Of a stretch of 64,000 bases of DNA, positions 1-64,000 are shown one piece after another. Location of the stretch: the IMG/VR virus record IMGVR_UViG_3300028831_000229, positions 1 to 64,000 of that record. One strand, given 5' to 3'. This DNA is from a virus. The first letter of the stretch is position 1, and the number at the start of each line of letters is the position of its first letter. The notes under the pieces are model-generated. The model had not been told where the DNA came from. It worked only from the letters and a program-made list of their open reading frames with translations, and searched no databases. Both the position numbers and the translations under genes were made by a program.

Positions 1-395
1 ACGTCGACATGAGACCGCTGTACCAGTCGAACATGTCGACGTGGTACGCCGCGAACGAGGAGATGCTCAGCGGCACGATCACTTGCCGCTTCCGACCGGA
101 CATCCGTTGCGGGAACAGGTTGCGCTTCCGCCGCAAAGGACGCGAGTACGACTTCTACATCCAGGGCGTTGCGCATGCCTTCTCGGTGGAGGCTGGCGCC
201 AGCTCGACCACGCTGACGGTTACGCGCGGCATCAACATCGCTGACAGCGGCAAGCTCGTGAACAACCTCTTCTGGAAGCCGACCGGCGCGAACATCCCGT
301 CCAAGCTCGATCCGTACGGACGCTTCACCGCAGCCGGCTTCAACCTTAATACGCAAGCTGGTGGCGTGATCATCAACCAGCAGAAGGATGTCTGA
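1..395 (+). CDS. Tail/baseplate hub protein, C-terminal part (probably truncated by window start)
   Basis: C-terminus GTITCRFRPDIRCGNRL..FYIQGVAHAF..TTLTVTRG resembles Mu gp44/T4 gp27-like hub endings; lies directly before the spike gene. Confidence 0.6.
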   Translation, partial: VDMRPLYQSNMSTWYAANEEMLSGTITCRFRPDIRCGNRLRFRRKGREYDFYIQGVAHAFSVEAGASSTTLTVTRGINIADSGKLVNNLFWKPTGANIPSKLDPYGRFTAAGFNLNTQAGGVIINQQKDV

Positions 396-1204
396 TGAAC
401 GGCGTGGCATACGACGGGACTCCGGTGCAAGCCGGCACCGAGGACGACCATCATCAGCTCACCGGCGCGACGCCGCACTTCTCCGCTATCGGGTTGCGCG
501 AGATGGTCGTCATCGATCGCAAGTTCGTCGATGAGGACGGCAACCGTTCGCGGAGCTACGTCGAGTACACGTGCCGTGACCTCCAGACGATGACCGCTGT
601 CCCTGGTTGCCGACGCGTCAACATCATGGGAGGTCTCGAGAACGGAGACGAGTACATCCTTCGTCCAGCGACCAAGCTCCGTACCGGCGGCACGCAGCAG
701 ATCTCTAAGCAGACGCCGGCCATCAACACCGATGGTGATCGTGTGCTCGTTGGGTTCATCGAAGGCTCGCAGTCGCGACCGGTGATCCTCGGCGTGCTCA
801 CGCACACCTTCTCCAAGTACGGCGCGACGCTCGAACAGGGTGATCGCCGGTTCACCACGCACAACGGAACGAGCATCGAGATCGACAAGCTCGGCCAGTA
901 CACCATCACGCACAAGAGCGGGTCGCTCATCAAGTTCTTCGATGACGGTCACATCCAGCTCACGCCGGCTTCTGGGAAGGATCTGTTCATCGGCGCGGAC
1001 GGCGCTACCGAGAACCTGGTGCTTGGTCAGAAGCTCAAGACGTTCCTCGACAACTTGATCACGGCGTTGCTCGCTGCAACATACCCAACCGGTGTCGGAC
1101 CGAGTGGTCCGATGCTGCCGCCACAGCAGACGACGTTGCAGCAGCTGCAAAGCCAGCTCGACGATCTGCTCAGCAACATGTCGTTCACGACACAGGAGGT
1201 GTGA
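395..1204 (+). CDS. Baseplate central spike (gpV/gp45/gp5-like)
   Basis: OB-fold-type GDRVLVGFIEG..RPVILG, short beta-repeat region (GTSIEIDKLG, GSLIKFFDDG), C-terminal PTGVGPSGP tip. Confidence 0.75.
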   Translation: MNGVAYDGTPVQAGTEDDHHQLTGATPHFSAIGLREMVVIDRKFVDEDGNRSRSYVEYTCRDLQTMTAVPGCRRVNIMGGLENGDEYILRPATKLRTGGTQQISKQTPAINTDGDRVLVGFIEGSQSRPVILGVLTHTFSKYGATLEQGDRRFTTHNGTSIEIDKLGQYTITHKSGSLIKFFDDGHIQLTPASGKDLFIGADGATENLVLGQKLKTFLDNLITALLAATYPTGVGPSGPMLPPQQTTLQQLQSQLDDLLSNMSFTTQEV

Positions 1205-1683
1205 CCGTGGCGATGAACCCAGACACGCTGGCACTCGAGCTTCAGAACCTCTCGCCTGTCGCGACCGAGGCTGCGGCGATCGTGAACTTCGTGAACGCCT
1301 ACGGCGTGTTTGCGGCAGACGCAGAAGCCGGGCCAGCCACGATCACGCCAGCCGCGGTCACAGCAGGCAAGGCAGCCATGCAGGCAGCGCTCGTCGGCAT
1401 GAGCGCGTCAGGTGCTGGCGCTACCATCATGTTCAACGGCGTCGTCGCTTTCTGGGCAGCCGTCGCTGCGCTCTTGGCTGGCGCGTTCGCCGGCTCGACG
1501 GCAATCACACCGCCGCCGCATGCTGGGCTCGTTGTTGGCTTGACGTCCGTGTTCGCGTCGAACACGAGCAGCGCGCTCAGCAAGAATGACGCCACGCAGA
1601 ACGTGGCTGCGGTATTCTACAGCGAAGTCATCACCGCAGGCTTCGCAACGTTCCCTCCAGGCACGCTCGCACCGATCCTCTAG
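1201..1683 (+). CDS. Ala-rich virion protein, hypothetical
   Basis: GTGA-coupled to the spike gene; position in baseplate cluster. Confidence 0.5.
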   Translation: MTVAMNPDTLALELQNLSPVATEAAAIVNFVNAYGVFAADAEAGPATITPAAVTAGKAAMQAALVGMSASGAGATIMFNGVVAFWAAVAALLAGAFAGSTAITPPPHAGLVVGLTSVFASNTSSALSKNDATQNVAAVFYSEVITAGFATFPPGTLAPIL

Positions 1684-1695
1684 GAGCACACGATC

Positions 1696-3801
1696 ATGCC
1701 CGCCTTCATCCCACCGACACAGCCCGACGCATCGTTCGCGTTGCGGTTCAACAAGTCGTACAAGTACGGCTTCTGCATGCTGTACGACGGCGAGACCGCG
1801 GCGGATCTCGACTTCAGCGGCAGCGACAACAGCTCGCCTGGCCGGTACGTCGTGCTCAACATCAACCCGCAGAACGTCAACCTCAACGAGCCGTTCGCGA
1901 CCTCGGTGCGCTTGGCGCAAGGCGGTGGCAAGGTCATCGAGCGCCGTGGTCAGGTGCTGAAGCACGGCACGATCAGCGGGCAGACCGGTTTCCTGCCAGC
2001 ACCGTACAAGCGCACGAGCACGGTCAGCACGCTGCCGACGCTTCGCGGCTCGCTGGTGCCGAACGACCCGCAGCTGGACACCAAGCTCGCGGCGATCTCC
2101 GGCTTCAAGGCGTTCCACGATCTGCGCTACCTCTTCCGGCTGTACGGCTTCGAGCTGCGCACGGGTCGCACGGACGTGAAGATGTACTACTTCGATTTCA
2201 AGAACGACGACTTCTGGCGCATCGAGCCCGACTCCTTCATCATGACGCGCTCGGCACGCAAGCCGTTCACGTTCGAGTACAACATCGCGTTCAAGTGCAT
2301 CGAGCTGGCCGACACTGCGATCACCGAGCGGCTCTCCGAACGCAGCGCGGATCCTCCGCCGCTTCCTGTTCACTGGGTGCGACCAGCGTCGGCTGCCGGC
2401 GGCTTCTTTCAGAGCATCGCGAGGCTCAAGACGATGGTCACGAGCGGCCTGACGTTCATCAAGCACACCGCGGGTGCGGTGCAGCGCGGCTTCCAGAGCG
2501 CGGTGAACGCCATCAACAATGTGGTCGGCTTCTTCGAGGACTTCCACGACACCGCCAAGACGTTGTTCGACACGGCGCTGGTGCTGCTTGCTCAAGCCGA
2601 CAACACGCTGACCGGGATGGTCGAGACCGCGAATCTCTACGCTGCGGACAACATCAAGCGTGAGCTGAACGAGTGGTACCTCGAAGCCTCGGACCTTGTG
2701 CTTCACATGGCTGATCAGATCGGCGTCCAGTCGCAGAAGAAGGGCAATGACATCCTGCTGACGAACCAGCAGTTCTCTACTGGTCGCATGAAGGCCGGCG
2801 CGACGACTGATCTGATGGCCTTCCCAGACGGAGGAACCGCGACACCAGACGCGAACCCGTTCACCGGTTCGAGCGGTCTCGGCCTGGTCACGGACATCCG
2901 CAGGATCGCAGGCACCACTGCGCTCAAGACGGTGGTGGTGCTTGACGGCGAGACGATCTACGACATCGCGCGTCGCGAGCTTGGCGACGCGAATCGCTTC
3001 ATCGACCTCGTGATCATCAACGACCTCACGCACCCGTACGTGGTCCCGGACTCCGGTGCACGTCCGTCGAACACGCTGGCGTACGGCGACTACATCCTGG
3101 TACCGGATCCGACCAAGAAGGCTCAACTTGGCGACGTCTCCGGTGAGCCGGCGCCGACGTTCAGCCACACCGTGTCGATGCTCGGGCTGACCAACCAGGT
3201 CATCGACAAGAACCTCGACCTGCCGTGGCGTGTCGATCAATGGATCGGCTACACGATCACGGTGACGCACGCGAGCGCCACCGAATCGCGCATCGTCATC
3301 AGCAACACCGAGGACACACTGACGGTGAACATCGCCTTCACGCTACCGTTCGCCGTGGGTGACACGTACACGCTCAACATGGTGACGTTCGATCCGCGCA
3401 AGCCGGTGACGCCGGACACGCGCGCCTTCGGCACCGATCTCTTGGTGAAGTTCAACAGCAAGGGCAAGTGCGACCTGGTCTTCAGCTCGCGCAACGACCT
3501 GGTGTGGGTGAGTGGGCAGGACAACTTCATGCAGCAGATGATGCTGCGCCTCACCACCGAGGTCGGTGACCACCCGTTCCACCCGTCGTACGGCGTCGAG
3601 CATCCGATCGGTCGTCCGTCGACGCTGGACGTTGCGCTCTTCTACTCCTACTTCATCCGGCGGTCGCTGCTCTCGGACCCTCGAGTGCAGGCTGTGAAGA
3701 ACGCGCAGATCGACATGGTCGGCGACCAGTACCGGTTTTCTGCTAACGTGCAGCCGATCCAGACCGTCAAGGCTCGTCCAATCACCGTCACCCTGGGGTA
3801 A
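1696..3801 (+). CDS. Baseplate protein with LysM-like and C-terminal gp25/gpW-like domains
   Basis: DGETIYDIARRELGDANRFIDLVIINDL (LysM-like); SGQDNFMQQMMLRLTTEVG..FHPSYG..LLSDPRV (gp25-like); GGAG RBS. Confidence 0.75.
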   Translation: MPAFIPPTQPDASFALRFNKSYKYGFCMLYDGETAADLDFSGSDNSSPGRYVVLNINPQNVNLNEPFATSVRLAQGGGKVIERRGQVLKHGTISGQTGFLPAPYKRTSTVSTLPTLRGSLVPNDPQLDTKLAAISGFKAFHDLRYLFRLYGFELRTGRTDVKMYYFDFKNDDFWRIEPDSFIMTRSARKPFTFEYNIAFKCIELADTAITERLSERSADPPPLPVHWVRPASAAGGFFQSIARLKTMVTSGLTFIKHTAGAVQRGFQSAVNAINNVVGFFEDFHDTAKTLFDTALVLLAQADNTLTGMVETANLYAADNIKRELNEWYLEASDLVLHMADQIGVQSQKKGNDILLTNQQFSTGRMKAGATTDLMAFPDGGTATPDANPFTGSSGLGLVTDIRRIAGTTALKTVVVLDGETIYDIARRELGDANRFIDLVIINDLTHPYVVPDSGARPSNTLAYGDYILVPDPTKKAQLGDVSGEPAPTFSHTVSMLGLTNQVIDKNLDLPWRVDQWIGYTITVTHASATESRIVISNTEDTLTVNIAFTLPFAVGDTYTLNMVTFDPRKPVTPDTRAFGTDLLVKFNSKGKCDLVFSSRNDLVWVSGQDNFMQQMMLRLTTEVGDHPFHPSYGVEHPIGRPSTLDVALFYSYFIRRSLLSDPRVQAVKNAQIDMVGDQYRFSANVQPIQTVKARPITVTLG

Positions 3802-3804
3802 CGC

Positions 3805-5895
3805 ATGACCGCACTACGCTACAAGACGTTTCCAGAGATCCTCGCGACGATGATTGCTCGCGCTCGGCGGCGCCGCGGCTCTGATGCCGACGTGTTGCCG
3901 GGTAGCGGGCTGCGCACCGTGCTGGAGTGCTCGGCGTTCAGCGATGCCGACCAGTACGTGCAGATGTCGAAGCTGGAGCAGCTCTTCAACATCGACAACT
4001 GCAAAGGCGATGACCTCGATCGTCGTGCGCTGGACCTCGGCGCGGAGATCTTCCCAGAACTGAAGCGTCGACCGGCGAACACTTCGATCTCTTCGATCGT
4101 GGTTGGCGACGGCACGCTCTTGCTCACCGCACGCCTGACGCTCGATGCAGTCGTCGGTGACACCACGTTCACGTGTGACGACCTGTCGGTGTTCCCGACG
4201 TCAGGTACCGTGACCCTCGATCAAGGATTGAGCAACGCAGAGACCGTCATCTACACGCGCGTTGGCAACGTGATGACGTACGTGCCGGTGGGCAGCACGT
4301 CGTCGCTTCAGCGCGGGCACGCGGCTGGCGCTGTTGTTGTTCGCGTGTCGGTGCGATCGGTCGTTCAGACGAGCATCGCCATCGGCGGTACGACGGTGCT
4401 GCTGACCGTCGGCACAGGCGCAGCTTGGCAGACGTCGGGCACCGTCATCCTAGAGCGCGGTACCGTGAATGAGGAGAAGCGCTCGTTCACGCGAAGCGGC
4501 GACACGCTTACCCTCGGTCTCGGGACGACGTTCGCGCACCCTGCTGGAACAGTGGTCGTGCAAGGGACGACTGGATCCAATCGAACCATCGCTTCCGGTC
4601 TCGTGCCGTTCGTTCCTGCGACCGACTCCACCAAGGAGATCGACTTCCGCACCACCGAGGCAGGCACGCTGTTCGATGGTGACTTCGTGACCGACCTCAT
4701 CGACGTCGAGTCGCAGAACGTCGGGTTCGAGACACGAGCCGGTTCCAGTACGATCACGCGTTGGCTCGCGCCGCCATTCTCCAACGCGACGGTCACCAAT
4801 CCGGTGGCGGCCACTCGAGGTGTCGATCGTGAGAAGGACGACCCGTACCGTCAGCGGCTCAAGGACTTTATCCAGAGCCTGACGCGCGCGACGCCGCTCG
4901 CCGTGACAACGTTGGTGAGCGGTGCGACCGACCCGGCAACAGGTGCAACGGTTGCGTTCGCTCAGATCATCGAGCCGGTGTCACCTGGTGCTTGCTTGCT
5001 CTACGTCACCGACGGCACGCTCAACTTCTCGCTTGGGCAGCAACCGTTCCTTGGACGCGATGTGCTCATCACGGATGCAGAACCAGGAGATCGTCGTGGT
5101 CGGTTGAGCCAGCTTGGTCCGTACAACGTGTCAGCGACGGGCAACGTCACACCGCGACTCTTCAAGAGTCTCGATCGCGGCGTGAGCACGTTGGTCGGCG
5201 CCAACTTCTTGGAGGATTCGTCGAAGACGCTCACCGCGAATGCGTATGTCGGGTACTACCTGAAGACGGACGACAACCAGTTCTACCTCATCACGTCGAA
5301 CACCGCGATCCGGTACACGGTGAGCGCTGGCGGTGCCACGCCGTCGTCAGGCAGCTATTCGATCTTCAACTTCGGTGCGACGCCGCTGATTCCCGGCACC
5401 GACTTCACGTTCAACGAGGCGACTGGTGACGTCGAGCTGGCTGCTGCGCTTGTGGCGCATGACGGTCTCGTTGCAGCGAGCGATGGCGCTGCACCGGGGC
5501 TCGGCGCGTACCAGTACAGCACCGGCCTCGCGGCGTACGTGCAGCGACTGGTCAACGGCGACGCAACCGACTTCGTGGACTTCCCGGGGTTGCGAGCCAT
5601 GGGCACGAAATGCGTCGTCACCGTGCCGAACGTCGTCACGCGGACGTTCACCATCAAGGTCGTCGCAGCACGCGGCTTCACCGACGCACAGCTCAAAAGC
5701 CCCGTGCAGGTCGCGGTGCAGACGTACATCAACTCGCTTGGCATCGGTGACAACGTCATCCTCAGCGAGATCATCCGCCTGGTGAAGGCGCTACCAGGTG
5801 TCGACGACGTGGCGGTCATCGACCCAACCTCCAACTTCATCGTGTCGAGCGGCCAGCTCATCCGCATTAGCGACACCGATGTGGTGATCATCTAA
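3805..5895 (+). CDS. Baseplate J-like wedge protein
   Basis: N-terminal KTFPEIL..GDDLDRRA; GVDREKDDPYRQR; C-terminal YINSLGIGDNVILSEII..GVDDV. Confidence 0.85.
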   Translation: MTALRYKTFPEILATMIARARRRRGSDADVLPGSGLRTVLECSAFSDADQYVQMSKLEQLFNIDNCKGDDLDRRALDLGAEIFPELKRRPANTSISSIVVGDGTLLLTARLTLDAVVGDTTFTCDDLSVFPTSGTVTLDQGLSNAETVIYTRVGNVMTYVPVGSTSSLQRGHAAGAVVVRVSVRSVVQTSIAIGGTTVLLTVGTGAAWQTSGTVILERGTVNEEKRSFTRSGDTLTLGLGTTFAHPAGTVVVQGTTGSNRTIASGLVPFVPATDSTKEIDFRTTEAGTLFDGDFVTDLIDVESQNVGFETRAGSSTITRWLAPPFSNATVTNPVAATRGVDREKDDPYRQRLKDFIQSLTRATPLAVTTLVSGATDPATGATVAFAQIIEPVSPGACLLYVTDGTLNFSLGQQPFLGRDVLITDAEPGDRRGRLSQLGPYNVSATGNVTPRLFKSLDRGVSTLVGANFLEDSSKTLTANAYVGYYLKTDDNQFYLITSNTAIRYTVSAGGATPSSGSYSIFNFGATPLIPGTDFTFNEATGDVELAAALVAHDGLVAASDGAAPGLGAYQYSTGLAAYVQRLVNGDATDFVDFPGLRAMGTKCVVTVPNVVTRTFTIKVVAARGFTDAQLKSPVQVAVQTYINSLGIGDNVILSEIIRLVKALPGVDDVAVIDPTSNFIVSSGQLIRISDTDVVII

Positions 5896-6887
5896 TGTCG
5901 ACAGAAGTCATCGGCGTCACCCTTACAAGCGTCAACCCGTCAACGCAGCTCTTGATCAGCGTGCCGGTAGACGCAGGTCAAGTTATCGCGCAAGAGGGTG
6001 ACCTGCTGCTCTTTGCGTTCATCATCATGAACGACGCGGCTAACGACGCGACCGACTTCCGTACCGCGCTCCCGCTGCCGACCGGTTGGCAACACGCTGG
6101 CTTCACGCAGACTGCGACGAACCGGGTCATCTGGGCCTTCAAGTACGTCGAGCTGGACGACCCGACGTTCTACGCGTTCACGTACCTCGCTTCCACAACC
6201 ATGGCCGGCATCATGTTCGCTGTGCGCGGTGCCGCAAGAAGCTGGGACACGTTCACGCCTGTGTTCACTCCTCCGAACTTCACACTGCCGAGCGCGTCGT
6301 TCACGAGCGGCTTCTTCGCACCAGCTGGAAGTGTTGGGGCGGTTGTGACCGGGACGAGCACATCGTTGACCACCGTGTCCGGATCCTTTCCACACACGGT
6401 GCCGGCGTCAACGCGCGTGCTGTACGTGGCGATGCAGATCGATCAGACAGGCACCACGCCGCTCTTCGATGATCCTGTGCCGCTTCCGACGCTTCGTCAG
6501 AGCGCGTTCGTCGGCACCAACGGCATCCTGCCGGCGACCCTGCCGTTCATGTTCGGCGTTGGTGACACGATGACGGTGATGGCGTTCGACGTCGACTATA
6601 CGGCTGCGAATCAGGTGCCGCCTCCTGCGATCGGCATCAACTCGAACCTTTCGCGTGCGTTCGTGGTCTCGTCGATCGCCGTGGAAGCCTTCGATGTTCT
6701 CGACGGCACCGAGGACAACTACAAGGGGAAGCTGATGCGCGGCTTGCTCAAGCATCCGTGGGACACTTCCTGGGGTTCTGGGCTAAGCGACGTCCTCACG
6801 GTCATCGGCTCGGTAGACAACGACATCGGAGGTCTGTTCGGCAGCGACGACTTCCTGCCCAACGGTGATAAGCTGTCGTCTCAGTAA
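5895..6887 (+). CDS. Virion structural protein, hypothetical
   Basis: Thr/Ser-rich ORF coupled to baseplate J; GDLLL..LPTGW motif seen in tail proteins. Confidence 0.5.
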   Translation: MSTEVIGVTLTSVNPSTQLLISVPVDAGQVIAQEGDLLLFAFIIMNDAANDATDFRTALPLPTGWQHAGFTQTATNRVIWAFKYVELDDPTFYAFTYLASTTMAGIMFAVRGAARSWDTFTPVFTPPNFTLPSASFTSGFFAPAGSVGAVVTGTSTSLTTVSGSFPHTVPASTRVLYVAMQIDQTGTTPLFDDPVPLPTLRQSAFVGTNGILPATLPFMFGVGDTMTVMAFDVDYTAANQVPPPAIGINSNLSRAFVVSSIAVEAFDVLDGTEDNYKGKLMRGLLKHPWDTSWGSGLSDVLTVIGSVDNDIGGLFGSDDFLPNGDKLSSQ

Positions 6888-6903
6888 CGAAGGAGCATCG
6901 CTC

Positions 6904-8031
6904 ATGACCGACTTTCTCCGTGACAACACCGCGCTCTGGGACGACAAAGCCGACGCACCTGGTCGCAGCCCTCCGCCGATCGCGACGCAAGGGTGGGAGG
7001 CAGTGGACGCTGGTCTTGCCAAGGCCGCGCTTCTCAGCATCCAGCTGTACCTCCGAACCGGCACGCTCGACATTCCGTCGACCACGACGGTGACGAGCCT
7101 GCACATCACCAACAGTGGTAGCCCGACGGTCGGGCCGGAGACGGATCACATCGGCTTCCGTGGTCAGTGGTTCGAGGGCGTCGACGTGGCCAACGCGCCG
7201 ACTTCTCGTGACTACGTCGAGCGTGGTCAGCGCGTCAGCTTCTCCATCAGCGATGGCGCGACGACCAACGGATCGGCCACGCTGACCAGTCCCGGCGACG
7301 GTAACTTCACCAGCGTGCTCATCGGTGCCACCGTCACAGGCACCGGCATTCCGAACGGTACGACCGTGATCGCTGTCGGCGGCCTCACCACGCTCACGAT
7401 GTCGGCGAACGCCACCGCGACAGCTTCTGGGTTGCGCGTCACGCTCGCGACCACGTCGTCGTCCGACTTGCTGTACTGGAAGCATCGCGGTGCACTGTCG
7501 CCGACACTCGGTCTCGGCGTGACGCCGCCAGACGGCTCGGCGCGGTTTCAGGTCGCAGCATCGGATGCCGAGCCTGCGATGGGTACCGCGCGTTTCCGCG
7601 TCGGCCCTTCTCAGACCGGGAAGGCGCTCGTCGTTCACGACTCGACACCGATCGATCGCTGGTGGATCGACAAGGACTTCTTCATGTCCGGCGCGTCAGG
7701 CGTCGGCGTTTCGATCAAGGCTGAGTCGAGCGCCAGCGGTCATGCGTTGGCGTTGGCCGATAACACGGGCGCCACCAACGTCTACGGCTTCGACCTTCCG
7801 ACTGGCTCCGGTGGCGTGCTTCGCTTGCGCTACACGACGGGCAACCAGACGATCATGGACTTCGGTACCGACGGTAGCATTCGTCACCTGTCGACCAAGA
7901 TCGGTTTCTTCTCCGCCACCCCTGCCGTGAAGCCGACGGTTACGGGATCTCGTGGCGGCAACGCGGCGCTCGCTTCGCTGCTGACCGCGCTCGCCAATCT
8001 CGGGCTCATCACTGACAGCACCACGGCATAA
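6904..8031 (+). CDS. Tail fibre-like protein
   Basis: AAGGAG RBS before ATG 6904; IGATVTGTGIPNGTTV repeat and C-terminal IGFFSATPAVKPTVTGSRGGNAALASLLTALANLGLI typical of fibre ends. Confidence 0.65.
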   Translation: MTDFLRDNTALWDDKADAPGRSPPPIATQGWEAVDAGLAKAALLSIQLYLRTGTLDIPSTTTVTSLHITNSGSPTVGPETDHIGFRGQWFEGVDVANAPTSRDYVERGQRVSFSISDGATTNGSATLTSPGDGNFTSVLIGATVTGTGIPNGTTVIAVGGLTTLTMSANATATASGLRVTLATTSSSDLLYWKHRGALSPTLGLGVTPPDGSARFQVAASDAEPAMGTARFRVGPSQTGKALVVHDSTPIDRWWIDKDFFMSGASGVGVSIKAESSASGHALALADNTGATNVYGFDLPTGSGGVLRLRYTTGNQTIMDFGTDGSIRHLSTKIGFFSATPAVKPTVTGSRGGNAALASLLTALANLGLITDSTTA

Positions 8032-8041
8032 GGAGCACATC

Positions 8042-8473
8042 ATGTCCCTCTACGCACTCGCACTTCGCACCACGCAGACCGCCGCTGCGAATCCGTCCTG
8101 GGAGGTCCGCAGCACCTCTGGCAACAAGCCGCGCATCATGGAGCTGTGGATCGCGCAGGTCACCGCGGTGGCTGGCGTCTACGGCATCGGGCGGCCGGCT
8201 GCCATCGGGGTTACGCCGACGACGCCGCAGACGTTCGTCGACGAAGGTGACGGCAACGCGCCGGCTGCGCAGACCACTGCGGCGGTGGCCTGGGGCACGG
8301 CGCCGACCATCCCGAGCAACTTCAACCGGCGGTTGCCGTGTGCCGGCTCCATCGGTGTCGGCGCGATCGCAACGTTTCCGCGCGGTCTCGGCATCCCGAC
8401 CTCGAACTCGATCATCACGTGGATCATCGCCACCGCGCCGGTCTGCGACATCTCCTGCGTGGTGGACGAGTAG
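8042..8473 (+). CDS. Virion protein, hypothetical
   Basis: AAGGAG RBS; located in the tail module. Confidence 0.5.
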   Translation: MSLYALALRTTQTAAANPSWEVRSTSGNKPRIMELWIAQVTAVAGVYGIGRPAAIGVTPTTPQTFVDEGDGNAPAAQTTAAVAWGTAPTIPSNFNRRLPCAGSIGVGAIATFPRGLGIPTSNSIITWIIATAPVCDISCVVDE

Positions 8474-8475
8474 CC

Positions 8476-8784
8476 ATGGCGAACCCTGTTCGTTCAGGCA
8501 AGGACGCGTTGCCGGATCACATGTCGCCTGCTGGTGATGTCGTCGCTGCTCAGCTCGTCATCACGCTTCACGCGAGCGGTGCGCTCACCATCACGGGTCC
8601 GATCGCCGATCCACAGTGGTGCCTCGATGCGCTCGACCACGCACGCGACTTCATCAAGAACAGCATGAAGCCGAAGGATCAGATCGTCGTCGTTCCGGCG
8701 AAGGACGTCGAGTTGGCAACGCCGCTACGAGACGTGGAACTCGTGGCACCGAACGGTGGAAAGCTCACACGAAAGGCGGTGTAA
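8476..8784 (+). CDS. Hypothetical protein
   Basis: ATG just after upstream stop; fills the gap to the next gene. Confidence 0.5.
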   Translation: MANPVRSGKDALPDHMSPAGDVVAAQLVITLHASGALTITGPIADPQWCLDALDHARDFIKNSMKPKDQIVVVPAKDVELATPLRDVELVAPNGGKLTRKAV

Positions 8785-8785
8785 C

Positions 8786-11425
8786 ATGGGTGGTCAGATC
8801 CTCCAGACCGGCGGTCTACGCAACCTGCTCGACGGTAGCGATCGTCTCGACAAGGTTAGGCGCGACGAATCCGTGCAGGAATCGTGGCGCGATGGTGCGC
8901 TCTGGCCAACCGCACGCTTCATGGGTCACAGCGCCTCGCTGTCAGCGAAGCTCGGTGGCGATGCGGCGAACAAGTCGAGCTGCTACGAGATACCGGGTCA
9001 ACCGACAGCGACTGCCGGTTTCAGCGAGGTGTCGTACCTCGTCAAGAAGACCACGCAGTTCATGTTCAACACGAACGTCGGTGGTGCTGTTGCGACCAAC
9101 ACGACGCTTTCATCGTCAACGCTCTACGTATCGGAGTCGCAGACGATCTCCGTCCCAGAGCGTGCAGAGCGCGTGTTTCACAGCGTGCGCTTGCGCGTGT
9201 GGTTTCGCAATGAGCAAGCCACCACGGCGGTCAACTTCACAGGCACCCGCATCGTCGCTCAGCTCGGAAGCGTGGCTCGTACGTACGATCAAGTCGTAAC
9301 GGTGGCGGCAACGGCATCACGCACCTGGGTGCAGAACATCGACTTCGACATCACCGATCTCTTCGAGGACGCCTTCGGGCTCAGCTCGACGCAGAACACA
9401 TTGAACCTTCAGTGTGCCGTGTCCACGTCTGCTGCATCGCAGGTCAACGGGCACGTGTTCGAGCTGTACGTGACCTACGGCTTCAACCCGAACGAAACGG
9501 TCTCGAACAACACGCGCTGCAAGACCATCCGCTTCCCGATTCACTCGCACTCGACGTTCCTCACCACGACGCAGCAGGAAATTGGAACGGATGGCATCAC
9601 GCCGGCACCGAGCAGCCAGATCCCAGCGCTCAACACCATCCTCCCGGAGTCAGGGAAGGTCTACAAGAAGATCTGGTTGTGCCTTCATGGCAACGACGCA
9701 GGTGCTGCGACGAACAGCTTCACGCCGGAGATCTCGATCGACGGCGGTGCAGCAACGCTCTGTGCGAACATCAACCAGCAGCTGCTGTGCTCGCAGGAGT
9801 GGCGTCACCAGCAGGATCTGACCGCCACCTTGAACCCGGCGACACCGCACACGTTCAGCATGCGCTGCGACGCAACGACCACGAACAAGCTCACCTGGGC
9901 CGGCGGTTTTCTTTGCGTGACGTACACGTACGATCATGCAGCGACGCTCTCCGGTAGCGGTCTGGCGATGTACGAAGCGATCGTTCCGCTCTCGATCGCT
10001 GACTTGACGAGCCCGTACACCGGCGTGCCGTACGACGCGGTGGCTGATGCCAGCGTTGTCGGTGGCACTGGATCGTCCGCGCAGCCGTTCAACTGGCAGC
10101 ACCTGATCATGCAGCTCGACATCCAGGAGCCTGGACCTGTCACGATGGTGCAATCGGGTGCTTGCTGCTACGAGTCCGTGTCGAGTTCGTCCGGTATCTC
10201 TGTCAAGCGTGCCGGCGTGCAGCCTCCACGCACTTGGTCACCCGGCGTGGCCAGCCTCGGCACGGTGCTCGTGGTTCAACGCCTCGACATCGGTTCGAGT
10301 GGCATCACCCTCAATCGCGGCATCAACAGGATCCCGTTCGACATCTACGGTGTCGGTCGTACGTTGCAGGTCGGTAGCTACGCGATCATCAACTACACCG
10401 CAGGTATCAGCGTGGACGCGGACAAGGGCAACCATCCGGTTTACTTCCACGCGCGAGGACTCGATTCAGCGCAGACCGTCAACTCGGTGGAACTCACGCG
10501 TGAAGGTGTTCTCCATCCGCCAGTCATCGCACCACCGTACAAGTTCAGCGGGGTCCTCTTCGAGGCAGTCTTCAGCACAGCTGGCAACATCGGCCTCAAC
10601 CTGGCACTTGAGCAGTTGCCTGGTGAGTTCGACAGCAACGGTTGGGGTCTGGTCGCGCAGACCGCGTCACAGCTCGTCTCGAACACGGCGCCGAACTGGA
10701 TCGGTGTGACCGGTCTGTACAACCGCACGCACTTCGGTGGTACGCGCTTCGATCCGGTTGCGAAGCGCCGCACGATCATGTCGACGCAGAGCAGCTTGAA
10801 CGCGTCGTGGGGTATTTGGTACACGTATCATCAGATCACGTTCCCGGTGGCTGGATTGTTGAACATCGCGGGCTTGCCGGCACCGGCAGGCAAGGTCATC
10901 GAGATCTACGCGCGTGACACCACCGACCCACTCAACCCGACGCAGCTCGTTACCGTGACGACGACGGACGCGACCGGGCACTTCAGCGTGAACGTCATGG
11001 ACAACACGCGCTCCTACTTCGCCAGCTACTCCGAAGGCTCAGTAGCATCGCGGTCGCCTACTGCTACGCCAGGCGCTACGTTCAACATCACCACAACCGG
11101 TGGCGGCGGTGACACCACACCTCCCGTCATCACCATCGTGACGCCGACGCCAGGTCAACCCATCACGCGGCAGACCGTCATCACGGTCGACGTCACGGAC
11201 ACCATCGCGATGCGTCGCGTGATTCTGTACGCGGTGTTCTCGAAGCCGAACGCATGGGAAGTCATCTACGACGGCGAGAGCTTCGGTCCGGCGTACAGCG
11301 GACCGAACAACACCGTGACCACCATTACTGGCGGGTGGGAGTTCCGCGTCCTTCGAGACGGCGGATGGCAGCAGACGCCAGTGCTTCGCGTCATCGCAGT
11401 TGACGCAGCGGGGAACATTGCATGA
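8786..11425 (+). CDS. Large virion/tail-associated protein with C-terminal Ig-like domain
   Basis: About 880 aa, beta-rich; C-terminal GGGGDTTPPVITIVTP..VIAVDAAGN is Ig-like. Confidence 0.6.
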   Translation: MGGQILQTGGLRNLLDGSDRLDKVRRDESVQESWRDGALWPTARFMGHSASLSAKLGGDAANKSSCYEIPGQPTATAGFSEVSYLVKKTTQFMFNTNVGGAVATNTTLSSSTLYVSESQTISVPERAERVFHSVRLRVWFRNEQATTAVNFTGTRIVAQLGSVARTYDQVVTVAATASRTWVQNIDFDITDLFEDAFGLSSTQNTLNLQCAVSTSAASQVNGHVFELYVTYGFNPNETVSNNTRCKTIRFPIHSHSTFLTTTQQEIGTDGITPAPSSQIPALNTILPESGKVYKKIWLCLHGNDAGAATNSFTPEISIDGGAATLCANINQQLLCSQEWRHQQDLTATLNPATPHTFSMRCDATTTNKLTWAGGFLCVTYTYDHAATLSGSGLAMYEAIVPLSIADLTSPYTGVPYDAVADASVVGGTGSSAQPFNWQHLIMQLDIQEPGPVTMVQSGACCYESVSSSSGISVKRAGVQPPRTWSPGVASLGTVLVVQRLDIGSSGITLNRGINRIPFDIYGVGRTLQVGSYAIINYTAGISVDADKGNHPVYFHARGLDSAQTVNSVELTREGVLHPPVIAPPYKFSGVLFEAVFSTAGNIGLNLALEQLPGEFDSNGWGLVAQTASQLVSNTAPNWIGVTGLYNRTHFGGTRFDPVAKRRTIMSTQSSLNASWGIWYTYHQITFPVAGLLNIAGLPAPAGKVIEIYARDTTDPLNPTQLVTVTTTDATGHFSVNVMDNTRSYFASYSEGSVASRSPTATPGATFNITTTGGGGDTTPPVITIVTPTPGQPITRQTVITVDVTDTIAMRRVILYAVFSKPNAWEVIYDGESFGPAYSGPNNTVTTITGGWEFRVLRDGGWQQTPVLRVIAVDAAGNIA

Positions 11426-12507
11426 CCACGCCGAGCTTCGTCTTTCCACTCGTCGACGTTCAACCGTCACCGACCGGGCTCGATACGACGCAGCCGCGTT
11501 CTGCGATCCAGACGCTCAAGCGTTCGTTCCTGCTCGACACCGCGGAAGGTGACTCGCTCACCGTCATCGGTGGCAACTACGGTGTGCCACGTCCACCCCA
11601 GACCGATGACGATGAGATCTTCCGCAAGCTCGTTCCGGTGCTCGCGTGGCAGCCGAAGACGATCAAATTCACGACGTTCATGGTGCTCACCGCGGTGTTC
11701 GGCTCGCAAGCCGACATCGAAACGGCGGGTGGACGCGCGTGGCAAGTCTACGAGCCGAACGCGAACGAGGTTGTGCTCGAGATCCCGTTCAGCCTCATCG
11801 GCGCGACCAACGCGAACGCAACGTACATGCACGGCATCAGTGGCTACGCGATGGTGCCAGCTGGGCCGTCAAACGTGTTCACTGCGACCGGTGACCTGAC
11901 GCAAGGTGCGTCGACGCCGTTGCTGAACGGGTTGAGCATCCAAATCTTCTTCGGTGGCGTATGGAACACGTTCACCGTCAACTCCGCTGTCTACAGCTCA
12001 GGAACGAACACGACGACGGTGCTCGTAACCGGAGGCACCATCCCGGCAGGCGGCGGCCTCTTCGTCATCGAAATCCCGGGTGACGGAGTCACCTCATACC
12101 AAGGCGACTACCTCTCGAACGGTGACTACAACAGCACCTTCGTCTCGTCTGCGGGGCTTCTTCCGACGAACTCGATCCTCGTTCTTGGAGATGCACGCGG
12201 CTTCCTCCGCATCGGTGACACCGTCACGTTGACGTTCGTCGACCGCGTCGAGGACTACACGCTGGTCTCGATCGGCTCCTACAACGCGACCACCAACCAG
12301 ACGCAGATCGTGCTCGACAAGTCGAACATCGCGAGCAGCTCCTCGGGCTACATCCTTCGAGCGATCGAAGAGGTGGGAGGTATCACCACCCCACAGGCTG
12401 ATTTTCGCGTATACTTCACGGGTCTTGGTCTTGTTGACATCGTGACGTTCTACATGAACCTTCTCGTCCGAGCTGCCGGCATCGTCATGCGCATCGAACT
12501 GATTTGA
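11422..12507 (+). CDS. Baseplate wedge protein (gpI/gp7-like)
   Basis: LLDTAEGDSLTVIGGNYGVPRP..DDEIFR and C-terminal LLVRAAGIVMRIE. Confidence 0.7.
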   Translation: MTTPSFVFPLVDVQPSPTGLDTTQPRSAIQTLKRSFLLDTAEGDSLTVIGGNYGVPRPPQTDDDEIFRKLVPVLAWQPKTIKFTTFMVLTAVFGSQADIETAGGRAWQVYEPNANEVVLEIPFSLIGATNANATYMHGISGYAMVPAGPSNVFTATGDLTQGASTPLLNGLSIQIFFGGVWNTFTVNSAVYSSGTNTTTVLVTGGTIPAGGGLFVIEIPGDGVTSYQGDYLSNGDYNSTFVSSAGLLPTNSILVLGDARGFLRIGDTVTLTFVDRVEDYTLVSIGSYNATTNQTQIVLDKSNIASSSSGYILRAIEEVGGITTPQADFRVYFTGLGLVDIVTFYMNLLVRAAGIVMRIELI

Positions 12508-12519
12508 AAGGAGCACCCA

Positions 12520-14196
12520 ATGGCTGGATCTATCGTTAACCCCAAGCGTCCACGCTACCAGTCCAACGAGCGCTTCGACACCAGCGACGCCGATGCGCAG
12601 AGCCGTGCTCCACGTGAGCAAGCGAAAGCGTCCATGCGTGCGGCACACAGCACACCGCGCGCGACAGCCGGTAGCCCGTCAACGATCGGCCTGATCTGTA
12701 CAGGCTTCGAGTTGACGCTGAACCCAACCGGCTCCACTGACGGCAAGGTTCGCGTCGGCACGAACGTTGGCGTTGCCGTGGACTCGGACGGCGGCTTGTT
12801 GATCAAGCCGCAGGGTGTGACGCTCGACCTCGCGATCCCCGTTGGGACCTACCAGATCTACGCGTACTACAGCGAGGTCACCACCGACAACGCACGTCGT
12901 CGCTTCCTGTCAGTGACGTCTCCGTTCGTGGAAACCAGTGGCGCGATGGACACGGCGTACCAGGGTCAGGTCTCGCTGGTTGCACTTCCAGGTGTTGCCG
13001 GCAGCGTCGTACCGGAAGCTGTCGTCAACGGCGTGACGACAGCGCTCTGCTGCATCGGCATCGCAACGAACGGTGGCACCGGCACGATCACGATGACTGG
13101 GTACAACGCTACGACGGCACCGAACGGCACCGACATCGTCAACAGGCTCACCGTTCCGGCAGCGCCGTCTGTGGCACCGACGACGCCCTTCGTGAACGGT
13201 TCCATCAAGACGTTTACCGACATGATGCAGGCGCTTGCGTACATGATCGGGCAGGCGGTCTGGAAGGGCTCGGCAATTTCACCTCCGACCTCGGCGAACA
13301 ACTTTCAAGCGTGGACGCAGCACTCCTCCAGCATCGCGCAGCTGTCCGAGTACCTGACGGCCGGTCTCTTTCACGGCGCCTCGCAGTTCGACAGCACGCT
13401 GCAAGTCGCCGGGTTGCTCACTGCGCTGGCTGGCGTGGCCGTAACCGGTTCGTTGACCGCACACGACAACGTCACGCTGGGAGACACCGGCGCGGATGGC
13501 CTCACCGTCAACGCGACTTCGGTGTTCACGGGAGGCGCGACGTTCAACAACGTTGACGTCACGAGCGGAAGCTCTCTTCACCTGAACGGCACGGCTGCTC
13601 TTGTCGCAGACGGTAACGTGACGCTCGGGAACGCTTCCGGTGACGCGTTGACTGTCAACGCAACGGCGACCTTCCTTGCGTTGCTGACGGCAAGCCTCGG
13701 CATCACGATTCCTTCGGGGCAGAACCTGACGCTGACGAACACCGCTGACTTGAAGCACGGTGCTCGTGTCATCACGTTGCATGCCTCCTCTTTTCGCCCT
13801 GGTAGCTTGTCGACAACACTCAAGATGGAAGGATCTGGTGGCATTCCAGGCACGGCTTGGAGTGGTTGGGGTGTTCAACCCAACAACACGATTGTGTCTC
13901 CTATTCCGCTGAGGGTCGGTGACCGTATCTTGTCGTACAAGTGGTTTTTCTTCAAAGCGAGTAATGCTTCTGCCATGTCGATCAGCATCAGCACCTTTGC
14001 GGGAAGCGCACCCAGAGGCGCAGCACCGGGTGGTACGGATACCGAAGCCACTGTTGGTACGGGAACCACCCAGAATCGCACGCTGTCGTCAATCAACTAC
14101 ACACTGATTGCCGGTGAGCAGATCAACATGCAGGTCACCGCACAAGTTTCTGGTCAAGAGTTCTACAGCGTGGAGATCACGTACGATCACCCGTAA
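12520..14196 (+). CDS. Tail fibre / receptor-binding protein
   Basis: Follows the wedge gene; Gly/Thr-rich; repeated NVTLG..D.LTVNAT motifs; distinct C-terminal domain. Confidence 0.7.
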   Translation: MAGSIVNPKRPRYQSNERFDTSDADAQSRAPREQAKASMRAAHSTPRATAGSPSTIGLICTGFELTLNPTGSTDGKVRVGTNVGVAVDSDGGLLIKPQGVTLDLAIPVGTYQIYAYYSEVTTDNARRRFLSVTSPFVETSGAMDTAYQGQVSLVALPGVAGSVVPEAVVNGVTTALCCIGIATNGGTGTITMTGYNATTAPNGTDIVNRLTVPAAPSVAPTTPFVNGSIKTFTDMMQALAYMIGQAVWKGSAISPPTSANNFQAWTQHSSSIAQLSEYLTAGLFHGASQFDSTLQVAGLLTALAGVAVTGSLTAHDNVTLGDTGADGLTVNATSVFTGGATFNNVDVTSGSSLHLNGTAALVADGNVTLGNASGDALTVNATATFLALLTASLGITIPSGQNLTLTNTADLKHGARVITLHASSFRPGSLSTTLKMEGSGGIPGTAWSGWGVQPNNTIVSPIPLRVGDRILSYKWFFFKASNASAMSISISTFAGSAPRGAAPGGTDTEATVGTGTTQNRTLSSINYTLIAGEQINMQVTAQVSGQEFYSVEITYDHP

Positions 14197-14219
14197 ACGC
14201 CAGCAAAGGAGGCTCTGTC

Positions 14220-14510
14220 ATGTCGCTCAACTACGGTGAAGATGTACCATTCAGCGGGACGGCTACGACGACAGTTGCGTTCGTCCGCATCAAGGATCGA
14301 CGCGGTCGTGAGTCGTTCGCGCGTCGTCTCGTCATCAACAACGAGGACGCTACCAACAACCTGCTGTACACCACCGACAACGGCGTCACGTTCTCGGTGC
14401 TCAAGCCGGGCGTGTCCGCCGAGCTGCTCGCAACGAGCGGCATCATCAGCTTCGGTGTCAAGTCCGCCGCCGCTACGGCAGCCTGGACGGCGCACGCCGC
14501 GGTAGCGTAG
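14220..14510 (+). CDS. Small virion protein, hypothetical
   Basis: GGAGG RBS; beta-rich 96 aa. Confidence 0.5.
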   Translation: MSLNYGEDVPFSGTATTTVAFVRIKDRRGRESFARRLVINNEDATNNLLYTTDNGVTFSVLKPGVSAELLATSGIISFGVKSAAATAAWTAHAAVA

Positions 14511-14517
14511 GATCCGC

Positions 14518-14964
14518 ATGATGGAGCCCGCGAAGCTCACCGTTGACGCTGTCACGAACCTGGCGGTCTATGGACCGTTGGGTACGCTGGCCGCGTTGTG
14601 CATCATCGGCATGATCGCCATGTACAAGGACACGCGCAAGGAGCGTGCTCGGCACAAGGCAGAGCTGAAGGAGAAGGAGACGGAGCACAGCAAGGAGCTG
14701 GCGGCGGAGCGGGCAGTGTTTGCAGCGGAGCGCGAGTCCTGGCGTGTGCAGTTGGCGAACGAGCGCAAGGCATGTGAGGATGAACGCAAGGAAGCCAAGA
14801 TCGAGTACCAGAAGCTCGAAGAGCGCTACATCACCAAGACGGAGAACCAGCTCGAGAAGTACAACCAGCTGACCACAGCGTTGAAGGACGTCATGGGGTC
14901 GGCCGTACGTCGGATGCGTCCGGCACGTGATTCGGATGTCGGGGGAGGACGCGATGACACGTAG
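14518..14964 (+). CDS. Putative holin-like membrane protein with coiled coil
   Basis: One N-terminal TM segment (YGPLGTLAALCIIGMIAMY) then charged coiled coil; end of tail module. Confidence 0.45.
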   Translation: MMEPAKLTVDAVTNLAVYGPLGTLAALCIIGMIAMYKDTRKERARHKAELKEKETEHSKELAAERAVFAAERESWRVQLANERKACEDERKEAKIEYQKLEERYITKTENQLEKYNQLTTALKDVMGSAVRRMRPARDSDVGGGRDDT

Positions 14965-15229
14965 TGGAGCCATGGCAGTGGTCGCCTCAAAGGCGATGCC
15001 GAACACCAATCGCCCGCGTCTTCGTTCAGACGCAGAACTACGCCTCGCCGACCTCGAGCAACGCTCGGCAGCGAGCTACAGCGAGATCGAGACCGTCACC
15101 GAGGATCTGAAACAGCTTGCTGTCGACATCGACGACGCTGTCCCGGTGATGGCTGATGCGTGGGACGACACCTCGATGGTGCACCACGTAGAGGAGGTTC
15201 AGAAGCGAGCGAAGACCGAAGACGATTAG
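14954..15229 (+). CDS. Hypothetical protein
   Basis: GGAGG RBS before ATG 14954. Confidence 0.5.
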   Translation: MTRSGAMAVVASKAMPNTNRPRLRSDAELRLADLEQRSAASYSEIETVTEDLKQLAVDIDDAVPVMADAWDDTSMVHHVEEVQKRAKTEDD

Positions 15230-15238
15230 GAGGACTTC

Positions 15239-15625
15239 ATGTCGGACACGTTCAGCCTCAAGGGTAGCTACAGCGTCATCCACGGCGCAACGGACACCGA
15301 TCCGTCCGCCGATTTCGACATCAGCTCGACGTTCAACGAGACCATGAACGTCAAGCGCAAGTTAGCGCAGACCATCTCACTCGACGCCGACACGGCGGAG
15401 GCGGTCTCGCTCGGGGACCTCGCGCAAGCGCACGTCGTCCTTGTTCGTGCGAGCCAAGACGTCAAGGTGGCACTCACCAGCAGTCACGGCACGCTTCAAC
15501 TCATTCCGGCGGGTAAGGTGTGCTTCATCATGGCCACGGTCGCTCCGATCACGGCGATCCAGATCACCCGCCAGGCAGGCGTCTCGACCACGGTGCGTGT
15601 CGTACTGTGCGAGCTGCAACCGTAG
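15239..15625 (+). CDS. Hypothetical protein, possibly structural
   Basis: AGGAGG RBS; ORF track. Confidence 0.55.
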   Translation: MSDTFSLKGSYSVIHGATDTDPSADFDISSTFNETMNVKRKLAQTISLDADTAEAVSLGDLAQAHVVLVRASQDVKVALTSSHGTLQLIPAGKVCFIMATVAPITAIQITRQAGVSTTVRVVLCELQP

Positions 15626-15647
15626 GGTCGGGCGAAGGGAGAAGACT

Positions 15648-15800
15648 ATGGCCGTTCCGAAGTTCAAGATGCGTTCGAGCTACGACATCAACGACCAGTT
15701 GACGTTCATCCAGACGGATCCGAGTTGTGCGTCGGTGGTGAACCTGTTCTGGGACCCGGGTGGTTCCGGTCAGTGGTTCCTGTTCTACTTGGAGCCGTGA
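15648..15800 (+). CDS. Small hypothetical protein (50 aa, MAVPKFKMRS...)
   Basis: GGAG RBS before ATG 15648. Confidence 0.45.
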   Translation: MAVPKFKMRSSYDINDQLTFIQTDPSCASVVNLFWDPGGSGQWFLFYLEP

Positions 15801-15825
15801 ACGTCGACGGTCCACCAGCGCGGAC

Positions 15826-15856
15826 TTGACATAGGACATATATCTGAGGTATAGCT
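15826..15856 (+). promoter_or_regulatory. Sigma70-like promoter at the start of the replication module
   Basis: TTGACA (15826-31), 18 nt spacer, TATAGC in a locally AT-rich patch. Confidence 0.65.
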
Positions 15857-15864
15857 CGTAGGAT

Positions 15865-16014
15865 ATGGATGACTCGTACCTACTGAACTGCACCAAGGAG
15901 CAGCGAAAGCGCTGGGAGGCTCGTGCCAAGGAAAGTGGCATGAGCCTCGCTGCTTGGATTCGCAAGACGTTGGATGACGGTCCGATCTACATGACGAAGG
16001 TCGTGCGCCGGTGA
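15865..16014 (+). CDS. Ribbon-helix-helix (CopG/Arc-like) DNA-binding protein, 49 aa; absent from ORF track
   Basis: Translated by hand: MDDSYLLNCTKEQRKRWEARAKESGMSLAAWIRKTLDD..; stop overlaps the helicase start (GTGA). Confidence 0.7.
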   Translation: MDDSYLLNCTKEQRKRWEARAKESGMSLAAWIRKTLDDGPIYMTKVVRR

Positions 16015-17444
16015 AGGTCGTCATCACCTTCATGAACTGGACGCGCTGCCAGCTCTCGTTCAAGGGCGGCACGGCCAAGGAGCAGAAGAAGGTCGTGCGC
16101 CTGGTGGACGACGCGCTCGCGGTGGAGATCCCGGGTTCGCACTTCGTGGAAGGCGTGCGCAGCGGCTTGTGGGACGGCCGGCGGCACCTCTTCTACACAG
16201 GTGGCGAGGACACCGGCGGCACGTTCCCTGCCGGCTTGAAGCCGCGCGTCAAGGCTCTGCTCAAGGAATCCGGCTACACGGTCAAGGTCGTGGACAAGCG
16301 CGAGAAGCTGCCGGCACCGGACCTGTCTCGCCTGAAGCCTGGGATGCTCTCAGGCATCACGCTGCGCGACTACCAGCTGGAGAGCGCACGGAAGGCACTC
16401 ACGCGCGGCCACGGCATCCTGTGGCTCGCCACGAACGCCGGCAAGACGGAGGTTGCCAGCGCGATGATCAAGGTGCTCGGTGAGCACCGCACGCTGTTCC
16501 TTGTCCACAAGAAGGGGCTGCTGGTGCAGGCGCGTGAGCGCATCGCGAAGCGCCTCGGCACGATCGAAGAGCACATCGGCATCATCGGCGACGGGCAGTT
16601 CAACCCGAAGCACATCACCGTAGCCACCATCCAGAGCCTCACGCGCAAGGGTCATCCCGCGAAGATGAAGCTCATCGCGCAGTACCTCAAGACGATCAAG
16701 GTGCTGTTCGTGGACGAAGGTCACCACACGAAGGCGACGACCTGGTACAAGCTCATCAACCGCATCCAGGCACAGTTCCGGTTCATCCTGTCGGGCACGC
16801 CGTTCGGCAACGAGAATGGTCTGATGGTCGAAGCTGCCGTTGGTCCGGTCGTGGCGCGTGTCAGCAACGCCAAGTTGATCGAGCTTGGCGTGAGCGCGAA
16901 GCCGACCATTAGGATGCTCGAGGTACGTGAGCCGGAGATCGATGACGGCACCTGGGACGACGTCTACAAGGCCGGCATCGTGCTCAACACCAAGCGCAAC
17001 GAGCTGATCGTCAAGCAGGCGGCGCGCTTCGCGAAGGAGAAGAAGCCGTGCTTGATCCTCGTGAAGGAGCTGTGGCACGGGGACAACCTCGTGACGATGC
17101 TGAAGTCGCTGAAGGTCTCGCACACCTTCGTGCACGGCAAGATGCCTCAGTCGATGATCTCGAAGGAGAAGGCTCACTTCGAGAAGGGCAACTACGCGGT
17201 CATCATCGCGTCGCCGATCTTCGATGAAGGCGTCGACGTGCCAGCAATCAAGGCACTCATCGTCGCGGACGGCGGGCAGAGCGTGCGGAGCGTACTTCAG
17301 AAAATCGGACGCGGTCTACGCCAGAAGGAGGGTGAGAACACGCTGGCGGTCATCGACTTCGCCGACCTGACGCACAAGTGGCTGAGCAAGCACTCGCTCG
17401 AACGGCTGGCCATCTACGAAGGCGAAGGCTTCGATGTCAAGTGA
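16011..17444 (+). CDS. Superfamily 2 DNA helicase (UvsW-like)
   Basis: LRDYQ, ATNAGKT, DEGH, SGT, EGVDVP, QKIGRGLR motifs. Confidence 0.92.
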   Translation: MKVVITFMNWTRCQLSFKGGTAKEQKKVVRLVDDALAVEIPGSHFVEGVRSGLWDGRRHLFYTGGEDTGGTFPAGLKPRVKALLKESGYTVKVVDKREKLPAPDLSRLKPGMLSGITLRDYQLESARKALTRGHGILWLATNAGKTEVASAMIKVLGEHRTLFLVHKKGLLVQARERIAKRLGTIEEHIGIIGDGQFNPKHITVATIQSLTRKGHPAKMKLIAQYLKTIKVLFVDEGHHTKATTWYKLINRIQAQFRFILSGTPFGNENGLMVEAAVGPVVARVSNAKLIELGVSAKPTIRMLEVREPEIDDGTWDDVYKAGIVLNTKRNELIVKQAARFAKEKKPCLILVKELWHGDNLVTMLKSLKVSHTFVHGKMPQSMISKEKAHFEKGNYAVIIASPIFDEGVDVPAIKALIVADGGQSVRSVLQKIGRGLRQKEGENTLAVIDFADLTHKWLSKHSLERLAIYEGEGFDVK

Positions 17445-17598
17445 GCGGCAACGCGCGGCGTCACGACAGATCCGCACACCGAGATCTCGCTCCGGATCTG
17501 CGGTATGCTGGCGTTCTACGTGCGCGTCGCGACTCAAGAAATGGCAAACATGGAGTGCTGGCTTGCGAGGCATGCTGGCATTCCTGCCACAGTCAGAA

Positions 17599-17629
17599 TT
17601 GACAGCGGCGCACGCTTCGCGGTACGACT
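17599..17629 (+). promoter_or_regulatory. Sigma70-like promoter
   Basis: TTGACA (17599-604), 18 nt, TACGAC in an intergenic gap. Confidence 0.5.
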
Positions 17630-17725
17630 GAAGACCTGCGCGTCAACCTCACGTCATGTGACGTGAGCATCGCTGCCGCGTGGACTGGACCGCGGATGTT
17701 CAACCGGCCATGGGGGATCTTGCCG

Positions 17726-18334
17726 ATGAAAGAGAAGACGAGCGTGCAACTACCGAAGCGTGTGAAGAACCAACGGGTGGTCTCGGCGGAGGTGGTGAAG
17801 CTAGCGCGAGAGCTGTGCTCGCTCTACTACGCGGCGTTGAAGAGGTCCCTGCAAGAACAGACACGAGGCAGCCGGGGTGGGCTGCTGGCGATGCACGACA
17901 TGACCACCTACGACTCGCTTGAAGGTAGCTCCAGGCGAGACTTCCGGCGCGCAGCTGAAGCGTGCCTCCAGGTTGGAGCCGATCCTCGCGAGTTCATCAC
18001 GGCGCAGTTTCAGCGCTGGGCAGAGATGAGCCAGCTCAAGAGCAAGATCCTGCTGCCGATGCCAGTGCATCTCGCGAGCGTCGGAGCGCAGGCACGGTTC
18101 ATCCAGTACAAGCTGCGCAAGGCAGAGCGCCAGGACCGTCAGGTGCTCCCGGAGAAGCAGCACCGCAACGAGTTCTTCACCGAGGACCGCAAGCTGAAAG
18201 GTCTCGTCCGCGTGCTCCGACAGCCGGAAGAGGAGGTGCTGACCGAGAAGCCGGAGGAGTTCAGCAAGCAGTACCTCAAGCATCGGGGTGTCTGGAAGCT
18301 GGTCGCCGAGGTCTGGAACGAGCGCCACAACTAG
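17726..18334 (+). CDS. Hypothetical replication protein (loader/initiator position)
   Basis: Sits between the SF2 helicase and DnaB; function inferred from position only; start uncertain. Confidence 0.45.
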   Translation: MKEKTSVQLPKRVKNQRVVSAEVVKLARELCSLYYAALKRSLQEQTRGSRGGLLAMHDMTTYDSLEGSSRRDFRRAAEACLQVGADPREFITAQFQRWAEMSQLKSKILLPMPVHLASVGAQARFIQYKLRKAERQDRQVLPEKQHRNEFFTEDRKLKGLVRVLRQPEEEVLTEKPEEFSKQYLKHRGVWKLVAEVWNERHN

Positions 18335-18346
18335 GAGGTCGTCACC

Positions 18347-19657
18347 ATGCCAGCGACCTCGTCAATGAAGCTGAGCACGACGGGCTACGACTCGACGTTC
18401 CAGCGCAAGATGATCCGCGTCCTGTTCCAAGACCAGGACTTCGTTACCACCACCGCAGCGCATCTGAAGCACGACGTCTTCGACTCGCCCGCCCATCGCT
18501 GGTTGGCGCGCACGATGATCGGCTTCGCCGGCAAGCACGGCCACGGCATCAGCGCAGACGGCTTGAAGCTCGAACGCGATCGAGCCGTCAAGATGAAGAC
18601 GCTCAAGCTCGACCACGCGCAGAAGGTCGACTCGCTGGTCAAGAGCATCGATCGCCCGGTGCCTGACCGCTCCTTCATCAAGGAGGAGCTGTTCCGCTTC
18701 ATCAAGCACCAGGCCATCAACCAGGCGATGCGTAGCTCGCTCGATCACCTCGATCGTCTCGACTTCGAGGCCATCGACCAGGAGTGGGCGCGCGTGCTCG
18801 AGGTCAAGCAGGAGCTTGACGGCGGTCTCGGTCACAGCTTCGTCACCGGCGTAGATGAGCGCACGAAGCGCCGACGCAAGTACGAGAAGAACGGCGTCAG
18901 CAGCGGGACGCAGCTCGACGAGCACATGAAGCCTGGCGGCCTTCCGCCGAAGGCGCTCGGTGTCGTGCTCGCGCCGTCTGGCAAGGGCAAGTCGCACTGC
19001 CTCGTGCACATCGGAGCGAGCGCGATCCTGGAGAGCAACGCGAAGGTTCTCCACATCACGACCGAGCTGAGCGAGGAGATGATCAGCGACCGCTACGACG
19101 CACGGCTCGCCAACATCCCGGTGCAGCGCTTGGAAGAGAAGCGCAAGACGGTGCGCGCCAAGGTTCTCGAGTTGGGCAAGCAGTACGGCGACTTCCTCCG
19201 CATAAAAGAGTTCGCGCCAGCCACGCTCACCGCACGCTCGCTCCGCGCGTTCGTCCGGCAGTTGGAGCGGATCGCGTTCTACCCGACGCTCATCATCATC
19301 GACTCGGCTGACGACATGATCCCGCTGTACGCGTCGCGTGACCACAACGCGTACGACGACTACGGCATGGTGTACCGCGAGCTGCGTGGTCTCGCGTTCG
19401 AGTTGAACATCCCCATCTGGACGGCATCGCAGACCAACAAGGACGCGCTCAACAAGGAGTTCGTCGACTGGAACGCGGTGGCTGACAGCTCGAAGAAGGT
19501 GATGGTCGCGGATGCGGTCGTGATCCTCTTGCAGACGCTCGCGGAGAAGAAGCAGAAAGCCGCCCGGCTCTTCTTCGCGAAGAACAGATTCGGCGGTGAC
19601 AAGTTCGACGTCAAGGTCAGGCTCGACTGGAGCCGTTCAACCATCAGGAGAAGCTGA
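18347..19657 (+). CDS. Replicative DnaB-like helicase
   Basis: Walker A APSGKGKS, TTELSE, IIIDSAD, PIWTASQTN, AKNRFG. Confidence 0.92.
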   Translation: MPATSSMKLSTTGYDSTFQRKMIRVLFQDQDFVTTTAAHLKHDVFDSPAHRWLARTMIGFAGKHGHGISADGLKLERDRAVKMKTLKLDHAQKVDSLVKSIDRPVPDRSFIKEELFRFIKHQAINQAMRSSLDHLDRLDFEAIDQEWARVLEVKQELDGGLGHSFVTGVDERTKRRRKYEKNGVSSGTQLDEHMKPGGLPPKALGVVLAPSGKGKSHCLVHIGASAILESNAKVLHITTELSEEMISDRYDARLANIPVQRLEEKRKTVRAKVLELGKQYGDFLRIKEFAPATLTARSLRAFVRQLERIAFYPTLIIIDSADDMIPLYASRDHNAYDDYGMVYRELRGLAFELNIPIWTASQTNKDALNKEFVDWNAVADSSKKVMVADAVVILLQTLAEKKQKAARLFFAKNRFGGDKFDVKVRLDWSRSTIRRS

Positions 19658-19658
19658 G

Positions 19659-21971
19659 ATGGAAACGATCGCTGTGCCACGCACCACCACCAACGGTGAC
19701 ACCACCAAGGTCACCGAACCGAACATCAACGAGAACGCGTACAAGGTGCTCAAGGCGCGTTACTTCATCAAGAACGAGCAAGGCGAGGTCGTCGAGACGC
19801 CCAGCCAGCTCATGCACCGTGTGAGCTACGCGATCGCCGAATCGGAAGCGACCGAGCAGGACCGCGGCGTCTACGGCGCGCTCTTCAAGCAGATGCTGAG
19901 CAAGCTCGACTTCCTGCCGAACACGCCGTGCCTCGTCAACGCCGGTCGTCCGGGAGGCACCGGTCAGTACAGCGCGTGCTTCGTCATCCCGGTACCGGAC
20001 TCCATGGAAGGCATCTTCGAGGCCGTCAAGCAGATGGCGCTCGTGCACAAGACCGGTGGCGGCACCGGCTTCAGCTTCAGCCGGCTGCGTCGCAAGGGTG
20101 CGATGGTCAAGACGACGAGTGGCATCGCGAGTGGACCGATCTCGTTCATGGCGCCGTTCAACGCCACCACCGAGACGACGAAGCAAGGCGGCGTTCGGCG
20201 CGGCGCGAACATGGGCATCCTGCGCGTCGACCATCCAGACATCATGGAGTTCATCCGCCTCAAGGCGAATGACGTCAACGCGCTCCAGAACTTCAACGTC
20301 AGCGTCGCCATCACCACGCGCTTCATGGAAGCGCTGGAGCGTGACGAGACCTACGACCTCGTCGACCCGACCACGAAGGAGGTGGTCGGCCAGCTGAGCG
20401 CCAAGGAGGTCATGAACGAGATCGTGCGCTGCGCGTGGACCATCGGTGACCCGGGTCTCTTCTTCATCGACCGCGCGAACGAGCTGGATCCGCTCACCGA
20501 GGTGCTCGGTGAGATCGAGGCGACGAATCCGTGTGGCGAGGTGCCGCTGCGCGCGCACGACGCCTGCACGCTCGGCAGCATCAACCTCTCCAACTTCTTC
20601 GAGCCTGAAGTGGTCACGGGTGATGGTCATGACCACAAGCGCAAGGCCGGCATCAACTACGAGCGTCTGCGCAAGACGGTCAAGCTCGCGGTGCGCTTCC
20701 TCGACAACGTGCTCACGGCGAACAGGTATCCCGTCAAGGAGATCCACGAGGTCACCGCTGCCAGTCGGAAGATCGGTCTCGGCGTGATGGGTTGGGCCGA
20801 GCTGCTCATCAAGCTGGAGCTGCCGTACGCAAGCCAGGAAGCGTACGACCTCGCGTCCTCGCTCATGTCCTTCATCTCGAGAGAGGCGATCGCCGCGAGC
20901 GAAGAACTGGCGACGGAGCGTGGCCCGTTCCCGGCGTTCGCAAAGTCGAAGCATCGCAGCGGTAGGCCACGGCGCAACTCCACGTGCACCGTCATCGCGC
21001 CGACCGGCACCATCTCCATCATCGCTGGCTGTTCGTCCGGCATCGAGCCGCTCTACGCGCTTGGCATGACGCGGCAGCAAGCCGGCATGGAGATGGTCGA
21101 GATCAACCCGTTGCTGGAGGTCGTGGCGAAGAAGCACGGCTTCTGGTCGGACGAGCTGGCTGCGCACGTCGCCAAGACCGGCTCCGTGCAGCAAGCGCCC
21201 GGCGTCCCGGAGCGCTGGAAGCAGATTTTGATGATCGCGAACGAAATCCCTGTGGAAGCGCACATCGCTCACCAGGCCGCGTTTCAGAGGTACGTGGAAG
21301 ACGGCGTGAGCAAGACGATCAACATGCGGCGCGAGGCCACGCAAGACGACGTCCGCGCGGCATACATGCTCGCGTACAGCTCAGGCTGCAAGGGCATCAC
21401 CGTCTACCGTGACGGCTCGCGTGACGGCCAGGTGCTGACGACCGGCACGCAGCAAGCACAGCCGGTGTCTTCGATGGTCAGCGCACCGCTGCACCCGCGA
21501 CGGGTCATTCCGAAGGACGGCTACCGCACCGGCGTGACCATCACCAGGCCGACAGCCTACGGCTCGATCCACGTCACCGTGAACGAGCACCCGGATGACG
21601 GTGAGCCATTCGAGGTCTTCGTGCGGATCGGCAAGGGTGGCAGCGAGGTGAACGCCTGGACGGAAGCCTTCGGTCGCTCGGCGAGCTACCTGTTCTCGCT
21701 GCCGTCACCGACTACGCCGACCGAGCGCGTGGAGATGCTCATCGACCAGCTATCCGGCATCGGTGGCGGCGAGAGCATCGGGCTCGGACCGGATCGCATC
21801 AGCTCCGCTGCGGACGCCATCGCGAACGTGCTGCGTGCCTACCTCACGCGTCGCAACATCAACCACGTCTCAGCGGTGCGCTTCGACTTCTGCCCGCAGT
21901 GTCACCAGGCCACGCTGTCGTTCGAGCAGAAGTGCGGTCTCTGCAAGAACTGCGGCTACAGCAAGTGCTAG
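19659..21971 (+). CDS. nrdJ: Class II adenosylcobalamin-dependent ribonucleotide reductase
   Basis: PNTP, SACFV, GGGTG, RRGANM, TNPCGE, APTGTISI, SKTIN, KGITVYRDGSR; C-terminal Zn ribbon ending CGYSKC; no beta subunit adjacent. Confidence 0.9.
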   Translation: METIAVPRTTTNGDTTKVTEPNINENAYKVLKARYFIKNEQGEVVETPSQLMHRVSYAIAESEATEQDRGVYGALFKQMLSKLDFLPNTPCLVNAGRPGGTGQYSACFVIPVPDSMEGIFEAVKQMALVHKTGGGTGFSFSRLRRKGAMVKTTSGIASGPISFMAPFNATTETTKQGGVRRGANMGILRVDHPDIMEFIRLKANDVNALQNFNVSVAITTRFMEALERDETYDLVDPTTKEVVGQLSAKEVMNEIVRCAWTIGDPGLFFIDRANELDPLTEVLGEIEATNPCGEVPLRAHDACTLGSINLSNFFEPEVVTGDGHDHKRKAGINYERLRKTVKLAVRFLDNVLTANRYPVKEIHEVTAASRKIGLGVMGWAELLIKLELPYASQEAYDLASSLMSFISREAIAASEELATERGPFPAFAKSKHRSGRPRRNSTCTVIAPTGTISIIAGCSSGIEPLYALGMTRQQAGMEMVEINPLLEVVAKKHGFWSDELAAHVAKTGSVQQAPGVPERWKQILMIANEIPVEAHIAHQAAFQRYVEDGVSKTINMRREATQDDVRAAYMLAYSSGCKGITVYRDGSRDGQVLTTGTQQAQPVSSMVSAPLHPRRVIPKDGYRTGVTITRPTAYGSIHVTVNEHPDDGEPFEVFVRIGKGGSEVNAWTEAFGRSASYLFSLPSPTTPTERVEMLIDQLSGIGGGESIGLGPDRISSAADAIANVLRAYLTRRNINHVSAVRFDFCPQCHQATLSFEQKCGLCKNCGYSKC

Positions 21972-22002
21972 GAGCCGCCACGGCGGTCAAGGAGAAGAGG
22001 AG

Positions 22003-23046
22003 ATGCCGGTCAACTTCCATGCGCTGAATCGAGCCTTCGATCTCGAGGGCTACCTCAAGCAGTACGACACGGACGCGAAGCACTACGGCGCGAACATCGC
22101 CGTCCGCGATCCGGTGTGCGGCAAGGACCACAAGCTCTGGGTGCTCATCTCGGACAAGCAGGACGGCACCAAGGCCGGAGCGTGGATCTGCTACTACTGC
22201 AACGAGAGCGGCATGACGCCGCTCCAGCTTGTGCAACGCGTGGAGGACTGCAACCTCTTCCACGCGATCGAGGTGATGACCCAGCACCAGGTCGGCAATC
22301 GACCTGTAGCTGACCTGCGTGCGCTCGTCATCAACACGCTGGACGGCGTGAGCGACGTGGAAGAGTGGGACGACAAGCCAGTCACGCCGGTGCCGCTACC
22401 GCTGGAGATGGTCAAGGCCGGCATTCGGAATCTGCCACCGTACTTCAAGCAGCGCGGCATCTACCTCAAGCGGGCGCTGCGACACGATCTCGGATGGTGC
22501 GAGGACGGCTACTTCGCCAATCGGATGATCGTGCCGGTGTTCGACCACGAAGACCGCCAGGTGTTTTTCGTGGCGCGCTACATGAAGCCCAAGCCACCGA
22601 AGGGCGTCAAGAAAACGCTCTATCCGAAGGGGTGTCATCCGAACCGCGTGCTCTTCAACTACTCGCGCGCGAAGCGCGAGGATCGCATCATCATCGTGGA
22701 GGATGTCTTCTCTGCGATGGCCATCGGCAAGGAAGCGGTGGCGTCGTTCGGGACGTCGTTCTCCCAGTACCAGTTGGATCTGCTGCTGCGCACCGCAGCC
22801 AGCGAGATCGTCATCATCTGGGACCTCGATGCCGGTGCCAAGAAGGGGCAGAGCGGCTACGAGAAGGCGCAGAAGCTGGCGTTGCGGCTGTCCGAGTTCT
22901 GGACGGTGCGCGTGGTGAAGCTGCCGGACGAACGCGATCCGGACGAGATACCACGCGAAGAGCTGGAGGAGCTGATCGCTGGGAGCGAGCCGCTTGACCA
23001 GCGTGCAGCGTTCAAGAGCTACGTGCTCTCGAGGCTGGCGCCGTGA
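22003..23046 (+). CDS. DNA primase (DnaG-like, Zn-binding plus TOPRIM)
   Basis: DPVC..H..CYYC; NRMIVPVFD; IIIVEDVFSA; WDLD; DPDE. Confidence 0.88.
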   Translation: MPVNFHALNRAFDLEGYLKQYDTDAKHYGANIAVRDPVCGKDHKLWVLISDKQDGTKAGAWICYYCNESGMTPLQLVQRVEDCNLFHAIEVMTQHQVGNRPVADLRALVINTLDGVSDVEEWDDKPVTPVPLPLEMVKAGIRNLPPYFKQRGIYLKRALRHDLGWCEDGYFANRMIVPVFDHEDRQVFFVARYMKPKPPKGVKKTLYPKGCHPNRVLFNYSRAKREDRIIIVEDVFSAMAIGKEAVASFGTSFSQYQLDLLLRTAASEIVIIWDLDAGAKKGQSGYEKAQKLALRLSEFWTVRVVKLPDERDPDEIPREELEELIAGSEPLDQRAAFKSYVLSRLAP

Positions 23047-23261
23047 GGCATGCTGGCATGCCAGGAAGGCCAGGAAACCAGGTTTTGCAGGCATTCACAG
23101 CAGGCAGCCTTGTAAGTATGCGAAATCACACAGGTTCTGGCATCCTCGTCGAGTAAACGGCGCGCTCTGTCTAGGTGCAGGCAAAGGAGGCGGCGAGCAG
23201 CGGCGGCATGCTCGCAGCCTGAAAACGCAAAGACCGCCAGCCAAGTCGGAGGCTCACGCCC

Positions 23262-23342
23262 ATGAAGACTACGAAGACCTGGATCGTTCAGCACATCATC
23301 CATCAGATCCGCACCGCCAAGGCACAGGCGGTGCAGTCGTGA
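23262..23342 (+). CDS. 26-aa small ORF (MKTTKTWIVQHIIHQIRTAKAQAVQS)
   Basis: GGAGG RBS; stop overlaps next GTG. Confidence 0.4.
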   Translation: MKTTKTWIVQHIIHQIRTAKAQAVQS

Positions 23343-23545
23343 CGCGCGTCGGCTTCATCCTGAAGTGGTCCGGCAGCGAGTTCTACTTCTCGCACATGCT
23401 ACGGGACGAGCTGACCATGTCGCTGGAGATGAGCCACGCGTGGTTCACGGAAGAGGAGTCCGTGGCGAAAGGCATGGCCGCTCAGCTCAAGCAAGCAACG
23501 CGCAGCGACTTTGAAGTCGTGCCCTACGTTCACGAGGTGCAGTGA
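23339..23545 (+). CDS. Hypothetical protein
   Basis: GTGA coupling; phage-like codon usage. Confidence 0.5.
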   Translation: MTRVGFILKWSGSEFYFSHMLRDELTMSLEMSHAWFTEEESVAKGMAAQLKQATRSDFEVVPYVHEVQ

Positions 23546-23739
23546 TGTCCAAGCGCATCGAGTCGTTGATCGCGATGAACCTCAAGCTGACCGCTGCGGT
23601 CAAGCAGTCGGATCTCATGCTGGCAGCTGCGCAAGCTGCCGGCTTCGACCCGACCAGCGTGCTGGCGCTCGAGTCCGCCAACGCGGCACTCCGCCAGCTC
23701 ACGCGCGAAGCCATCGCGCTCCGTGATGAGGTGCCGTGA
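23545..23739 (+). CDS. Hypothetical protein
   Basis: TGATG coupling, GAGG RBS. Confidence 0.5.
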   Translation: MSKRIESLIAMNLKLTAAVKQSDLMLAAAQAAGFDPTSVLALESANAALRQLTREAIALRDEVP

Positions 23740-23915
23740 TGCCGAAGCCGCCACCTCTTCCAACGCTGTACCCAGACAGCGGTGACGGCGATCGCGACAT
23801 CACGGATGACGTCAACAGCCTCATCCTCAACCAGTGGATCGTCGTGTGGGCTCGCCCCACGAAGCCGATGGATCCTGACGTCTTGGAGAAACTGCTCGCA
23901 GAGTGCAGGAGATGA
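23739..23915 (+). CDS. Hypothetical protein, 58 aa (MPKPPPLPTLYPD...)
   Basis: TGATG coupling; translated by hand. Confidence 0.45.
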   Translation: MPKPPPLPTLYPDSGDGDRDITDDVNSLILNQWIVVWARPTKPMDPDVLEKLLAECRR

Positions 23916-24271
23916 ACATGTCACGCACGCAACACGCCAGGAAGCCGAAGACCGAACGCCGCGTCAACCGCCCGTCCTTGTACGAGGCGCACACCGGCAC
24001 GCTCGGCACGATCGCCAAGGAGTCGAAGACCGCATCCGAGTTCGCGCGCCGCGCTGAAGCGTGGAACGCGAGCAATGCCCGCCAGCTCAGCGATCGTGAG
24101 TTGGTCGACGCTTACATGCCGGCCTACCAGCGCGCCACCGATCTGCACCACCGTGCAGCGTTGCGCAACCTGGAGCAGCTGGTTCGTATGGCTCGCGAGA
24201 CGCGCCTCGCGTCTCGTCACAAACTGTGGAACAAGCTCGCGAACGACGTCGACAATGGGGTCGAGTCGTAA
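23912..24271 (+). CDS. Hypothetical protein
   Basis: ATGA coupling, AGGAG RBS. Confidence 0.5.
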   Translation: MNMSRTQHARKPKTERRVNRPSLYEAHTGTLGTIAKESKTASEFARRAEAWNASNARQLSDRELVDAYMPAYQRATDLHHRAALRNLEQLVRMARETRLASRHKLWNKLANDVDNGVES

Positions 24272-24316
24272 CCGCGAGTTGTTGAACTAGCAGAGAAGAA
24301 AGACAGGAGAACCGTT

Positions 24317-25159
24317 ATGACGATTGCACTTTCCCCGTTCACGATGCCCGCCGCTCTCGCTGCCGCTGATCAGATCCTCGGCCCCAACACGGTCTGGTCC
24401 GGTAACCCGGACAACGAGGAGCAGACCGAATGGCTCAAGACGTTCCGCGACCGCGCGCGCAGCGCTCGCTTCATGCCGGAGATCAAGAGCAACGCCACGA
24501 ACGACGTGAGCCAGCATGTCAGCTGGCTCATGGAGCAGGGGTGGCACGCGCAGATCACGCAGGGTCAGCCGAACGACCTGTTCCTCGCCAGCACGCTCGA
24601 CATCGCGGCGAAGTGGCAGACGGCCGGCAAGCCGACCGTGGAGCAGGGCATCGATCGCGTCTACATGAAGAAGGGAGGACACGCCAGCACGACGCGAACG
24701 AACGCGCACCCGGTGGTGGAGGTGAAGACGCAGATCGATGGCGTCAGCTTCTTCTTCCAGCAGGTCGACGTCGCGCCGGAGACGCGCAGTGACCTGATGC
24801 ATCGTGCGATGCGCATGGTGAACGACGAGGTCTACGAGGAGGTGAACTTCGACTTCCCGATGGTCGACACGCTCGCTCGCAGCGATGCCGAGTACATGCT
24901 CGGTCTGCGCAGCGGCCAGAACGTTGTGACCCAGGCCGCCGAGCAGTATAGGCTCCAGATGAACCACATCGGCGGTCGCGCTCGCGCGGCTGCGGAGGTG
25001 GCTGTGTCCAGGGGCTTCAGCATGGACGAGACGCGGACGGTCAAGATCACCGGACCATTCGTCGTGGTGGTGAGCTACGCGACCTCGGCCACGCCGGTTG
25101 CGTTCGCGATGTACTGCGACCGCAGCACGTGGAAGAAGCCGGCCGACAACTTCATCTAG
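24317..25159 (+). CDS. Serpin-like protein (compact, divergent)
   Basis: Serpin-like segments in the correct order: SPFTMPAALA, FLASTLDIAAKW, VNFDFPMV, QMNHIGGRARAAAEV (hinge), VKITGPFVVVV. Confidence 0.65.
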   Translation: MTIALSPFTMPAALAAADQILGPNTVWSGNPDNEEQTEWLKTFRDRARSARFMPEIKSNATNDVSQHVSWLMEQGWHAQITQGQPNDLFLASTLDIAAKWQTAGKPTVEQGIDRVYMKKGGHASTTRTNAHPVVEVKTQIDGVSFFFQQVDVAPETRSDLMHRAMRMVNDEVYEEVNFDFPMVDTLARSDAEYMLGLRSGQNVVTQAAEQYRLQMNHIGGRARAAAEVAVSRGFSMDETRTVKITGPFVVVVSYATSATPVAFAMYCDRSTWKKPADNFI

Positions 25160-25256
25160 TCGGCGCACGCTCGAAGACTGAATAGCGCTGCAAAGGGGTA
25201 GGTTGTGTTGTAGCGCTGCTCGGTCAGTCGACCGTCAACAACAAGGAGTCGGAATC

Positions 25257-25460
25257 GTGAAGACCCAGAAGCAACCCATCAATCTGCTCAACGAGTCACA
25301 GTGGACGAGCGAGCTGGCACGGCTCCAGGAGCGCATGGAGCGCATCGTCGCTCTCAGGCGCGGCCAGGCTGAAGCCGTCGTCATCAACGTCCGCGCCTAC
25401 CGTGTGCCGGCGCGTTTCGTCCCGGCCAGCAAGCGCACCATCATCCGCTACAAGAAGTAG
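25257..25460 (+). CDS. Hypothetical protein
   Basis: AAGGAG RBS before GTG 25257. Confidence 0.5.
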   Translation: MKTQKQPINLLNESQWTSELARLQERMERIVALRRGQAEAVVINVRAYRVPARFVPASKRTIIRYKK

Positions 25461-25470
25461 GAGGCTCGCC

Positions 25471-25590
25471 ATGACGCCTGAAGAACTACGCCGTGAGTTC
25501 AACTACCAGCGCTCGACCTTCAACAACCCGTGGGTGGTGATCGTGCTCATCATCGCGGCTGCCATCGTGCTCGGAACGTGGGGCGTGTGA
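25471..25590 (+). CDS. Small membrane protein
   Basis: AGGAGG RBS; TM segment WVVIVLIIAAAIVLGTW. Confidence 0.55.
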   Translation: MTPEELRREFNYQRSTFNNPWVVIVLIIAAAIVLGTWGV

Positions 25591-26219
25591 TGGCGCACCA
25601 CTCGATGTGCGATGGCAACGACTGCGACGTCTACGGCTGCAAGCGACCGCGAGCATCGAAGACGCGCTCGCGTACCTTCGACCGCATGCGCGGGCAGATC
25701 GCGAGCGCCTACCTGCACGCAGTCAAGACACACGAACCGATCACCGTCACCTTCAAGCGCTGCCTGGATGCGATCGACGAAGTCGACGTGACCGCGACGC
25801 AGCGCAAGACGTTGCAAGACGCGCTCTGGGCGACCCGTGAGTTCGTGGTGGCAGAGCACGCGCGCTGGCAGCTCTACATCAAGACACCGGATGACACGGA
25901 CGGTCTACCGATCGCACGTAACTGGGCATCGCGGCGAAATGTCACACACTACAGAGGCGTCTGCTGGACACCACTGACCAGTGACGAAATCAGCGCGCTA
26001 CGCGAAGCCGGTGACGAACACGTCTGGTCGCGTGTGCACGGTCGCATGGAGTGGCGCGACTCGCAAAAGCCGTTCTATGAGGACGAACCTCCGCAGCCGC
26101 TTTCTACCCCACAGGCCGCACCAAAGAACGGTGAGCGTCCGTGCACCAACTGCGGCGCCACTCTTGGCTACGAAACCGCAACCGATCGCTATGAGCGCTG
26201 CCGCAGCTGCGGCGCGTAG
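25590..26219 (+). CDS. Hypothetical protein with Cys motifs (C-terminal CxxC..CxxC)
   Basis: TGATG coupling; CTNC and CRSC. Confidence 0.5.
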   Translation: MAHHSMCDGNDCDVYGCKRPRASKTRSRTFDRMRGQIASAYLHAVKTHEPITVTFKRCLDAIDEVDVTATQRKTLQDALWATREFVVAEHARWQLYIKTPDDTDGLPIARNWASRRNVTHYRGVCWTPLTSDEISALREAGDEHVWSRVHGRMEWRDSQKPFYEDEPPQPLSTPQAAPKNGERPCTNCGATLGYETATDRYERCRSCGA

Positions 26220-26229
26220 GAGAACTCAC

Positions 26230-26592
26230 ATGACAACAACACCAACCCACGTCTTCCTCCACATCGAAGACGACCCGTCTGTTCAGGCAATGATGAAGCG
26301 CTTCTTCCAGCGCAAGTACCCGAACGCGATCGCCTTCACGACCGACACGGTCATGGATGCCATCGCGTTCTTCAAGAGCGTGCAGACCGATCTGGTGGTC
26401 TGCGACTTCAACCTAAAAGACGGCCACGGTGACGAGGTGCTGGCCTGGCTTCAGATTCACCAGCCCGCGCTGGTCGATCGCTTCGTCTTCTTGTCGGACG
26501 ACGAGCGCATCAAGACGCACAAGCACTGGATCGAGAAGCCGGCTGACATTCACGTCATCACAGCGAAGCTCGCGGAAGTCCTGAAGCCGTGA
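26230..26592 (+). CDS. Stand-alone response-regulator receiver (CheY-like) domain
   Basis: HIEDD, DLVVCDFNLKDGHG (phosphoacceptor Asp), FVFLS, IEKP; AGGAG RBS. Confidence 0.85.
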   Translation: MTTTPTHVFLHIEDDPSVQAMMKRFFQRKYPNAIAFTTDTVMDAIAFFKSVQTDLVVCDFNLKDGHGDEVLAWLQIHQPALVDRFVFLSDDERIKTHKHWIEKPADIHVITAKLAEVLKP

Positions 26593-27125
26593 GCACCATC
26601 TACAAGCACGCCTCCAACTGCCCCTGCACTGACTGCACCAACAACTACGAGGACAACATGACCACCACCGATACGAAGAGCGACGCTCGGATCATCAACC
26701 CGCAGAACTGGACCCAGGCCGCGGAGAAGTGCGTCCACGGACTGCCGGAGTTCGAGCAGGCAGACACGATTCGCAAGACCACGATCGCGGCGCTCAAGAA
26801 GACCGGCCAGGAGAGCACGTACCAGGTCAAGGTCCGCAAGTACCCGCTGCGGGCTAAGCCCGGCGTCAAGCAGACGTTCAGCGTGCTCGTCTTCAAGCGC
26901 CTCAAGTTCCACGAGAAGACCACCACGCCGAGCACTGACAGCTACGTGATCGACATGTCGAAGAACAACGAGCTTGTCACGCCCAAGCGCCCGCCGATCG
27001 CTGGCATCGTGGAGCCGCAGGACATCGATCCGAGCAACCTCACCGCGACGCACCACCTGAAGGACAAGAAGCGCGACCGCCGTCACCACGGCGGCAAGAA
27101 GACGAAGCGTGGGAGCGCTTCGTGA
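26589..27125 (+). CDS. Hypothetical protein
   Basis: GTGA coupling; basic C-terminus. Confidence 0.5.
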   Translation: MSTIYKHASNCPCTDCTNNYEDNMTTTDTKSDARIINPQNWTQAAEKCVHGLPEFEQADTIRKTTIAALKKTGQESTYQVKVRKYPLRAKPGVKQTFSVLVFKRLKFHEKTTTPSTDSYVIDMSKNNELVTPKRPPIAGIVEPQDIDPSNLTATHHLKDKKRDRRHHGGKKTKRGSAS

Positions 27126-27436
27126 CGTACGCGCAAGCGCACCAGAAGATCATCGACTGGCTGGCGGCTCGTGGCTGGACGCTCAGTGACTCGAAGCTGA
27201 AGATTCGGCACGCTACGTCGCCTGACGGGACGGTGCGCCTCTGGTTCAAACCGCAGGCGATCCACTTCACGGTCTTCGCCGACACCAAGCACGTGTTCGG
27301 CAACGCACGCCGAGCGATGAGCATCACGTGGGACGAACGTGGCGACGTCGCCGCTAACGTTGACCGTGCTTGCGAAGCGCTATTGCTGTGGGTGATCGGC
27401 AAGCACTGGCGCGACCACACCAAGGAGTCAACGTAA
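27122..27436 (+). CDS. Hypothetical protein
   Basis: GTGA coupling. Confidence 0.55.
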   Translation: MTYAQAHQKIIDWLAARGWTLSDSKLKIRHATSPDGTVRLWFKPQAIHFTVFADTKHVFGNARRAMSITWDERGDVAANVDRACEALLLWVIGKHWRDHTKEST

Positions 27437-27759
27437 TGCTTCGCATACTTGTGTTCTTCATGATCCTGCTGTCAGCAGCTTGCGGCGACAACCGCATCCC
27501 GTCGTGGGAAGCGTGTGACGAGCAAGCTGATGCCTGGTGCGAGGCGGTCGGCTACGCGCACACCGGCTGCGAGATCGTCTACCGGCACTGGTGCTACCCC
27601 GGCAACAGCGCCGTGACGTTCGACTCCGGCGACCAGGCTGACTGCATGGAAGCGATCGCTGACCTCACAACGAAACCAGAGCCCGTGTTCGGCTACTCTA
27701 ATCCGACAGCGTGCACGAGGCTCTGGGCTAACCCGCCACCCGGCGTAGAAAGGAGATGA
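27436..27759 (+). CDS. Cys-rich lipoprotein
   Basis: Signal peptide with lipobox LLSAAC then GDN; six further Cys. Confidence 0.7.
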   Translation: MLRILVFFMILLSAACGDNRIPSWEACDEQADAWCEAVGYAHTGCEIVYRHWCYPGNSAVTFDSGDQADCMEAIADLTTKPEPVFGYSNPTACTRLWANPPPGVERR

Positions 27760-27763
27760 AGAC

Positions 27764-28441
27764 ATGGCATACACCATTCGGATCCCGCTGGACCAAGAAG
27801 CTCTCAAGGAGCATCACTTGCCCACCACCAACGTGACGCTCGCACCAGCGGTCACGATCGACAAGCTCGGCATCGACATCTCAGGTCTGATGCACAAGCA
27901 TTACAACCTCGGCGACTGGAAGACCCACTACACGAAGGCGAAGAAGCTCGGCTCGGTCTTCGTGATCGAGATGCGCAACATCCGCCTCAAGGAAGACGCC
28001 CGCAAAGCGTACTGCGGCCAGCACGCCGGTCCGTGTGTGGCGGCACGTCCGCGCAGGCGCGATGGTTCTCCCAGGCCGCTGCCGAAGTCCTGCTACCTCG
28101 AGTCGGCGGACTGGATCAAGCTGCACAACATGATCAACGTCGTGCTCGACCTCCACCAGGTGAAGGCCGAAGTCTTCTCCACCCGCGTGGACATGTTCCA
28201 CGCGGTCGGCTGCTCCAAGAACAAGTTCCTCATCCGGTCACCTGACCTCGGCGGTCGAAAGCGCTACGACTACATCGATGGCGCTGGACCGAACGCGTTC
28301 CGTCCGCACTACCTCTTCGACCCTGGTCAGCCGTGCCAGTTCGGAGAGCACCTGTCCTACGGCGACGAAGCCGACGTGTCGGAGCTGCGCCAGGTGGCGC
28401 GCGTCGACTCGTGGAAAAACCAAGTGGTCGCCACGCATTGA
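27764..28441 (+). CDS. Hypothetical protein
   Basis: AAGGAG RBS; ORF track. Confidence 0.55.
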   Translation: MAYTIRIPLDQEALKEHHLPTTNVTLAPAVTIDKLGIDISGLMHKHYNLGDWKTHYTKAKKLGSVFVIEMRNIRLKEDARKAYCGQHAGPCVAARPRRRDGSPRPLPKSCYLESADWIKLHNMINVVLDLHQVKAEVFSTRVDMFHAVGCSKNKFLIRSPDLGGRKRYDYIDGAGPNAFRPHYLFDPGQPCQFGEHLSYGDEADVSELRQVARVDSWKNQVVATH

Positions 28442-28467
28442 CACGTCTCCGCGTAGCGTGTTACGCT
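28438..28467 (+). promoter_or_regulatory. Sigma70-like promoter inside an inverted repeat
   Basis: TTGACA, 18 nt, TACGCT; CGTAGCGT/ACGCTACG palindrome spans the -10. Confidence 0.55.
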
Positions 28468-28506
28468 ACGTAGAACACGTCAACCAACGTGCCACGAGAA
28501 GAGAAG

Positions 28507-29706
28507 ATGGTGGAAAGACGCAGAGCCGTGCGTTTGCGCGTCGTATACCGGCGCGTCCATTGTCCGTTCGGTCGCAACCCGTACAGCGACGCGTTCCGAG
28601 AGAAGGAGCTGGTGGAGAACGGCGGCTGGCGTGAGCGTGGTGAGACGCTTGATCCTCGGTACCGCACCAGCGGACCGATTGCGAGCGCCTTGACGTGTGA
28701 AGGACCCGACCAGGCGGCGGAGGAGGTCTTCGGACCGTTCACGTTCCTCCACAACTGCTACTTGGACAGCTCGATGCCGGAGCACCCGTGCTTCGGTTGC
28801 AAGCAAGCCAAGAAGTGGCGCACGTCGCTCGGTCTTCGTACCTTCCGCGTCGTGACCGAGTTGACGCACGTCAACACGCTAGGTCAGCCGCATCAAGACC
28901 ACCCGATGCAGGTGGTCTACTTGCCGCTCAACCAGGAAGGCACCGAGTGGTACGCGATGAACGCGTTCACCGGCGAACGGAAAGAGGTGGTGCGATCCGT
29001 AGTGGAGCACCGCCGCGAAGACGGCACGCTCATCACGACGACCTACCCGCGGCGCACGCCGCTCGGTAACGACCTGGAGCAGGACGTCGACACGCTGGAC
29101 CGTGAAGCGTGCGATGCTCAGCTCAAGCGAGGCGGCATGTTCAACGTGCCGTCACATGGTCCCGTGTGGAGCGGTGTCGAGTCACGAACCAAATGGAGGT
29201 GCGCGTGTGCAACGTGCACAGGACAGGAGCAGAAGATGATCAAAGAGAAGATGAGTCCGCAGGAAGTTGAAGACGCCGTGCGCGCGCTGAACGTCAACGC
29301 GCACGGCATCCGCAAGAGCGCTCACGACTACCCGAGCGCACCGGCCACGCCGGTCACCATGAACCGGAAGCCGACGCCGGAGCCGAAGCTGGCGATCGCT
29401 GAGATGTTCAAGAAGGACAAGACGCCGGCAGTCGGCGAGGTCTGGCGCCCGGAGCCCGGCAAGAATCAGGTCCGCGTGGTGCCGCTCGACCTCTCGAAGA
29501 AGACGCCGAAGAAGCACGCGGCCGAGAAGCTCCGCAGGCAGAGCCAAGGCGACGACTACGTCACGCCGTCCCAGGCGCTGTCAGAGGGCTTTCGTACGAT
29601 GACTGACAAGCCGAAGACGCTGGCGCTGGCGTCTTCGGTCAAGAAGACCAGCGCCACGTCCGCAACGCCACCCGTGAAGACCAAGGACGGTCGGAGGAAG
29701 AAATGA
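28507..29706 (+). CDS. Hypothetical protein with Cys motifs and a Lys/Pro-rich tail
   Basis: Purine-rich leader; ATGA-coupled to the AAA+ gene. Confidence 0.55.
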   Translation: MVERRRAVRLRVVYRRVHCPFGRNPYSDAFREKELVENGGWRERGETLDPRYRTSGPIASALTCEGPDQAAEEVFGPFTFLHNCYLDSSMPEHPCFGCKQAKKWRTSLGLRTFRVVTELTHVNTLGQPHQDHPMQVVYLPLNQEGTEWYAMNAFTGERKEVVRSVVEHRREDGTLITTTYPRRTPLGNDLEQDVDTLDREACDAQLKRGGMFNVPSHGPVWSGVESRTKWRCACATCTGQEQKMIKEKMSPQEVEDAVRALNVNAHGIRKSAHDYPSAPATPVTMNRKPTPEPKLAIAEMFKKDKTPAVGEVWRPEPGKNQVRVVPLDLSKKTPKKHAAEKLRRQSQGDDYVTPSQALSEGFRTMTDKPKTLALASSVKKTSATSATPPVKTKDGRRKK

Positions 29707-30875
29707 CTGCCGCGAAGGCTGCGAAGGTTGCTTGCCGCATCTGCAAGCGCGAGGAGCATATCCTCGTTGACCACATCACCAAGAAGCACGACACCGATCC
29801 AGTGGCGTACCTGGACAAGTACCCGGGCGCGCCGCTCTGGAGCACGTACGGTCTCCAGAAACTCAAGGAGATCCACAACGGCAGCGCCGTGGTCACCGCA
29901 ACGCCGCGTCCTCGGCGCAAGGTCGCCATGAAGAAGCTCTTCCCCGACTTCGGCAAGAAGTCCGGCCTGGAGCTGGTCGGCGACTACGAGGTGTTCGACA
30001 CGCCTGGTCCGCTGACTCCGAAGCGTGATCCGTATTTCCTCTTCCCGGAGGAGACCACGCTCGACTTCCTGCCGATCATCGAGCTGCCGTCGCGCAACCG
30101 CGTCTACATCCAAGGACCGCCCGGCACTGGCAAGTCCACGTTCGCCTTCCAGGTCGCGGCGGTCTTGAACGCCGAGATGCTGGAGTGGAACGCGGACGCG
30201 TTCATCCAGCGCTCCACGCTGATCGGCCAGTACCTGGTCATCAACGGCGAGACTGTCTGGGTGGATGGCATCCTGCCGCGCGCGATGCGCGGTGGCTACT
30301 GGCTCGTGATCAACGAGGTCGACATGCTCGACCCGTTGACCATGAACATCCTCAAGCCTGTCTTGGAGGATCCGCCGCGCTTGACCATCCTCGAGCACGG
30401 CGGTGAGATCGTCTACGCGCATCCAGACTTCCGCATCATCGCATGCGCGAACACCTGGGGTCGTGGCGACTCGACTGGCATGTTCGTCAACGCGCAGACG
30501 CACAGCATGGCCGACACGAACCGCTGGGCGCTGAAGCTGCGCATGAACTACCTCGACAAGGACGACGAGGCGCAGCTGCTCCGCAACTACTTCCCTGGTC
30601 GCCTTGGTGACGAGGAGAAGGAGGAGTCACCGAAGGACTCGCCCGAGAAGTTCATCGCGGTGGCCACGAAGGTGCGCGAGGCGCAGCAAGCTGGCAAGAT
30701 CGACTACACTGTGAGCCCTCGCGAGCTGGTCAACTGGGTCGAGAAGTACCTCGTGCTCGGCAAAGGCGTGCACCACGCCGCGCGCCGCACTTTCCTCGAC
30801 GCCTTGGAGCCGGACGTGAGCCACGCGATCCTCGAGTACATCAACGCCGAGTTCGGACAGGAGACGACGCCATGA
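29703..30875 (+). CDS. CobS/MoxR-like AAA+ ATPase with N-terminal Zn finger
   Basis: GPPGTGKST, WVDGILPRAM, VINEVD, HPDFRIIACANT, SPREL; CRIC..H..H. Confidence 0.88.
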   Translation: MTAAKAAKVACRICKREEHILVDHITKKHDTDPVAYLDKYPGAPLWSTYGLQKLKEIHNGSAVVTATPRPRRKVAMKKLFPDFGKKSGLELVGDYEVFDTPGPLTPKRDPYFLFPEETTLDFLPIIELPSRNRVYIQGPPGTGKSTFAFQVAAVLNAEMLEWNADAFIQRSTLIGQYLVINGETVWVDGILPRAMRGGYWLVINEVDMLDPLTMNILKPVLEDPPRLTILEHGGEIVYAHPDFRIIACANTWGRGDSTGMFVNAQTHSMADTNRWALKLRMNYLDKDDEAQLLRNYFPGRLGDEEKEESPKDSPEKFIAVATKVREAQQAGKIDYTVSPRELVNWVEKYLVLGKGVHHAARRTFLDALEPDVSHAILEYINAEFGQETTP

Positions 30876-31075
30876 GCAAGATCAACATCAGCGGTCGCAG
30901 CGATCGCATGCAGCCCCGTACGCAGAACATCCCACTTCGCACCGACCTCGGCTCGAAGCTCCGCGCCGCGTTGATCGCGCAGCCGGCGGCTCGTGTGCTG
31001 GCGAAGGCCGACTACGCCGGCCTGGAGACAGCCATGCTCGCCAAGATGAAGGAGGAGGCCCGTGGCGGCAGGTAG
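30872..31075 (+). CDS. 67-aa protein resembling the DNA Pol I motif 2 to motif A segment
   Basis: SGR..PRTQNIPLRTDLGSKLRAALIA..VLAKADYAGLETAMLA compared with Pol I TGRLSS..PNLQNIP.R..G..IR.AFIA..ADYSQIELR..A. Confidence 0.6.
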   Translation: MSKINISGRSDRMQPRTQNIPLRTDLGSKLRAALIAQPAARVLAKADYAGLETAMLAKMKEEARGGR

Positions 31076-31637
31076 CAGCCAACCGATGCACGCGTACCTC
31101 GTGAACGAGGATGAGAACAAGCAGTTCTTCATCGCCGTCCTCATGAACGAGCGCGACAACGATCAGTGGACGGTCTACACCGCCTGGGGGTTCACTGACT
31201 CGCACACGGTGCGTGGCGAGAAGGAGTACAACGGCGGCAAGGGCGGCGACAAGTTCTCCGGTCAGCGCAACGCAGAGGCGTACGCTGGCGCCATCTTGAA
31301 GACGAAGCAAGGCGACGGATTCAAGGTGCGTCCGAACGACGACGTCGAAGGCGAGCGTCCGATGTGGTGGGAGCAATGCGTCGAGCGCGGTGGTGAGCGC
31401 TACGGCGGCAAGGCGCCGGTGACCAAGCCGGTCGGTCTCAGCAAGACGAAGAGCCCGCCTCCGGTCTCGACCAGAGACATCACCACGCTCAAGGAGCGCA
31501 TGGCAGCCAAGGTGAAGATCGAGGCAGGCAAGGCCAAGATCGCCATCAAGCAGGACGGCAGCCAGGACTCAGAACCCGAACAACCGAAGCGCGTCATCCA
31601 GCCGCGGTTCGGCTTCGCACCGAGGAAGCAGCCATGA
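31062..31637 (+). CDS. WGR-like domain protein
   Basis: YL..NKQFFI..VYTAWGF..KTKQGDGF pattern; WGF in place of WGR. Confidence 0.55.
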   Translation: MAAGSSQPMHAYLVNEDENKQFFIAVLMNERDNDQWTVYTAWGFTDSHTVRGEKEYNGGKGGDKFSGQRNAEAYAGAILKTKQGDGFKVRPNDDVEGERPMWWEQCVERGGERYGGKAPVTKPVGLSKTKSPPPVSTRDITTLKERMAAKVKIEAGKAKIAIKQDGSQDSEPEQPKRVIQPRFGFAPRKQP

Positions 31638-34015
31638 CCGCAGCACCGGCTGTCTCGTCACGCAAGCGCGAGGCGTTGAACATCTCCATCGAGGACTTCA
31701 AGTCCGGGATGGAGAAGTTCGCCATGATGTTCACCGGCAACTACGGCGTGCAGCTCGTGTTCCGCGGCACGTCCGCGTACACGAACGGCAAGATCATCGT
31801 GGTGCCGGAGTTGAGCCTGCTCTCGCGCCCGAACATGACCGATGCCGAGATCGATGAAGCGCTCGAGTTCCTGATGTGCACGCGTGGCTTCGTCTACCAC
31901 GAAGGCGCGCACATCATCTTCAGTGGTGACATCACGTCGATCGTCCGATCGGCGATGCGCGTCAGCCCGAAGTTCAAGCATCTGTGGAACGTCATCGAAG
32001 ACCTGCGTGTCGAGAACAGCATCGCCAATCTGTACCCGGGTGCTCGCGAAGCGCTGGTCTTCATGAACGACTGGTTGCAGACCAGCATCGCCAAGAAGCT
32101 GGAAGCCGCTGGTGGTACGCTCTCACCGTTCGCGGCCACCTGTTACGCGATCGGGCTCATCGGCACGCTGTCAGGTCGCGGTGAAGACCACCAGCTGTGG
32201 TCGATGCTGAACGAGCAGACTCGCGAGTACGTGACCAGCATCCGCAAGCTGGTGATGCGTGCACGCAACGCGCAGAGCCCCAAGGTGGCGTACAAGATCG
32301 CGCTGGAGATCTGGAACCACCTGAAGGACGAAGAGGAGCGACGGAAGCAGGAGAAGAAGCGCCAGCGGGACGAAGAGAAGGCCAAGGCCGGCAAGAAGAC
32401 CAAGAAGGAGAAAAGCGATGGCAAGAGCAAGCGCAAGCCCAAGAAGCCCAAAGCTTCGTCCAAAGACGACGAAGGCGAGGACGACGACGCGTCCGGTGGC
32501 GCTCCTCTGGACGAAGACGACACCGACCAGGACGACGCTTCAGACGGCGGTGACGACGACGATGCCGGAGATGATTCTTCTGGAGATGAGGAGGGCGCTG
32601 AAGGAGACGGTGACGACGATGAATCTGCCGATGACGAAGGCGACGACGACGGTGACGGTGACGATCACGGTGACGGAGGACGAGGAGATGACGACGGAGA
32701 CGATGCCGCTACCGAAGAAGCGCCGGAGCCGGACCCTGCGCTAGATGCCGACGAGCAACTCGTTGGTGATGAAGCCGACGAGTCCGACAAGGCCGAGGAG
32801 AAGGAAGAGACCATCCGCGAGCGGATGAAGAACGAGGTCAAGCAGACGCTCGCGGTCGGCGAGCGGCGGTACCGTGTCTACACCACGGAGCACGATGTGA
32901 TCGGACCACCGCCCAAGCCGCCCAGCGATGACGACCTGCAACGCTACCGGCAGTTCGTCAACCGGCTCGATGAGGAGACCCGCTTCGCATACGGACCGGT
33001 GAAGCGCCAGCTCGAGAACCTCCTCAAGGCGCAGACGCACTCGTTCTACATCCACGGCCTCGACGCCGGAGAGCTGGACCCGGCAGCCCTCCACAGGCTA
33101 GCATCGGCGGCCAATGGTGGTCCGCAGATGAAGGCTCAGGCGCAGTACGTCTTCCGTGAGAAGGTGCGCGCGAAGAGCCTCAAGAGCACCGATGTCGAGA
33201 TCGTGATCGATGTCAGTGGCAGCATGGGGTGTGCAGGCAAGGACGTCTCGCTCTGGCACTGCCAGCAGTGCGACACCGAAGCCGAGCACCTGGTGGTGCC
33301 GCCGTCCATCGACTACTATCACTTCAGCGCTGCTCACCGGCTGGAGCTACCGAAGACGCACACGCACGAGTGCCCGTCGTGTGGGGTGATGACGCTCCAC
33401 AAGCTGGTGAAGGCCCCGGAGTGGGAAGCGAAGATCTCGCTCGCACGGAAGTGCGCGCTGGTCTTCGCTCACTCGCTGGAGTCCGTGCATGTGCCGTTCG
33501 ACATGTACACCTACACGACCGAAGATCCCGGGATGTCGGAGCGCGTGCTGGAGGAGATCCGCGACCGCTCCGTGGACGAGTACAACGAGGTGCGCCAGCT
33601 CTACTCGCGGTTCGGCGGTCTTCACATCATGGACATCAAGCGCTTCGATGAGCGCTGGGCGAACGTGATGTGGAGGCTTGCGCACGTCAACGCCGCGATG
33701 TGCAACTACGACGGCGAGTCGCTGCGGATCGGCGCGCAGCGGCTGATGGCGCGACGCAGCCAACGCAAGGTGATGTTCGTCCTGTGCGACGGCATCCCTG
33801 GTCCGTGCGCAAGCGAGTCGACGGAAGCGCACCGGCTGTACCTGCACGACGTGGTCAAGGAGATCCGCAGCGCCACGCCGATCGAGATCGTGTGCATCGG
33901 AATCGGTGCGCCGGAGGCTGCGGAGTTCTACAACCCGGGGTATGTCAACGTGATGAACGCCAAACAGCTCCCGGCGATCTGCATCCAGCAACTCAAACGC
34001 GTGTTGCTTCAGTAA
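31634..34015 (+). CDS. CobT-like VWA protein (N-terminal HExxH, acidic linker, MIDAS)
   Basis: AYTNG, YHEGAH, NVIEDLRVE; Asp-rich linker; IDVSGSM, NYDGE, RKVMFVLCDG, CIGIG. Confidence 0.85.
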   Translation: MTAAPAVSSRKREALNISIEDFKSGMEKFAMMFTGNYGVQLVFRGTSAYTNGKIIVVPELSLLSRPNMTDAEIDEALEFLMCTRGFVYHEGAHIIFSGDITSIVRSAMRVSPKFKHLWNVIEDLRVENSIANLYPGAREALVFMNDWLQTSIAKKLEAAGGTLSPFAATCYAIGLIGTLSGRGEDHQLWSMLNEQTREYVTSIRKLVMRARNAQSPKVAYKIALEIWNHLKDEEERRKQEKKRQRDEEKAKAGKKTKKEKSDGKSKRKPKKPKASSKDDEGEDDDASGGAPLDEDDTDQDDASDGGDDDDAGDDSSGDEEGAEGDGDDDESADDEGDDDGDGDDHGDGGRGDDDGDDAATEEAPEPDPALDADEQLVGDEADESDKAEEKEETIRERMKNEVKQTLAVGERRYRVYTTEHDVIGPPPKPPSDDDLQRYRQFVNRLDEETRFAYGPVKRQLENLLKAQTHSFYIHGLDAGELDPAALHRLASAANGGPQMKAQAQYVFREKVRAKSLKSTDVEIVIDVSGSMGCAGKDVSLWHCQQCDTEAEHLVVPPSIDYYHFSAAHRLELPKTHTHECPSCGVMTLHKLVKAPEWEAKISLARKCALVFAHSLESVHVPFDMYTYTTEDPGMSERVLEEIRDRSVDEYNEVRQLYSRFGGLHIMDIKRFDERWANVMWRLAHVNAAMCNYDGESLRIGAQRLMARRSQRKVMFVLCDGIPGPCASESTEAHRLYLHDVVKEIRSATPIEIVCIGIGAPEAAEFYNPGYVNVMNAKQLPAICIQQLKRVLLQ

Positions 34016-34027
34016 GGAGACGAGGTC

Positions 34028-35131
34028 ATGAGCTACAAGAGTGACGCAGAAGCCTACTACTCGGAGCACTACAAGGGCCGTGGCCTGGCTCCGAAGCACG
34101 TGATCGGCTTGAAGGACGCCATCGCCAAGGCGCTGAAGAAGGGCGAGAAGCCCGCCAGCGCGGCCAAGGCGTTCTTCAAGGAGAAGGAGATCACACTCAC
34201 CGACAAGCCGGCCGACAAGCCGGCGAAGGAGGACAAGAAGAAGGAGAAGACGAGCAAGGAGCAGACGAGCAAGAAGAATGGCAAGGCGCCGGTCGACGCC
34301 GATGCTCAGGAGGAGACGAGCGACCAGGAAGAGGAGGCTCCGAAGAAGCGGAGCAAGGACACCAAGATGACGGTGGTGCCGTTGCCCGCCGTGGAGGTCA
34401 CCAAGATGGATAGGAAGTCGCTGAAGGCGACCATCGCGCAGCTCAAGGAAGCTGGCGTCAACATCGAGTACGACAAGAAGGACGAGGACGACGTGCTCCG
34501 GCGGCGTATCAACGACGCCATGCAGGCGCTGCCCTCGCCCAAGATGCTCTCCATGCTGGAGAACATCGAGCCGAGCAAGCTCAAGGAGGTGCTGGATCGC
34601 GACTGCTTCGGCATCTTCATCGACATCCGTTCGGCCAGCTGCATGGCGTGCCCGGATGTCGAGACGTGCACCAAGGAGTACCTGAAGAACCTCAAGGGGG
34701 ACTTCAAGGTGTTCCGCCCCGCAATGCAGGAGATCAAGGCAGAGGAGTCGGCTGCCTTGGTCACGGAGGATCAAGTGAAGAAGGCAACGAAGAAGGCGAA
34801 GGAACAGAAGAACGAGAAGCCCTCGGACGAGCCGAAGGCGAAGAAGGTCAAGTGGGATCCGGACCGCTTCATCGCGGTCATCGACGTCGACATCAAGACG
34901 CTCGACAAGGACCACGAGACCTACCAGACGCTCAAGGCGGTCTTCAAGGAGGTGCCCGGCACGTTCGCCGAGCTGCGTGAGATCGTCGAGCGCGAGTACG
35001 ACCTGGCCGGCGACGAGTCGTTCGTCAAGGACTGGGTGCTCGGTCTGCGCAAGCTCGGCTACATCAAGCTCGAAGCCGACCTCGATGACGACGAGCGCAA
35101 GGCGTACGTGGAGGCCGGCCTCCTGAAGTAG
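34028..35131 (+). CDS. Lys/Glu-rich protein with Cys cluster (CFG..CxxC..C)
   Basis: ORF track; DCFGIF..SCMACPDVETC. Confidence 0.55.
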   Translation: MSYKSDAEAYYSEHYKGRGLAPKHVIGLKDAIAKALKKGEKPASAAKAFFKEKEITLTDKPADKPAKEDKKKEKTSKEQTSKKNGKAPVDADAQEETSDQEEEAPKKRSKDTKMTVVPLPAVEVTKMDRKSLKATIAQLKEAGVNIEYDKKDEDDVLRRRINDAMQALPSPKMLSMLENIEPSKLKEVLDRDCFGIFIDIRSASCMACPDVETCTKEYLKNLKGDFKVFRPAMQEIKAEESAALVTEDQVKKATKKAKEQKNEKPSDEPKAKKVKWDPDRFIAVIDVDIKTLDKDHETYQTLKAVFKEVPGTFAELREIVEREYDLAGDESFVKDWVLGLRKLGYIKLEADLDDDERKAYVEAGLLK

Positions 35132-35203
35132 ACACGGCGCGAGCGATCGCGCCATCACATCCAACAGTTTCGCAAGCAATCTCAACCGTACGGAGACAAG
35201 ACC

Positions 35204-35749
35204 ATGGCCAAGAACGACAAGACCGAGAAGAAGAGCAAGACCCCGTTCGTCGTCACCTTCCCGATGCAGGGCACCCTGCTCGTGCAGGCGACCAGCAAGG
35301 AGACGGCGCTCGACGCCGCCAAGGAGCGGCTGCCGGAGATCCTCAAGAGCGTCGGCGGTTTGCTGGTGAACATCAGCGGCGACCCCACGCTCCTGGTCAC
35401 CGCAGGCGACACCGCGTCTCCGAAGAAGGAGAAGGCCAAGGCCGAGAAGGAGTCCGACTCGGACGACGATGATGATGACGACGAGGACGACGAGGACGAG
35501 GACGAGGAGGGCGAGGACGACGACTCGGATGATGACGACGAGGACGACGACTCCGATGACGACGAGGAGGAGTCCGACGACGATGACGACGACTCGGACG
35601 ATGACGACGAGGACGAGGATGGCGAGGACGACGATGACGACGATGACGAGGAGGAGAAGCCCGCCAAGTCGTCCAAGAAGAGCGACAAGAAGCCGGCCGC
35701 TGGCAAGCCGAAGGTGAAGATCAAGCTGCCCGGCAAGGCCAAGAAGTAG
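35204..35749 (+). CDS. Protein with a very long Asp/Glu tract flanked by Lys-rich arms
   Basis: About 65 nearly consecutive D/E residues; GGAG RBS. Confidence 0.7.
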   Translation: MAKNDKTEKKSKTPFVVTFPMQGTLLVQATSKETALDAAKERLPEILKSVGGLLVNISGDPTLLVTAGDTASPKKEKAKAEKESDSDDDDDDDEDDEDEDEEGEDDDSDDDDEDDDSDDDEEESDDDDDDSDDDDEDEDGEDDDDDDDEEEKPAKSSKKSDKKPAAGKPKVKIKLPGKAKK

Positions 35750-36097
35750 CTCGCACGGCGACACCAACGTGAAGGAGATGCATGCCGCGACAACGAGCGC
35801 CTCCGCAGGTGAGCGGCTTCGGCCGCGTGTGTCACACGAAAACAATGAGGGATACATGGCTGCATGATTGAAGGCACAGAACATGGTCGACCGAGTGCGA
35901 AGGTGCTGCCGCTCAAAGGCCACGAGCGGATCCGCCTACGCTCTGGGAGCAACAGGCGCGGAGGTTCAACTCCTCCGAGCACGAGGTCGACGCATGCGTG
36001 ACTGACCGCGCCGTCCAGCCTTTCCTATGCAGGGCGATGAAGCTGGACGGCGCCACTGAGCCACGCAAGCGATGAAGACGAGCAAGCGAGGAGCACG

Positions 36098-38425
36098 ATG
36101 TCCAGATCACCAGTCGAGTTCGCCGATACCAAGAAGAAAGCCCGTCGCTTCATGGACGAGCTGTACAAGGAGGCGTACCTCAACCGCCTCGACACGGCGA
36201 TGGACACCGAGTTCGACTTCAAGACGAACCAGATCGCCTTGATGTCGTACTCCTGGGGTCCAGGCATCCGCCGCGTCGTGCAAGGCGACCTCGTGTTGCC
36301 TCACTTCGGCGACTGGCTCGTGGACGACCAGTCGAAGATCGTCTACCAGAACCTCAAGGCCGACAAGGAGGTTATGGAAGAGGCCGGCATCGATGTCGTA
36401 CCCAGCTTCTACGCTGACATCATGATCACCGGCTGGCTTCATGACGAGACGCTCATGAAGCACGACCTCAAGACGCAGAGCGAGCACTGGTTGAAGGACC
36501 CGGATGCTCCAGCGAAGCCGTGGAGGCGAAAGCCGTACCAGCACCTCTTCGCCTACGTGCCGGAAGGCAAGAAGACGCCGATCGTAATGACGCCGTTCCA
36601 GGTGCTCTACGATCTGCCGCCCGATGCGCTGCGTAACGCCTTGAAAACACCAGGCGTGAAGTCCAAGAAGATCCCACCGACCACGGAGCCGCGCACGCGC
36701 GAGCAGTGGTTGCAGCTGATGCTCGACTACTCGGGTGACGACGCCGAGAGCACGGTGCTCAACCACCACGTACACAAGAAGTACCTCAAGCGCATCGGCT
36801 ACTGGAAGAACTACCTCGCGATCGACAGACCGTACACGCTCACGCTCCTCGCTCAGTCCGACCGCGGCGTGCTACTCGACATCCCGCGACTCAAGGTCAT
36901 CCTCCGCAAGATGGACGTGAAGATCATGCGCGCGGAGCGTGTGTTCCGAGCGTTAGCCGGCAACCCGAAGCTCAACCTGCGCAGCGGACCGCAGATGCAG
37001 GAGCTGCTCATCAACGAGTGGGGTTGGCCGGTGCGTGACGACTTCAAGACGGCGACCGGCGCAGCGAAGCTCAACAAGGAGGCGATGTACTGGTGGAGCG
37101 AAGAAGGCTACGAGATGGCCGACGTCAAGCTGGAGTTCAACAACGCTGCCACGATGAAGGGCACGTTCCTCCAAGGCTTGATCAACGGTGTCAGTGACGA
37201 CGGTCGCCTGCGTTCGGACTTCAACCAGATCGGCGCACGCACCGGTCGCATTTCTTCGCGGAAGGGCGTTGAGGAGGTCGAGGAGGAGTACACGCTGAAG
37301 AACGGCGTCACCAAGACGCGCACCAAGAAGGTGAAGGTCGGCGCGAACCTCCAGAACATCCCGAGCCGGAAGGAGAAGGATCCGGACGGCATCCGTGGTG
37401 CCTTCATCGCACCGAAGGCTGGACAGATCACAGCGTGGGGCGACGTGGCGGACGAAGACCACGTGCTCATCGTCTGCGACTTCAGCGGCTTCGAGCTGTG
37501 CATGGCGATTCACTGGGCGTCCAGCCTGGTGAAGGACTCGCCGATGCTCAAGGTGATGCACAAGTACGGTTCGCCGAGCGCGTGCCACGCGTTCACCGCG
37601 ATCAACCTCTACGCCGAGCACGTTCACCGCTGCGACTCCAGCTGCTACGAGGTTGACAAGAAGACCAAGCTCGTGGTGATGGGCGCAGACGGCAAGCCGG
37701 TCTTCAAGAAGTTCCACGCCGACGGTCAGAAGATCAAGCTCGGCAAGATCAAGATGGACGACTGGAAGATGGTGAAGGCGCTCTTCCCTGACCAGTACCT
37801 CATCTCGAAGAACAACAACTTCAACCTGCTGTACGGCGGCTCGCCCAAGATGATGGCGCGGCTTCGCGGTCTCGACTTCCGAGACGAGGCGGTGCTGGAC
37901 GAGTGTCGCGAGCAGGCGCAGGCATGGAACGACCTCTACCAGGAGATCCCGATCTACCAGCGCTTCATGGTGGACCACGGTTACGAAGAAGGCTGGGTCC
38001 CAGTGCTCGGCGGCTGGCACGCGAACGTCGCGAACGGTCTCGCAGGCAAGGACAGCAACGGCAAATTCGTCTCGGACGAGGACAAGCGCAAGCGTCTCAT
38101 CGCTCACTGGGAACGCGTGTGCATGAACACGCCGTGCCAAGGCAGCGCGAGCTGGATCGTGAAGATGGCGCAGATCCTGTGCGAACGTGATCAGCGTCTT
38201 CGCGAGATGCGTTGCGCGCAGCTGTTCCCGGTGCACGATGAGCTGGTCTTCGAGGTGCCGAAGCGCTTCGCGCAGGAGTGCCTGCCGATCGTGATCGGCA
38301 ACATGAAGAAACCGTTCGCTCCTGGTTCGAGCGGCAAGAAGCATCCCAAGCCTCACGAGGAACTCGCCTTCCTGATGGACGTGGAAGGCATGATCGGTGA
38401 GAACTGGTTGCAAGCGAAGGGCTAA
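36098..38425 (+). CDS. Family A DNA polymerase with 3'-5' exonuclease
   Basis: DTE exonuclease motif; TGRISS, NLQNIP, CDFSGFEL, KNNNFNLLYG, NTPCQG, VHDELVFE. Confidence 0.93.
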   Translation: MSRSPVEFADTKKKARRFMDELYKEAYLNRLDTAMDTEFDFKTNQIALMSYSWGPGIRRVVQGDLVLPHFGDWLVDDQSKIVYQNLKADKEVMEEAGIDVVPSFYADIMITGWLHDETLMKHDLKTQSEHWLKDPDAPAKPWRRKPYQHLFAYVPEGKKTPIVMTPFQVLYDLPPDALRNALKTPGVKSKKIPPTTEPRTREQWLQLMLDYSGDDAESTVLNHHVHKKYLKRIGYWKNYLAIDRPYTLTLLAQSDRGVLLDIPRLKVILRKMDVKIMRAERVFRALAGNPKLNLRSGPQMQELLINEWGWPVRDDFKTATGAAKLNKEAMYWWSEEGYEMADVKLEFNNAATMKGTFLQGLINGVSDDGRLRSDFNQIGARTGRISSRKGVEEVEEEYTLKNGVTKTRTKKVKVGANLQNIPSRKEKDPDGIRGAFIAPKAGQITAWGDVADEDHVLIVCDFSGFELCMAIHWASSLVKDSPMLKVMHKYGSPSACHAFTAINLYAEHVHRCDSSCYEVDKKTKLVVMGADGKPVFKKFHADGQKIKLGKIKMDDWKMVKALFPDQYLISKNNNFNLLYGGSPKMMARLRGLDFRDEAVLDECREQAQAWNDLYQEIPIYQRFMVDHGYEEGWVPVLGGWHANVANGLAGKDSNGKFVSDEDKRKRLIAHWERVCMNTPCQGSASWIVKMAQILCERDQRLREMRCAQLFPVHDELVFEVPKRFAQECLPIVIGNMKKPFAPGSSGKKHPKPHEELAFLMDVEGMIGENWLQAKG

Positions 38426-38446
38426 GGCCCGGAAGGAGAAGAGGAG

Positions 38447-38791
38447 ATGCACACCAAGGTCGGCATGATTTCCACTAGACTCACAGAAGCCGAGCGCAAG
38501 AAGATGTATGACCTCGCGCAGCGAGGCGTCAAGTTGTGCAAGGTGGTCCCGTCACGCGGCGGCATGTTACTCACGTACCTGTTTGACTACCTCTCCCGTG
38601 CGATGGTTGCGCTCGCTGCCAGCGAGCTGCGTGTCAACCACGCCGAGCGCGAGCTTCGCGAGCTGCGTACCGAGAACGCCCAGCTCAGCGAGCAGCTGCG
38701 TCTCGCGAAGGCCGACATGCCGCCGGAGCGGTTCGAGGAAGACACACGCACCGGCACAGCGAACCCGTTCGCCGAAGGCAGCCGGCCGTGA
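38447..38791 (+). CDS. Hypothetical protein with coiled coil
   Basis: Strong purine-rich RBS; N-terminus loosely RHH-like. Confidence 0.5.
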   Translation: MHTKVGMISTRLTEAERKKMYDLAQRGVKLCKVVPSRGGMLLTYLFDYLSRAMVALAASELRVNHAERELRELRTENAQLSEQLRLAKADMPPERFEEDTRTGTANPFAEGSRP

Positions 38792-39270
38792 CGCCGAAGC
38801 GGATGATGGCGCATCGCTTCTGGCAGAAGCGCGAGGTCGGTCGCGTGAAGGCGCTGCATCCGCAGACCAAGGCGGAGATCTACGTCAACCCGCAGCGTGA
38901 TGCGCTCATCTCTTCCGACCTCGACATGGAGCTGCGTCGCTTGCCAGGCACGTTGTCCTGGTACCTGGCGCTCAAGACTGCGGCGAAGACCGCTCTCGAT
39001 GAAGCGAAGCACAACGAGCACAACGTCAGTGAAGACCTGTACGCTCAGAAGCGTGCAGAGAGAGGAGCCGCGAAGACCACAGAGACAGAGCTGAAGATGC
39101 TGGTGAAGGTCGACCCCAAGATGCGCCGAGCGTTCCGCAAGCGCATGGAGGCGGAAGAGATGCTGCGCAACATGGAGGACGCAGTCGAGCAGATCCAGAG
39201 CAAGAAGTGGACGCTTCGTGATCTCGTCCAGCTCATGCTCGCCGAACGCGGAACGAAAGATCACATCTAA
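38788..39270 (+). CDS. UvsY-like recombination mediator
   Basis: Helical TETELKMLVKVDP..AVEQIQSKKWTLRDL resembles the T4 UvsY C-terminus; adjacent to SSB and RecA. Confidence 0.55.
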   Translation: MTPKRMMAHRFWQKREVGRVKALHPQTKAEIYVNPQRDALISSDLDMELRRLPGTLSWYLALKTAAKTALDEAKHNEHNVSEDLYAQKRAERGAAKTTETELKMLVKVDPKMRRAFRKRMEAEEMLRNMEDAVEQIQSKKWTLRDLVQLMLAERGTKDHI

Positions 39271-39311
39271 CGACCGTAATGCCCTTTGAGGCCGGATGGT
39301 CCATCAGGAGA

Positions 39312-40271
39312 ATGAACGTGAAGAAGGACAAGTCGAAGAAGAAGTCGAAGAGCGGTGGTGACGATGACCTGCGCAAGATGCGCGAGCGCCACCAGCGCCT
39401 CAAGGAGCGCTCGGAGAACCCCGGTGGCGGAGGCGGAGAGAAGCGCTTCGATGAACTGAAGGTCGGCAAGAACCTGCGTCGTGTGCTGCCGCGGCTCGTG
39501 GACGGCAAGATCAACCCGCAGTTCTACACAGAATCGTTGATGCACTTCAAGGTCGGTCCGAATCAGTGGACCGTCCGGTGCATCGGCGACAAGTTCATCG
39601 ACAAGAAGTCAGGACGTCCGACGCCCGGCACGCCGTGTCCGATCTGCAAGAAGTTCCTGAAGGAGCAGGATCGGGTCAACAGCGAGTACGGCAAGGGCGA
39701 CGAGGAAGGCAAGCACGAGTGGAAGAAGGCGAAGGAAGCCTACTGCCCACGCGTCCGCTACTACTTCAACGTCATCGACGGCGAAGGCGAGGTCAAGCTC
39801 CACAGCTGCGGCGACCAGATCATGGAGCAGCTTCTCGGCTATTTCTTCGAGGACGACTCCGACGTCGGTGACTTCACCGCGGTCGACGGCGGCTCGTGGA
39901 TGAACTTCAAGCGCATCGGGGACGGCCGGAACACGAAGTACAAGGTCTTTCCCGGTGACCCGGCTCCGATCGAAGACCAGTGGGACACCGTCAAGGACAT
40001 GCTCCACGATCTCGAGGCTGCCAAAGGCGAGGTGCGCACCGCCGAACAGATCGTCAACATCATGAAGGGCGTCAAGGAGGAGGACGACGAGTCCGACGAC
40101 TCCAGCGATGACGAAGAGGAGGAGGAGGACGAAGACGAGGAGCAGGAAGACGACGAGAGCGAGGAGGAAGCGGAGGACGATGACGAGGACGACGAAGACG
40201 AGCGCCCCATCAAGTCCTCCAAGCTGAGCAAGAAGATGAAGTCGAAGCTCAAGAAGAAAAGCAGGAGGTAA
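39312..40271 (+). CDS. gp32-like single-stranded DNA-binding protein
   Basis: GKNLRRVLP, H..C..CPIC Zn site, RYYFNVID, G.G.NTKY, acidic tail. Confidence 0.75.
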   Translation: MNVKKDKSKKKSKSGGDDDLRKMRERHQRLKERSENPGGGGGEKRFDELKVGKNLRRVLPRLVDGKINPQFYTESLMHFKVGPNQWTVRCIGDKFIDKKSGRPTPGTPCPICKKFLKEQDRVNSEYGKGDEEGKHEWKKAKEAYCPRVRYYFNVIDGEGEVKLHSCGDQIMEQLLGYFFEDDSDVGDFTAVDGGSWMNFKRIGDGRNTKYKVFPGDPAPIEDQWDTVKDMLHDLEAAKGEVRTAEQIVNIMKGVKEEDDESDDSSDDEEEEEDEDEEQEDDESEEEAEDDDEDDEDERPIKSSKLSKKMKSKLKKKSRR

Positions 40272-40273
40272 CC

Positions 40274-40510
40274 ATGCCCGTCGTCACTTACAAGCTCGGA
40301 GACATCGTGCGGTGCAAGCGCTGCAAGCGCCTGTACGAGATGAACGTGTGCGGCTCGTGCAGCGAGCAGCACCCGATCGCTGTCGACATGCCGTTCCACA
40401 CGGTGGTCGACCACGTGGAGGAGTTCTGCGTCGAGTGCATCACGCCGGAAGAGCTGGCACTCATCGCCTACCATGCGCGTGAGCGCGTCCACGGAGCGCA
40501 AGCCAACTAG
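40274..40510 (+). CDS. Small Zn-finger protein
   Basis: Three CxxC pairs. Confidence 0.5.
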   Translation: MPVVTYKLGDIVRCKRCKRLYEMNVCGSCSEQHPIAVDMPFHTVVDHVEEFCVECITPEELALIAYHARERVHGAQAN

Positions 40511-40566
40511 CGAGACCGCGGCAAGCCGCCTGTACAGCGGCTTCTCGCCCTCTCATCGGAGGACGC

Positions 40567-41538
40567 ATGGCGAAGACGAAAGAGAAGCGGATCGACATCT
40601 TCAAGGAGATGGAGCGGCGGCGCAAGGAGCACGTCCGTGCTGCCGTCAAGCTCAAGGCCGCTCGCGACGCGGCGATGCTGAAGATCCGCGAGAAGTACGG
40701 CATCGCCCCACTCGCGGGATCTCGTGCGAAGAACATCCTGACGATTCCGTCAGGCCACCAGCGGCTGGATGACCTGCTCACCGGCACGACCGACAAGACG
40801 CACGAGACGGTCGAAGGCAGCGGCGGCGGCTGGCCGCGCGGTCGCATCATCGAGATCTACGGCCCGGAGTCGTGCGGCAAGACGACCATGACGCTGGAGA
40901 TCATCAAGGCTGCGCAGACCGCCGGTCTTCGCTGTGCGTTCATCGACGCCGAGCACGCGCTTCATGCCGGGTACGCCGCGAAGATCGGCGTCGACCTTGA
41001 TGCGCTGGAGTTCGAGCAACCCAGCAGCGCGGAGGAGGCGTTCGACCTCGGCATTGATCTGGCGAAGGCGCAAGCCGTTGACGTCATCGTCATCGACTCG
41101 GTGTCAGCGTTGGAGCCCGAGGCCGAAGACGAGGAGGATATGAAGAAGAGCAGCGTCGCCCTCCAAGCCCGGCTGATGTCGAAGGGCTTGCGCAAGCTCG
41201 TCAAGCACGTCTCAGACGCCGGCATCCTCATGGTGTTCGTGAACCAGACGCGCAAGAAGATCGGCGTGCGGTTCGGCAATCCGAACACCACGAGCGGCGG
41301 CAACGCGCTCCGCTTCTACGCGAGCATCCGGCTCGACATGGTGCGCGTGAAGACGCTCAAGAAGGGCGACAAGAAGTTCGGCATCCGCACCAAGGTGCAG
41401 ACCGTGAAGAACAAGGTTGCGCCGCCGTTCCGCGAGGTCCACATCGACATCCACAACAAGGTCGGCATCGCGGAAGTGCACGGCGATTTCATCCCAGGCG
41501 GGAAGGGAAGCTCAGGAGGTGATGACGATGACGAGTAG
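40567..41538 (+). CDS. recA: RecA recombinase
   Basis: [62 protein letters not shown]. Confidence 0.95.
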
Positions 41539-41767
41539 GTGGCGAAGGTTTGCCCAGTGGTTGAATCTGAAGCTGATGCCGAACAGGCCGTGCAGCTTCT
41601 GGCGCCGCAACAAGACACGCTACGAGGCGAGTCGTCGTTTGTACAAAGGCGATCCGGCGATGCGCCTCTTGGTCGACGTGCTCGCACACCCCACGCCGGC
41701 AGAGCGTGCGGAAGACGAAGCAGATCCGAAGTGCGGCAAGTGCAAGACCTGCACCGCGCCGCCGTGA
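41528..41767 (+). CDS. Hypothetical protein
   Basis: Overlaps the recA stop; GGAGG upstream. Confidence 0.4.
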   Translation: MTSRWRRFAQWLNLKLMPNRPCSFWRRNKTRYEASRRLYKGDPAMRLLVDVLAHPTPAERAEDEADPKCGKCKTCTAPP

Positions 41768-41789
41768 CCGCTCACCCAAGGAGACTACG

Positions 41790-42089
41790 ATGATGAAGAA
41801 GAGCGTGAAGACGAAGAAGCAACCGCGCCCCGTGTCCGACAAGGTCAAGGAGGCGCACCACGGTGTCATCGCAGCCACGGCGATCGAAGAGATCGCTGGT
41901 GCTGCGCTGCTCAACGGTGAGATCGGCAAAGCGGTCGAGATGCGCGATTACCGCAGGGTGGTCGAGCTGACCAGGCAGGCTGCCGCGCACTACAACCGCA
42001 TCGACCGTGCCACCACTTCGGCGATGGTCCAGCTCAACTACGACGGCATGGACAGCTCTCAGTACGAAGACGATGACGACGATCTGTGA
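41790..42089 (+). CDS. Hypothetical protein
   Basis: GGAG RBS. Confidence 0.5.
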   Translation: MMKKSVKTKKQPRPVSDKVKEAHHGVIAATAIEEIAGAALLNGEIGKAVEMRDYRRVVELTRQAAAHYNRIDRATTSAMVQLNYDGMDSSQYEDDDDDL

Positions 42090-42159
42090 AGGCTGTGACT
42101 GCCCGATTGACGGCAAGTACCTTCACGATTTTTGCAACACGCAACAAGGAGAAGAGCAG

Positions 42160-44469
42160 ATGAAGAACGTCAACAGCTACAAGGTCTCGAACAACCTCTA
42201 CATCAACAGCCTGCGCGTCGGTAGCGCGCCCAAGAAGAGCGCGCCCACCAGCATCAACCACATCGTGGTAGTCGACTGCTCCGGCTCGATGTACGGCCAG
42301 CTCGACAAGCTGCGTGCGCACGTCAAGGCGAAGGTGCCGACGCTCGTGCGCGAAGGCGACACGCTGAGCCTGGTTTGGTTCAGTGGGCGCGGCGAGTTCG
42401 GTCCGATCCTCGAAGGCGCGTCGGTGGCAACGCTGCGCGACCTCACGAAGATCAACACGGCGATCGACCGCTGGCTCCAGCCGCACGGCTTGACCGGCTT
42501 CAAGGAGCCGCTCGAGGAGGTCACCCGGATGATCGGACGCATCCAGAAGACCAACAACAATCAGTTCTCGCTGTTCTTCATGAGCGACGGCATGGACAAC
42601 CAGTGGAACCGTGCCGACGTCCTCAAGACGGTCGAGACCGCGGCGAAGGGGCTCGTGTCGAGCACGTTCGTCGAGTACGGCTACTACGCCGACCGACAGA
42701 TGCTCAGCGCGATGGCTGCGAAGGCGGGCGGTCAGCTGATCCACTGCGACTCGTTCCAGGACTTCGAGCCGGCGTTGGAGCAGGCGATCACCAAACAGGT
42801 CAACGCCGGCTTGCGTGCCGAGGTCGGTGTCCCGAGCCACGCAGTTGGTGGCATCGTCTTCGAGATGACGGATGGCAACGAGCTGGTCACCTACGATGCC
42901 ACGAGCGGCACCGCGCTGGTGGACACCAACACGCAGCACCTGTGGTTCCTGAGCACGAAGCCCGAAGGTCAGGAGCCGCCGCTCACCGACACCGCCTGGG
43001 CGGCGCAGTACGCCGCGCTGTCGCTCTTCGCGGTGCGGATGAAGCCGGACATCATCTTCCCGCTGCTCAAGAGCACCGGCGACGTCCGCTTCATCAAGGC
43101 GTTCGCGAACTGCTTCGGCAAGCAGGCGTACAACACGTTCATGGATGCCGCCAAGGCAGCGGCGTTCGACTCCGCGCTCCGCTACCAGGAAGGCCACAAC
43201 CCGGCACTCGTGCCGGCCGAGGACGCGTTCACCGTCTTCGATCTGCTCAAGCTGCTGGAGCAGGACGACCACACCAAGCTGCTGCTGGACGACCCGGCGT
43301 TCGACTACAGCAAGATCTCCAGGGCGATGCTCAACGCGGACGAGAACCTGTCCGCGGCCGAGCAGGACCAGGTCGCCAAGCTGATCGCAGCGATGGCGAA
43401 GGAGAAGAACGCCGCGAAGCTGAAGACGTTGCAGGAGCAGCTCACGGCGATCACCAGCAAGAAGCGCGAGGCGTTGAAGTTCACGGCGGACCCGCAGCCG
43501 GACGGCTACGACATCTCGTCGCTCACCTACAACGAGGAGAGCCCGAACATCTCGGTCCTAGTCAAGAAGACCGGCACGGTGGACATCGCGCCGCGGCGTG
43601 CGGAGCTGGACAAGCTCGGCGTGTTGTCGAACGACAATGTGGTGCCGCCTAGCAACTTCCCGACGTTCATCTACCGCAACTACGCCATCGTCGCGCACGG
43701 CATCGTCAACGTGAAGCAGCTACCCGTGATGGTGAGCGACGCCGTCTGGAAGAAGCTCATCGAGAACAACGTGCGCTTCACCGGCGTGCTCAGCAGCGGC
43801 GAGACCACCAGCAAGGCGGTCATCGACCTGACGTCGCTCCCCATCATCAACCGCCAGATGGTCAAGTCCGTGACGCTGGCCGACACCGCGCAGCTGGCGT
43901 TCCATCTCGAGGCGGCGCGCGCCTCGCAGAAGGTCTTCAAGGACTACGTCAAGACCCGCTATCCGGGCGAGAAGCTCGTGGCATTCAACGCGAAGTATGG
44001 CACGACCGCCGCGCAGTGGCTCAAGGACAACGGCATCACCGAGTACAGCGGCTTCAACCCGCCGAAGGTGCAAGCCGAGTCCACCGACTTCATCATGGGC
44101 AAGGAGTTGAGCATCAAGCTCAAGGGCTATTCGTCCCTGCCGCCGGTCGAGAAAGTCCGCGAGAAGATGGCGAAGCAGGGAGCCAAGCTCAACGGACCGG
44201 AGACGCTGATGGTCTCTGCGATCCACGAGGTCGAGGAGTTCCTGGCCAAGAACCCGGAGAAGCTCCACAAGAACTGGCTCACCGGCAAGGAGAAGATGAA
44301 CCAGGCGTACGTTCGCTCGCTCTCGCACCAGCTGTCGCAGATCGCGTTCAGCATTATCGTCGGCCAGACGTGGTTCAGCGACTGCCCCACGCTGGACGAC
44401 AAGACCGTCACGCTCGCCAACGGCGTGATCGCGACGGCGGAGCTGAAGGAAGTCGAGATCAAGCTGTGA
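42160..44469 (+). CDS. Large VWA-domain protein
   Basis: VVDCSGSM MIDAS, LVWFS, GLTGF, FMSDG. Confidence 0.8.
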   Translation: MKNVNSYKVSNNLYINSLRVGSAPKKSAPTSINHIVVVDCSGSMYGQLDKLRAHVKAKVPTLVREGDTLSLVWFSGRGEFGPILEGASVATLRDLTKINTAIDRWLQPHGLTGFKEPLEEVTRMIGRIQKTNNNQFSLFFMSDGMDNQWNRADVLKTVETAAKGLVSSTFVEYGYYADRQMLSAMAAKAGGQLIHCDSFQDFEPALEQAITKQVNAGLRAEVGVPSHAVGGIVFEMTDGNELVTYDATSGTALVDTNTQHLWFLSTKPEGQEPPLTDTAWAAQYAALSLFAVRMKPDIIFPLLKSTGDVRFIKAFANCFGKQAYNTFMDAAKAAAFDSALRYQEGHNPALVPAEDAFTVFDLLKLLEQDDHTKLLLDDPAFDYSKISRAMLNADENLSAAEQDQVAKLIAAMAKEKNAAKLKTLQEQLTAITSKKREALKFTADPQPDGYDISSLTYNEESPNISVLVKKTGTVDIAPRRAELDKLGVLSNDNVVPPSNFPTFIYRNYAIVAHGIVNVKQLPVMVSDAVWKKLIENNVRFTGVLSSGETTSKAVIDLTSLPIINRQMVKSVTLADTAQLAFHLEAARASQKVFKDYVKTRYPGEKLVAFNAKYGTTAAQWLKDNGITEYSGFNPPKVQAESTDFIMGKELSIKLKGYSSLPPVEKVREKMAKQGAKLNGPETLMVSAIHEVEEFLAKNPEKLHKNWLTGKEKMNQAYVRSLSHQLSQIAFSIIVGQTWFSDCPTLDDKTVTLANGVIATAELKEVEIKL

Positions 44470-44810
44470 GCCGTCGCTGCCGCACCGTTCCAGTAGCGCA
44501 GCTGGAGTTCCACGAAGGTGGAAATACCCTCTGGGTCCATGGCCCGGACGGTGGCACAGTCCTGCGCATCAAGACCATGGGGCGGATCGTGGTCGACAAC
44601 AACTGCGCGTCACCGACGCCGCACGGTGACATCATCGTCAACAGCGACATCCATCTGTGCATCAATGCGCCGAAGCGTCGCGCGAAGAAGCCGGTCGTCA
44701 CGGCGCGTCCTGACGGGACGATCGACGGCGTGTTTGATGCCGGTCACGTGGCGGCAGCGTTCGGCGCTACGCTTCGACGCACGCGTCGAGGCAAGGAGAA
44801 GCGCAAGTGA
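44466..44810 (+). CDS. Hypothetical protein
   Basis: GTGA coupling. Confidence 0.5.
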   Translation: MSRRCRTVPVAQLEFHEGGNTLWVHGPDGGTVLRIKTMGRIVVDNNCASPTPHGDIIVNSDIHLCINAPKRRAKKPVVTARPDGTIDGVFDAGHVAAAFGATLRRTRRGKEKRK

Positions 44811-44980
44811 ATAACCGACTCAAGCGCATGGACGAGCTGATCGACATGATCGCCAGCAACGATACGAAAGGCTGCCCCGATCCGGTCGGTGGTGGTTGCA
44901 TGGGGCGCTACTGCACTACGTGCGCCGTGCGTGAGCTGCGATCGCACATGCGAGACCTCCACAAGGAGACACCGCGATGA
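44807..44980 (+). CDS. Small Cys-containing protein, 57 aa
   Basis: GTGA/ATGA coupling on both sides; translated by hand. Confidence 0.45.
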   Translation: MNNRLKRMDELIDMIASNDTKGCPDPVGGGCMGRYCTTCAVRELRSHMRDLHKETPR

Positions 44981-45375
44981 AGCGCTTGCTCACCGTACAC
45001 GGCAGCAGCAACGTGAAGATGATCGGCTACGACCAGGCGACGCGCGAGCTGGACGTCGTCTACCACGCTACGCCCGACATCGTGTACCGCTTCCAGGACA
45101 TCACGGCGCAGGCGTTCTGTGGCGTGATCGCAGCTGACTCGGTCGGCACCGCGTTGGCCGTTGCGGTTAAGCTCAAGGCGCATCGCAAGCACGGTCTGCC
45201 CGAGAGCGGCGACCACGACACGCCGGCCAGCGTCAAAAGCGGGCCGGTCGAGGTCACGGTGCCGCGTCACATCGCACAGACGACGCGCGGTCCGCTTCCT
45301 CAGAAGCCGCAACCGCCGCCGATGACCGACCAAGAAGCGTTCGACGCCGTCACCAACCGCCCGAAGAAGCTGTAG
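44977..45375 (+). CDS. KTSC-domain protein
   Basis: SSNVKMIGYDQATRELDVVY..VYRFQDI..AADSVG. Confidence 0.8.
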   Translation: MKRLLTVHGSSNVKMIGYDQATRELDVVYHATPDIVYRFQDITAQAFCGVIAADSVGTALAVAVKLKAHRKHGLPESGDHDTPASVKSGPVEVTVPRHIAQTTRGPLPQKPQPPPMTDQEAFDAVTNRPKKL

Positions 45376-45400
45376 ACTCTGATCTCAGAAAGGATCAACG

Positions 45401-45925
45401 ATGCCTCTCATCTATGGACTGCTCATCGCTCTCGCTGTCGCAGGCGCCGGTGTCTGCGTCGGCGTGCTCATCACACGGTCGCGTCGCAAGCGCGCCGAAC
45501 CGGACGACGAGATGACCAAGGTCGTGCCGTTCTACACCGACCCGTACCGTACGTCGGTCAAGCCGCCGGCGCCTCGGCGCAACGCCAGGCAGATGACCGC
45601 GGTCGCGGACGACGACATGGTGCTCGACCCCAATGTGCCTGCGCTGATCAAGCGCCACGTACCGGACGAAGAGACCAGCGTCATGACGACGCCGCACCTC
45701 GAGCAGATGCGCACCATGCTCATGACCCACACGGACGACGCGCCTCGACACGTTCATCCGCACACGGTGCCTCATCACGACCACGGCAGCAGCAACGTGT
45801 GCGCCGAGGCGCCGGTGCACTCGCCGTCTCACGCCGGTCACGACGTCAACAGCCCGTTCGATCACGGTCACTGCTCCACCGACTTCGGCGGCGGTGGCTT
45901 CGACGGCGGCGGTCACCACCACTGA
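45401..45925 (+). CDS. Membrane-anchored protein with His/Gly-rich tail
   Basis: N-terminal TM segment; C-terminal ..DFGGGGFDGGGHHH. Confidence 0.55.
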   Translation: MPLIYGLLIALAVAGAGVCVGVLITRSRRKRAEPDDEMTKVVPFYTDPYRTSVKPPAPRRNARQMTAVADDDMVLDPNVPALIKRHVPDEETSVMTTPHLEQMRTMLMTHTDDAPRHVHPHTVPHHDHGSSNVCAEAPVHSPSHAGHDVNSPFDHGHCSTDFGGGGFDGGGHHH

Positions 45926-45949
45926 CACCCAGTACAAGGAGAGAAGAAG

Positions 45950-46312
45950 ATGCCCAGGATGTTCGTCGCGTTCCGAACCGACAGCGAGGAAGAGCCGCAG
46001 CGCCTCGCTGACGGTAGCAACGCCAACATGAAGAAGCGCTTGCGCGCCTACCTCGACACGTCGTGGTGCGTGGCCTTCTACGTCATCAAGCCCGACGTCA
46101 AGACCATCGCGCAGATCATCGAAGACCTGTCCGAGGTCGAAGCGACCGAGGCGCAGCACTACCGCGTCAACGCGCACGGCCAGGTGCGGAAGATCGACGC
46201 GCCGGAAGGCTCCGCGAACGTCACCGCCCCGGATGACGAGGACGAGGAGGAAGAGGAGAAGCCGCGCAAGAAGGCCAAGAAGAAGTCCAAGAAGTCGAAG
46301 TCGAAGAAGTAG
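45950..46312 (+). CDS. Hypothetical protein
   Basis: Purine-rich RBS; acidic then basic tail. Confidence 0.55.
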   Translation: MPRMFVAFRTDSEEEPQRLADGSNANMKKRLRAYLDTSWCVAFYVIKPDVKTIAQIIEDLSEVEATEAQHYRVNAHGQVRKIDAPEGSANVTAPDDEDEEEEEKPRKKAKKKSKKSKSKK

Positions 46313-46354
46313 CTCCGTCGTCACGACGACACCACGAGAAGAGGAGAGAGCGGC

Positions 46355-47449
46355 ATGCGCATCGCGCTGGTCAGCGACATTCACATCCACGACTGGTCAG
46401 AGTTTCGCGTCATCGAGGATGGCGTGCCCTCTCGCCTCTCTCACGGCGTCGGCGTGTTGGCCGACGTGCGAGCCTACTGCAACGAGCACGACATCGACGT
46501 CATCGCCATCATCGGCGACGTCTTCCACAAGCGGAACGTGATCTACACGCGCCCGTACCGGATGGTGGTGGAGGAGCTGCAAGCGATGAAGCGCGACGGG
46601 AAGATCGTGCTCGCGGTGACAGGCAACCACGACCAGGCCGACAAGGAAGGCACGGTCTCGACCATCGACACGTTCGCTGCTGCTGAGCTGGTGACGCACG
46701 CAGTGCCACCAGAGCATGGTTGGGCGACGTGGGAGTTCGACGACCTGACCATCCATGGCTTCAACTACTGCGACAACCGAGAGCTGCTCTTGCGTCGTGT
46801 GGACGAGGCGCTCAGCAACGCAGCGCCCGCGGCGGTTCAGATCGGTCTCTTCCATCACGGCTTCAAAGGCGCACGCGTTGGCAGCGCGCTGGAGTACATC
46901 GTGAAGGAAGACGTCGATCCAGGTCCGCTGGGCAACGCGTTCGACTTCATCTTCAGCGGTCACTACCATGGCAGGCAGTCGATCGGTGAGCTGGAGAACG
47001 CGCTGTATCTCGGCTCACCGATGCAGCACACACGTGGTGAAGGCCGAGAGCCGAAGGGTTTCACGGTCTACGACTCGAAGACCAACACCGCGACGCTCGT
47101 GCCGATCGACCGCCCACGTTTCGTCCGTGTGACGCAGGAGCTGCTCGCAGCCAAGCCTGACAAGGCGAAGCGCCGCATCCGCGGCAACTTCGTCGACTTC
47201 CACTACGAGGTGTGGGACCCACATCTGCACGCTGACCTCATCAAGCTCGGCGCCGCTGGCGTCAAGCTCGTGCCGTTGCGCCGCTCCAAGATCACACCTG
47301 ACGAGCGTCGGCTGGAGGTAGACCCGACGCTCAGCGTGAAGACCGTCCTCAAGCGGTACATCAAGTACCGCAAGGACGACGTGAAGCACCTGGACCAGAC
47401 CGAGTTGCTCCGCATCGGGCTGGACCTCTACAACAGCGGAGAGGAGTGA
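46355..47449 (+). CDS. SbcD/Mre11-like metallophosphoesterase nuclease
   Basis: SDIH, GDVFH, GNHD, SGHYH, YLGSP. Confidence 0.9.
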   Translation: MRIALVSDIHIHDWSEFRVIEDGVPSRLSHGVGVLADVRAYCNEHDIDVIAIIGDVFHKRNVIYTRPYRMVVEELQAMKRDGKIVLAVTGNHDQADKEGTVSTIDTFAAAELVTHAVPPEHGWATWEFDDLTIHGFNYCDNRELLLRRVDEALSNAAPAAVQIGLFHHGFKGARVGSALEYIVKEDVDPGPLGNAFDFIFSGHYHGRQSIGELENALYLGSPMQHTRGEGREPKGFTVYDSKTNTATLVPIDRPRFVRVTQELLAAKPDKAKRRIRGNFVDFHYEVWDPHLHADLIKLGAAGVKLVPLRRSKITPDERRLEVDPTLSVKTVLKRYIKYRKDDVKHLDQTELLRIGLDLYNSGEE

Positions 47450-47461
47450 GGAACAGCAACG

Positions 47462-47683
47462 ATGAGCATCAAGCTCGGAGCCGTGACCGGAGTCGTGCAC
47501 CACGCCCGTGGTGTGCTCGCGGCTCTGCGCATCGGCAAGACAGTGACGGTGAGCGAAGAGACTCTGGAGGTGGTCAGGCGCGATCCGTTGCGCCTGCGCG
47601 ACCTTCATCACCACGCACAAGCGCTCGAGGACTACGTTCGTGAGCTGGAAGCCCAAGTCCTAGCCACGAGCGACAAGAAGTAG
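47462..47683 (+). CDS. Hypothetical protein
   Basis: ORF track. Confidence 0.45.
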   Translation: MSIKLGAVTGVVHHARGVLAALRIGKTVTVSEETLEVVRRDPLRLRDLHHHAQALEDYVRELEAQVLATSDKK

Positions 47684-47711
47684 ACAACCAACGAGAAGAG
47701 GAGAAGAGAAG

Positions 47712-47918
47712 ATGCGCCATGCTCAACTGAAGGATCTCTTGCCGCCGGAGGCGCTGCGCGAGGTCGAAGCGCTCATGAAGGCGGGCAAGTGCGACGCCGA
47801 CAACCTCAAGCCGATCACGCGGCGCTACACGGCCGATCTGCTGGCGAAAGGTGTGGACGCCGACTACCTGGCGTACTCCATCGAGAACGCGATGAACCAC
47901 GTGCGCGGGAGGCGGTGA
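47712..47918 (+). CDS. Hypothetical protein
   Basis: Long purine-rich leader. Confidence 0.55.
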   Translation: MRHAQLKDLLPPEALREVEALMKAGKCDADNLKPITRRYTADLLAKGVDADYLAYSIENAMNHVRGRR

Positions 47919-48112
47919 TGGATCCGACCGCTCTGCTCAAGCAAGCGTTGATGATCGCGGACCGCATCGTCCGACACGCGGACGACCCACAGCCGTACAG
48001 CACGCTCCGCGATGACGCCACGGCGCTTGCCGAACGCGTGAACCAGTTGAACGACTGGCTCTCGCGTGGCAACGCGTTGCCCGCACAGTGGCGCCATCGA
48101 GGTGAATCGTGA
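47918..48112 (+). CDS. Hypothetical protein
   Basis: TGATG coupling; LNDWLSRGNALPAQW. Confidence 0.55.
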   Translation: MDPTALLKQALMIADRIVRHADDPQPYSTLRDDATALAERVNQLNDWLSRGNALPAQWRHRGES

Positions 48113-48267
48113 GCAAGACACTGCCACCACATCCGTTGCCGACGTGCGCGTGCCCACCACCGCCGGTGTACACCGGATTCTGGACGGACCTGTCTTGGCG
48201 CAAGTGGATCGCGATGCACTGCAACTGCTACGGCCACCTGATGTGGCGTGCACTGGACAAGCCATGA
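48109..48267 (+). CDS. Hypothetical protein, 52 aa
   Basis: GTGA/ATGA coupling on both sides; translated by hand. Confidence 0.4.
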   Translation: MSKTLPPHPLPTCACPPPPVYTGFWTDLSWRKWIAMHCNCYGHLMWRALDKP

Positions 48268-48479
48268 AGAAATTCTACCTTTACCACGCGCCTCCCTTCG
48301 GGCGGCGGAAGTACATCGCCACGGTGAAGGCGGAGAACGACAAGGAGCTGCGCAAGCTGGTGAAGCGCGAGCACCCGAAGTTGACCGAGTGGGAGGCGCT
48401 GCGGACGAAGTACGTGAAGGACAAGATGACCGGCGAGATCTCGCTGCCACCGCGCGGCACTGAAGACAAGGAGGACTGA
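48264..48479 (+). CDS. Hypothetical protein
   Basis: ATGA coupling. Confidence 0.5.
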   Translation: MKKFYLYHAPPFGRRKYIATVKAENDKELRKLVKREHPKLTEWEALRTKYVKDKMTGEISLPPRGTEDKED

Positions 48480-48480
48480 C

Positions 48481-48798
48481 GTGAGCTACGTGTTCAAGGT
48501 TGTGCACAGCAAGGACGGCGTGGAGGACGTGTACCTGGTGACCGGGTCGTCACGGCGGGACGCTGAGACGAAGGTGCTCGACATGCTGTACGAGCGCCGT
48601 CATCGTGCACGGCCGGACCTCACGTCAGAGGAACGCGAACGCGACGTGTTCGGGTTGCAGTCGGCGTCCGTGTTCCAGGACTACACCAACAGCGCGCTGT
48701 GCAGGATCAACAACTGCTCGGTGAACGCGACGGTCTTCAACCCGGACCCGCCGTACAAGCTCTACTCGTTCAACCGCAAGACCGGAGGAGTTGAATGA
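48481..48798 (+). CDS. Hypothetical protein
   Basis: GGAGG RBS. Confidence 0.5.
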   Translation: MSYVFKVVHSKDGVEDVYLVTGSSRRDAETKVLDMLYERRHRARPDLTSEERERDVFGLQSASVFQDYTNSALCRINNCSVNATVFNPDPPYKLYSFNRKTGGVE

Positions 48799-48962
48799 CG
48801 GACGAAGAACATCGACTGGAGGTCAAGCGCGGCTTTGTCGCCGGCTACCTCCACGGACGTAGCTCTCTCGGCGACTACGAGGCTGCCGGGAAAGAAGCTG
48901 ACGCGGCGTTCGAGCGCTGGTGGCACTGGCGGCACATCTCGTCCAAGGACACGCAGCCGTGA
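48795..48962 (+). CDS. Hypothetical protein, 55 aa
   Basis: ATGA/GTGA coupling; translated by hand. Confidence 0.45.
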   Translation: MTDEEHRLEVKRGFVAGYLHGRSSLGDYEAAGKEADAAFERWWHWRHISSKDTQP

Positions 48963-50797
48963 GGGCGCTCAGTCTCGACATCCGCAACTTCCTGTCGTTC
49001 GGTCGCGCGAAGATCCAGCTCGCGCGACGCGGTCTCGTGCTGATCGAAGGAGAGAACAAGGACGACCCGACAGCGCGAAGCAACGGCGCTGCGAAGAGCG
49101 CCATCGTGGAGGCGTTCGTATGGTGCGTCCAAGGCACCACGCTGCGCGGCTACGTCGGCGACGACGTCATCAACCGCAAGGTCGGCAAGAACTGCCGGGT
49201 GACGACCGTGTGGAAGGACCGCGGCTCGAAGTGGAAGATCGTGCGGACTCGTCAAGACGACAAGCTCAAGACGAGCCTGAACCTTTACCACGATGGTCGT
49301 CGCGTCACAGGGTCCACGGTCGCTGACACGCAGGAGCTTATCGACCGTATGCTCGGCATGACGGCGAAGACGTTCCTCTCCTCCGTGGTGTTCGGGCAGA
49401 GCAACGCGTACCGCTTCAGCTCGCTGACCGACACCGAGCAGAAGGCCATCCTCGATGAGGCGCTCGGCATTGAGGCGTACGCGGAAGCTGGCGTGGCGGC
49501 ACGTGACAAGGTCAGCGTCCACAGCGTGAACGTCGACACCCTCAAGCAGACGTTCGACGACACGGCAGCAGAGATCGAGAAGGCCGAGCAGGAGCGTGAC
49601 CGTGCTGGTGATCGCGAGCGCACCTTCAAGGCTGACCAGGAAGCGAAGCTCAAGGAGGTGCAGGGTGAGCTTGACGAGGTCAACGAACGCCTGACTTCAC
49701 TCGTCAAGTCGGACGTCAAGACGCTGCGTGACCAGCTGAAGACGATGCGGGACGTGCTTCGCAACCGGGAGCGTGACGTCGAGAGCCTGAAAGAGAACGC
49801 CGCGAAGATGCAGGCTGAGCACGGAACGCTTCACCGCGAGGTCGGCCGGCTGGAGCGTGAGATCTCACGCCACGAGGAGCTGAAGGGCGACTGCCCGACG
49901 TGTGGTCAGGAGATCGATGCGGACGACCAGGCCGAGGTGCTCTACGACATGCGCAAGCAGCTAAAGAACGCCCAGGCTTCCGCACGCGAAGCGCAAGAGG
50001 CTGCTGACAACGCCGACCGCAAGGCGCGCGCAGAGGCTTCGCGACTCCACAAGGAGCGCGAGGGTGTGTCCGAGGTGGAAGACGCGATCGAGCGCGCCGA
50101 GAAGCTCAACACGAAGCGCGCCGGCCTGGTGGAACGCGCGAAGGCTCTCCAGCGCCGGCTGGACGAGATCAAGGAGGAGAAGAACCCGTACCGCCGGCTG
50201 GTGAAGGAGGCCGAGCAGAAGGTCACCAAGCTGATCGAAGAGCGCGAGCGTGTGCGCGCCGACCTCGCCAAGGAAGAGGCCGAGTTGGAGTTGTACGAGT
50301 TCTGGCAAGGCGCGTTCGGCGCCAAGGGACTGCGGTCGCTGCTCATCGACACCGCGCTCCCGATTCTGAACGAGCGTGTAGATCACTACGCTCGCGCCAT
50401 CACCGGCGGCAGCATCCACATCGAGTTCAAGACCGAGAGCCTGTTGAAGAGTGGCAAGACGGTCGACAAGTTCGAGGTGGCGGTGACCAACGAGCACGGC
50501 GCAGGCAACTACAAGGGCAACAGCGCTGGTGAGAAGGCGAAGGTCGACCTCTGCGTCGGCCTGGCGTTGCAAGCTCTGGTGGCATCGCGCGCGCAGTCCG
50601 GGATCAACGTGGCGTTCTTCGATGAGCCGTTCGAGTCGCTGGACGACGCCGCGATCGAGCGTGTCGCAACGCTGCTGACCGAAGAGCTGACCGACCGCGA
50701 GTCGGTCTTCGTCATCACCCACAACGAGGCGCTCAAGGCGTTCTTCCCGAACGTCCTGACCGTCGTCAAGGAAGGAGGCATGTCCCATGTCGAGTAG
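48959..50797 (+). CDS. SbcC/Rad50-like ATPase
   Basis: IRNFLSF, NGAAKS, coiled coil with CPTC hook, SAGEK, FFDEPFESLD, VITH. Confidence 0.92.
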   Translation: MRALSLDIRNFLSFGRAKIQLARRGLVLIEGENKDDPTARSNGAAKSAIVEAFVWCVQGTTLRGYVGDDVINRKVGKNCRVTTVWKDRGSKWKIVRTRQDDKLKTSLNLYHDGRRVTGSTVADTQELIDRMLGMTAKTFLSSVVFGQSNAYRFSSLTDTEQKAILDEALGIEAYAEAGVAARDKVSVHSVNVDTLKQTFDDTAAEIEKAEQERDRAGDRERTFKADQEAKLKEVQGELDEVNERLTSLVKSDVKTLRDQLKTMRDVLRNRERDVESLKENAAKMQAEHGTLHREVGRLEREISRHEELKGDCPTCGQEIDADDQAEVLYDMRKQLKNAQASAREAQEAADNADRKARAEASRLHKEREGVSEVEDAIERAEKLNTKRAGLVERAKALQRRLDEIKEEKNPYRRLVKEAEQKVTKLIEERERVRADLAKEEAELELYEFWQGAFGAKGLRSLLIDTALPILNERVDHYARAITGGSIHIEFKTESLLKSGKTVDKFEVAVTNEHGAGNYKGNSAGEKAKVDLCVGLALQALVASRAQSGINVAFFDEPFESLDDAAIERVATLLTEELTDRESVFVITHNEALKAFFPNVLTVVKEGGMSHVE

Positions 50798-51188
50798 TAG
50801 AAGAGGCAAGGGGTACGGCAGTGGCAGTCACACCGTGCCGGTGCCGAACCAGTCGATGGCGGAGATCCAGCGTGGCGGCAAGCCACCGTCAGTCCGTGAA
50901 GGCGCGCCGCAGAAACGGAAAGGCAAGCGTCCGTGGGCTTGGAAGGACGAACACACGCATGGTGAGGTTGGTGACTCTGAGCTTCACATCGGACCGTTGC
51001 GTCTGACGGTTCACCGCTACCACGGCTTGAATCCCAAGCAGTGGTTCGGCACGTGCTACGAACTGAGGATGGAGTGTCGACCGCTCGGCAATCCGGGCAT
51101 CCCGCTCAGCGAAGCGAAGACCATCTGGCTCGCGCTGGTCACCGAGCACGTGGACGAGCTGCACGAGCTGCTTCACGGACACGACTAA
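50787..51188 (+). CDS. Hypothetical protein
   Basis: ORF track. Confidence 0.45.
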   Translation: MSSSRRGKGYGSGSHTVPVPNQSMAEIQRGGKPPSVREGAPQKRKGKRPWAWKDEHTHGEVGDSELHIGPLRLTVHRYHGLNPKQWFGTCYELRMECRPLGNPGIPLSEAKTIWLALVTEHVDELHELLHGHD

Positions 51189-51190
51189 CG

Positions 51191-51226
51191 GTTGACCGCC
51201 TACGCGATGCGACGTAGGATGTCAAC
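51191..51226 (+). promoter_or_regulatory. Sigma70-like promoter forming an inverted repeat
   Basis: TTGACC, 17 nt, TAGGAT; GTTGAC..CCTACG..CGTAGG..GTCAAC. Confidence 0.55.
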
Positions 51227-51246
51227 ATCGATCACCAGGATCGACC

Positions 51247-52485
51247 ATGAGCAGAGGAGAAGATGATGAGGCACTCGACTCGACGCCGTTCCACGGCATC
51301 AGGATGGACTGGAGTGGGTTCCCGACGTTGTCGCGTGATCTGCTCAAGCCGTCCTCCAAGAACTACCGGACGGCGTGCGGCGACAACTGGCCGGCGTACG
51401 TCGTCTACCACCTCAACAAGTTGGCAGTCGACGGGCTGTTCGACAAAGACGTCATGCAGCTGAAGAACAAGCAGCAGAAGCGCGAGGCTCGAGAGATCGA
51501 CCGTGAGCGCATGCGTGCCGAGCATGTGCTCAAGGCGATGAAGGCCAAGGGCATCGCGCAAGAGATCAAGGATGCGTTCATCAAGGCGCGCTTCGGCGGC
51601 GACCTCGAGATCGCGAAGAGCGCGCGCACCGAGACCAAGCGGCAGGTCAAGTTCCAGCGTGGCGCGAAGGCCAAGGCGACGCATCCCGGAGTTCACAGGC
51701 ACGCCGCGCAAGAGCGACAGCGCATGGTGGCCTACGCACCGCGCTCGATCGCGGAGCAAGCGCTGAAGGAGGGCAACCCGTTCATCCGCCGCACGGCGAA
51801 GTACCGTGCGAACTGCAAGCACAAGTGGAAGAAGATCACCAGCGAGTGGAGCCAGTGTAAGCTCTGCGCGTGGTGCAAGCCACGCATCCCGGAAGACGAG
51901 ATGCTGCGCTTGCCGCCGATCCTTGAAGGTCGTGAGCTGCCACCGCTCAGCGAAGACCAGCAGTGGATCAACATGCGCAGCGTGAACACGCTGGCAGGGG
52001 TGGTGCTCAGCAAGATCTGCCGCGCCAAGCAGGTGCAGTACAGCTTCCAGCACGACCCGTACATCCTTCGCTACGGCATCGAGGTGAAGTTCAAGAACGG
52101 CTGGAAGGCAGCCGGCATCTTCTTCGAGACGGCGTGGTACCGCATCCTTCCCGTGCTCCAGGCGAACGGCGACAAGCCGAAGCGTCTGTGGCGCGCGATC
52201 CAGAAAGAACTCGGTCTCGACTGGTGGCCGCCGTGGCAGGTGCATCCTCGTCTGATTCCGCTGGGTGAACGCATGGCGCTATACCGCTGTGCCGACTGCT
52301 CGTTCACCCGGCGTCCTGGTTGGTGCAGTCGGCACATGTCGAACAACGAACGCTACAAAGAGGAGAAGAGACGTGAAGAAGAGAGGGACGAAGCCAGTGA
52401 AAAAGCCAAGCGCAAAGCGCTCCGCCGCCAAGCCAAAGCGCGCCGCGCGCGCGAAACCGAAGGCAAAAGCAAAGGCCGCACGTAA
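51247..52485 (+). CDS. Basic hypothetical protein with Cys motifs
   Basis: ORF track; follows the promoter-like element. Confidence 0.55.
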   Translation: MSRGEDDEALDSTPFHGIRMDWSGFPTLSRDLLKPSSKNYRTACGDNWPAYVVYHLNKLAVDGLFDKDVMQLKNKQQKREAREIDRERMRAEHVLKAMKAKGIAQEIKDAFIKARFGGDLEIAKSARTETKRQVKFQRGAKAKATHPGVHRHAAQERQRMVAYAPRSIAEQALKEGNPFIRRTAKYRANCKHKWKKITSEWSQCKLCAWCKPRIPEDEMLRLPPILEGRELPPLSEDQQWINMRSVNTLAGVVLSKICRAKQVQYSFQHDPYILRYGIEVKFKNGWKAAGIFFETAWYRILPVLQANGDKPKRLWRAIQKELGLDWWPPWQVHPRLIPLGERMALYRCADCSFTRRPGWCSRHMSNNERYKEEKRREEERDEASEKAKRKALRRQAKARRARETEGKSKGRT

Positions 52486-53101
52486 GCCGGTCGCCAAGCG
52501 TGTCGTGAAGAAGGTGACGCCGAAGAAGGGCGGCGGCTTCAAGACGCACGCCATGCGCGTGACCACCAGCTCGAAGAAGCACAAGTGGCGTACCGATCCG
52601 CGCCTCATCAAGCTCATCGAGCGGTTCGCGAAGGGTAAGATCGGTCTCGACCCGTGCGCGGCGAAGGCTGAGAAACACCAGTTCGCGAAGGTCAACTACT
52701 CGCTGCACAACGGCAAGGACGGTCTCAAGGAAAAGTGGACCGGGTTTGGTGTGGTGTACGCGAACCCGGAGTACGCGCGTAGCACGCTGCTCAAGTTCAT
52801 CAACAAAGGCGTCAACGAGTTCGCTGAGAGTCGCGACATCGAGGCGTCTGGTCTCAAGGTCAACAAGACCGATCACCTCTTCCTGCTCGTGCCGGCGCGT
52901 CCTGACACGCGGTGGTTCCACGACGTGCTGCTCAAGCACATGACCGGGATGTGCTTCTGGAAGGGACGGCTGAAGTTCAGCGACAGCGATCCGGCGCCGT
53001 TCCCGTCGCTCATCATCTACTTCGGCCACAAGCCGAACCGCTTCCGCAAGCTGTTCGTGAAGCACGGCTGGGTCATCATCAACGGAAGGAAGCAGTCGTG
53101 A
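52373..53101 (+). CDS. Phage Dam-family N6-adenine methyltransferase with histone-like N-terminus
   Basis: WRTDP, LDPCA, DGLKEKW, YANPEY, LLVPARPDTRWFH, KGRLKF, APFPS; start 52373 or 52397. Confidence 0.8.
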   Translation: MKKRGTKPVKKPSAKRSAAKPKRAARAKPKAKAKAARKPVAKRVVKKVTPKKGGGFKTHAMRVTTSSKKHKWRTDPRLIKLIERFAKGKIGLDPCAAKAEKHQFAKVNYSLHNGKDGLKEKWTGFGVVYANPEYARSTLLKFINKGVNEFAESRDIEASGLKVNKTDHLFLLVPARPDTRWFHDVLLKHMTGMCFWKGRLKFSDSDPAPFPSLIIYFGHKPNRFRKLFVKHGWVIINGRKQS

Positions 53102-53358
53102 TCAAGTACAAGGCAACGCTCGAGGTCGAGATCCACGTGCCGGACGCGTATCCCGAGGAGCAGATCCCGACGGCGGAGCAGTTGCGCGAGGCGTTGCTGT
53201 GCACCGCTCCGTCGAATCGTGGCAACGGCTACGCAGTGTGCGCCAAGGCTGACACGTCGAAGGTGACGGCCGGGCTCCACGTCACCAAGGTCACCTTCGA
53301 CTCGAAGCCGTGCGTCGCGTGCGGACACCTCGAACCCATCGTGGAGAAGATCAAGTGA
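53098..53358 (+). CDS. Hypothetical protein
   Basis: GTGA coupling. Confidence 0.5.
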   Translation: MIKYKATLEVEIHVPDAYPEEQIPTAEQLREALLCTAPSNRGNGYAVCAKADTSKVTAGLHVTKVTFDSKPCVACGHLEPIVEKIK

Positions 53359-53738
53359 CGAGAACGTACGCCATCCTCGAAGTCCACAAGACCACGTTCG
53401 ATGACATCGCCAAAAAGCTTCGCGCCGCGGACTACGATCACGCGTTCCACGACGACGTGATCGACATGCACGGCATCGCGCTCAAGGCGTTGCCCAAGCG
53501 CACCGAGCAGTCCGACGGCCACGGCGGCGGCATGTCCGGTCACGATGACGACATCGAGCCGCTGAGCGACCAGGAACTGACCGACCTCGATATCGCGGCC
53601 AGCGTGGGAGACTTCGGCACGTGCGGCGACGAGATCCATCGGGCAACCGATGAGATCCGGTGGCTTCGTGCCAAGCTCCGTACGCGCGAGGTCGAGCTAG
53701 CGCTCGCAACTGAGAAGCGAGACGGGCACGAATCGTAG
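53355..53738 (+). CDS. Hypothetical protein
   Basis: GTGA coupling. Confidence 0.5.
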   Translation: MTRTYAILEVHKTTFDDIAKKLRAADYDHAFHDDVIDMHGIALKALPKRTEQSDGHGGGMSGHDDDIEPLSDQELTDLDIAASVGDFGTCGDEIHRATDEIRWLRAKLRTREVELALATEKRDGHES

Positions 53739-53774
53739 TATCATCCTTGGGTACCCGTTCCCAAGGAGACCACG

Positions 53775-54983
53775 ATGATGCGCATGTTCCTTCTCGTCTG
53801 CTTGACCGCCTGCTCTGCAAGCGTGTCGCTCGAACCGACGGCTTCCGTCTTGGAGGCTGTGTCTGACGACCCGTTGTGCGCCGTGACGACCGATGACACG
53901 GCGCTGGTGACGTCCGCGATGCAGAGCGCGACGTGCTTGCCCGACGGTACGTACCACATCGCGATGGCACCGCTCGGTCCGACTGGCCGTCGTCGCGATG
54001 CGATGCTGGCCGGCGGTACGCTGTGCGGCGTGCGGTCGAGCACCACGATCATGTTCCACGGTGACGCGAGCGGCATGTTCTGGGCAGGTGTGCTCGACGC
54101 CAGCGTGAACAACGTCAAGCTCGACACGCACTGCGTGTTCAACACACCGGAGCAGGCGCACCTCATCCGGCTGACCACCAACGGTCACGTCATCCGAGAC
54201 GTGGAGCTGGTGCACCCGAAGCGTAGTCCGTCGGCTGGTGACGACATCAACATCGTCGGCTCGCTCACCACACCCATCCAGGGCTTGGTGATCGACAACG
54301 TCAAGTTCACGTCGTGCGCCAGGTTCGGTGTGCAGATCTCGCGCGGCGTGACCAACGGCGTGATCAGCAACAGCGACTTCGGAGACGGCTGCGCCTTCGG
54401 CAGCGAAGGCGCGGGAGGGATCGATGGCTTGCGCATCGAGCATAGCAGGTTCGTGTCCACGACGCCGGGCCTGGCGCTCAACATCCAGCGCCAGACCAAC
54501 ACGGTCGTGTCGCACGTCGAGCTGCACGGCAGGACCATCCTCTTGTACTTCTGCGATGGATGCAGGGTCGAGCACAGCACGGTGTCCGACCTCATCCAAG
54601 TCACGCCTGGTGACTACGTCGGCGCGGTGACCATCGCGAACAGCGCCCACAACGTGACGCTGACCGACCTCACGCTGACGCAGTCTTCGCCTCTCGCTGC
54701 ATCGCTGGTGCGCATCACGCCGTTGCGCACCAACATGCAGGCCGACTTGGCGAACATCCTCATCACCGACAGCACGCTGACCCAGAGCACGCAAGCACCG
54801 CTGGTGGTGGCGCGAGGCGTGACCGGCGTGACGATCCAGAACAGCAACCTCACCTACAACGGCGTGACGACCTACGTCCCGGTCGTGCTCGATGCCGCGG
54901 CTTCCGTGGCAACGACACCGGCCGTGAGCGTTCCGACAACCGGCATCGTGTTGAGTAACAACACGACCGTCGGCATCCCGTAG
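53775..54983 (+). CDS. Lipoprotein with right-handed beta-helix (pectin lyase-like fold)
   Basis: Lipobox LVCLTAC; DDTALV..LPDGTY start; repeats LVIDNVKF, GVISNSDF, LRIEHSRF, ILITDSTL, VTIQNSNL. Confidence 0.7.
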   Translation: MMRMFLLVCLTACSASVSLEPTASVLEAVSDDPLCAVTTDDTALVTSAMQSATCLPDGTYHIAMAPLGPTGRRRDAMLAGGTLCGVRSSTTIMFHGDASGMFWAGVLDASVNNVKLDTHCVFNTPEQAHLIRLTTNGHVIRDVELVHPKRSPSAGDDINIVGSLTTPIQGLVIDNVKFTSCARFGVQISRGVTNGVISNSDFGDGCAFGSEGAGGIDGLRIEHSRFVSTTPGLALNIQRQTNTVVSHVELHGRTILLYFCDGCRVEHSTVSDLIQVTPGDYVGAVTIANSAHNVTLTDLTLTQSSPLAASLVRITPLRTNMQADLANILITDSTLTQSTQAPLVVARGVTGVTIQNSNLTYNGVTTYVPVVLDAAASVATTPAVSVPTTGIVLSNNTTVGIP

Positions 54984-55014
54984 CTACCAACCACGAGAAG
55001 AGGAGAAGACGACC

Positions 55015-55437
55015 ATGAGTGAAGACGAGGTGACGACGCCGGAGAGGCTCGTCATGCTGACCAAGCGCAGCTTCGCTGTGATGCTGCTCAAGCGGCTCAG
55101 CGGCGGGCTCGCTGGCGTGCTCGTTGACGAAGACGAGCACCGCTTCGTCGTGCACTTCCCGGTGCTCGGCGGCAACGTGAAGATGACGATCGACCTGGAC
55201 GAGACGCGCCCCGGCGGCATCCCGATCCAGGAGGTCGACGGCTTCACCAACCTCAAGCAGCAGCGCGAGCTGCTGATGGTGCTCGCAGGTCACACTGCCT
55301 GGGAGCAACAGGAAGGCACGATGCGCAATCGCATCCTCGGCATCGCCAAGGAGATGGAGGAGGCGGGCTACGAGAGTCTGCCTCGGTCTCTCCGTGACCA
55401 CGTCGACTGGCTGGACCAGGAAGGCAGGACCGAATGA
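55015..55437 (+). CDS. Hypothetical protein
   Basis: Purine-rich leader. Confidence 0.55.
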   Translation: MSEDEVTTPERLVMLTKRSFAVMLLKRLSGGLAGVLVDEDEHRFVVHFPVLGGNVKMTIDLDETRPGGIPIQEVDGFTNLKQQRELLMVLAGHTAWEQQEGTMRNRILGIAKEMEEAGYESLPRSLRDHVDWLDQEGRTE

Positions 55438-55700
55438 AGTGCGGCAACTGCAACACTGAAGACGGCCACGCCGAGTGGTGCATCGTGCCCAAGCAGGCGG
55501 CGCGCGACCGCCAGTTCCGTGAGCACTACGCGCGCGAGATCTACTCGGCCATGCGCGACGAGATCCGCAACGCGATCGAGAAGGCACGCGCCGACATGGC
55601 ACATTACCAGCGTACCGGCGAGGGTCACCTGTCCCTCATCCGCGACTACACCATCTCGATGGACAAGCTACTCGACCACATCAACAGGATGAGCCCATGA
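55434..55700 (+). CDS. Hypothetical protein (CxxC..H..C)
   Basis: ATGA coupling. Confidence 0.5.
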   Translation: MKCGNCNTEDGHAEWCIVPKQAARDRQFREHYAREIYSAMRDEIRNAIEKARADMAHYQRTGEGHLSLIRDYTISMDKLLDHINRMSP

Positions 55701-56020
55701 GCGACCGAGCCTTGTGCGAAGTGAAGTGCGACCGTTGCGGCAACACGTCCATTGTGGCGGCTGACTTGGTGGACGATCGCATCGTGCCTGCCGTCTACCC
55801 GGAGAACTGGAGCGGCGTCCACCAGCACAAGTGGAAAGTGCACGGACCGAACAAGTTCGACCTCTGCCGCGCGTGTGCGCTCGACTTCGAGAACTGGATG
55901 AAACTGCGCGACCCCATCGGACGTCCACTTCCGTGCAGGCATGCTGGTTGTACGCATACCGCCAACGTCGACACGAAGACCCCGTACTGCATGAACCACA
56001 TCAACGACGACAACGAGTAG
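55697..56020 (+). CDS. Zn-finger hypothetical protein
   Basis: CDRCG..DLCRAC. Confidence 0.55.
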   Translation: MSDRALCEVKCDRCGNTSIVAADLVDDRIVPAVYPENWSGVHQHKWKVHGPNKFDLCRACALDFENWMKLRDPIGRPLPCRHAGCTHTANVDTKTPYCMNHINDDNE

Positions 56021-56031
56021 AGGAGAAGACC

Positions 56032-56490
56032 ATGACGACCCCAATCAGTGACGAGCGCGCGCAGAAGATGACCGAGGAATACCAGCAGCTGATGGCGATT
56101 GCCGTCAAGCAGCTGGACGAGCACAAGGTGTGGTTGAAGGACCGCATCGCGGCGCTCACCAGCATGACGAGTTTCGACCGGGCGACGCTCGCGTACCAGG
56201 TCGACCGCATCGAGCTGGAGACCGTCTACGCCGAGCCCAACGTGACGCAGCTCCTATACGAGGACGGCGTGCTCGTGCCGAAGAAGACGATGTCGCTCGT
56301 CTGGCAGTACCCGGACGAGCTGATCGCGTTCCTCACGAGCGACCTCGCAACCGAGGAGCTGCGCAACACGCTGGACGGCGCCAACTTCCACAGCGAAGAA
56401 GACCAGCCGGCGTTCCACCTCAAGAAGGCCACGGACGCCGAAGTCCAGGCGGAAGCCGAGAAGGCGCGGGCTCAACGAGACACACCGTGA
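56032..56490 (+). CDS. Hypothetical protein
   Basis: AGGAG RBS. Confidence 0.55.
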   Translation: MTTPISDERAQKMTEEYQQLMAIAVKQLDEHKVWLKDRIAALTSMTSFDRATLAYQVDRIELETVYAEPNVTQLLYEDGVLVPKKTMSLVWQYPDELIAFLTSDLATEELRNTLDGANFHSEEDQPAFHLKKATDAEVQAEAEKARAQRDTP

Positions 56491-57119
56491 GTGACCTCGA
56501 TGACATGCGGCGTGAGATGGCCGCGCTCAGTGGCAAGAGCGGGAAGAAGCGCTTGCCGAGCGAGCGCGTGCCTGACACGTCGCTCGCCAAGATGAACCGT
56601 CGCCAAGCACGTCGGCGCTCCAAGGCCAAGGGCAGCAGCAACGAGCGTGTCGTGGCCAAGATGTTCGAGGCGTGGTGCGGCTGGAAGGTGAAGCGCACCC
56701 CGCAGAGCGGTGGCTGGTCGACCGCGGCGTTCGGCGTGACCGGCGACCTGGTCTGCGAGGACAAGCGCTTCCCGTTCCACGTCGAGTGCAAGAAGCGCGA
56801 GGACTGGCAGCTGGACGACCTGGTCACCGGCGTGCGCGTGAAGGACGAGCGATCCATCCTCGAGTGGTGGAAGCAGACGATCCGCACGTGCCCGAAGAAC
56901 AAGGAGCCGCTCCTCGTCTTCACGCGGAACAACAAGGCGCAGCTGGTGATGGTGCGCTCGTTCTGGTTCTCGGATTTCCGCGATCCGGACGCCAACGAGG
57001 TCCCCAAGTTCGTCATCACCTTGCAAGACCTGCCAGTTCCCGATACCGTGAGCATCATGCGGCTGGACCTGTTCCTTGCTGCACTACCGCCGCCGAAGCG
57101 GAAGGAGAAGAGGAAGTGA
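56487..57119 (+). CDS. Holliday junction resolvase (PD-(D/E)xK)
   Basis: SKAKGSSNER, RTPQSGG, GDLV, VECKKRE, EWWKQ, PLLVF. Confidence 0.85.
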   Translation: MSDLDDMRREMAALSGKSGKKRLPSERVPDTSLAKMNRRQARRRSKAKGSSNERVVAKMFEAWCGWKVKRTPQSGGWSTAAFGVTGDLVCEDKRFPFHVECKKREDWQLDDLVTGVRVKDERSILEWWKQTIRTCPKNKEPLLVFTRNNKAQLVMVRSFWFSDFRDPDANEVPKFVITLQDLPVPDTVSIMRLDLFLAALPPPKRKEKRK

Positions 57120-57469
57120 AGAGACCACGCAACATCGACTTCGTCTGCCCGGACTGCGACCACCGCGAGACGCGACTCGTCGAGACCAACGACGATGGGA
57201 CCGTCATCGAGGAGCAGCACTGCGAGCAAGCGATCACCAACACGGACGACGTCTGCGAGCTGCCGTGCGGCGCCACCTGTGGCGGTGTCATGGTGGCTCA
57301 GGAGTACGGCGTCGGAGGCTACTCGCAGACCATCAACAAGAACAACGCCGACTTCGCCGAGAGGCAGCGCGAGCGCCTCGAGAAGCGCTCATGGGAGCAC
57401 TGGCAGAAGAAGGGCAGAGACGAGGCCGTCGATCGGCAGCGCGCTCTGGAGAAGAAATACGGAGCCTGA
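57116..57469 (+). CDS. FmdB-like zinc-ribbon protein
   Basis: DFVCPDCDHRE..CGATCGGVM. Confidence 0.55.
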   Translation: MKRPRNIDFVCPDCDHRETRLVETNDDGTVIEEQHCEQAITNTDDVCELPCGATCGGVMVAQEYGVGGYSQTINKNNADFAERQRERLEKRSWEHWQKKGRDEAVDRQRALEKKYGA

Positions 57470-57518
57470 CGTGCCTGCAACCCCAATCCGTCTGAAGTTC
57501 AACGACGAGGAGAAGACG

Positions 57519-57803
57519 ATGCCCCGTCTCAAGCGAGAAGAGCAGATCGAGCTGCTCAGGAACCTGGCCACCACGATGGTGAAGTCCGTGGCCGAGAAGC
57601 CCGAGGAGGTGGTCGTCCGCATGGTCGACACGCAGCACAACCTCGTGTTCGAGATCTGCGTCGCGTCCAGTGACATGGGCCTCGTGCTCGGCCGTGACGG
57701 CTGCACCGCGGAGTCGATGCGCGACGTCATGTACGTCGCGTGCAAGAAGACCGACTTCAAGATCACGCTGGACATCGTGACCAAGGACAAGCGCGGTGGC
57801 TAG
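57519..57803 (+). CDS. khpA: KhpA (YlqC/UPF0109)-like KH-domain RNA-binding protein
   Basis: VKSVAEKPEEVVV..FEICVASSDMGLVLGRDGCTAESMR..ITLDIV follows the KhpA pattern over its full length. Confidence 0.8.
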   Translation: MPRLKREEQIELLRNLATTMVKSVAEKPEEVVVRMVDTQHNLVFEICVASSDMGLVLGRDGCTAESMRDVMYVACKKTDFKITLDIVTKDKRGG

Positions 57804-58047
57804 CCTGTGTCCCGGCTGCCTCCGGGACGACTGCGACGGATGCACTGCCTTGCAGGACGTGCGTACCAAATGCGATCACCCCGAGCACCGGCGCGGCACG
57901 CGCGGTGGTCTTGGTGCGAACCAGGAGGTCTGCATGAACTGCGGGGAGACCGTGCTCAAGCGACGCTCGAAGTGAGCACGACGCGCTGAGGCCGCTCGTG
58001 CACAACGAGTGAGCACAGCGCGGTATGTGCATGCACAGCGGGTCGAG

Positions 58048-58086
58048 GCTGGCGTGCTGGCATTCCGTCGACGCCAGCACGCCAGC
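58048..58086. repeat. Perfect 14-bp inverted repeat upstream of the terminase cluster
   Basis: GCTGGCGTGCTGGC, 11 nt loop, GCCAGCACGCCAGC. Confidence 0.8.
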
Positions 58087-58130
58087 TTGCAGTGGTTGCC
58101 TTGTGCACCGCGGCGCGTTACAGTGCGCAC

Positions 58131-58382
58131 ATGCCGGGCATCAGGCGGCGCACAGTCAGAAAACCAGCTGCCATGGCCAGGGCACGCTGGTATGCCGCGC
58201 GGGGTTACCCGCACAGTTTCATCGCGGCCAAGGTCGGCGTCACACGCAACACGGTGCGGAAGTGGTGCGTCAAGTACGAGGCCAGGCGCTCACTTGACAG
58301 GCTGGTTGCACGCATCATGGGCTTGTCGGAGACGCAGCGGCGTGCGTTGATGGATCGCATCACCACGAGGACCGCGTCATGA
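58131..58382 (+). CDS. Small HTH protein
   Basis: IAAKVGVTRNTVRKWC; ATGA-coupled to the terminase small subunit; start 58131 or 58173. Confidence 0.55.
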   Translation: MPGIRRRTVRKPAAMARARWYAARGYPHSFIAAKVGVTRNTVRKWCVKYEARRSLDRLVARIMGLSETQRRALMDRITTRTAS

Positions 58383-59173
58383 ACAAGAAGCCCGTCGACC
58401 TCATCAAGGCAGACGCCAAGCTGCGCGAGATCAAGAAGCGCAAGCCCAAGGTCGCCGCTGCCAAGGAGACACCACCGCCGCTCGCGTTGCCGGCCGCCGC
58501 GACACCAGCCGTGGCATCGCCAGCAGCCGAAGAGACCGCGGCTCAGGAAGATGAAGCTTGGGCCTGGACACCGGAGCGCGAGAAGGCAGTGCAACAGGTG
58601 GTTGCTGGCATTCCCAAGACGCAGATCGCGGACAAGCTCGGCGTCCACCGCAACACGGTCAACAACTGGTGCAAGCACCCAGAGTTCGTGGCACGCGTGC
58701 GAGAGCTGACCGATGACCGCGTCAACACCACGCGCCAGCGCCGACACGTGGAGACGCAGCTCTTCACGGACAAGATCGCCAAGGCCGCGCACACGATGCT
58801 CGATGTCGCGATCAAGAACCCGAAGGACGGCACCGCTGTCCGCGCTGCGCGCGAGTGGCTCGGTGAGTACCGCTCCTTCCGTGCGGAAGAGCGCATCGAC
58901 ACGGGTGACAACGTCGCGCACGTGAAGCACGAGCACGAAGGCTCGGTCAACCACAGCCACACGCTCAGCACGAAGTCCTTCAAGGGGTTCATGCAGGAGG
59001 CGCTCGGCAGCAACATCATCGACGCCGAGTGCATCGAGGCGAACGACGTGCACGGCATCATCCTCCAGGCGACGCAGCAAGCGCTCGTGGAGGGGACGCT
59101 GCTGGACGACCTCGCGGAGGAAGAGCGCCACCTCAAGCTGGACGCGCACACGCAGGTGGAGAAGAAGCCGTGA
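58379..59173 (+). CDS. Putative terminase small subunit (HTH)
   Basis: KTQIADKLGVHRNTVNNWCKHPEF; coupled to the large subunit. Confidence 0.7.
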   Translation: MNKKPVDLIKADAKLREIKKRKPKVAAAKETPPPLALPAAATPAVASPAAEETAAQEDEAWAWTPEREKAVQQVVAGIPKTQIADKLGVHRNTVNNWCKHPEFVARVRELTDDRVNTTRQRRHVETQLFTDKIAKAAHTMLDVAIKNPKDGTAVRAAREWLGEYRSFRAEERIDTGDNVAHVKHEHEGSVNHSHTLSTKSFKGFMQEALGSNIIDAECIEANDVHGIILQATQQALVEGTLLDDLAEEERHLKLDAHTQVEKKP

Positions 59174-60933
59174 TTACGCGCGCACAACTCGAGGAGACCA
59201 TCCGGCGCATGCCCGATGCGCCGGTCGGCGTGGTGCTCGAAGAGCTGAGCCGCCAGGACCCGGTGCTGTGGTGCATGTTCTACCGCCGGCTGCGTGGCCA
59301 TCCGCTGACGTTCGACAACAGCAGGCAGCTCACGGAGGCCGCGCTTGAGCAGACCAAGCGCGAGATCCGCGACCCGGAGAAGTACAAGCGCGAGGTGCAG
59401 TCGCGTTTGCTGCGCCATCGACCGTTCATCATGCAGCCGATGAGCGACACGCACCCGTGGAAGGTCTACGAAAAGGCGCGGCAGATCGGCATCAGCGAGA
59501 CCTCCATCAGCGAGGTCATCCACTTCCTGTGGACCAACCCGACCACGAAGTGGATCTACACGTTCCCTCGCGACACGCAGCTCCGCGACTTCAGCACCAC
59601 GCGCATCGCCGAGGCGTTCGCCGAGACGCCGCGCATGCGCTCGCTGCTCGGCACGCCGAACCAGATCTACACCAAGAAAATCGGCGAGGCGTACCTCATC
59701 CTGCGCTCAGCCTGGGAGAGCAACCTCGGTGAGGGCATCGACGCCGACGGTGTGACCCTGGACGAGAAGGACCGCATGAAGGAAGGCGTCGAGGTCGCCT
59801 TCCGCGAGTCGATGAAGTCCTCCAAGTTCGGCTTCCTGCGCGAGGTCAGCACGCCGACGCTCCCTGGTCGTGGCGTGGACGCGAGCTTCAAGGAGAGCGA
59901 CCAGCAGTGCTGGCTCGTGCGCTGCGTGAAGTGCAGGCTGGAGCAGGAGATCGCCTGGCCGGACAACATCCACCAGGAGCTGGACTACCCGCTCGGCACC
60001 AAGGAGCTGCCGGATGGTGCGTACGAGTACCGCTGCCGGCGCTCGAAGTGCCAAGGCTTGCTCGACCGCGTGCACGGTCGCTGGGTACCGCGGTTCCCCG
60101 ACAAGAAGAACATCCGCGGCTACCACATGCCGCAGACGATCGCGCCGTGGATCACCGCGACGCGCCTGATGCAGAACAAGATCGACTACAAGTTCATCCA
60201 GCTCTGGACGAACTACTGCCTGGGGCTGCCGGCGATCAGCAACGACGTGCTACTCAGCGATGCCGACTACGACGCAGCGTGCGCGGGTCACCAGCTCGTC
60301 CTGCGCCGCACGCGCGACTGGCACAACATCTCGGTCGGCATCGACTGGGGCCACCTCAACTGGGTGGTCGTCATCGCGCAGAGCACGCATAACAACCTCT
60401 TCTACCTGCTCAACCTCGGTGTGTTCGAGGACAACTACTCGCAGGAGCTGGAGAGCGTCAAGGACATCGAGAAGTTCATCGCGCCCTACGAGCCTGACCG
60501 CATCATCGCGGATGCCGGCTTCGGCAAGGACCGCAACGCGTACCTGATGCGGAAGTTCTCGCCGCGTGGTCTCGGCCGGTTCTACAGCTGCCAGTACAAC
60601 CCGTCGACCAAGCACAGCCGCACCTTCCAGCCGGTGTGGTCGGCGCCTGACCAGGGACGTCTGCTGGTCGACCGCACCATGAGCATCAAGACGGTGTGCC
60701 GCGCAGTGAAGGAGCGCGAGTTCGGCATCCCTGACCTTGGCTTGGAGAAGACGCAGCTCTGGAAGCGTCACTTCAAGAACCTCGCGCCGCTGCGTGTGGA
60801 AGAAGAGGGAGAGATCGTCGAGGACATCAGCCACACCGGCGATGACCACCTGGTGCACGCCACGGTCTACGCGTGGCTCGGCATCGAGCACATCACGAAA
60901 GGCGGACGGTTCTCGTTCGACTTCCTGGGATGA
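59170..60933 (+). CDS. Terminase large subunit (GpA-like)
   Basis: KARQIGISE, YTFP, LDEKD, STPT, SDQ, CxxC, VGIDWG, IIADAG, DDHLVHA. Confidence 0.9.
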   Translation: MITRAQLEETIRRMPDAPVGVVLEELSRQDPVLWCMFYRRLRGHPLTFDNSRQLTEAALEQTKREIRDPEKYKREVQSRLLRHRPFIMQPMSDTHPWKVYEKARQIGISETSISEVIHFLWTNPTTKWIYTFPRDTQLRDFSTTRIAEAFAETPRMRSLLGTPNQIYTKKIGEAYLILRSAWESNLGEGIDADGVTLDEKDRMKEGVEVAFRESMKSSKFGFLREVSTPTLPGRGVDASFKESDQQCWLVRCVKCRLEQEIAWPDNIHQELDYPLGTKELPDGAYEYRCRRSKCQGLLDRVHGRWVPRFPDKKNIRGYHMPQTIAPWITATRLMQNKIDYKFIQLWTNYCLGLPAISNDVLLSDADYDAACAGHQLVLRRTRDWHNISVGIDWGHLNWVVVIAQSTHNNLFYLLNLGVFEDNYSQELESVKDIEKFIAPYEPDRIIADAGFGKDRNAYLMRKFSPRGLGRFYSCQYNPSTKHSRTFQPVWSAPDQGRLLVDRTMSIKTVCRAVKEREFGIPDLGLEKTQLWKRHFKNLAPLRVEEEGEIVEDISHTGDDHLVHATVYAWLGIEHITKGGRFSFDFLG

Positions 60934-60958
60934 GCAGCACACAGAAAGAACAGGCGTC

Positions 60959-61183
60959 ATGGCACTTGTTGTCGAGCTTGGCAGGCAGAGGCAGCGCAGG
61001 ACCACGAGCGATCAGATGCTCGCGGAGTGCGCGACGGTGGCGTGCAGGGACTGCCGAGCGGTCCTGGTCGAGATGCAAGACGCCGTGCACCACGGGATCG
61101 ACACGGACGGTTGGTGGCGTGCGCAATTCAAGCTGGCTCGCGAGAGCGTGAGCGCAGGACACCATGTCCACCTCCAACCTTGA
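60959..61183 (+). CDS. Hypothetical protein
   Basis: Most plausible frame in this gap. Confidence 0.35.
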   Translation: MALVVELGRQRQRRTTSDQMLAECATVACRDCRAVLVEMQDAVHHGIDTDGWWRAQFKLARESVSAGHHVHLQP

Positions 61184-61487
61184 CTGCACCAAGTGCGGTG
61201 CCTGCTGCTGGGTGAAGCACTGGTCGCACGGCTACACGCCGCTGACCGACTTCGACCTCACCAACGTCCCTGGCACGTTGGTCGTGGAGCGCCAGTATGG
61301 ACGCGTAAAGCTCCGCGTGCTCCAAGACAAGCCGCGACACGGTGGCTTCGCGTGCATCGCGCTCGCCGGTCGCATCGGCCAGCGTGTCAGCTGCTCCATC
61401 TACGAGCAGCGCCCTCAGTTCTGTCGAGAGTTCAAGCCGGGCTCGCCTGCCTGCCTCAAGGCCAGGCGCAGAGCCGGCGTAAGCTGA
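61164..61487 (+). CDS. YkgJ-like CxxCxxCC metal-binding protein
   Basis: DCTKCGACC..CIAL..CSIYEQRPQFCREF. Confidence 0.85.
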   Translation: MSTSNLDCTKCGACCWVKHWSHGYTPLTDFDLTNVPGTLVVERQYGRVKLRVLQDKPRHGGFACIALAGRIGQRVSCSIYEQRPQFCREFKPGSPACLKARRRAGVS

Positions 61488-61509
61488 CCACCAGCAAGGA
61501 GAAGAGAAG

Positions 61510-62010
61510 ATGAGCGTATGCAGGATGGATGACTCGCCGTGGTGCACGCCGGGCACGTGCAAGGACTGCGATGCGGCACGAGGTGAGCCCACCAAAGAGG
61601 TGACGAGGATGAGCGTCACGCACGTGGCAGTCACGCCGCGTGGTCTGGAGCTTGGCGGCTACGTCAAGAGCGAGCGCTTGGTGCCTCGCATGCACAACCA
61701 ACAGGGAGACAAGCAGATGGCGACCTTCGGTGAAGTGGAACCAGTGATCAAGACCGAGCACGACATCGAGAAGGCGATCGAGATGGTCACGGCGCTCACG
61801 CGCAACCTGCTCTCGCTGCCCGCCGACATCGAGGTCGGCGTGCACATCCGACCGCACTACCGGCAGTACATCGCGACCGTGGAGGTCGCCGGGTTCGTGC
61901 TGGTGCAGAAGCACGCACGCATGAGCCTGGCGATCGAGGCGCTGCTCAGCGACCTCAGCGACCGCGTGCACAAGCGCATCGCGGAAGCTCAGGCCCTGCT
62001 CAGCAAGTAG
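61510..62010 (+). CDS. Hypothetical protein
   Basis: Purine-rich leader; start uncertain. Confidence 0.5.
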   Translation: MSVCRMDDSPWCTPGTCKDCDAARGEPTKEVTRMSVTHVAVTPRGLELGGYVKSERLVPRMHNQQGDKQMATFGEVEPVIKTEHDIEKAIEMVTALTRNLLSLPADIEVGVHIRPHYRQYIATVEVAGFVLVQKHARMSLAIEALLSDLSDRVHKRIAEAQALLSK

Positions 62011-62048
62011 CCACGGCTACAACGAGAAGACGAGAAGACGAGAAGAGG

Positions 62049-62447
62049 ATGAAGAGGAAGCCGCCCTGCACGCCGCACAGCGTGCACAAGAGCCGGCGCC
62101 TGGAGCGTGTCGTCCAAGAGCTGAGCAAGCCACAGTCGCTTGAGCCGCTTGACGAAGCCGTGCGCCAACGCATCGCCGCTCTGGCTCCGAGAGCATGGAC
62201 ACGTCCCTGGTTCGAGCAGGTGATCGAGGCGTGCATCGGTCGCAACAAGCTGCTCGCGTGGGACGTGGACACGGTGATCGACAGGAAGGCTGTGAGCACG
62301 GTGACCGTGCATCTGACCTTCTGGCCAGACGTGGTCAACACGATGTACGCCGATCACCTGGCTCACGTGTTCGAGCTGGAGTGCTGGCCCTACAAACCAG
62401 CTGGCACGCTCTTCCGCGTGCGAGTCCACAAGGCCCCAACATCATGA
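62049..62447 (+). CDS. Hypothetical protein
   Basis: (ACGAGAAG)3 leader. Confidence 0.5.
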   Translation: MKRKPPCTPHSVHKSRRLERVVQELSKPQSLEPLDEAVRQRIAALAPRAWTRPWFEQVIEACIGRNKLLAWDVDTVIDRKAVSTVTVHLTFWPDVVNTMYADHLAHVFELECWPYKPAGTLFRVRVHKAPTS

Positions 62448-62839
62448 GCAAGCAACTCGAACTGAGAGGTAGCACGCACCGCGAGACGGCTCGTGCGTGG
62501 TGGCGCGTGATGCACCAACGCGACTACCCGACGATCTGCGAGGTCTGTCAGGATCCGATCGGTGACGCGCTCTACCAGCGCACGCGGTTCGGCGCGTACA
62601 TCTTCCCTGTGGAGGAGCCAGGCGTGCTCTTGGAGTACGTCTGCAAGCGCTGCTACGACTGCAACTACGGCTGGCTCTACGAGGTGCGCTGCAAGGAGTG
62701 CGGGTCCGTGCACACGCGCAACCAGAAGTGCGACGGGCCGTACACGTGCTCGCACCACTGCGACACGTGCAAGCGCAACACGCTGCACGAGCGGACCGAC
62801 GTGCACATGGCTGACACAACCAAGGATGACCGTCCATGA
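62444..62839 (+). CDS. Multi-CxxC Zn-finger protein
   Basis: CEVC, CKRC, CKEC, CDTC..TLH. Confidence 0.55.
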   Translation: MSKQLELRGSTHRETARAWWRVMHQRDYPTICEVCQDPIGDALYQRTRFGAYIFPVEEPGVLLEYVCKRCYDCNYGWLYEVRCKECGSVHTRNQKCDGPYTCSHHCDTCKRNTLHERTDVHMADTTKDDRP

Positions 62840-63387
62840 AGTACCTCAACTTGGAGCACAGCAAGAAAAGAAAGACAGCGCTTGGTTTGGATGACCCGTC
62901 AATCGTCCGTGCAGCAGCCGAAGCCAGGGTTGCTGGTCGACGAGCGCGTGCCAAGACGCGTGGTGAACATTGCGAATGCGGCTACGTGAGTAGCGGCTCG
63001 TTCCTGCGGTGTCGTTGGTGCACTGAGAGTGGCATGCGCTATCTGCCCCGCTATGTGCCAGGTGCGTTGCAATGCTGGAGCCTCCACAAGAAAGGTGACA
63101 AGTGGTACCGATGTGAGCGTGCCGACGGTCACGAGGCGCAGCACAGCTGGGGGTCTGTGCTCAGTTGGAGCGTCGGCGATCAGCGCGTGCGGGTAGTCTG
63201 CGGCGTGTGCAAGACCGACGTGATCACCGTACGCAACGGTGACGACGATCCGCCGTGGTACGTCCGCTGTCCGATCTGCAACGAGGGACGGCAGACCGGA
63301 CCTGTGGCCAGCCGATGCACGATGCAGCTGATGCCACCGCCTGATGACCTGCAACCGTTCGCCAGCGGCCCGAAGGAGGCCACATGA
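62836..63387 (+). CDS. Cys-rich hypothetical protein
   Basis: ATGA coupling; several Cys pairs. Confidence 0.45.
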   Translation: MKYLNLEHSKKRKTALGLDDPSIVRAAAEARVAGRRARAKTRGEHCECGYVSSGSFLRCRWCTESGMRYLPRYVPGALQCWSLHKKGDKWYRCERADGHEAQHSWGSVLSWSVGDQRVRVVCGVCKTDVITVRNGDDDPPWYVRCPICNEGRQTGPVASRCTMQLMPPPDDLQPFASGPKEAT

Positions 63388-63893
63388 GACGTCGCAACCT
63401 GGAACTCCAGCACAGCAAGAAGCGCCAGCCGCCACGCGAGCCCTCAGAGTTCGACGGCATCGATCGCTCGGTTGCCCCGGCTGGTCAGTGGCTCACAGGA
63501 CCACTCGGCGTGAGTGCTGACGAGGAGACGACCTCCAACTGGACGCACAAGGACGAGGCGTTCTTCATCAACCCCAAGCAGCTCGAGAAGCTGATCAAGA
63601 TGATGGAGGACGAGAAGCCCAAGAGCCGTGTCCTGGCGCCAGGCGCGCTCACCTTCATCGCCAAGCCGCGCGCCGCGCCGAGCCGCTTCAACCTGCGCTG
63701 GGACAACCTGCTGCTCAAGCCGCTGGTGCCGATGCCGAGCATCCTCACGCTCGAGGTCAGCGAGAAGGAGACGCTCGACCGGATGCAGCGCTACCTGAAC
63801 TTCCCCGCCAACGACCACGTGGACGCGCTCAAGCACGCCATGGAGAGCGTCCGCCGCGGGGCTTTGCTTGACCTCATCAAGGAGAAGCTCTGA
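63384..63893 (+). CDS. Hypothetical protein
   Basis: ATGA coupling, GGAGG RBS. Confidence 0.5.
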   Translation: MRRRNLELQHSKKRQPPREPSEFDGIDRSVAPAGQWLTGPLGVSADEETTSNWTHKDEAFFINPKQLEKLIKMMEDEKPKSRVLAPGALTFIAKPRAAPSRFNLRWDNLLLKPLVPMPSILTLEVSEKETLDRMQRYLNFPANDHVDALKHAMESVRRGALLDLIKEKL

Positions 63894-64000
63894 TGTCGAA
63901 GAAGCCTCCACTGCTCACCGGCAGCAAGCACAAGCGTCCGCTCACGGTGACGCAGCCCAACGCGCTGCTTAGCGAGTTCGCCGACAAGCTCAACGACCTG
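63893..64000 (+). CDS. Hypothetical protein, truncated by window end
   Basis: TGATG coupling, AAGGAG RBS. Confidence 0.45.
   Translation, partial: MSKKPPLLTGSKHKRPLTVTQPNALLSEFADKLNDL

Follow-up and report, generated by a model that had tools for sequence, protein, structure and literature searches.

A miniaturised serpin homologue encoded in a phage genome and its possible role as an inhibitor of a host protease

A complete virus genome of 117,941 bp (~118 kb) carries, within the window (the whole 64,000-nt stretch of DNA that was analysed), a gene that had been annotated from its letters as encoding a serpin-like protein. The locus raises the question of whether this protein is a true serpin, which parts of the serpin fold it has kept, and which protease, if any, it would inhibit. 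The ORF list holds the annotated frame exactly, as a plus-strand gene of 280 aa, and a good ribosome-binding site lies in front of it. The phage origin of the gene is likewise borne out by the source record, where baseplate, helicase, RNR, primase, polymerase and terminase genes are present. Within the replication/early region, the serpin gene itself has the primase on one side and a series of small unknown ORFs on the other. A promoter/terminator scan of positions 23000-26300 returned no promoter-like sites and one terminator-like site, on the minus strand, which is fewer than in shuffles.

24305..24309, + strand: Shine-Dalgarno AGGAG, 7 nt 5' of the ATG (direct sequence reading)
24317..25159, + strand: short-serpin gene, ATG start, 280 aa plus stop (ORF list)

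The initial annotation had quoted five segments as serpin landmarks, and all five are found in the 280-aa translation: SPFTMPAALA (residues 6-15), FLASTLDIAAKW (residues 89-100), VNFDFPMV (residues 176-183), QMNHIGGRARAAAEVAVSRG (residues 214-233) and VKITGPFVVVV (residues 242-252). Profile-profile alignment (hhalign) placed four of the five opposite the landmark that had been named for them. The FLASTLDIAAKW segment aligned to LVLTNAIYFxAxW of s3A, P181 of VNFDFPMV stood opposite the landmark Pro of the LPKF turn, and the DEEGTEAAAATA hinge and s4B RPFxFxI landmarks both aligned to their named segments. The N-terminal match to SP..(S/T)..AL falls outside the hhalign local alignment, but the structural alignments include it: they pair the first residue of the model with serpin residues 22-62, i.e. 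past helix A. The agreement with the landmarks far exceeds what chance would give (hhalign E=3e-9; Foldseek E=5e-13; VIA Z 15.8 versus 4.5 for the best non-serpin).

Profile searches gave the same identification. The protein has 87 close relatives besides itself, and serpins accounted for 29 of the 30 PDB matches of the A1 profile. Against the same database, the A2 profile (130 sequences) matched PAI-1 at 6.8e-10, with 136 sequences at E<=1. Aligned by hhalign to A3, a set of 16 canonical serpins, A2 scored 96.1% with E=3e-9 over 240 columns, and in 11 genomes its profile picks out the canonical serpin genes at the exact places of the PF00079 matches. The proposed serpin-like identity is thus fully supported by predicted structure and sequence profiles, and the 280-aa protein is a true, miniaturised serpin homologue. 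It had also been described as shorter than typical serpins, which agrees with the 363-387 aa of the canonical domains used here.

The AlphaFold2 model (pLDDT 91.4, pTM 0.88) has a single low-pLDDT stretch, at about residues 221-240, which is the reactive-centre loop. The search with AlphaFold and Foldseek that had been suggested as a check matched 337 PDB chains at E<=0.001, serpins only among the matches listed (miropin 5e-13), with TM(query) values of 0.56-0.66 to serpins. In VIA-align, ranks 1-29 of 48,161 chains were all serpins (Z 15.8-5.9), and the next match had Z 4.5. Native-state serpins had the top scores (Z 15.8-14, with 237-258 of the 280 residues aligned), and cleaved serpins aligned to residues 1-219 only. 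A structural neighbour in the ESM Atlas had a TM of 0.86. Based on this model, the protein is predicted to have the native (stressed) serpin fold with sheets A, B and C. The idea that AF2 was merely remembering serpins was rejected because the sequence-only evidence independently gives the same answer. The initial annotation had made its reading depend on a predicted sheet A and an exposed reactive loop; the model shows the serpin fold together with an exposed, low-confidence reactive loop, and so does not refute that reading. Its residues 1-21 form s6B and helix B with pLDDT 94-97, consistent with the reported lack of a signal peptide.

To describe what has been kept and lost, model DSSP was mapped by hhalign onto the DSSP of a canonical model, yielding the following elements.

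24332..24361, + strand: s6B into helix B, SPFTMPAALA, residues 6-15 (DSSP E4-5, H9-16)
24371..24400, + strand: junction, residues 19-28 (hhalign start, N24 opposite canonical N91)
24416..24535, + strand: helix E 34-50, s1A 56-61 and shortened helix F 64-73 (DSSP and hhalign mapping)
24575..24616, + strand: s3A, residues 87-100, ending in invariant Trp100 (aligned to LVLTNAIYFxAxW)
24842..24865, + strand: s2C/s6A turn, VNFDFPMV, residues 176-183, LPKF equivalent (hhalign)
24920..24961, + strand: s5A into hinge, residues 202-215 (DSSP E202-215; canonical s5A 303-316)
24962..25036, + strand: hinge and exposed reactive-centre loop, residues 216-240 (low pLDDT, column statistics, hinge alignments)
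25010..25015, + strand: Arg232-Gly233, putative P1-P1' (or P2-P1) (conservation; hhalign)
25040..25117, + strand: s1C, s4B (GPFVVVV) and s5B, residues 242-267 (DSSP E241-243, E248-254, E261-267)

Sheets B and C, s1A, s3A, s5A, s6A, helices B, E, F and G/H and the exposed loop are kept; what has gone is helices A, C and D together with the greater part of s2A, and helix F is shortened. The protein starts at the SPFTMPAALA region without helix A, and M10, A13 and L14 of this region are invariant in A1. About 55 residues are lost at the junction of residues 19-28, corresponding to helices C and D and the greater part of s2A in canonical serpins (canonical DSSP: hC 40-50, hD 56-75, s2A 86-96), with W27 as the remnant of the s2A 'NxxW', nearly invariant among the 130 sequences. 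Helix E, s1A and helix F have their canonical counterparts at 103-113, 117-120 and 122-140 (hhalign, canonical DSSP). Both W100 of s3A and P181 of the LPKF-like turn are invariant in 130/130 sequences, and P247-F248 of s4B is invariant in A1. The full canonical set of helices A-I and a five-stranded sheet A is not found in the 280-aa protein; in view of the missing helices, the loss of most of s2A and the short helix F, we filed it as a truncated variant and not as a typical member.

The hinge is the part of the family that is best conserved. In inhibitory serpins, its consensus has Glu at P17, Gly at P15, Thr or Ser at P14 and Ala, Gly or Ser at P12-P9, without Pro. Counted over 130 sequences, the family has E68/H41 at P17, G126 at P15, A106/G13 at P14, A94/V24 at P12, S73/A38 at P10 and A108/G8 at P9, with no common Pro; its P14 is Ala or Gly versus the Thr or Ser of the consensus, and its P11 is polar or charged and outward-facing. 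The hinge of the phage protein, N216-H217-I-G219-G220-R-A222-R-A-A-A, was aligned to PAI-1 and canonical hinges and supplies H217, G219, G220, A222, R223, A224 and A225 at these positions. It deviates by His instead of Glu at P17, Gly instead of Thr or Ser at P14 and Arg at P13 and P11. The inward-facing positions from P14 to P4 are all small or hydrophobic, and across the family small or hydrophobic residues alternate with polar ones, as they should in an inserting strand.

The loop measures 28 residues from G219 to P247, compared to 27 in canonical serpins, and contains a conserved Arg. The Arg232 column is R in 53/57 sequences in A1 and R86/K10, i.e. R or K in 96/130, in A2, and the residue that follows is G67/S26/C12 of 130. 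Two registers are available for the putative reactive centre. In hhalign, R232 lies opposite the canonical P1 after a one-residue gap. A 17-residue count from 217 instead makes Gly233 the P1 and Arg232 the P2, and the PAI-1 alignment agrees with this count; Arg232 is P1 only with a loop that is one residue shorter. Serpins with a one-residue-shorter loop exist; our literature search returned none.

We compared 14 phage and bacterial contexts of the family and found that the serpin is the sole gene family common to them, with no conserved partner gene within +/-6-10 kb. Other multi-locus groups in these contexts were rejected as partners, being shadow ORFs that overlap the serpin gene. The spread is patchy, with the family present in 1/101 genomes of one phylum, and the serpin gene moves on its own. 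One member resides in an ordinary bacterial chromosome, where it adjoins an aldehyde:ferredoxin oxidoreductase; consequently, the family cannot be regarded as a weapon of phages specifically. Pfam models of Trypsin, Trypsin_2, subtilase S8, caspase C14, S78 and ClpP had no match in the complete 117,941-bp genome; S77 had none either, but its control was silent in every genome, so that this negative carries no information.

With moderate confidence, we infer that the phage protein acts in the cytoplasm as a suicide inhibitor of an Arg-specific host protease, built on a miniaturised serpin scaffold. The initial annotation had suggested an inhibitor in the cytoplasm, directed at protease-based defence or at host proteases. 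The hinge of inhibitor type and the conserved Arg agree with this suggestion, as do the missing leader and the failure to detect a phage protease. Produced in the infected cell's cytoplasm, the protein would meet a host protease that cuts after Arg and that would attack the loop at Arg232-Gly233. Once an acyl (or thioacyl) intermediate had formed, the hinge would insert into sheet A between s3A and s5A, and the protease would be dragged and crushed. The target would be host-encoded, because no phage protease was found and the gene passes by itself among unrelated phages and bacteria, in the manner of accessory counter-defence genes. The most likely target would be a freely accessible, cytosolic Arg-specific protease, for example a caspase-like or trypsin-like defence effector.

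Several other functions would be compatible with a serpin fold. The scaffold could bind or chaperone a phage or host component and inhibit nothing, like Hsp47, PEDF, maspin and ovalbumin, which we consider unlikely. Its appeal lies in the deletion of about a quarter of the canonical fold, including most of the s2A that flanks the insertion site, in the replacement of the canonical shutter residues (HKA by QA(A/L), with the Asn of NAIYF missing), and in the presence of PEDF, Hsp47, maspin and angiotensinogen among the top structural matches. Non-inhibitory serpins, however, characteristically lack the hinge consensus, whereas here the hinge has been conserved above all else with the alternation of an inserting strand, and a conserved Arg followed by Gly or Ser in a variable, disordered loop looks like bait.

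If the protein does inhibit, its target could still be a housekeeping host protease, so that it would shield phage proteins from turnover and have no anti-defence role, much as T4 PinA protects phage proteins by acting on Lon. The structural and hinge evidence is identical for this case, the gene's neighbours in the replication/early region are the primase and small unknown ORFs, and the bacterial chromosomal copies suggest an endogenous protease partner in cells. We give this explanation a slightly lower probability than the non-inhibitory one. ClpP and Lon, which are the chief serine proteases of the cytosol, have chambered active sites that are closed to a folded 30-kDa serpin, and a patchy, mobile spread (1/101 genomes; no common neighbours) is a better fit to an accessory arms-race gene. 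Far less probable than either is regulation of the phage's own protease, such as the timing of prohead maturation or of a lysis-related protease. Large tailed phages usually encode a maturation protease, and the genome half beyond the 64,000-nt window was covered by seven Pfam models only. Yet the complete genome gave no protease match (with the S77 control silent everywhere), the 14 contexts have entirely different gene sets and include a bacterial chromosome, and no phage protease co-travels with the serpin.

Among known systems, the canonical bacterial serpins (PF00079 / MEROPS I4; miropin 5ncs, tengpin 2pee, thermopin 1mtp/1sng) are homologous to the phage protein, with 258 residues of miropin aligned to the 280-aa model at VIA Z 15.7. 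They have in common the logic of the hinge, the Trp of s3A, the Pro of LPKF and the Pro-Phe of s4B. The phage protein is ~90 residues shorter, with several loops trimmed, and unlike canonical serpins it falls below PF00079 detection. Whereas the canonical serpin genes that we fetched encode N-terminal hydrophobic or lipoprotein-like leaders, the phage protein starts at s6B without a leader.

The reading as an inhibitor of a host Arg-specific protease has two instructive likenesses outside the bacteria. Poxvirus CrmA / SPI-2 is, as the phage protein, a virus-encoded, intracellular and size-reduced serpin; CrmA has 341 aa and is a suicide inhibitor of caspases, which are host cell-death proteases. 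The phage protein differs by belonging to a bacterial virus and by having Arg instead of Asp at the reactive centre. AtSerpin1 (3le2) of Arabidopsis, a top structural match with Z 14.6, is a full-length cytosolic plant serpin whose P1 Arg precedes a Gly, and it inhibits metacaspase 9, an Arg-specific clan-CD cysteine protease. The pair of AtSerpin1 and metacaspase 9 thereby models the mechanism by which the phage protein would act on caspase-like effectors of bacteria.

The serpin mechanism has been thought to depend on a finely balanced fold of ~350-400 residues. If the phage protein is inhibitory, the mechanism works on a core of 280 residues that lacks helices A, C and D and the greater part of s2A, which bears on serpin metastability and on the engineering of small serpins. 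Phages would then own a trap that binds proteases covalently, a form of counter-defence so far undescribed.

The caspase-like effector of type IV Thoeris is reported to have a strict need for Arg at P1, flanked by small nonpolar residues, and the specificity of PCaspase may be similar (bioRxiv 10.1101/2024.10.24.620036). The loop of the 280-aa protein fits the specificity given there for the type IV Thoeris caspase. We tentatively propose, as a possibility that we rate well below the general inhibitory reading, that phage mini-serpins could be the counterpart of CrmA and covalently trap Arg-specific, caspase-like executioners of abortive infection. Candidate executioners, put forward just as tentatively, are the type IV Thoeris caspase, the type III CRISPR PCaspase and the caspase-like effectors of CBASS and Avs. 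The Tad1 and Tad2 sponges are reported to be phage accessory genes that likewise block abortive-infection pathways; they sequester the signalling nucleotide, whereas a serpin would covalently trap the effector protease itself. Reportedly, none of the Tad1/Tad2-type proteins inhibited type IV Thoeris (bioRxiv 10.1101/2024.10.24.620036). If the proposal is true, mini-serpins would be the first class of counter-defence proteins acting by irreversible protease inhibition, a viral serpin set against a host death protease would be common to bacterial and animal viruses, and a minimal scaffold of ~280 residues would redefine what the serpin mechanism needs. The proposal is timely in that Arg-specific caspase-like executioners are reported to be turning up now in several bacterial immune systems.

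VIA Z values to the phage protein are 5.9 for cleaved CrmA, 10.8 for a vaccinia K2 chain and 8.4 for myxoma SERP-1, and in BFVD we found 28 matches at E<=0.001, of which every named one comes from eukaryotic viruses. The shortest apparently full-length BFVD matches have 306-320 aa, versus 280 aa here. Direct descent from eukaryotic-virus serpins is not indicated, and in sequence the phage protein is closest to proteins of bacteria and phages.

Existing annotation resources do not see the family. A Pfam search for Serpin, suggested as a check on the initial annotation, went against it at the level of the single protein, returning 0 families at E<=10. Searches with the 280-aa protein in NCBIfam, PADLOC and, by phmmer, PDB returned nothing, and PHROGs gave one insignificant match (E=0.36). 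PF00079 matched 83/130 single relatives at E<=0.01; in a sample of 10 relatives, the 6 that matched scored 16.1-26.3 bits over model positions 298-367 of 370 only, compared to a gathering score of 27 bits, which is an operational threshold and not a biological definition. A genome with two family members had no PF00079 match. PHROGs placed 0/130 of the family, one member matching a DnaB-like PHROG through an extension, and tblastn of the 280-aa protein and two distant relatives had no match in deposited phage genomes. Our literature search found no paper on a phage serpin within a coverage that left out most subscription-journal papers and supplementary files; PMC13552941 was rejected as such a paper, as serpinB12 appears in its reference list only. 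The family is invisible to Pfam, NCBIfam and PHROGs and was also left out, by design, of the largest serpin phylogeny, which dropped sequences >25% shorter than the median length. Therefore, the picture of the distribution and origin of prokaryotic serpins is incomplete, and a profile model of its own is needed for annotating the family, even if the protein proves to be non-inhibitory. The family is large and unannotated, with 546 representative clusters of ~280-300 aa, and most of its members begin, like the phage protein, 5 residues before s6B.

Our ORF list reproduces exactly the coordinates, strand and length that the initial annotation gave for the short-serpin gene, and an AGGAG Shine-Dalgarno sequence lies 7 nt upstream of its start codon. 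The opposite strand carries a longer ORF.

24317-25159, plus strand: short serpin, 280 aa, ATG start
24287-25168, antisense to the plus strand: shadow ORF, 293 aa, longer than the serpin gene

The antisense ORF is a shadow of this 62% G+C DNA, and its apparent homologues overlapped the serpin gene every time, in other loci too. The 117,941-bp virus record is 100% complete (CheckV) and its PHROGs include baseplate proteins, two helicases, ribonucleotide reductase, primase, DNA polymerase, an SbcC-like nuclease and the large terminase. The serpin gene is located directly downstream of the primase gene, among a run of small ORFs without known function.

Standard annotation does not detect the window protein. 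Pfam returned zero families, even at E<=10, PHROGs returned a single meaningless match (E=0.36), and NCBIfam and PADLOC returned none. There was likewise no match by phmmer against all PDB sequences or by tblastn against 50,697 deposited phage genomes, and the family is absent from every PHROG. A word-indexed search nevertheless collected 88 proteins including the query, nearly all of 270-300 aa, none of which carried a precomputed Pfam domain. When 1.84 billion representatives were searched exhaustively by phmmer, 546 clusters passed E<=0.001, 147 of them also passed E<=1e-10 and 16 reached E<=1e-30; most are of 275-300 aa, and a minority have N-terminal extensions. We aligned 57 close relatives (A1), 130 diverse relatives (A2) and 20 wider-family members (A4). 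In A2, W100 and P181 occur in every one of the 130 sequences, and W27, G104, T138, G196, A207, G219, P247, F248, W272 and P275 are at least 90% conserved; the conservation maxima fall exactly on the serpin landmarks named in the initial annotation. Some members carry N-terminal extensions of 140-300 residues (P0122, 514 aa; P0130, 584 aa; P0136, P0137, P0158, P0194 and others). PF20307, a divergent DnaB-like ATPase family, matched two of the 130 members and a DnaB-like PHROG matched one, hinting at fusion of the short serpin to an ATPase in some members.

Profile comparisons identify the family as serpins independently of any structural model. Searching the PDB with the A1 profile yielded 30 sequences at E<=10, of which 29 were serpins, all matched at s5A-hinge-loop-s4B (best E-value 0.007; the one non-serpin scored 0.44). 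The A2 profile matched 136 PDB sequences at E<=1, with PAI-1 at 6.8e-10, and 83 of its 130 members individually matched PF00079 at E<=0.01, the strongest at 2.1e-10. Of 10 members sampled, six matched PF00079, none of them reaching the 27-bit cut-off or extending outside model positions 298-367. Aligning A2 by hhalign with 16 canonical serpin domains from genomes of one bacterial phylum (A3) gave 96.1% probability and E=3e-9 over 240 columns, placing window residues 24-268 opposite canonical 91-366. When applied to 101 genomes, the A2 profile also picked up canonical serpin genes in 11 of them, each time in their C-terminal part and within the PF00079 match; the sole genome of the 101 with two full-length short serpins, from Haliangiales, had no PF00079 match.

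The AlphaFold2 model of the window protein, built on A1, has a pLDDT of 91.4 and a pTM of 0.88, with only one poorly defined stretch (about 221-240). Foldseek matched it to 337 PDB chains at E<=0.001, and all matches listed were serpins (miropin at 5.0e-13, alpha-1-antitrypsin, PEDF, antithrombin, PAI-1, C1-inhibitor, Hsp47 and others), with query-normalized TM-scores of 0.52-0.66. An independent aligner, run over 48,161 representative chains, ranked serpins in positions 1-29 (Z from 15.8 to 5.9; best non-serpin Z, 4.5). Native, loop-exposed serpins scored 13-16 and aligned over 237-258 residues beginning at model residue 1, whereas cleaved serpins aligned to residues 1-219 only, with Z about 8. 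These scores identify the model as a serpin in the native state whose loop is free. The result that the initial annotation named as refuting its reading, a predicted structure lacking serpin sheet A and an exposed reactive loop, was thus not obtained. The ESM Atlas contains the window sequence, and its nearest structural cluster (TM 0.86) bears the automatic name 'Serpin domain-containing protein'. Only 17% of that cluster carry PF00079, and Uroviricota is the phylum seen most often among the few members that have a record. Altogether, we regard serpin homology and fold as nearly certain.

A separate observation concerns how the loop is drawn. In a canonical domain from locus L034, AlphaFold2 extends the hinge and proximal loop (residues 319-331) as a strand continuing s5A (E303-316, E319-331), unlike the short serpin, whose loop is predicted to be free with a short helix at 224-227. 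This difference may reflect training bias and not biology.

We mapped structural elements by combining the hhalign sequence alignment with two predicted structures, the window model and one folded canonical domain as reference (pLDDT 86.0).

Canonical reference, N-terminal part: hA 2-13; s6B 20-22; hB 24-35; hC 40-50; hD 56-75; s2A 86-96
Canonical reference, next: hE 103-113; s1A 117-120; hF 122-140; s3A 158-172; then sheets C and B, hG/hH, s2C, s6A, hI
Canonical reference, C-terminal part: s5A 303-316; s4B 347-353; s5B 359-365
Window model, very start of the protein: s6B 4-5; hB 9-21
Window model, straight after hB: s2A tail N24...W27, opposite canonical N91...W94
Window model, next: hE 34-50; s1A 56-61; short hF 64-73; s3A 87-97, ending at W100

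The remaining elements follow in canonical order with shorter loops. By this mapping, the short serpin is predicted to have lost helices A, C and D together with most of s2A, about 90 residues in total.

We then numbered the hinge by taking position 217 as P17 and counted residues in the 130 sequences of A2.

P17: E in 68, H in 41
P15: G in 126
P14: A in 106, G in 13
P13: R in 77, K in 15
P12: A in 94, V in 24
P11: E, Q, K or R
P10: S in 73, A in 38
P9: A in 108
P8: A in 51, V in 46
P6: M, V, I or L
P4: V, M or I

Even positions, which would face the core after insertion, are all small or hydrophobic, odd positions are polar and there is no common Pro. Judged from these columns, the hinge bears the signature of a loop made to insert as strand s4A. 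The window protein itself carries His at P17 and Gly at P14, which tempers this reading. A strict 17-residue count places P1 at Gly233, as does the PAI-1 alignment, while hhalign places it at Arg232 through a one-residue gap; a loop shorter by one residue may occur in some inhibitory serpins, for which a literature search turned up no support. At position 232, 53 of 57 close relatives have R and 96 of 130 diverse ones R or K; the next residue is G (67), S (26) or C (12), and the rest of the loop is variable in both sequence and length. At the reactive centre, the copies carried by phages read TRG, TRS, MRG, MRC, LRC, FRC or TRC. Two tandem bacterial paralogues differ there (ILGG versus PRGG), as diversifying serpin paralogues do. 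We consider it reasonably probable that the short serpin is a functional suicide inhibitor.

Close relatives occur on three viral contigs (two of these belong to a virus also present as a 117-kb metagenome contig), eight metagenome contigs, a Xanthobacteraceae MAG contig and a 589-kb Haliangiales contig; wider-family members add seven viral contigs of 26-435 kb. The ORFs flanking the serpin in nine loci have no homologues anywhere in the 118-kb phage, and the serpin is the only family common to 14 contexts. On the Haliangiales chromosome, the tandem paralogues adjoin an aldehyde:ferredoxin oxidoreductase and an IS200-like transposase.

L005 4955-5863 (G001:C1:228746-229579): Haliangiales short serpin
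L005 ~6001-6831 (G001:C1:229717-230547): its tandem paralogue

Among the 101 genomes searched from that phylum, full-length short serpins occur in one, the seed genome itself, and canonical serpins in 40. Therefore, the short serpin is a rare, mobile, stand-alone accessory gene of phages and bacteria alike. One genome of the phylum has five tandem canonical serpin genes (G014:C1:3469071-3476021; each PF00079 E about 1e-115 to 1e-120), which is unusual for a bacterium. Some carrier contigs, viral or metagenomic, are very large (L010, 461,400 bp; L049, 434,688 bp; L054, 390,884 bp; L053, 304,025 bp), and jumbo phages may carry short serpins more often than other phages do.

With the short serpin, a well-known superfamily gains a new and minimal branch that lacks annotation and is phage-borne here. 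We found no phage serpin in the literature searched, where coverage of subscription journals and supplements was thin. Phages go unmentioned in the accessible text of the most comprehensive serpin phylogeny, which dropped any sequence falling more than 25% below the median length (PMC8233489). In BFVD, 28 viral proteins resemble the model at E<=0.001, every named one from eukaryotic viruses.

Most family members, including the window protein, start about five residues ahead of s6B, from which the product is predicted to remain in the cytoplasm; canonical bacterial serpins fetched for comparison have hydrophobic leaders. The complete phage genome shows no Trypsin, Trypsin_2, S8, C14, S78 or ClpP domains, so the host is the most likely source of the target. 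ClpP and Lon, being chambered proteases, make poor targets for a serpin, and serpins can trap clan-CD cysteine proteases, as CrmA does with caspases and AtSerpin1 with metacaspase 9. Defence executioners are now known to include Arg-specific proteases that are free in the cytosol: in the accessible part of one preprint, the caspase-like protease of type IV Thoeris requires P1 Arg with small nonpolar neighbours, the Thoeris system is not blocked by known sponge proteins, and PCaspase of type III-B CRISPR may be similar (bioRxiv 10.1101/2024.10.24.620036). By analogy, the family bait A-V-(T/S)-R-(G/S) would fit the preference of an Arg-specific defence caspase. We give roughly even chances to a host Arg-specific protease as the target, and its being a defence effector is a tentative, distinctly less probable proposal.

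Three further plus-strand ORFs of the window were also noted.

26218-26592, plus strand: free-standing receiver domain of the response-regulator type, 124 aa, encoded three genes downstream of the short serpin
29703-30875, plus strand: 390-aa ORF with weak PADLOC IetA matches
31634-34015, plus strand: 793-aa protein matching phrog_1576 (E=1e-69), a PHROG whose function is not known

The receiver domain matches PF00072 above its cut-off (E=4.1e-9) and also phrog_731, and might serve the phage as a decoy in host two-component signalling or as a means to modulate it. The IetA matches (two models, E=1.5e-5 and 1.3e-4, short stretch 115-175) probably reflect just a common ATPase motif. The C-terminal part of the 793-aa protein weakly resembles CobT/cobaltochelatase-type proteins.

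Follow-up and report, generated by a model that had tools for sequence, protein, structure and literature searches.

Described counterparts of a short polymerase-like gene

Family A DNA polymerases (PF00476), such as Bst Pol I (PDB 1L3S group), are the closest described proteins to the product of a very short gene, referred to here as the mini gene, that is carried by an uncultured phage with a genome of 117,941 bp (~118 kb) and 62% GC. We analyzed the first 64,000 nucleotides of this genome, called the window below. What the mini protein shares with family A polymerases begins at TGRLSS and runs slightly beyond motif A, and the DNA contact loops within it retain their Arg, Gln, Asn, and Arg. 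However, it spans only 57 of the 381 profile positions and is without the thumb, the fingers, motif C, and the exonuclease domain. The Phe of the "R.AF" helix is replaced by Leu in all four members of the small family to which the mini protein belongs, and the Arg of "ELR" is gone.

Other described elements resemble the mini gene in part. Phage polymerases that are split or interrupted by introns, inteins, or homing endonucleases also give rise to short ORFs with polymerase motifs, for example, the intron-annotated ProddE polymerase. Here, in contrast, the complementary pieces are absent, the phage's own polymerase (PolA) is intact, and 5 kb separate it from the mini gene, which belongs to a different operon. 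Morons and other accessory insertions sit between conserved phage genes, and the mini gene is likewise a small addition where a complete, syntenic relative, G001, has an uninterrupted junction. Unlike for morons, we found neither a promoter nor a terminator dedicated to the mini gene, and it is translationally coupled into an operon. Fragments of larger proteins can inhibit in vivo, which is documented for E. coli proteins (PMC11831152). Inhibitory fragments and microproteins of this kind are, like the mini protein, short stand-alone pieces of an enzyme without the reaction of the parent, but those described there are laboratory-made, whereas the mini protein is encoded by a natural phage gene and would presumably act by binding.

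The best PHROG match of the mini protein is phrog_12116 ("DNA polymerase," an 81-position profile; E, 6.6e-7), with mini-protein residues 9 to 59 aligned to profile positions 4 to 56. This group is of a similar length class and has no function attached. Ordinary Pol I also triggers its profile in 10 of 14 control genomes, as does full-length PolA in 2 of the 4 phage records searched, and the group may simply be a collection of polymerase pieces. Full-text searches of the literature returned no paper on a stand-alone PolA-fragment gene in phages. An earlier reading of this DNA, made from the sequence alone, had stated that no function is described for such a gene. Our literature searches agree as far as function is concerned, but short ORFs like the mini gene had apparently already been catalogued, unexplained, as phrog_12116.

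Anatomy of the mini gene and its likeness to Pol I

The mini gene lies between a CobS-like gene and a gene for a 183-aa protein (Table 1). The ribosome-binding site, ATGA coupling, and separate stop codon that the sequence-only reading had assigned to it are all present. GC content at its three codon positions is 0.62, 0.50, and 0.87, and the third-position value of 0.87 compares with 0.51 to 0.63 at the same codon position in the two shifted frames. The per-codon log-likelihood of the mini gene is 1.03, against a mean of 1.03 (standard deviation, 0.37) for 180 chunks of 67 codons drawn from 26 long genes, which places it at the 46th percentile of chunks from real genes. The codon bias of the mini gene matches that of this phage's genes. 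Around the mini gene, we saw no convincing flanking direct repeats of the kind left as an insertion signature.

Table 1. Positions of the mini gene, its translation signals, and nearby genes in the window
Feature	Position	Strand	Description	Basis
Mini gene	30872..31075	+	67 aa; ATG start; TAG stop at 31073-31075	ORF list
Shine-Dalgarno-like AGGAG	30859..30863	+	8 nt before the mini-gene ATG	Read from sequence
ATGA start/stop overlap	30872..30875	+	Mini-gene ATG on the CobS-like TGA (translational coupling)	Read from sequence
CobS-like MoxR-type AAA+ ATPase	29703..30875	+	390 aa; upstream neighbor	Pfam AAA_5; phrog_249
183-aa protein	31086..31637	+	Downstream neighbor; start 10 nt past the mini-gene stop	ORF list
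CobT-like VWA protein	31634..34015	+	793 aa; last of the four-gene block	CobT_C, E 4.7e-17; phrog_1576, E 1.1e-69
Complete family A DNA polymerase (PolA)	36098..38425	+	775 aa	Pfam DNA_pol_A, E 2.4e-36

The sequence-only reading had also reported that the mini protein aligns almost without gaps to Pol I, with the motif A Asp and Glu in place, and had proposed a profile search as a check. Pfam DNA_pol_A matches residues 6 to 62 on profile positions 117 to 173 of 381 with 35.6 bits (E, 6.5e-9), above the curated gathering cutoff of 34.3 bits. Since the mini ORF clears this threshold, it would be named "DNA polymerase," wrongly, in annotation. In a phmmer search of the PDB, residues 7 to 62 align to positions 317 to 372 of the Bst Pol I large fragment chain with no gap at all (whole-sequence E, 1.2e-6), this alignment retains both acidic residues of motif A, Asp (D47) and Glu (E52), and every one of the 55 distinct PDB sequences at an E value of ≤1 is Pol I or Taq. 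Among 1.84 billion representative proteins, 304 match at an E value of ≤0.001 (phmmer), and the full-length proteins that match best are Pol I-type enzymes of 860 to 864 aa with 44 to 46% identity. The mini gene corresponds to the "TGR...QNIP...R...G..R" DNA contact segment plus motif A of family A polymerases. Its ORF ends 15 residues past motif A with motifs B and C missing, and the 67 residues include no thumb and no exonuclease or N-terminal domain. Because motifs B and C and every other domain are missing, the mini protein, judged from its motif content, cannot polymerize, in keeping with the earlier remark that it is too short to be an enzyme.

The mini protein had further been described as closer to cellular Pol I than to the phage's own polymerase. 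This holds: BLASTP gives no alignment between the mini protein and the 775-aa PolA even at an E value of ≤100, and the best full-length matches are those of the Pol I type. PolA holds its own TGR, NLQNIP, and D-F-S-G-F-E motifs, with an insertion of ~28 residues between TGRISS and NLQNIP and a second insertion before motif A, and both insertions are also present in the PolA of G001. On sequence grounds, the mini gene does not derive from the 775-aa PolA. That PolA is unusual at exactly this segment could suggest a polymerase split in two, with the peptide supplying motif A or DNA contacts in trans. We consider such complementation extremely improbable, given a PolA that retains its TGR, NLQNIP, Asp, and Glu, a relative with the same insertions yet no mini gene, and a genome without other PolA fragments. 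The four DNA_pol_A matches in the whole 117,941-bp genome are three within PolA and the mini gene. Cofolding of the mini-family alignment with PolA residues 250 to 775, run with a two-row alignment and without controls, gave no answer on binding (score, 0.00; mark, 0.32).

An AlphaFold2 model of the mini protein, built from six sequences, is of low confidence (pLDDT, 64.5; pTM, 0.28) and shows residues 1 to 24 as coil, followed by three helices. A protein atlas contained no match to the mini protein at ≥0.9, and the structural neighbors that were found belong to a low-confidence model.

Short homologs, selection, and a relative without the mini gene

From the best 150 of the 304 representatives, we picked three short homologs, all from other metagenomes: P0002 (79 aa), P0124 (66 aa), and P0023 (56 aa), with 55, 51, and 51% identity to the mini protein, respectively. 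P0002 and P0124 begin with MSK[IV]NI as the mini protein does, and P0023 aligns from its own residue 4. Because their contigs are 90,069 and 23,903 bp long, P0002 and P0023 are not contig-end stubs; P0124 is on a contig of 526 bp. The mini protein and all three homologs have phrog_12116 as their top PHROG (E, 6.6e-7 to 1.8e-4), above phrog_17. The mini family consists of four sequences found among 1.84 billion representatives. Residues invariant across its members include R9, Q18, N19, R23, G27, R31, and D47. In the gapless alignment, invariants among these would fall on R615, Q624, N625, R629, and D653 of Bst Pol I. Conservation is strictest in the N-terminal half and poor in the C-terminal half; P0124 loses its likeness past the motif A Asp and does not retain E52. 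A CobS-like homolog with 66% identity sits on a contig that is likewise 90,069 bp long. If it is paired with P0002, solely on this equal contig size, the mini gene (55%) would be nearly as conserved as its best-conserved neighbor (66%).

Broader searches mainly returned ordinary polymerases. Ten further short representatives, several of them on contigs of <1.5 kb or clustering with longer Pol I pieces, were treated as partial Pol I and not as members of the mini family. P0048 (63 aa) and P0004 (98 aa) have the look of stand-alone genes; however, they score higher to the full-length phrog_17, and scans of viral contigs with these two gave only full-length PolA plus one odd ORF (L115). Scans of viral contigs with the mini protein or the CobS-like protein as a single query found no relatives. 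With the four-sequence family alignment, six loci were hit, all ordinary PolA genes (open frames of 245 to 887 aa), and the CobS-like alignment hit at least four loci, which are distant. For the core of the family, a degenerate DNA pattern matched 0 stretches in viral contigs and 86 in metagenome contigs. The latter all show the TGR[LMFI]S... and the DYSQ-type motif A of ordinary Pol I, in frames that are long or cut by the end of the locus; the exceptions are two shorter frames (L094, 98 aa, and L030, 366 aa) that are near-identical to 862-aa Pol I genes. A stricter family pattern matched 0 stretches in genome contigs. Among 50,697 phage records, tblastn matched 297 with the mini protein, 62 with P0002, and 250 with P0023. 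Homologs of similar length in other phages had been suggested as a check in the sequence-only reading. The three short homologs come from other metagenomes, and the five matched records of known phages that were examined all contain full-length polymerases.

That reading had also named further decayed polA sequence in the flanking frames as the mark of a simple pseudogene, and none was found in any frame across positions 28001 to 34000 of the window. When 10 full-length Pol I proteins were compared with this region by tblastn, the matches listed were significant over the mini gene only; the ten best have E values of 9e-9 to 3e-11, and the one further match below an E value of 0.01 aligns less well and also overlaps the mini gene. 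The in-frame stretch immediately upstream (30611-30871) is a shifted frame of the CobS-like gene with no PolA likeness. The mini gene is flanked by the conserved end of the CobS-like gene, whose product is 55% identical to its G001 counterpart, and by the conserved start of the 183-aa gene, which was fixed via homology to G001 (M[HY]AYL...; 28% identity over 164 aligned residues). Given these conserved flanks, the Shine-Dalgarno sequence with its coupled ATG, and a set of six changed codons of which four are synonymous and one replaces a start with a start, we rule out a decaying polA pseudogene. A "DPRVH" upstream in the mini-gene frame lengthens the Pol I match in some tblastn alignments; as it sits in the conserved C-terminal codons of the CobS-like gene, we took it as chance and not as a polymerase remnant.

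These codon changes were found against strain X2, which was compared through one contig (~92% identical; depth, 5.2) that bridges the end of the CobS-like gene into the mini gene. The test draws on 7 nucleotide differences among the best-supported ones listed, beyond which there are 139 others. Of the six mini-gene codons that differ, four differ synonymously, one is ATG to GTG, and one is D11N. The CobS-like gene has 29 changed codons, of which 26 are synonymous. The pN/pS ratio is ~0.05 to 0.10 (binomial P, 0.002 to 0.005). X2 carries G at position 30872, a change that is silent in the CobS-like gene (CCA to CCG) and gives the mini gene GTG, which is still a start codon. By this comparison, the mini gene shows signs of purifying selection. 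A second run, X1, yielded only a 40-nt piece over the mini gene, with 7 differences. None of the runs listed for this stretch is from RNA.

The relative G001 was found via a CobS-like pattern that matched one viral contig and 0 genome contigs. It is syntenic and 117,394 bp long, with terminal repeats and a completeness rating of 100%. Gene order is equal to that of the phage studied here, but the mini gene is absent and the next gene starts one base after the CobS-like stop. Neither PF00476 nor the mini-family profile detects a second PolA-like piece in G001. Since this complete, syntenic relative is without it, the mini gene is either an insertion of ~210 bp or a lineage-specific gene; its presence is lineage-specific. 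The mini gene is also dispensable for the core life cycle, because a complete relative manages without it.

G001 bears as well on the idea that the ORF merely couples translation, passing ribosomes on from the CobS-like gene to the gene that follows and fixing the ratio of the two, with the peptide itself irrelevant. The operon is tightly packed, with the ATGA overlap upstream and 10 nt to a next start that is preceded by a weak Shine-Dalgarno sequence, and positions 28000 to 36500 contain no promoter-like sites and, on the + strand, no terminator-like sites, all of which suit such a role. However, G001 couples both flanking genes directly with no ORF between them, a mere spacer would not hold the PolA contact residues or 51 to 55% amino acid identity, and synonymous-biased change is unexpected for a spacer. 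We regard a pure coupling ORF as quite improbable.

A neutral relic would be a scrap of polymerase gene from illegitimate recombination that is open by chance in GC-rich DNA and has no function. Chance ORFs of this size are common at 62% GC (105 ORFs of ≥40 aa overlap 12 kb), the mini family is tiny, the mini gene is missing from complete G001, the C-terminal half is poorly conserved with P0124 diverging past the Asp, and a confident fold prediction is absent. Nevertheless, we hold this to be unlikely, as the start, a similar length, and 51 to 55% identity are kept while the best neighbor reaches only 66%. The X2 changes are mostly synonymous with the start codon swapped solely for another start, the codon bias is fully phage-like, and the gene has a good Shine-Dalgarno sequence and ATGA coupling.

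A putative binding microprotein and its candidate partners

We consider the chances somewhat better than even that the mini gene is a real, translated, and selectively maintained gene for a noncatalytic, domesticated PolA fragment that acts by binding; its translation, binding, and target we infer. A domesticated remnant was among the explanations offered in the sequence-only reading, and it is the one favored by flanks free of decayed polA, absence from G001, short homologs with the same start, and mostly synonymous changes in X2. The decoy, mimic, or inhibitor peptide that was offered alongside it we treat as hypothetical. A binding microprotein is expected because no catalysis is possible and the N-terminal half, whose counterpart in Pol I lines the cleft, is the most strictly kept.

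In the scenario that we propose, ~200 bp of a Pol I-type polymerase gene would have lodged between the CobS-like gene and the next gene of the operon, in one sublineage of ~118-kb soil phages. The fragment covers the DNA contact loops (TGR...QNIP.R...G..R) together with the strand and helix of motif A, and its most conserved N-terminal half corresponds to the lining of the Pol I primer-template cleft. The microprotein would bind the primer-template junction or a partner surface that normally meets such a polymerase segment. Candidate partners are host Pol I, the polymerase of a rival phage, and a sensor of such polymerases, and the mini protein would modulate or block its partner, not catalyze. 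A more specific proposal, which we find doubtful, is that the phage makes a "polymerase-cleft mimic," domesticated from the loops with which Pol I contacts the primer terminus, and that this mimic would poison or divert either a family A polymerase or its sensor. Its targets could be host Pol I in takeover, a rival replicase in coinfection, or an immune sensor. If true, this would be the first natural case of a virus weaponizing a fragment of the active-site cleft of a replicative enzyme.

Counter-defense genes are often accessory insertions, and the mini gene, too, is an accessory insertion that only some of the relatives carry. The peptide might accordingly be an anti-defense decoy that imitates the part of family A polymerases recognized by a host immune sensor. 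At least one defense system, Borvo, senses phage family A polymerases (bioRxiv 10.1101/2022.08.27.505566). However, the Borvo escape mutations reported there lie in the proofreading cleft and not in the palm segment, and the peptide is nearer to cellular Pol I than to the phage PolA, an unexpected trait if it were a decoy of the phage enzyme. We therefore judge a decoy to be very unlikely.

If the preferred binding microprotein is functional, it is a natural case in which a virus has retained, as a gene in its own right, just ~60 residues from the active-site cleft of a polymerase. Such a protein would offer a compact, evolution-tested binder for primer-template junctions or for family A polymerases and would mean that enzyme fragments can be domesticated as phage regulators, a possibility explored so far mainly with laboratory-made fragments. 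A neutral mini gene would be a minor curiosity concerning recombination scars.

No Pfam family matches the 183-aa protein, the downstream neighbor of the mini gene, at an E value of <0.07. Jumbo phages of Erwinia, Dickeya, and Ralstonia (27 records) match at the DNA level, but these matches fall within an acidic, low-complexity stretch of the CobT-like gene and are meaningless here. The CobS-like protein matches Pfam AAA_5 (E, 1.7e-22), CbbQ_C weakly, and phrog_249 (E, 2e-47) and has 46 homologs at an E value of ≤1e-20.

Polymerase likeness of the mini gene

The virus record around the window is 117,941 bp long, is rated complete and has a GC content of 62%; every long ORF in it whose codon composition is gene-like runs on the + strand. 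Within a tightly packed block of four genes the mini gene comes second; in this block we found no promoter-like site and no interrupting + strand terminator-like site. What the sequence-only reading observed in this ORF, a stand-alone DNA polymerase I-like segment, was borne out in all parts: it has its own stop codon, AGGAG lies 8 nt upstream of the ATG, and this ATG shares bases with the stop codon (TGA) of the gene before it, in an ATGA. GC at codon positions 1, 2, and 3 is 0.62, 0.50, and 0.87, as is characteristic of real genes in this phage. Codon-usage log-likelihood places it at the 46th percentile of 180 equal-length chunks from 26 long genes, and each of its two shifted frames has a negative score relative to one or both of two off-frame models.

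Features of the four-gene block and the phage's own polymerase
Feature	Coordinates	Strand	Remarks
CobS-like MoxR-type AAA+ gene	29703..30875	+	AAA_5, E 1.7e-22
Mini gene	30872..31075	+	67 codons, ATG to TAG
183-aa protein	31086..31637	+	no Pfam family
CobT-like VWA protein	31634..34015	+	CobT_C, E 4.7e-17
Phage's own PolA	36098..38425		775 aa

Judged by sequence comparison, the PolA likeness of the mini protein is real. The search against Pfam DNA_pol_A gave a significant match (35.6 bits, E 6.5e-9; cut-off, 34.3 bits) of residues 6-62 to profile positions 117-173 of 381. Residues 7-62 align without gaps to positions 317-372 of the Bst Pol I large fragment, and the 55 PDB sequences with an E of ≤1 consist entirely of Pol I and Taq enzymes. 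Among 1.84 billion representatives searched, 304 proteins had an E of ≤0.001, the top full-length matches being proteins of 860-864 aa with 44-46% identity, whereas BLASTP against the phage's own PolA returned nothing at an E of ≤100. The earlier claim of closer likeness to cellular Pol I than to the phage's polymerase thus holds, and the donor was not the phage's own PolA, the greatest likeness being to Pol I-type enzymes.

The motifs also occur, in a form of its own, in the phage's PolA, which has two insertions, both common to the PolA (53% overall identity) of G001, a related virus. In window 37200-37500 (PolA residues ~380-470), the first insertion, of ~28 residues, lies between TGRISS and NLQNIP and the second ahead of motif A; the palm/thumb junction of this enzyme is unusual among family A.

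We rejected the mini gene as the remnant of a broken longer gene. The decayed polA sequence that a simple pseudogene would have left in the flanking frames was not found: when ten full-length Pol I proteins were compared by tblastn with 28001-34000, significant matches fell on the mini gene only (E 9e-9 to 3e-11), and what precedes the mini gene in frame (30611-30871) is the CobS-like gene read in a shifted frame. A 'DPRVH' that lengthens some Pol I alignments sits among C-terminal codons that are conserved in the neighbor and is most plausibly a chance extension. In the whole genome, Pfam DNA_pol_A matches four times, three times inside the 775-aa PolA and once on the mini gene.

Origin and maintenance

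G001 was the one related virus recovered by a CobS-like pattern scan (117,394 bp, terminal repeats, rated complete). Its gene order is the same, and four aligned proteins are 36%, 55%, 28%, and 40% identical to those of the window. Searches with PF00476 and a mini-family profile found no extra polymerase piece in G001, and the next gene starts one base after the CobS-like stop codon; on genome comparison, therefore, the mini gene is a ~210-bp insertion (30876-31085) relative to G001. It was either gained in the sub-lineage of the window or cleanly lost in that of G001, and no convincing flanking repeats mark the site. This comparison also bears on two explanations of function. A trans-acting polymerase subunit is unlikely, since the same polymerase occurs in G001, where the peptide is missing. 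A pure coupling spacer is unlikely because the peptide has kept its sequence and because the two genes are coupled directly in G001.

As far as sequences can tell, the mini gene is maintained, on three lines of evidence. The search for homologs of similar length yielded P0002 (79 aa, 55% identical to the window protein), P0124 (66 aa, 51%), and P0023 (56 aa, 51%) from other metagenomes, which, by alignment, clearly represent the same gene. P0002 and P0124 share its start, MSK[IV]NI, and P0023 aligns from its fourth residue. P0002 and P0023 are not contig-end truncations, because their contigs measure 90,069 and 23,903 bp; that of P0124 measures 526 bp. A CobS-like homolog 66% identical to that of the window also lies on a contig of 90,069 bp. 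If it shares the contig of P0002, the mini gene (55%) would be only slightly more diverged than the best-conserved gene of the block (66%), and a neutral 200-bp stretch would be unrecognizable at such divergence.

Contigs of sequencing run X2, from a strain ~92% identical to the window, bridge both mini gene junctions (30826-30991 and 31007-31378). Among the differences listed, six mini gene codons are changed, four of them synonymously, as are 26 of the 29 changed codons of the CobS-like gene. The start changes from ATG to GTG, which is silent in the overlapping CobS-like codon, and D11N gives the residue found in P0002. The substitution test, based on seven listed differences from one contig of depth 5.2 (the 2.5-kb stretch has 139 more beyond those listed), gave a pN/pS of ~0.05-0.10 and a binomial p of 0.002-0.005 against neutral expectation, or 0.045 counting codon position alone. 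A neutral relic would be an improbable though still appreciable alternative to a maintained gene.

Beside the mini gene, the 183-aa protein (no WGR match in Pfam; best, TraI-like_C, E 0.08) is 28% identical to its G001 counterpart, and the two proteins have a common basic tail, PRF-x-[FY]-x-PRK, at their ends. In the CobS-like N-terminus (window 29703-29800), C11, C14, H24, and H29 are invariant among 22 aligned homologs, which suggests a small zinc-binding module; canonical CobS is not known to have one there. The sole DNA-level matches to known phages, jumbo phages of Erwinia, Dickeya, and Ralstonia (27 records; 67-70% identity), cover a part of the CobT-like gene (32459-32706) that is acidic and of low complexity, where the matched records have unrelated hypothetical proteins.

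Possible function

Catalysis by the mini protein is excluded on its sequence because it has neither motif B nor motif C nor any of the other domains, in agreement with the earlier view that it is too short to be an enzyme. Invariant in the four family members are M1, R9, P15, Q18, N19, I20, P21, R23, D25, L26, G27, K29, R31, L34, Q37, P38, L43, and D47; conservation is far stronger in the N-terminal half than in the motif A half, and in P0124 the likeness is gone after the Asp. Via the gapless alignment, R9, Q18, N19, R23, D47, and E52 presumably correspond to R615, Q624, N625, R629, D653, and E658 of Bst Pol I, with roles in contacting the primer-template, in metal binding (the Asp), and as the sugar gate (the Glu). 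Structure prediction of the mini protein alone was of low confidence (pLDDT 64.5), with the N-terminal 24 residues as coil.

The most economical reading would be a microprotein that derives from the polymerase cleft and acts by binding; it might be a competitor for primer-template junctions or might dock on a partner of the PolA segment. Protein fragments are reported to act as inhibitors in cells (PMC11831152). The peptide could conceivably serve as a decoy for polymerase-sensing immunity. Family A polymerases of phages are sensed by Borvo, but the reported escape mutations lie in the proofreading cleft, outside the segment of the mini gene (10.1101/2022.08.27.505566).

Related fragments

Literature searches found no paper describing a stand-alone PolA-fragment gene such as this one, which we would class among domesticated gene fragments or microproteins. 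All four family members match phrog_12116 (81 positions) best among PHROGs, and since this family of short 'DNA polymerase' proteins exists, similar ORFs had already been seen, without explanation.

PolA pieces also occur on other contigs. At L115:4977-5570 (IMGVR_UViG_3300046512_000131), in another viral contig, a 197-aa ORF opens with a 26-residue patch of the same segment, PNIQNIPIRTAEGRKIRDAF, which scores 25.9 bits against Pfam DNA_pol_A, below the cut-off; the remainder is an unrelated domain of no Pfam family. In phage genes, such short patches of PolA motifs may represent modules or recurring scars of recombination. At L005:9521-10255 (IMGVR_UViG_3300020577_004200), mid-way in a 40.8-kb viral contig, the polymerase frame with the TGR-to-motif-A segment spans just 245 aa; the PolA gene there may be split or interrupted. 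P0004 (98 aa, with a Cys-rich N-terminal extension) and P0048 (63 aa), on Logan contigs of 9,879 and 3,268 bp, carry the same PolA segment with the same end point and may be independent stand-alone fragment genes.
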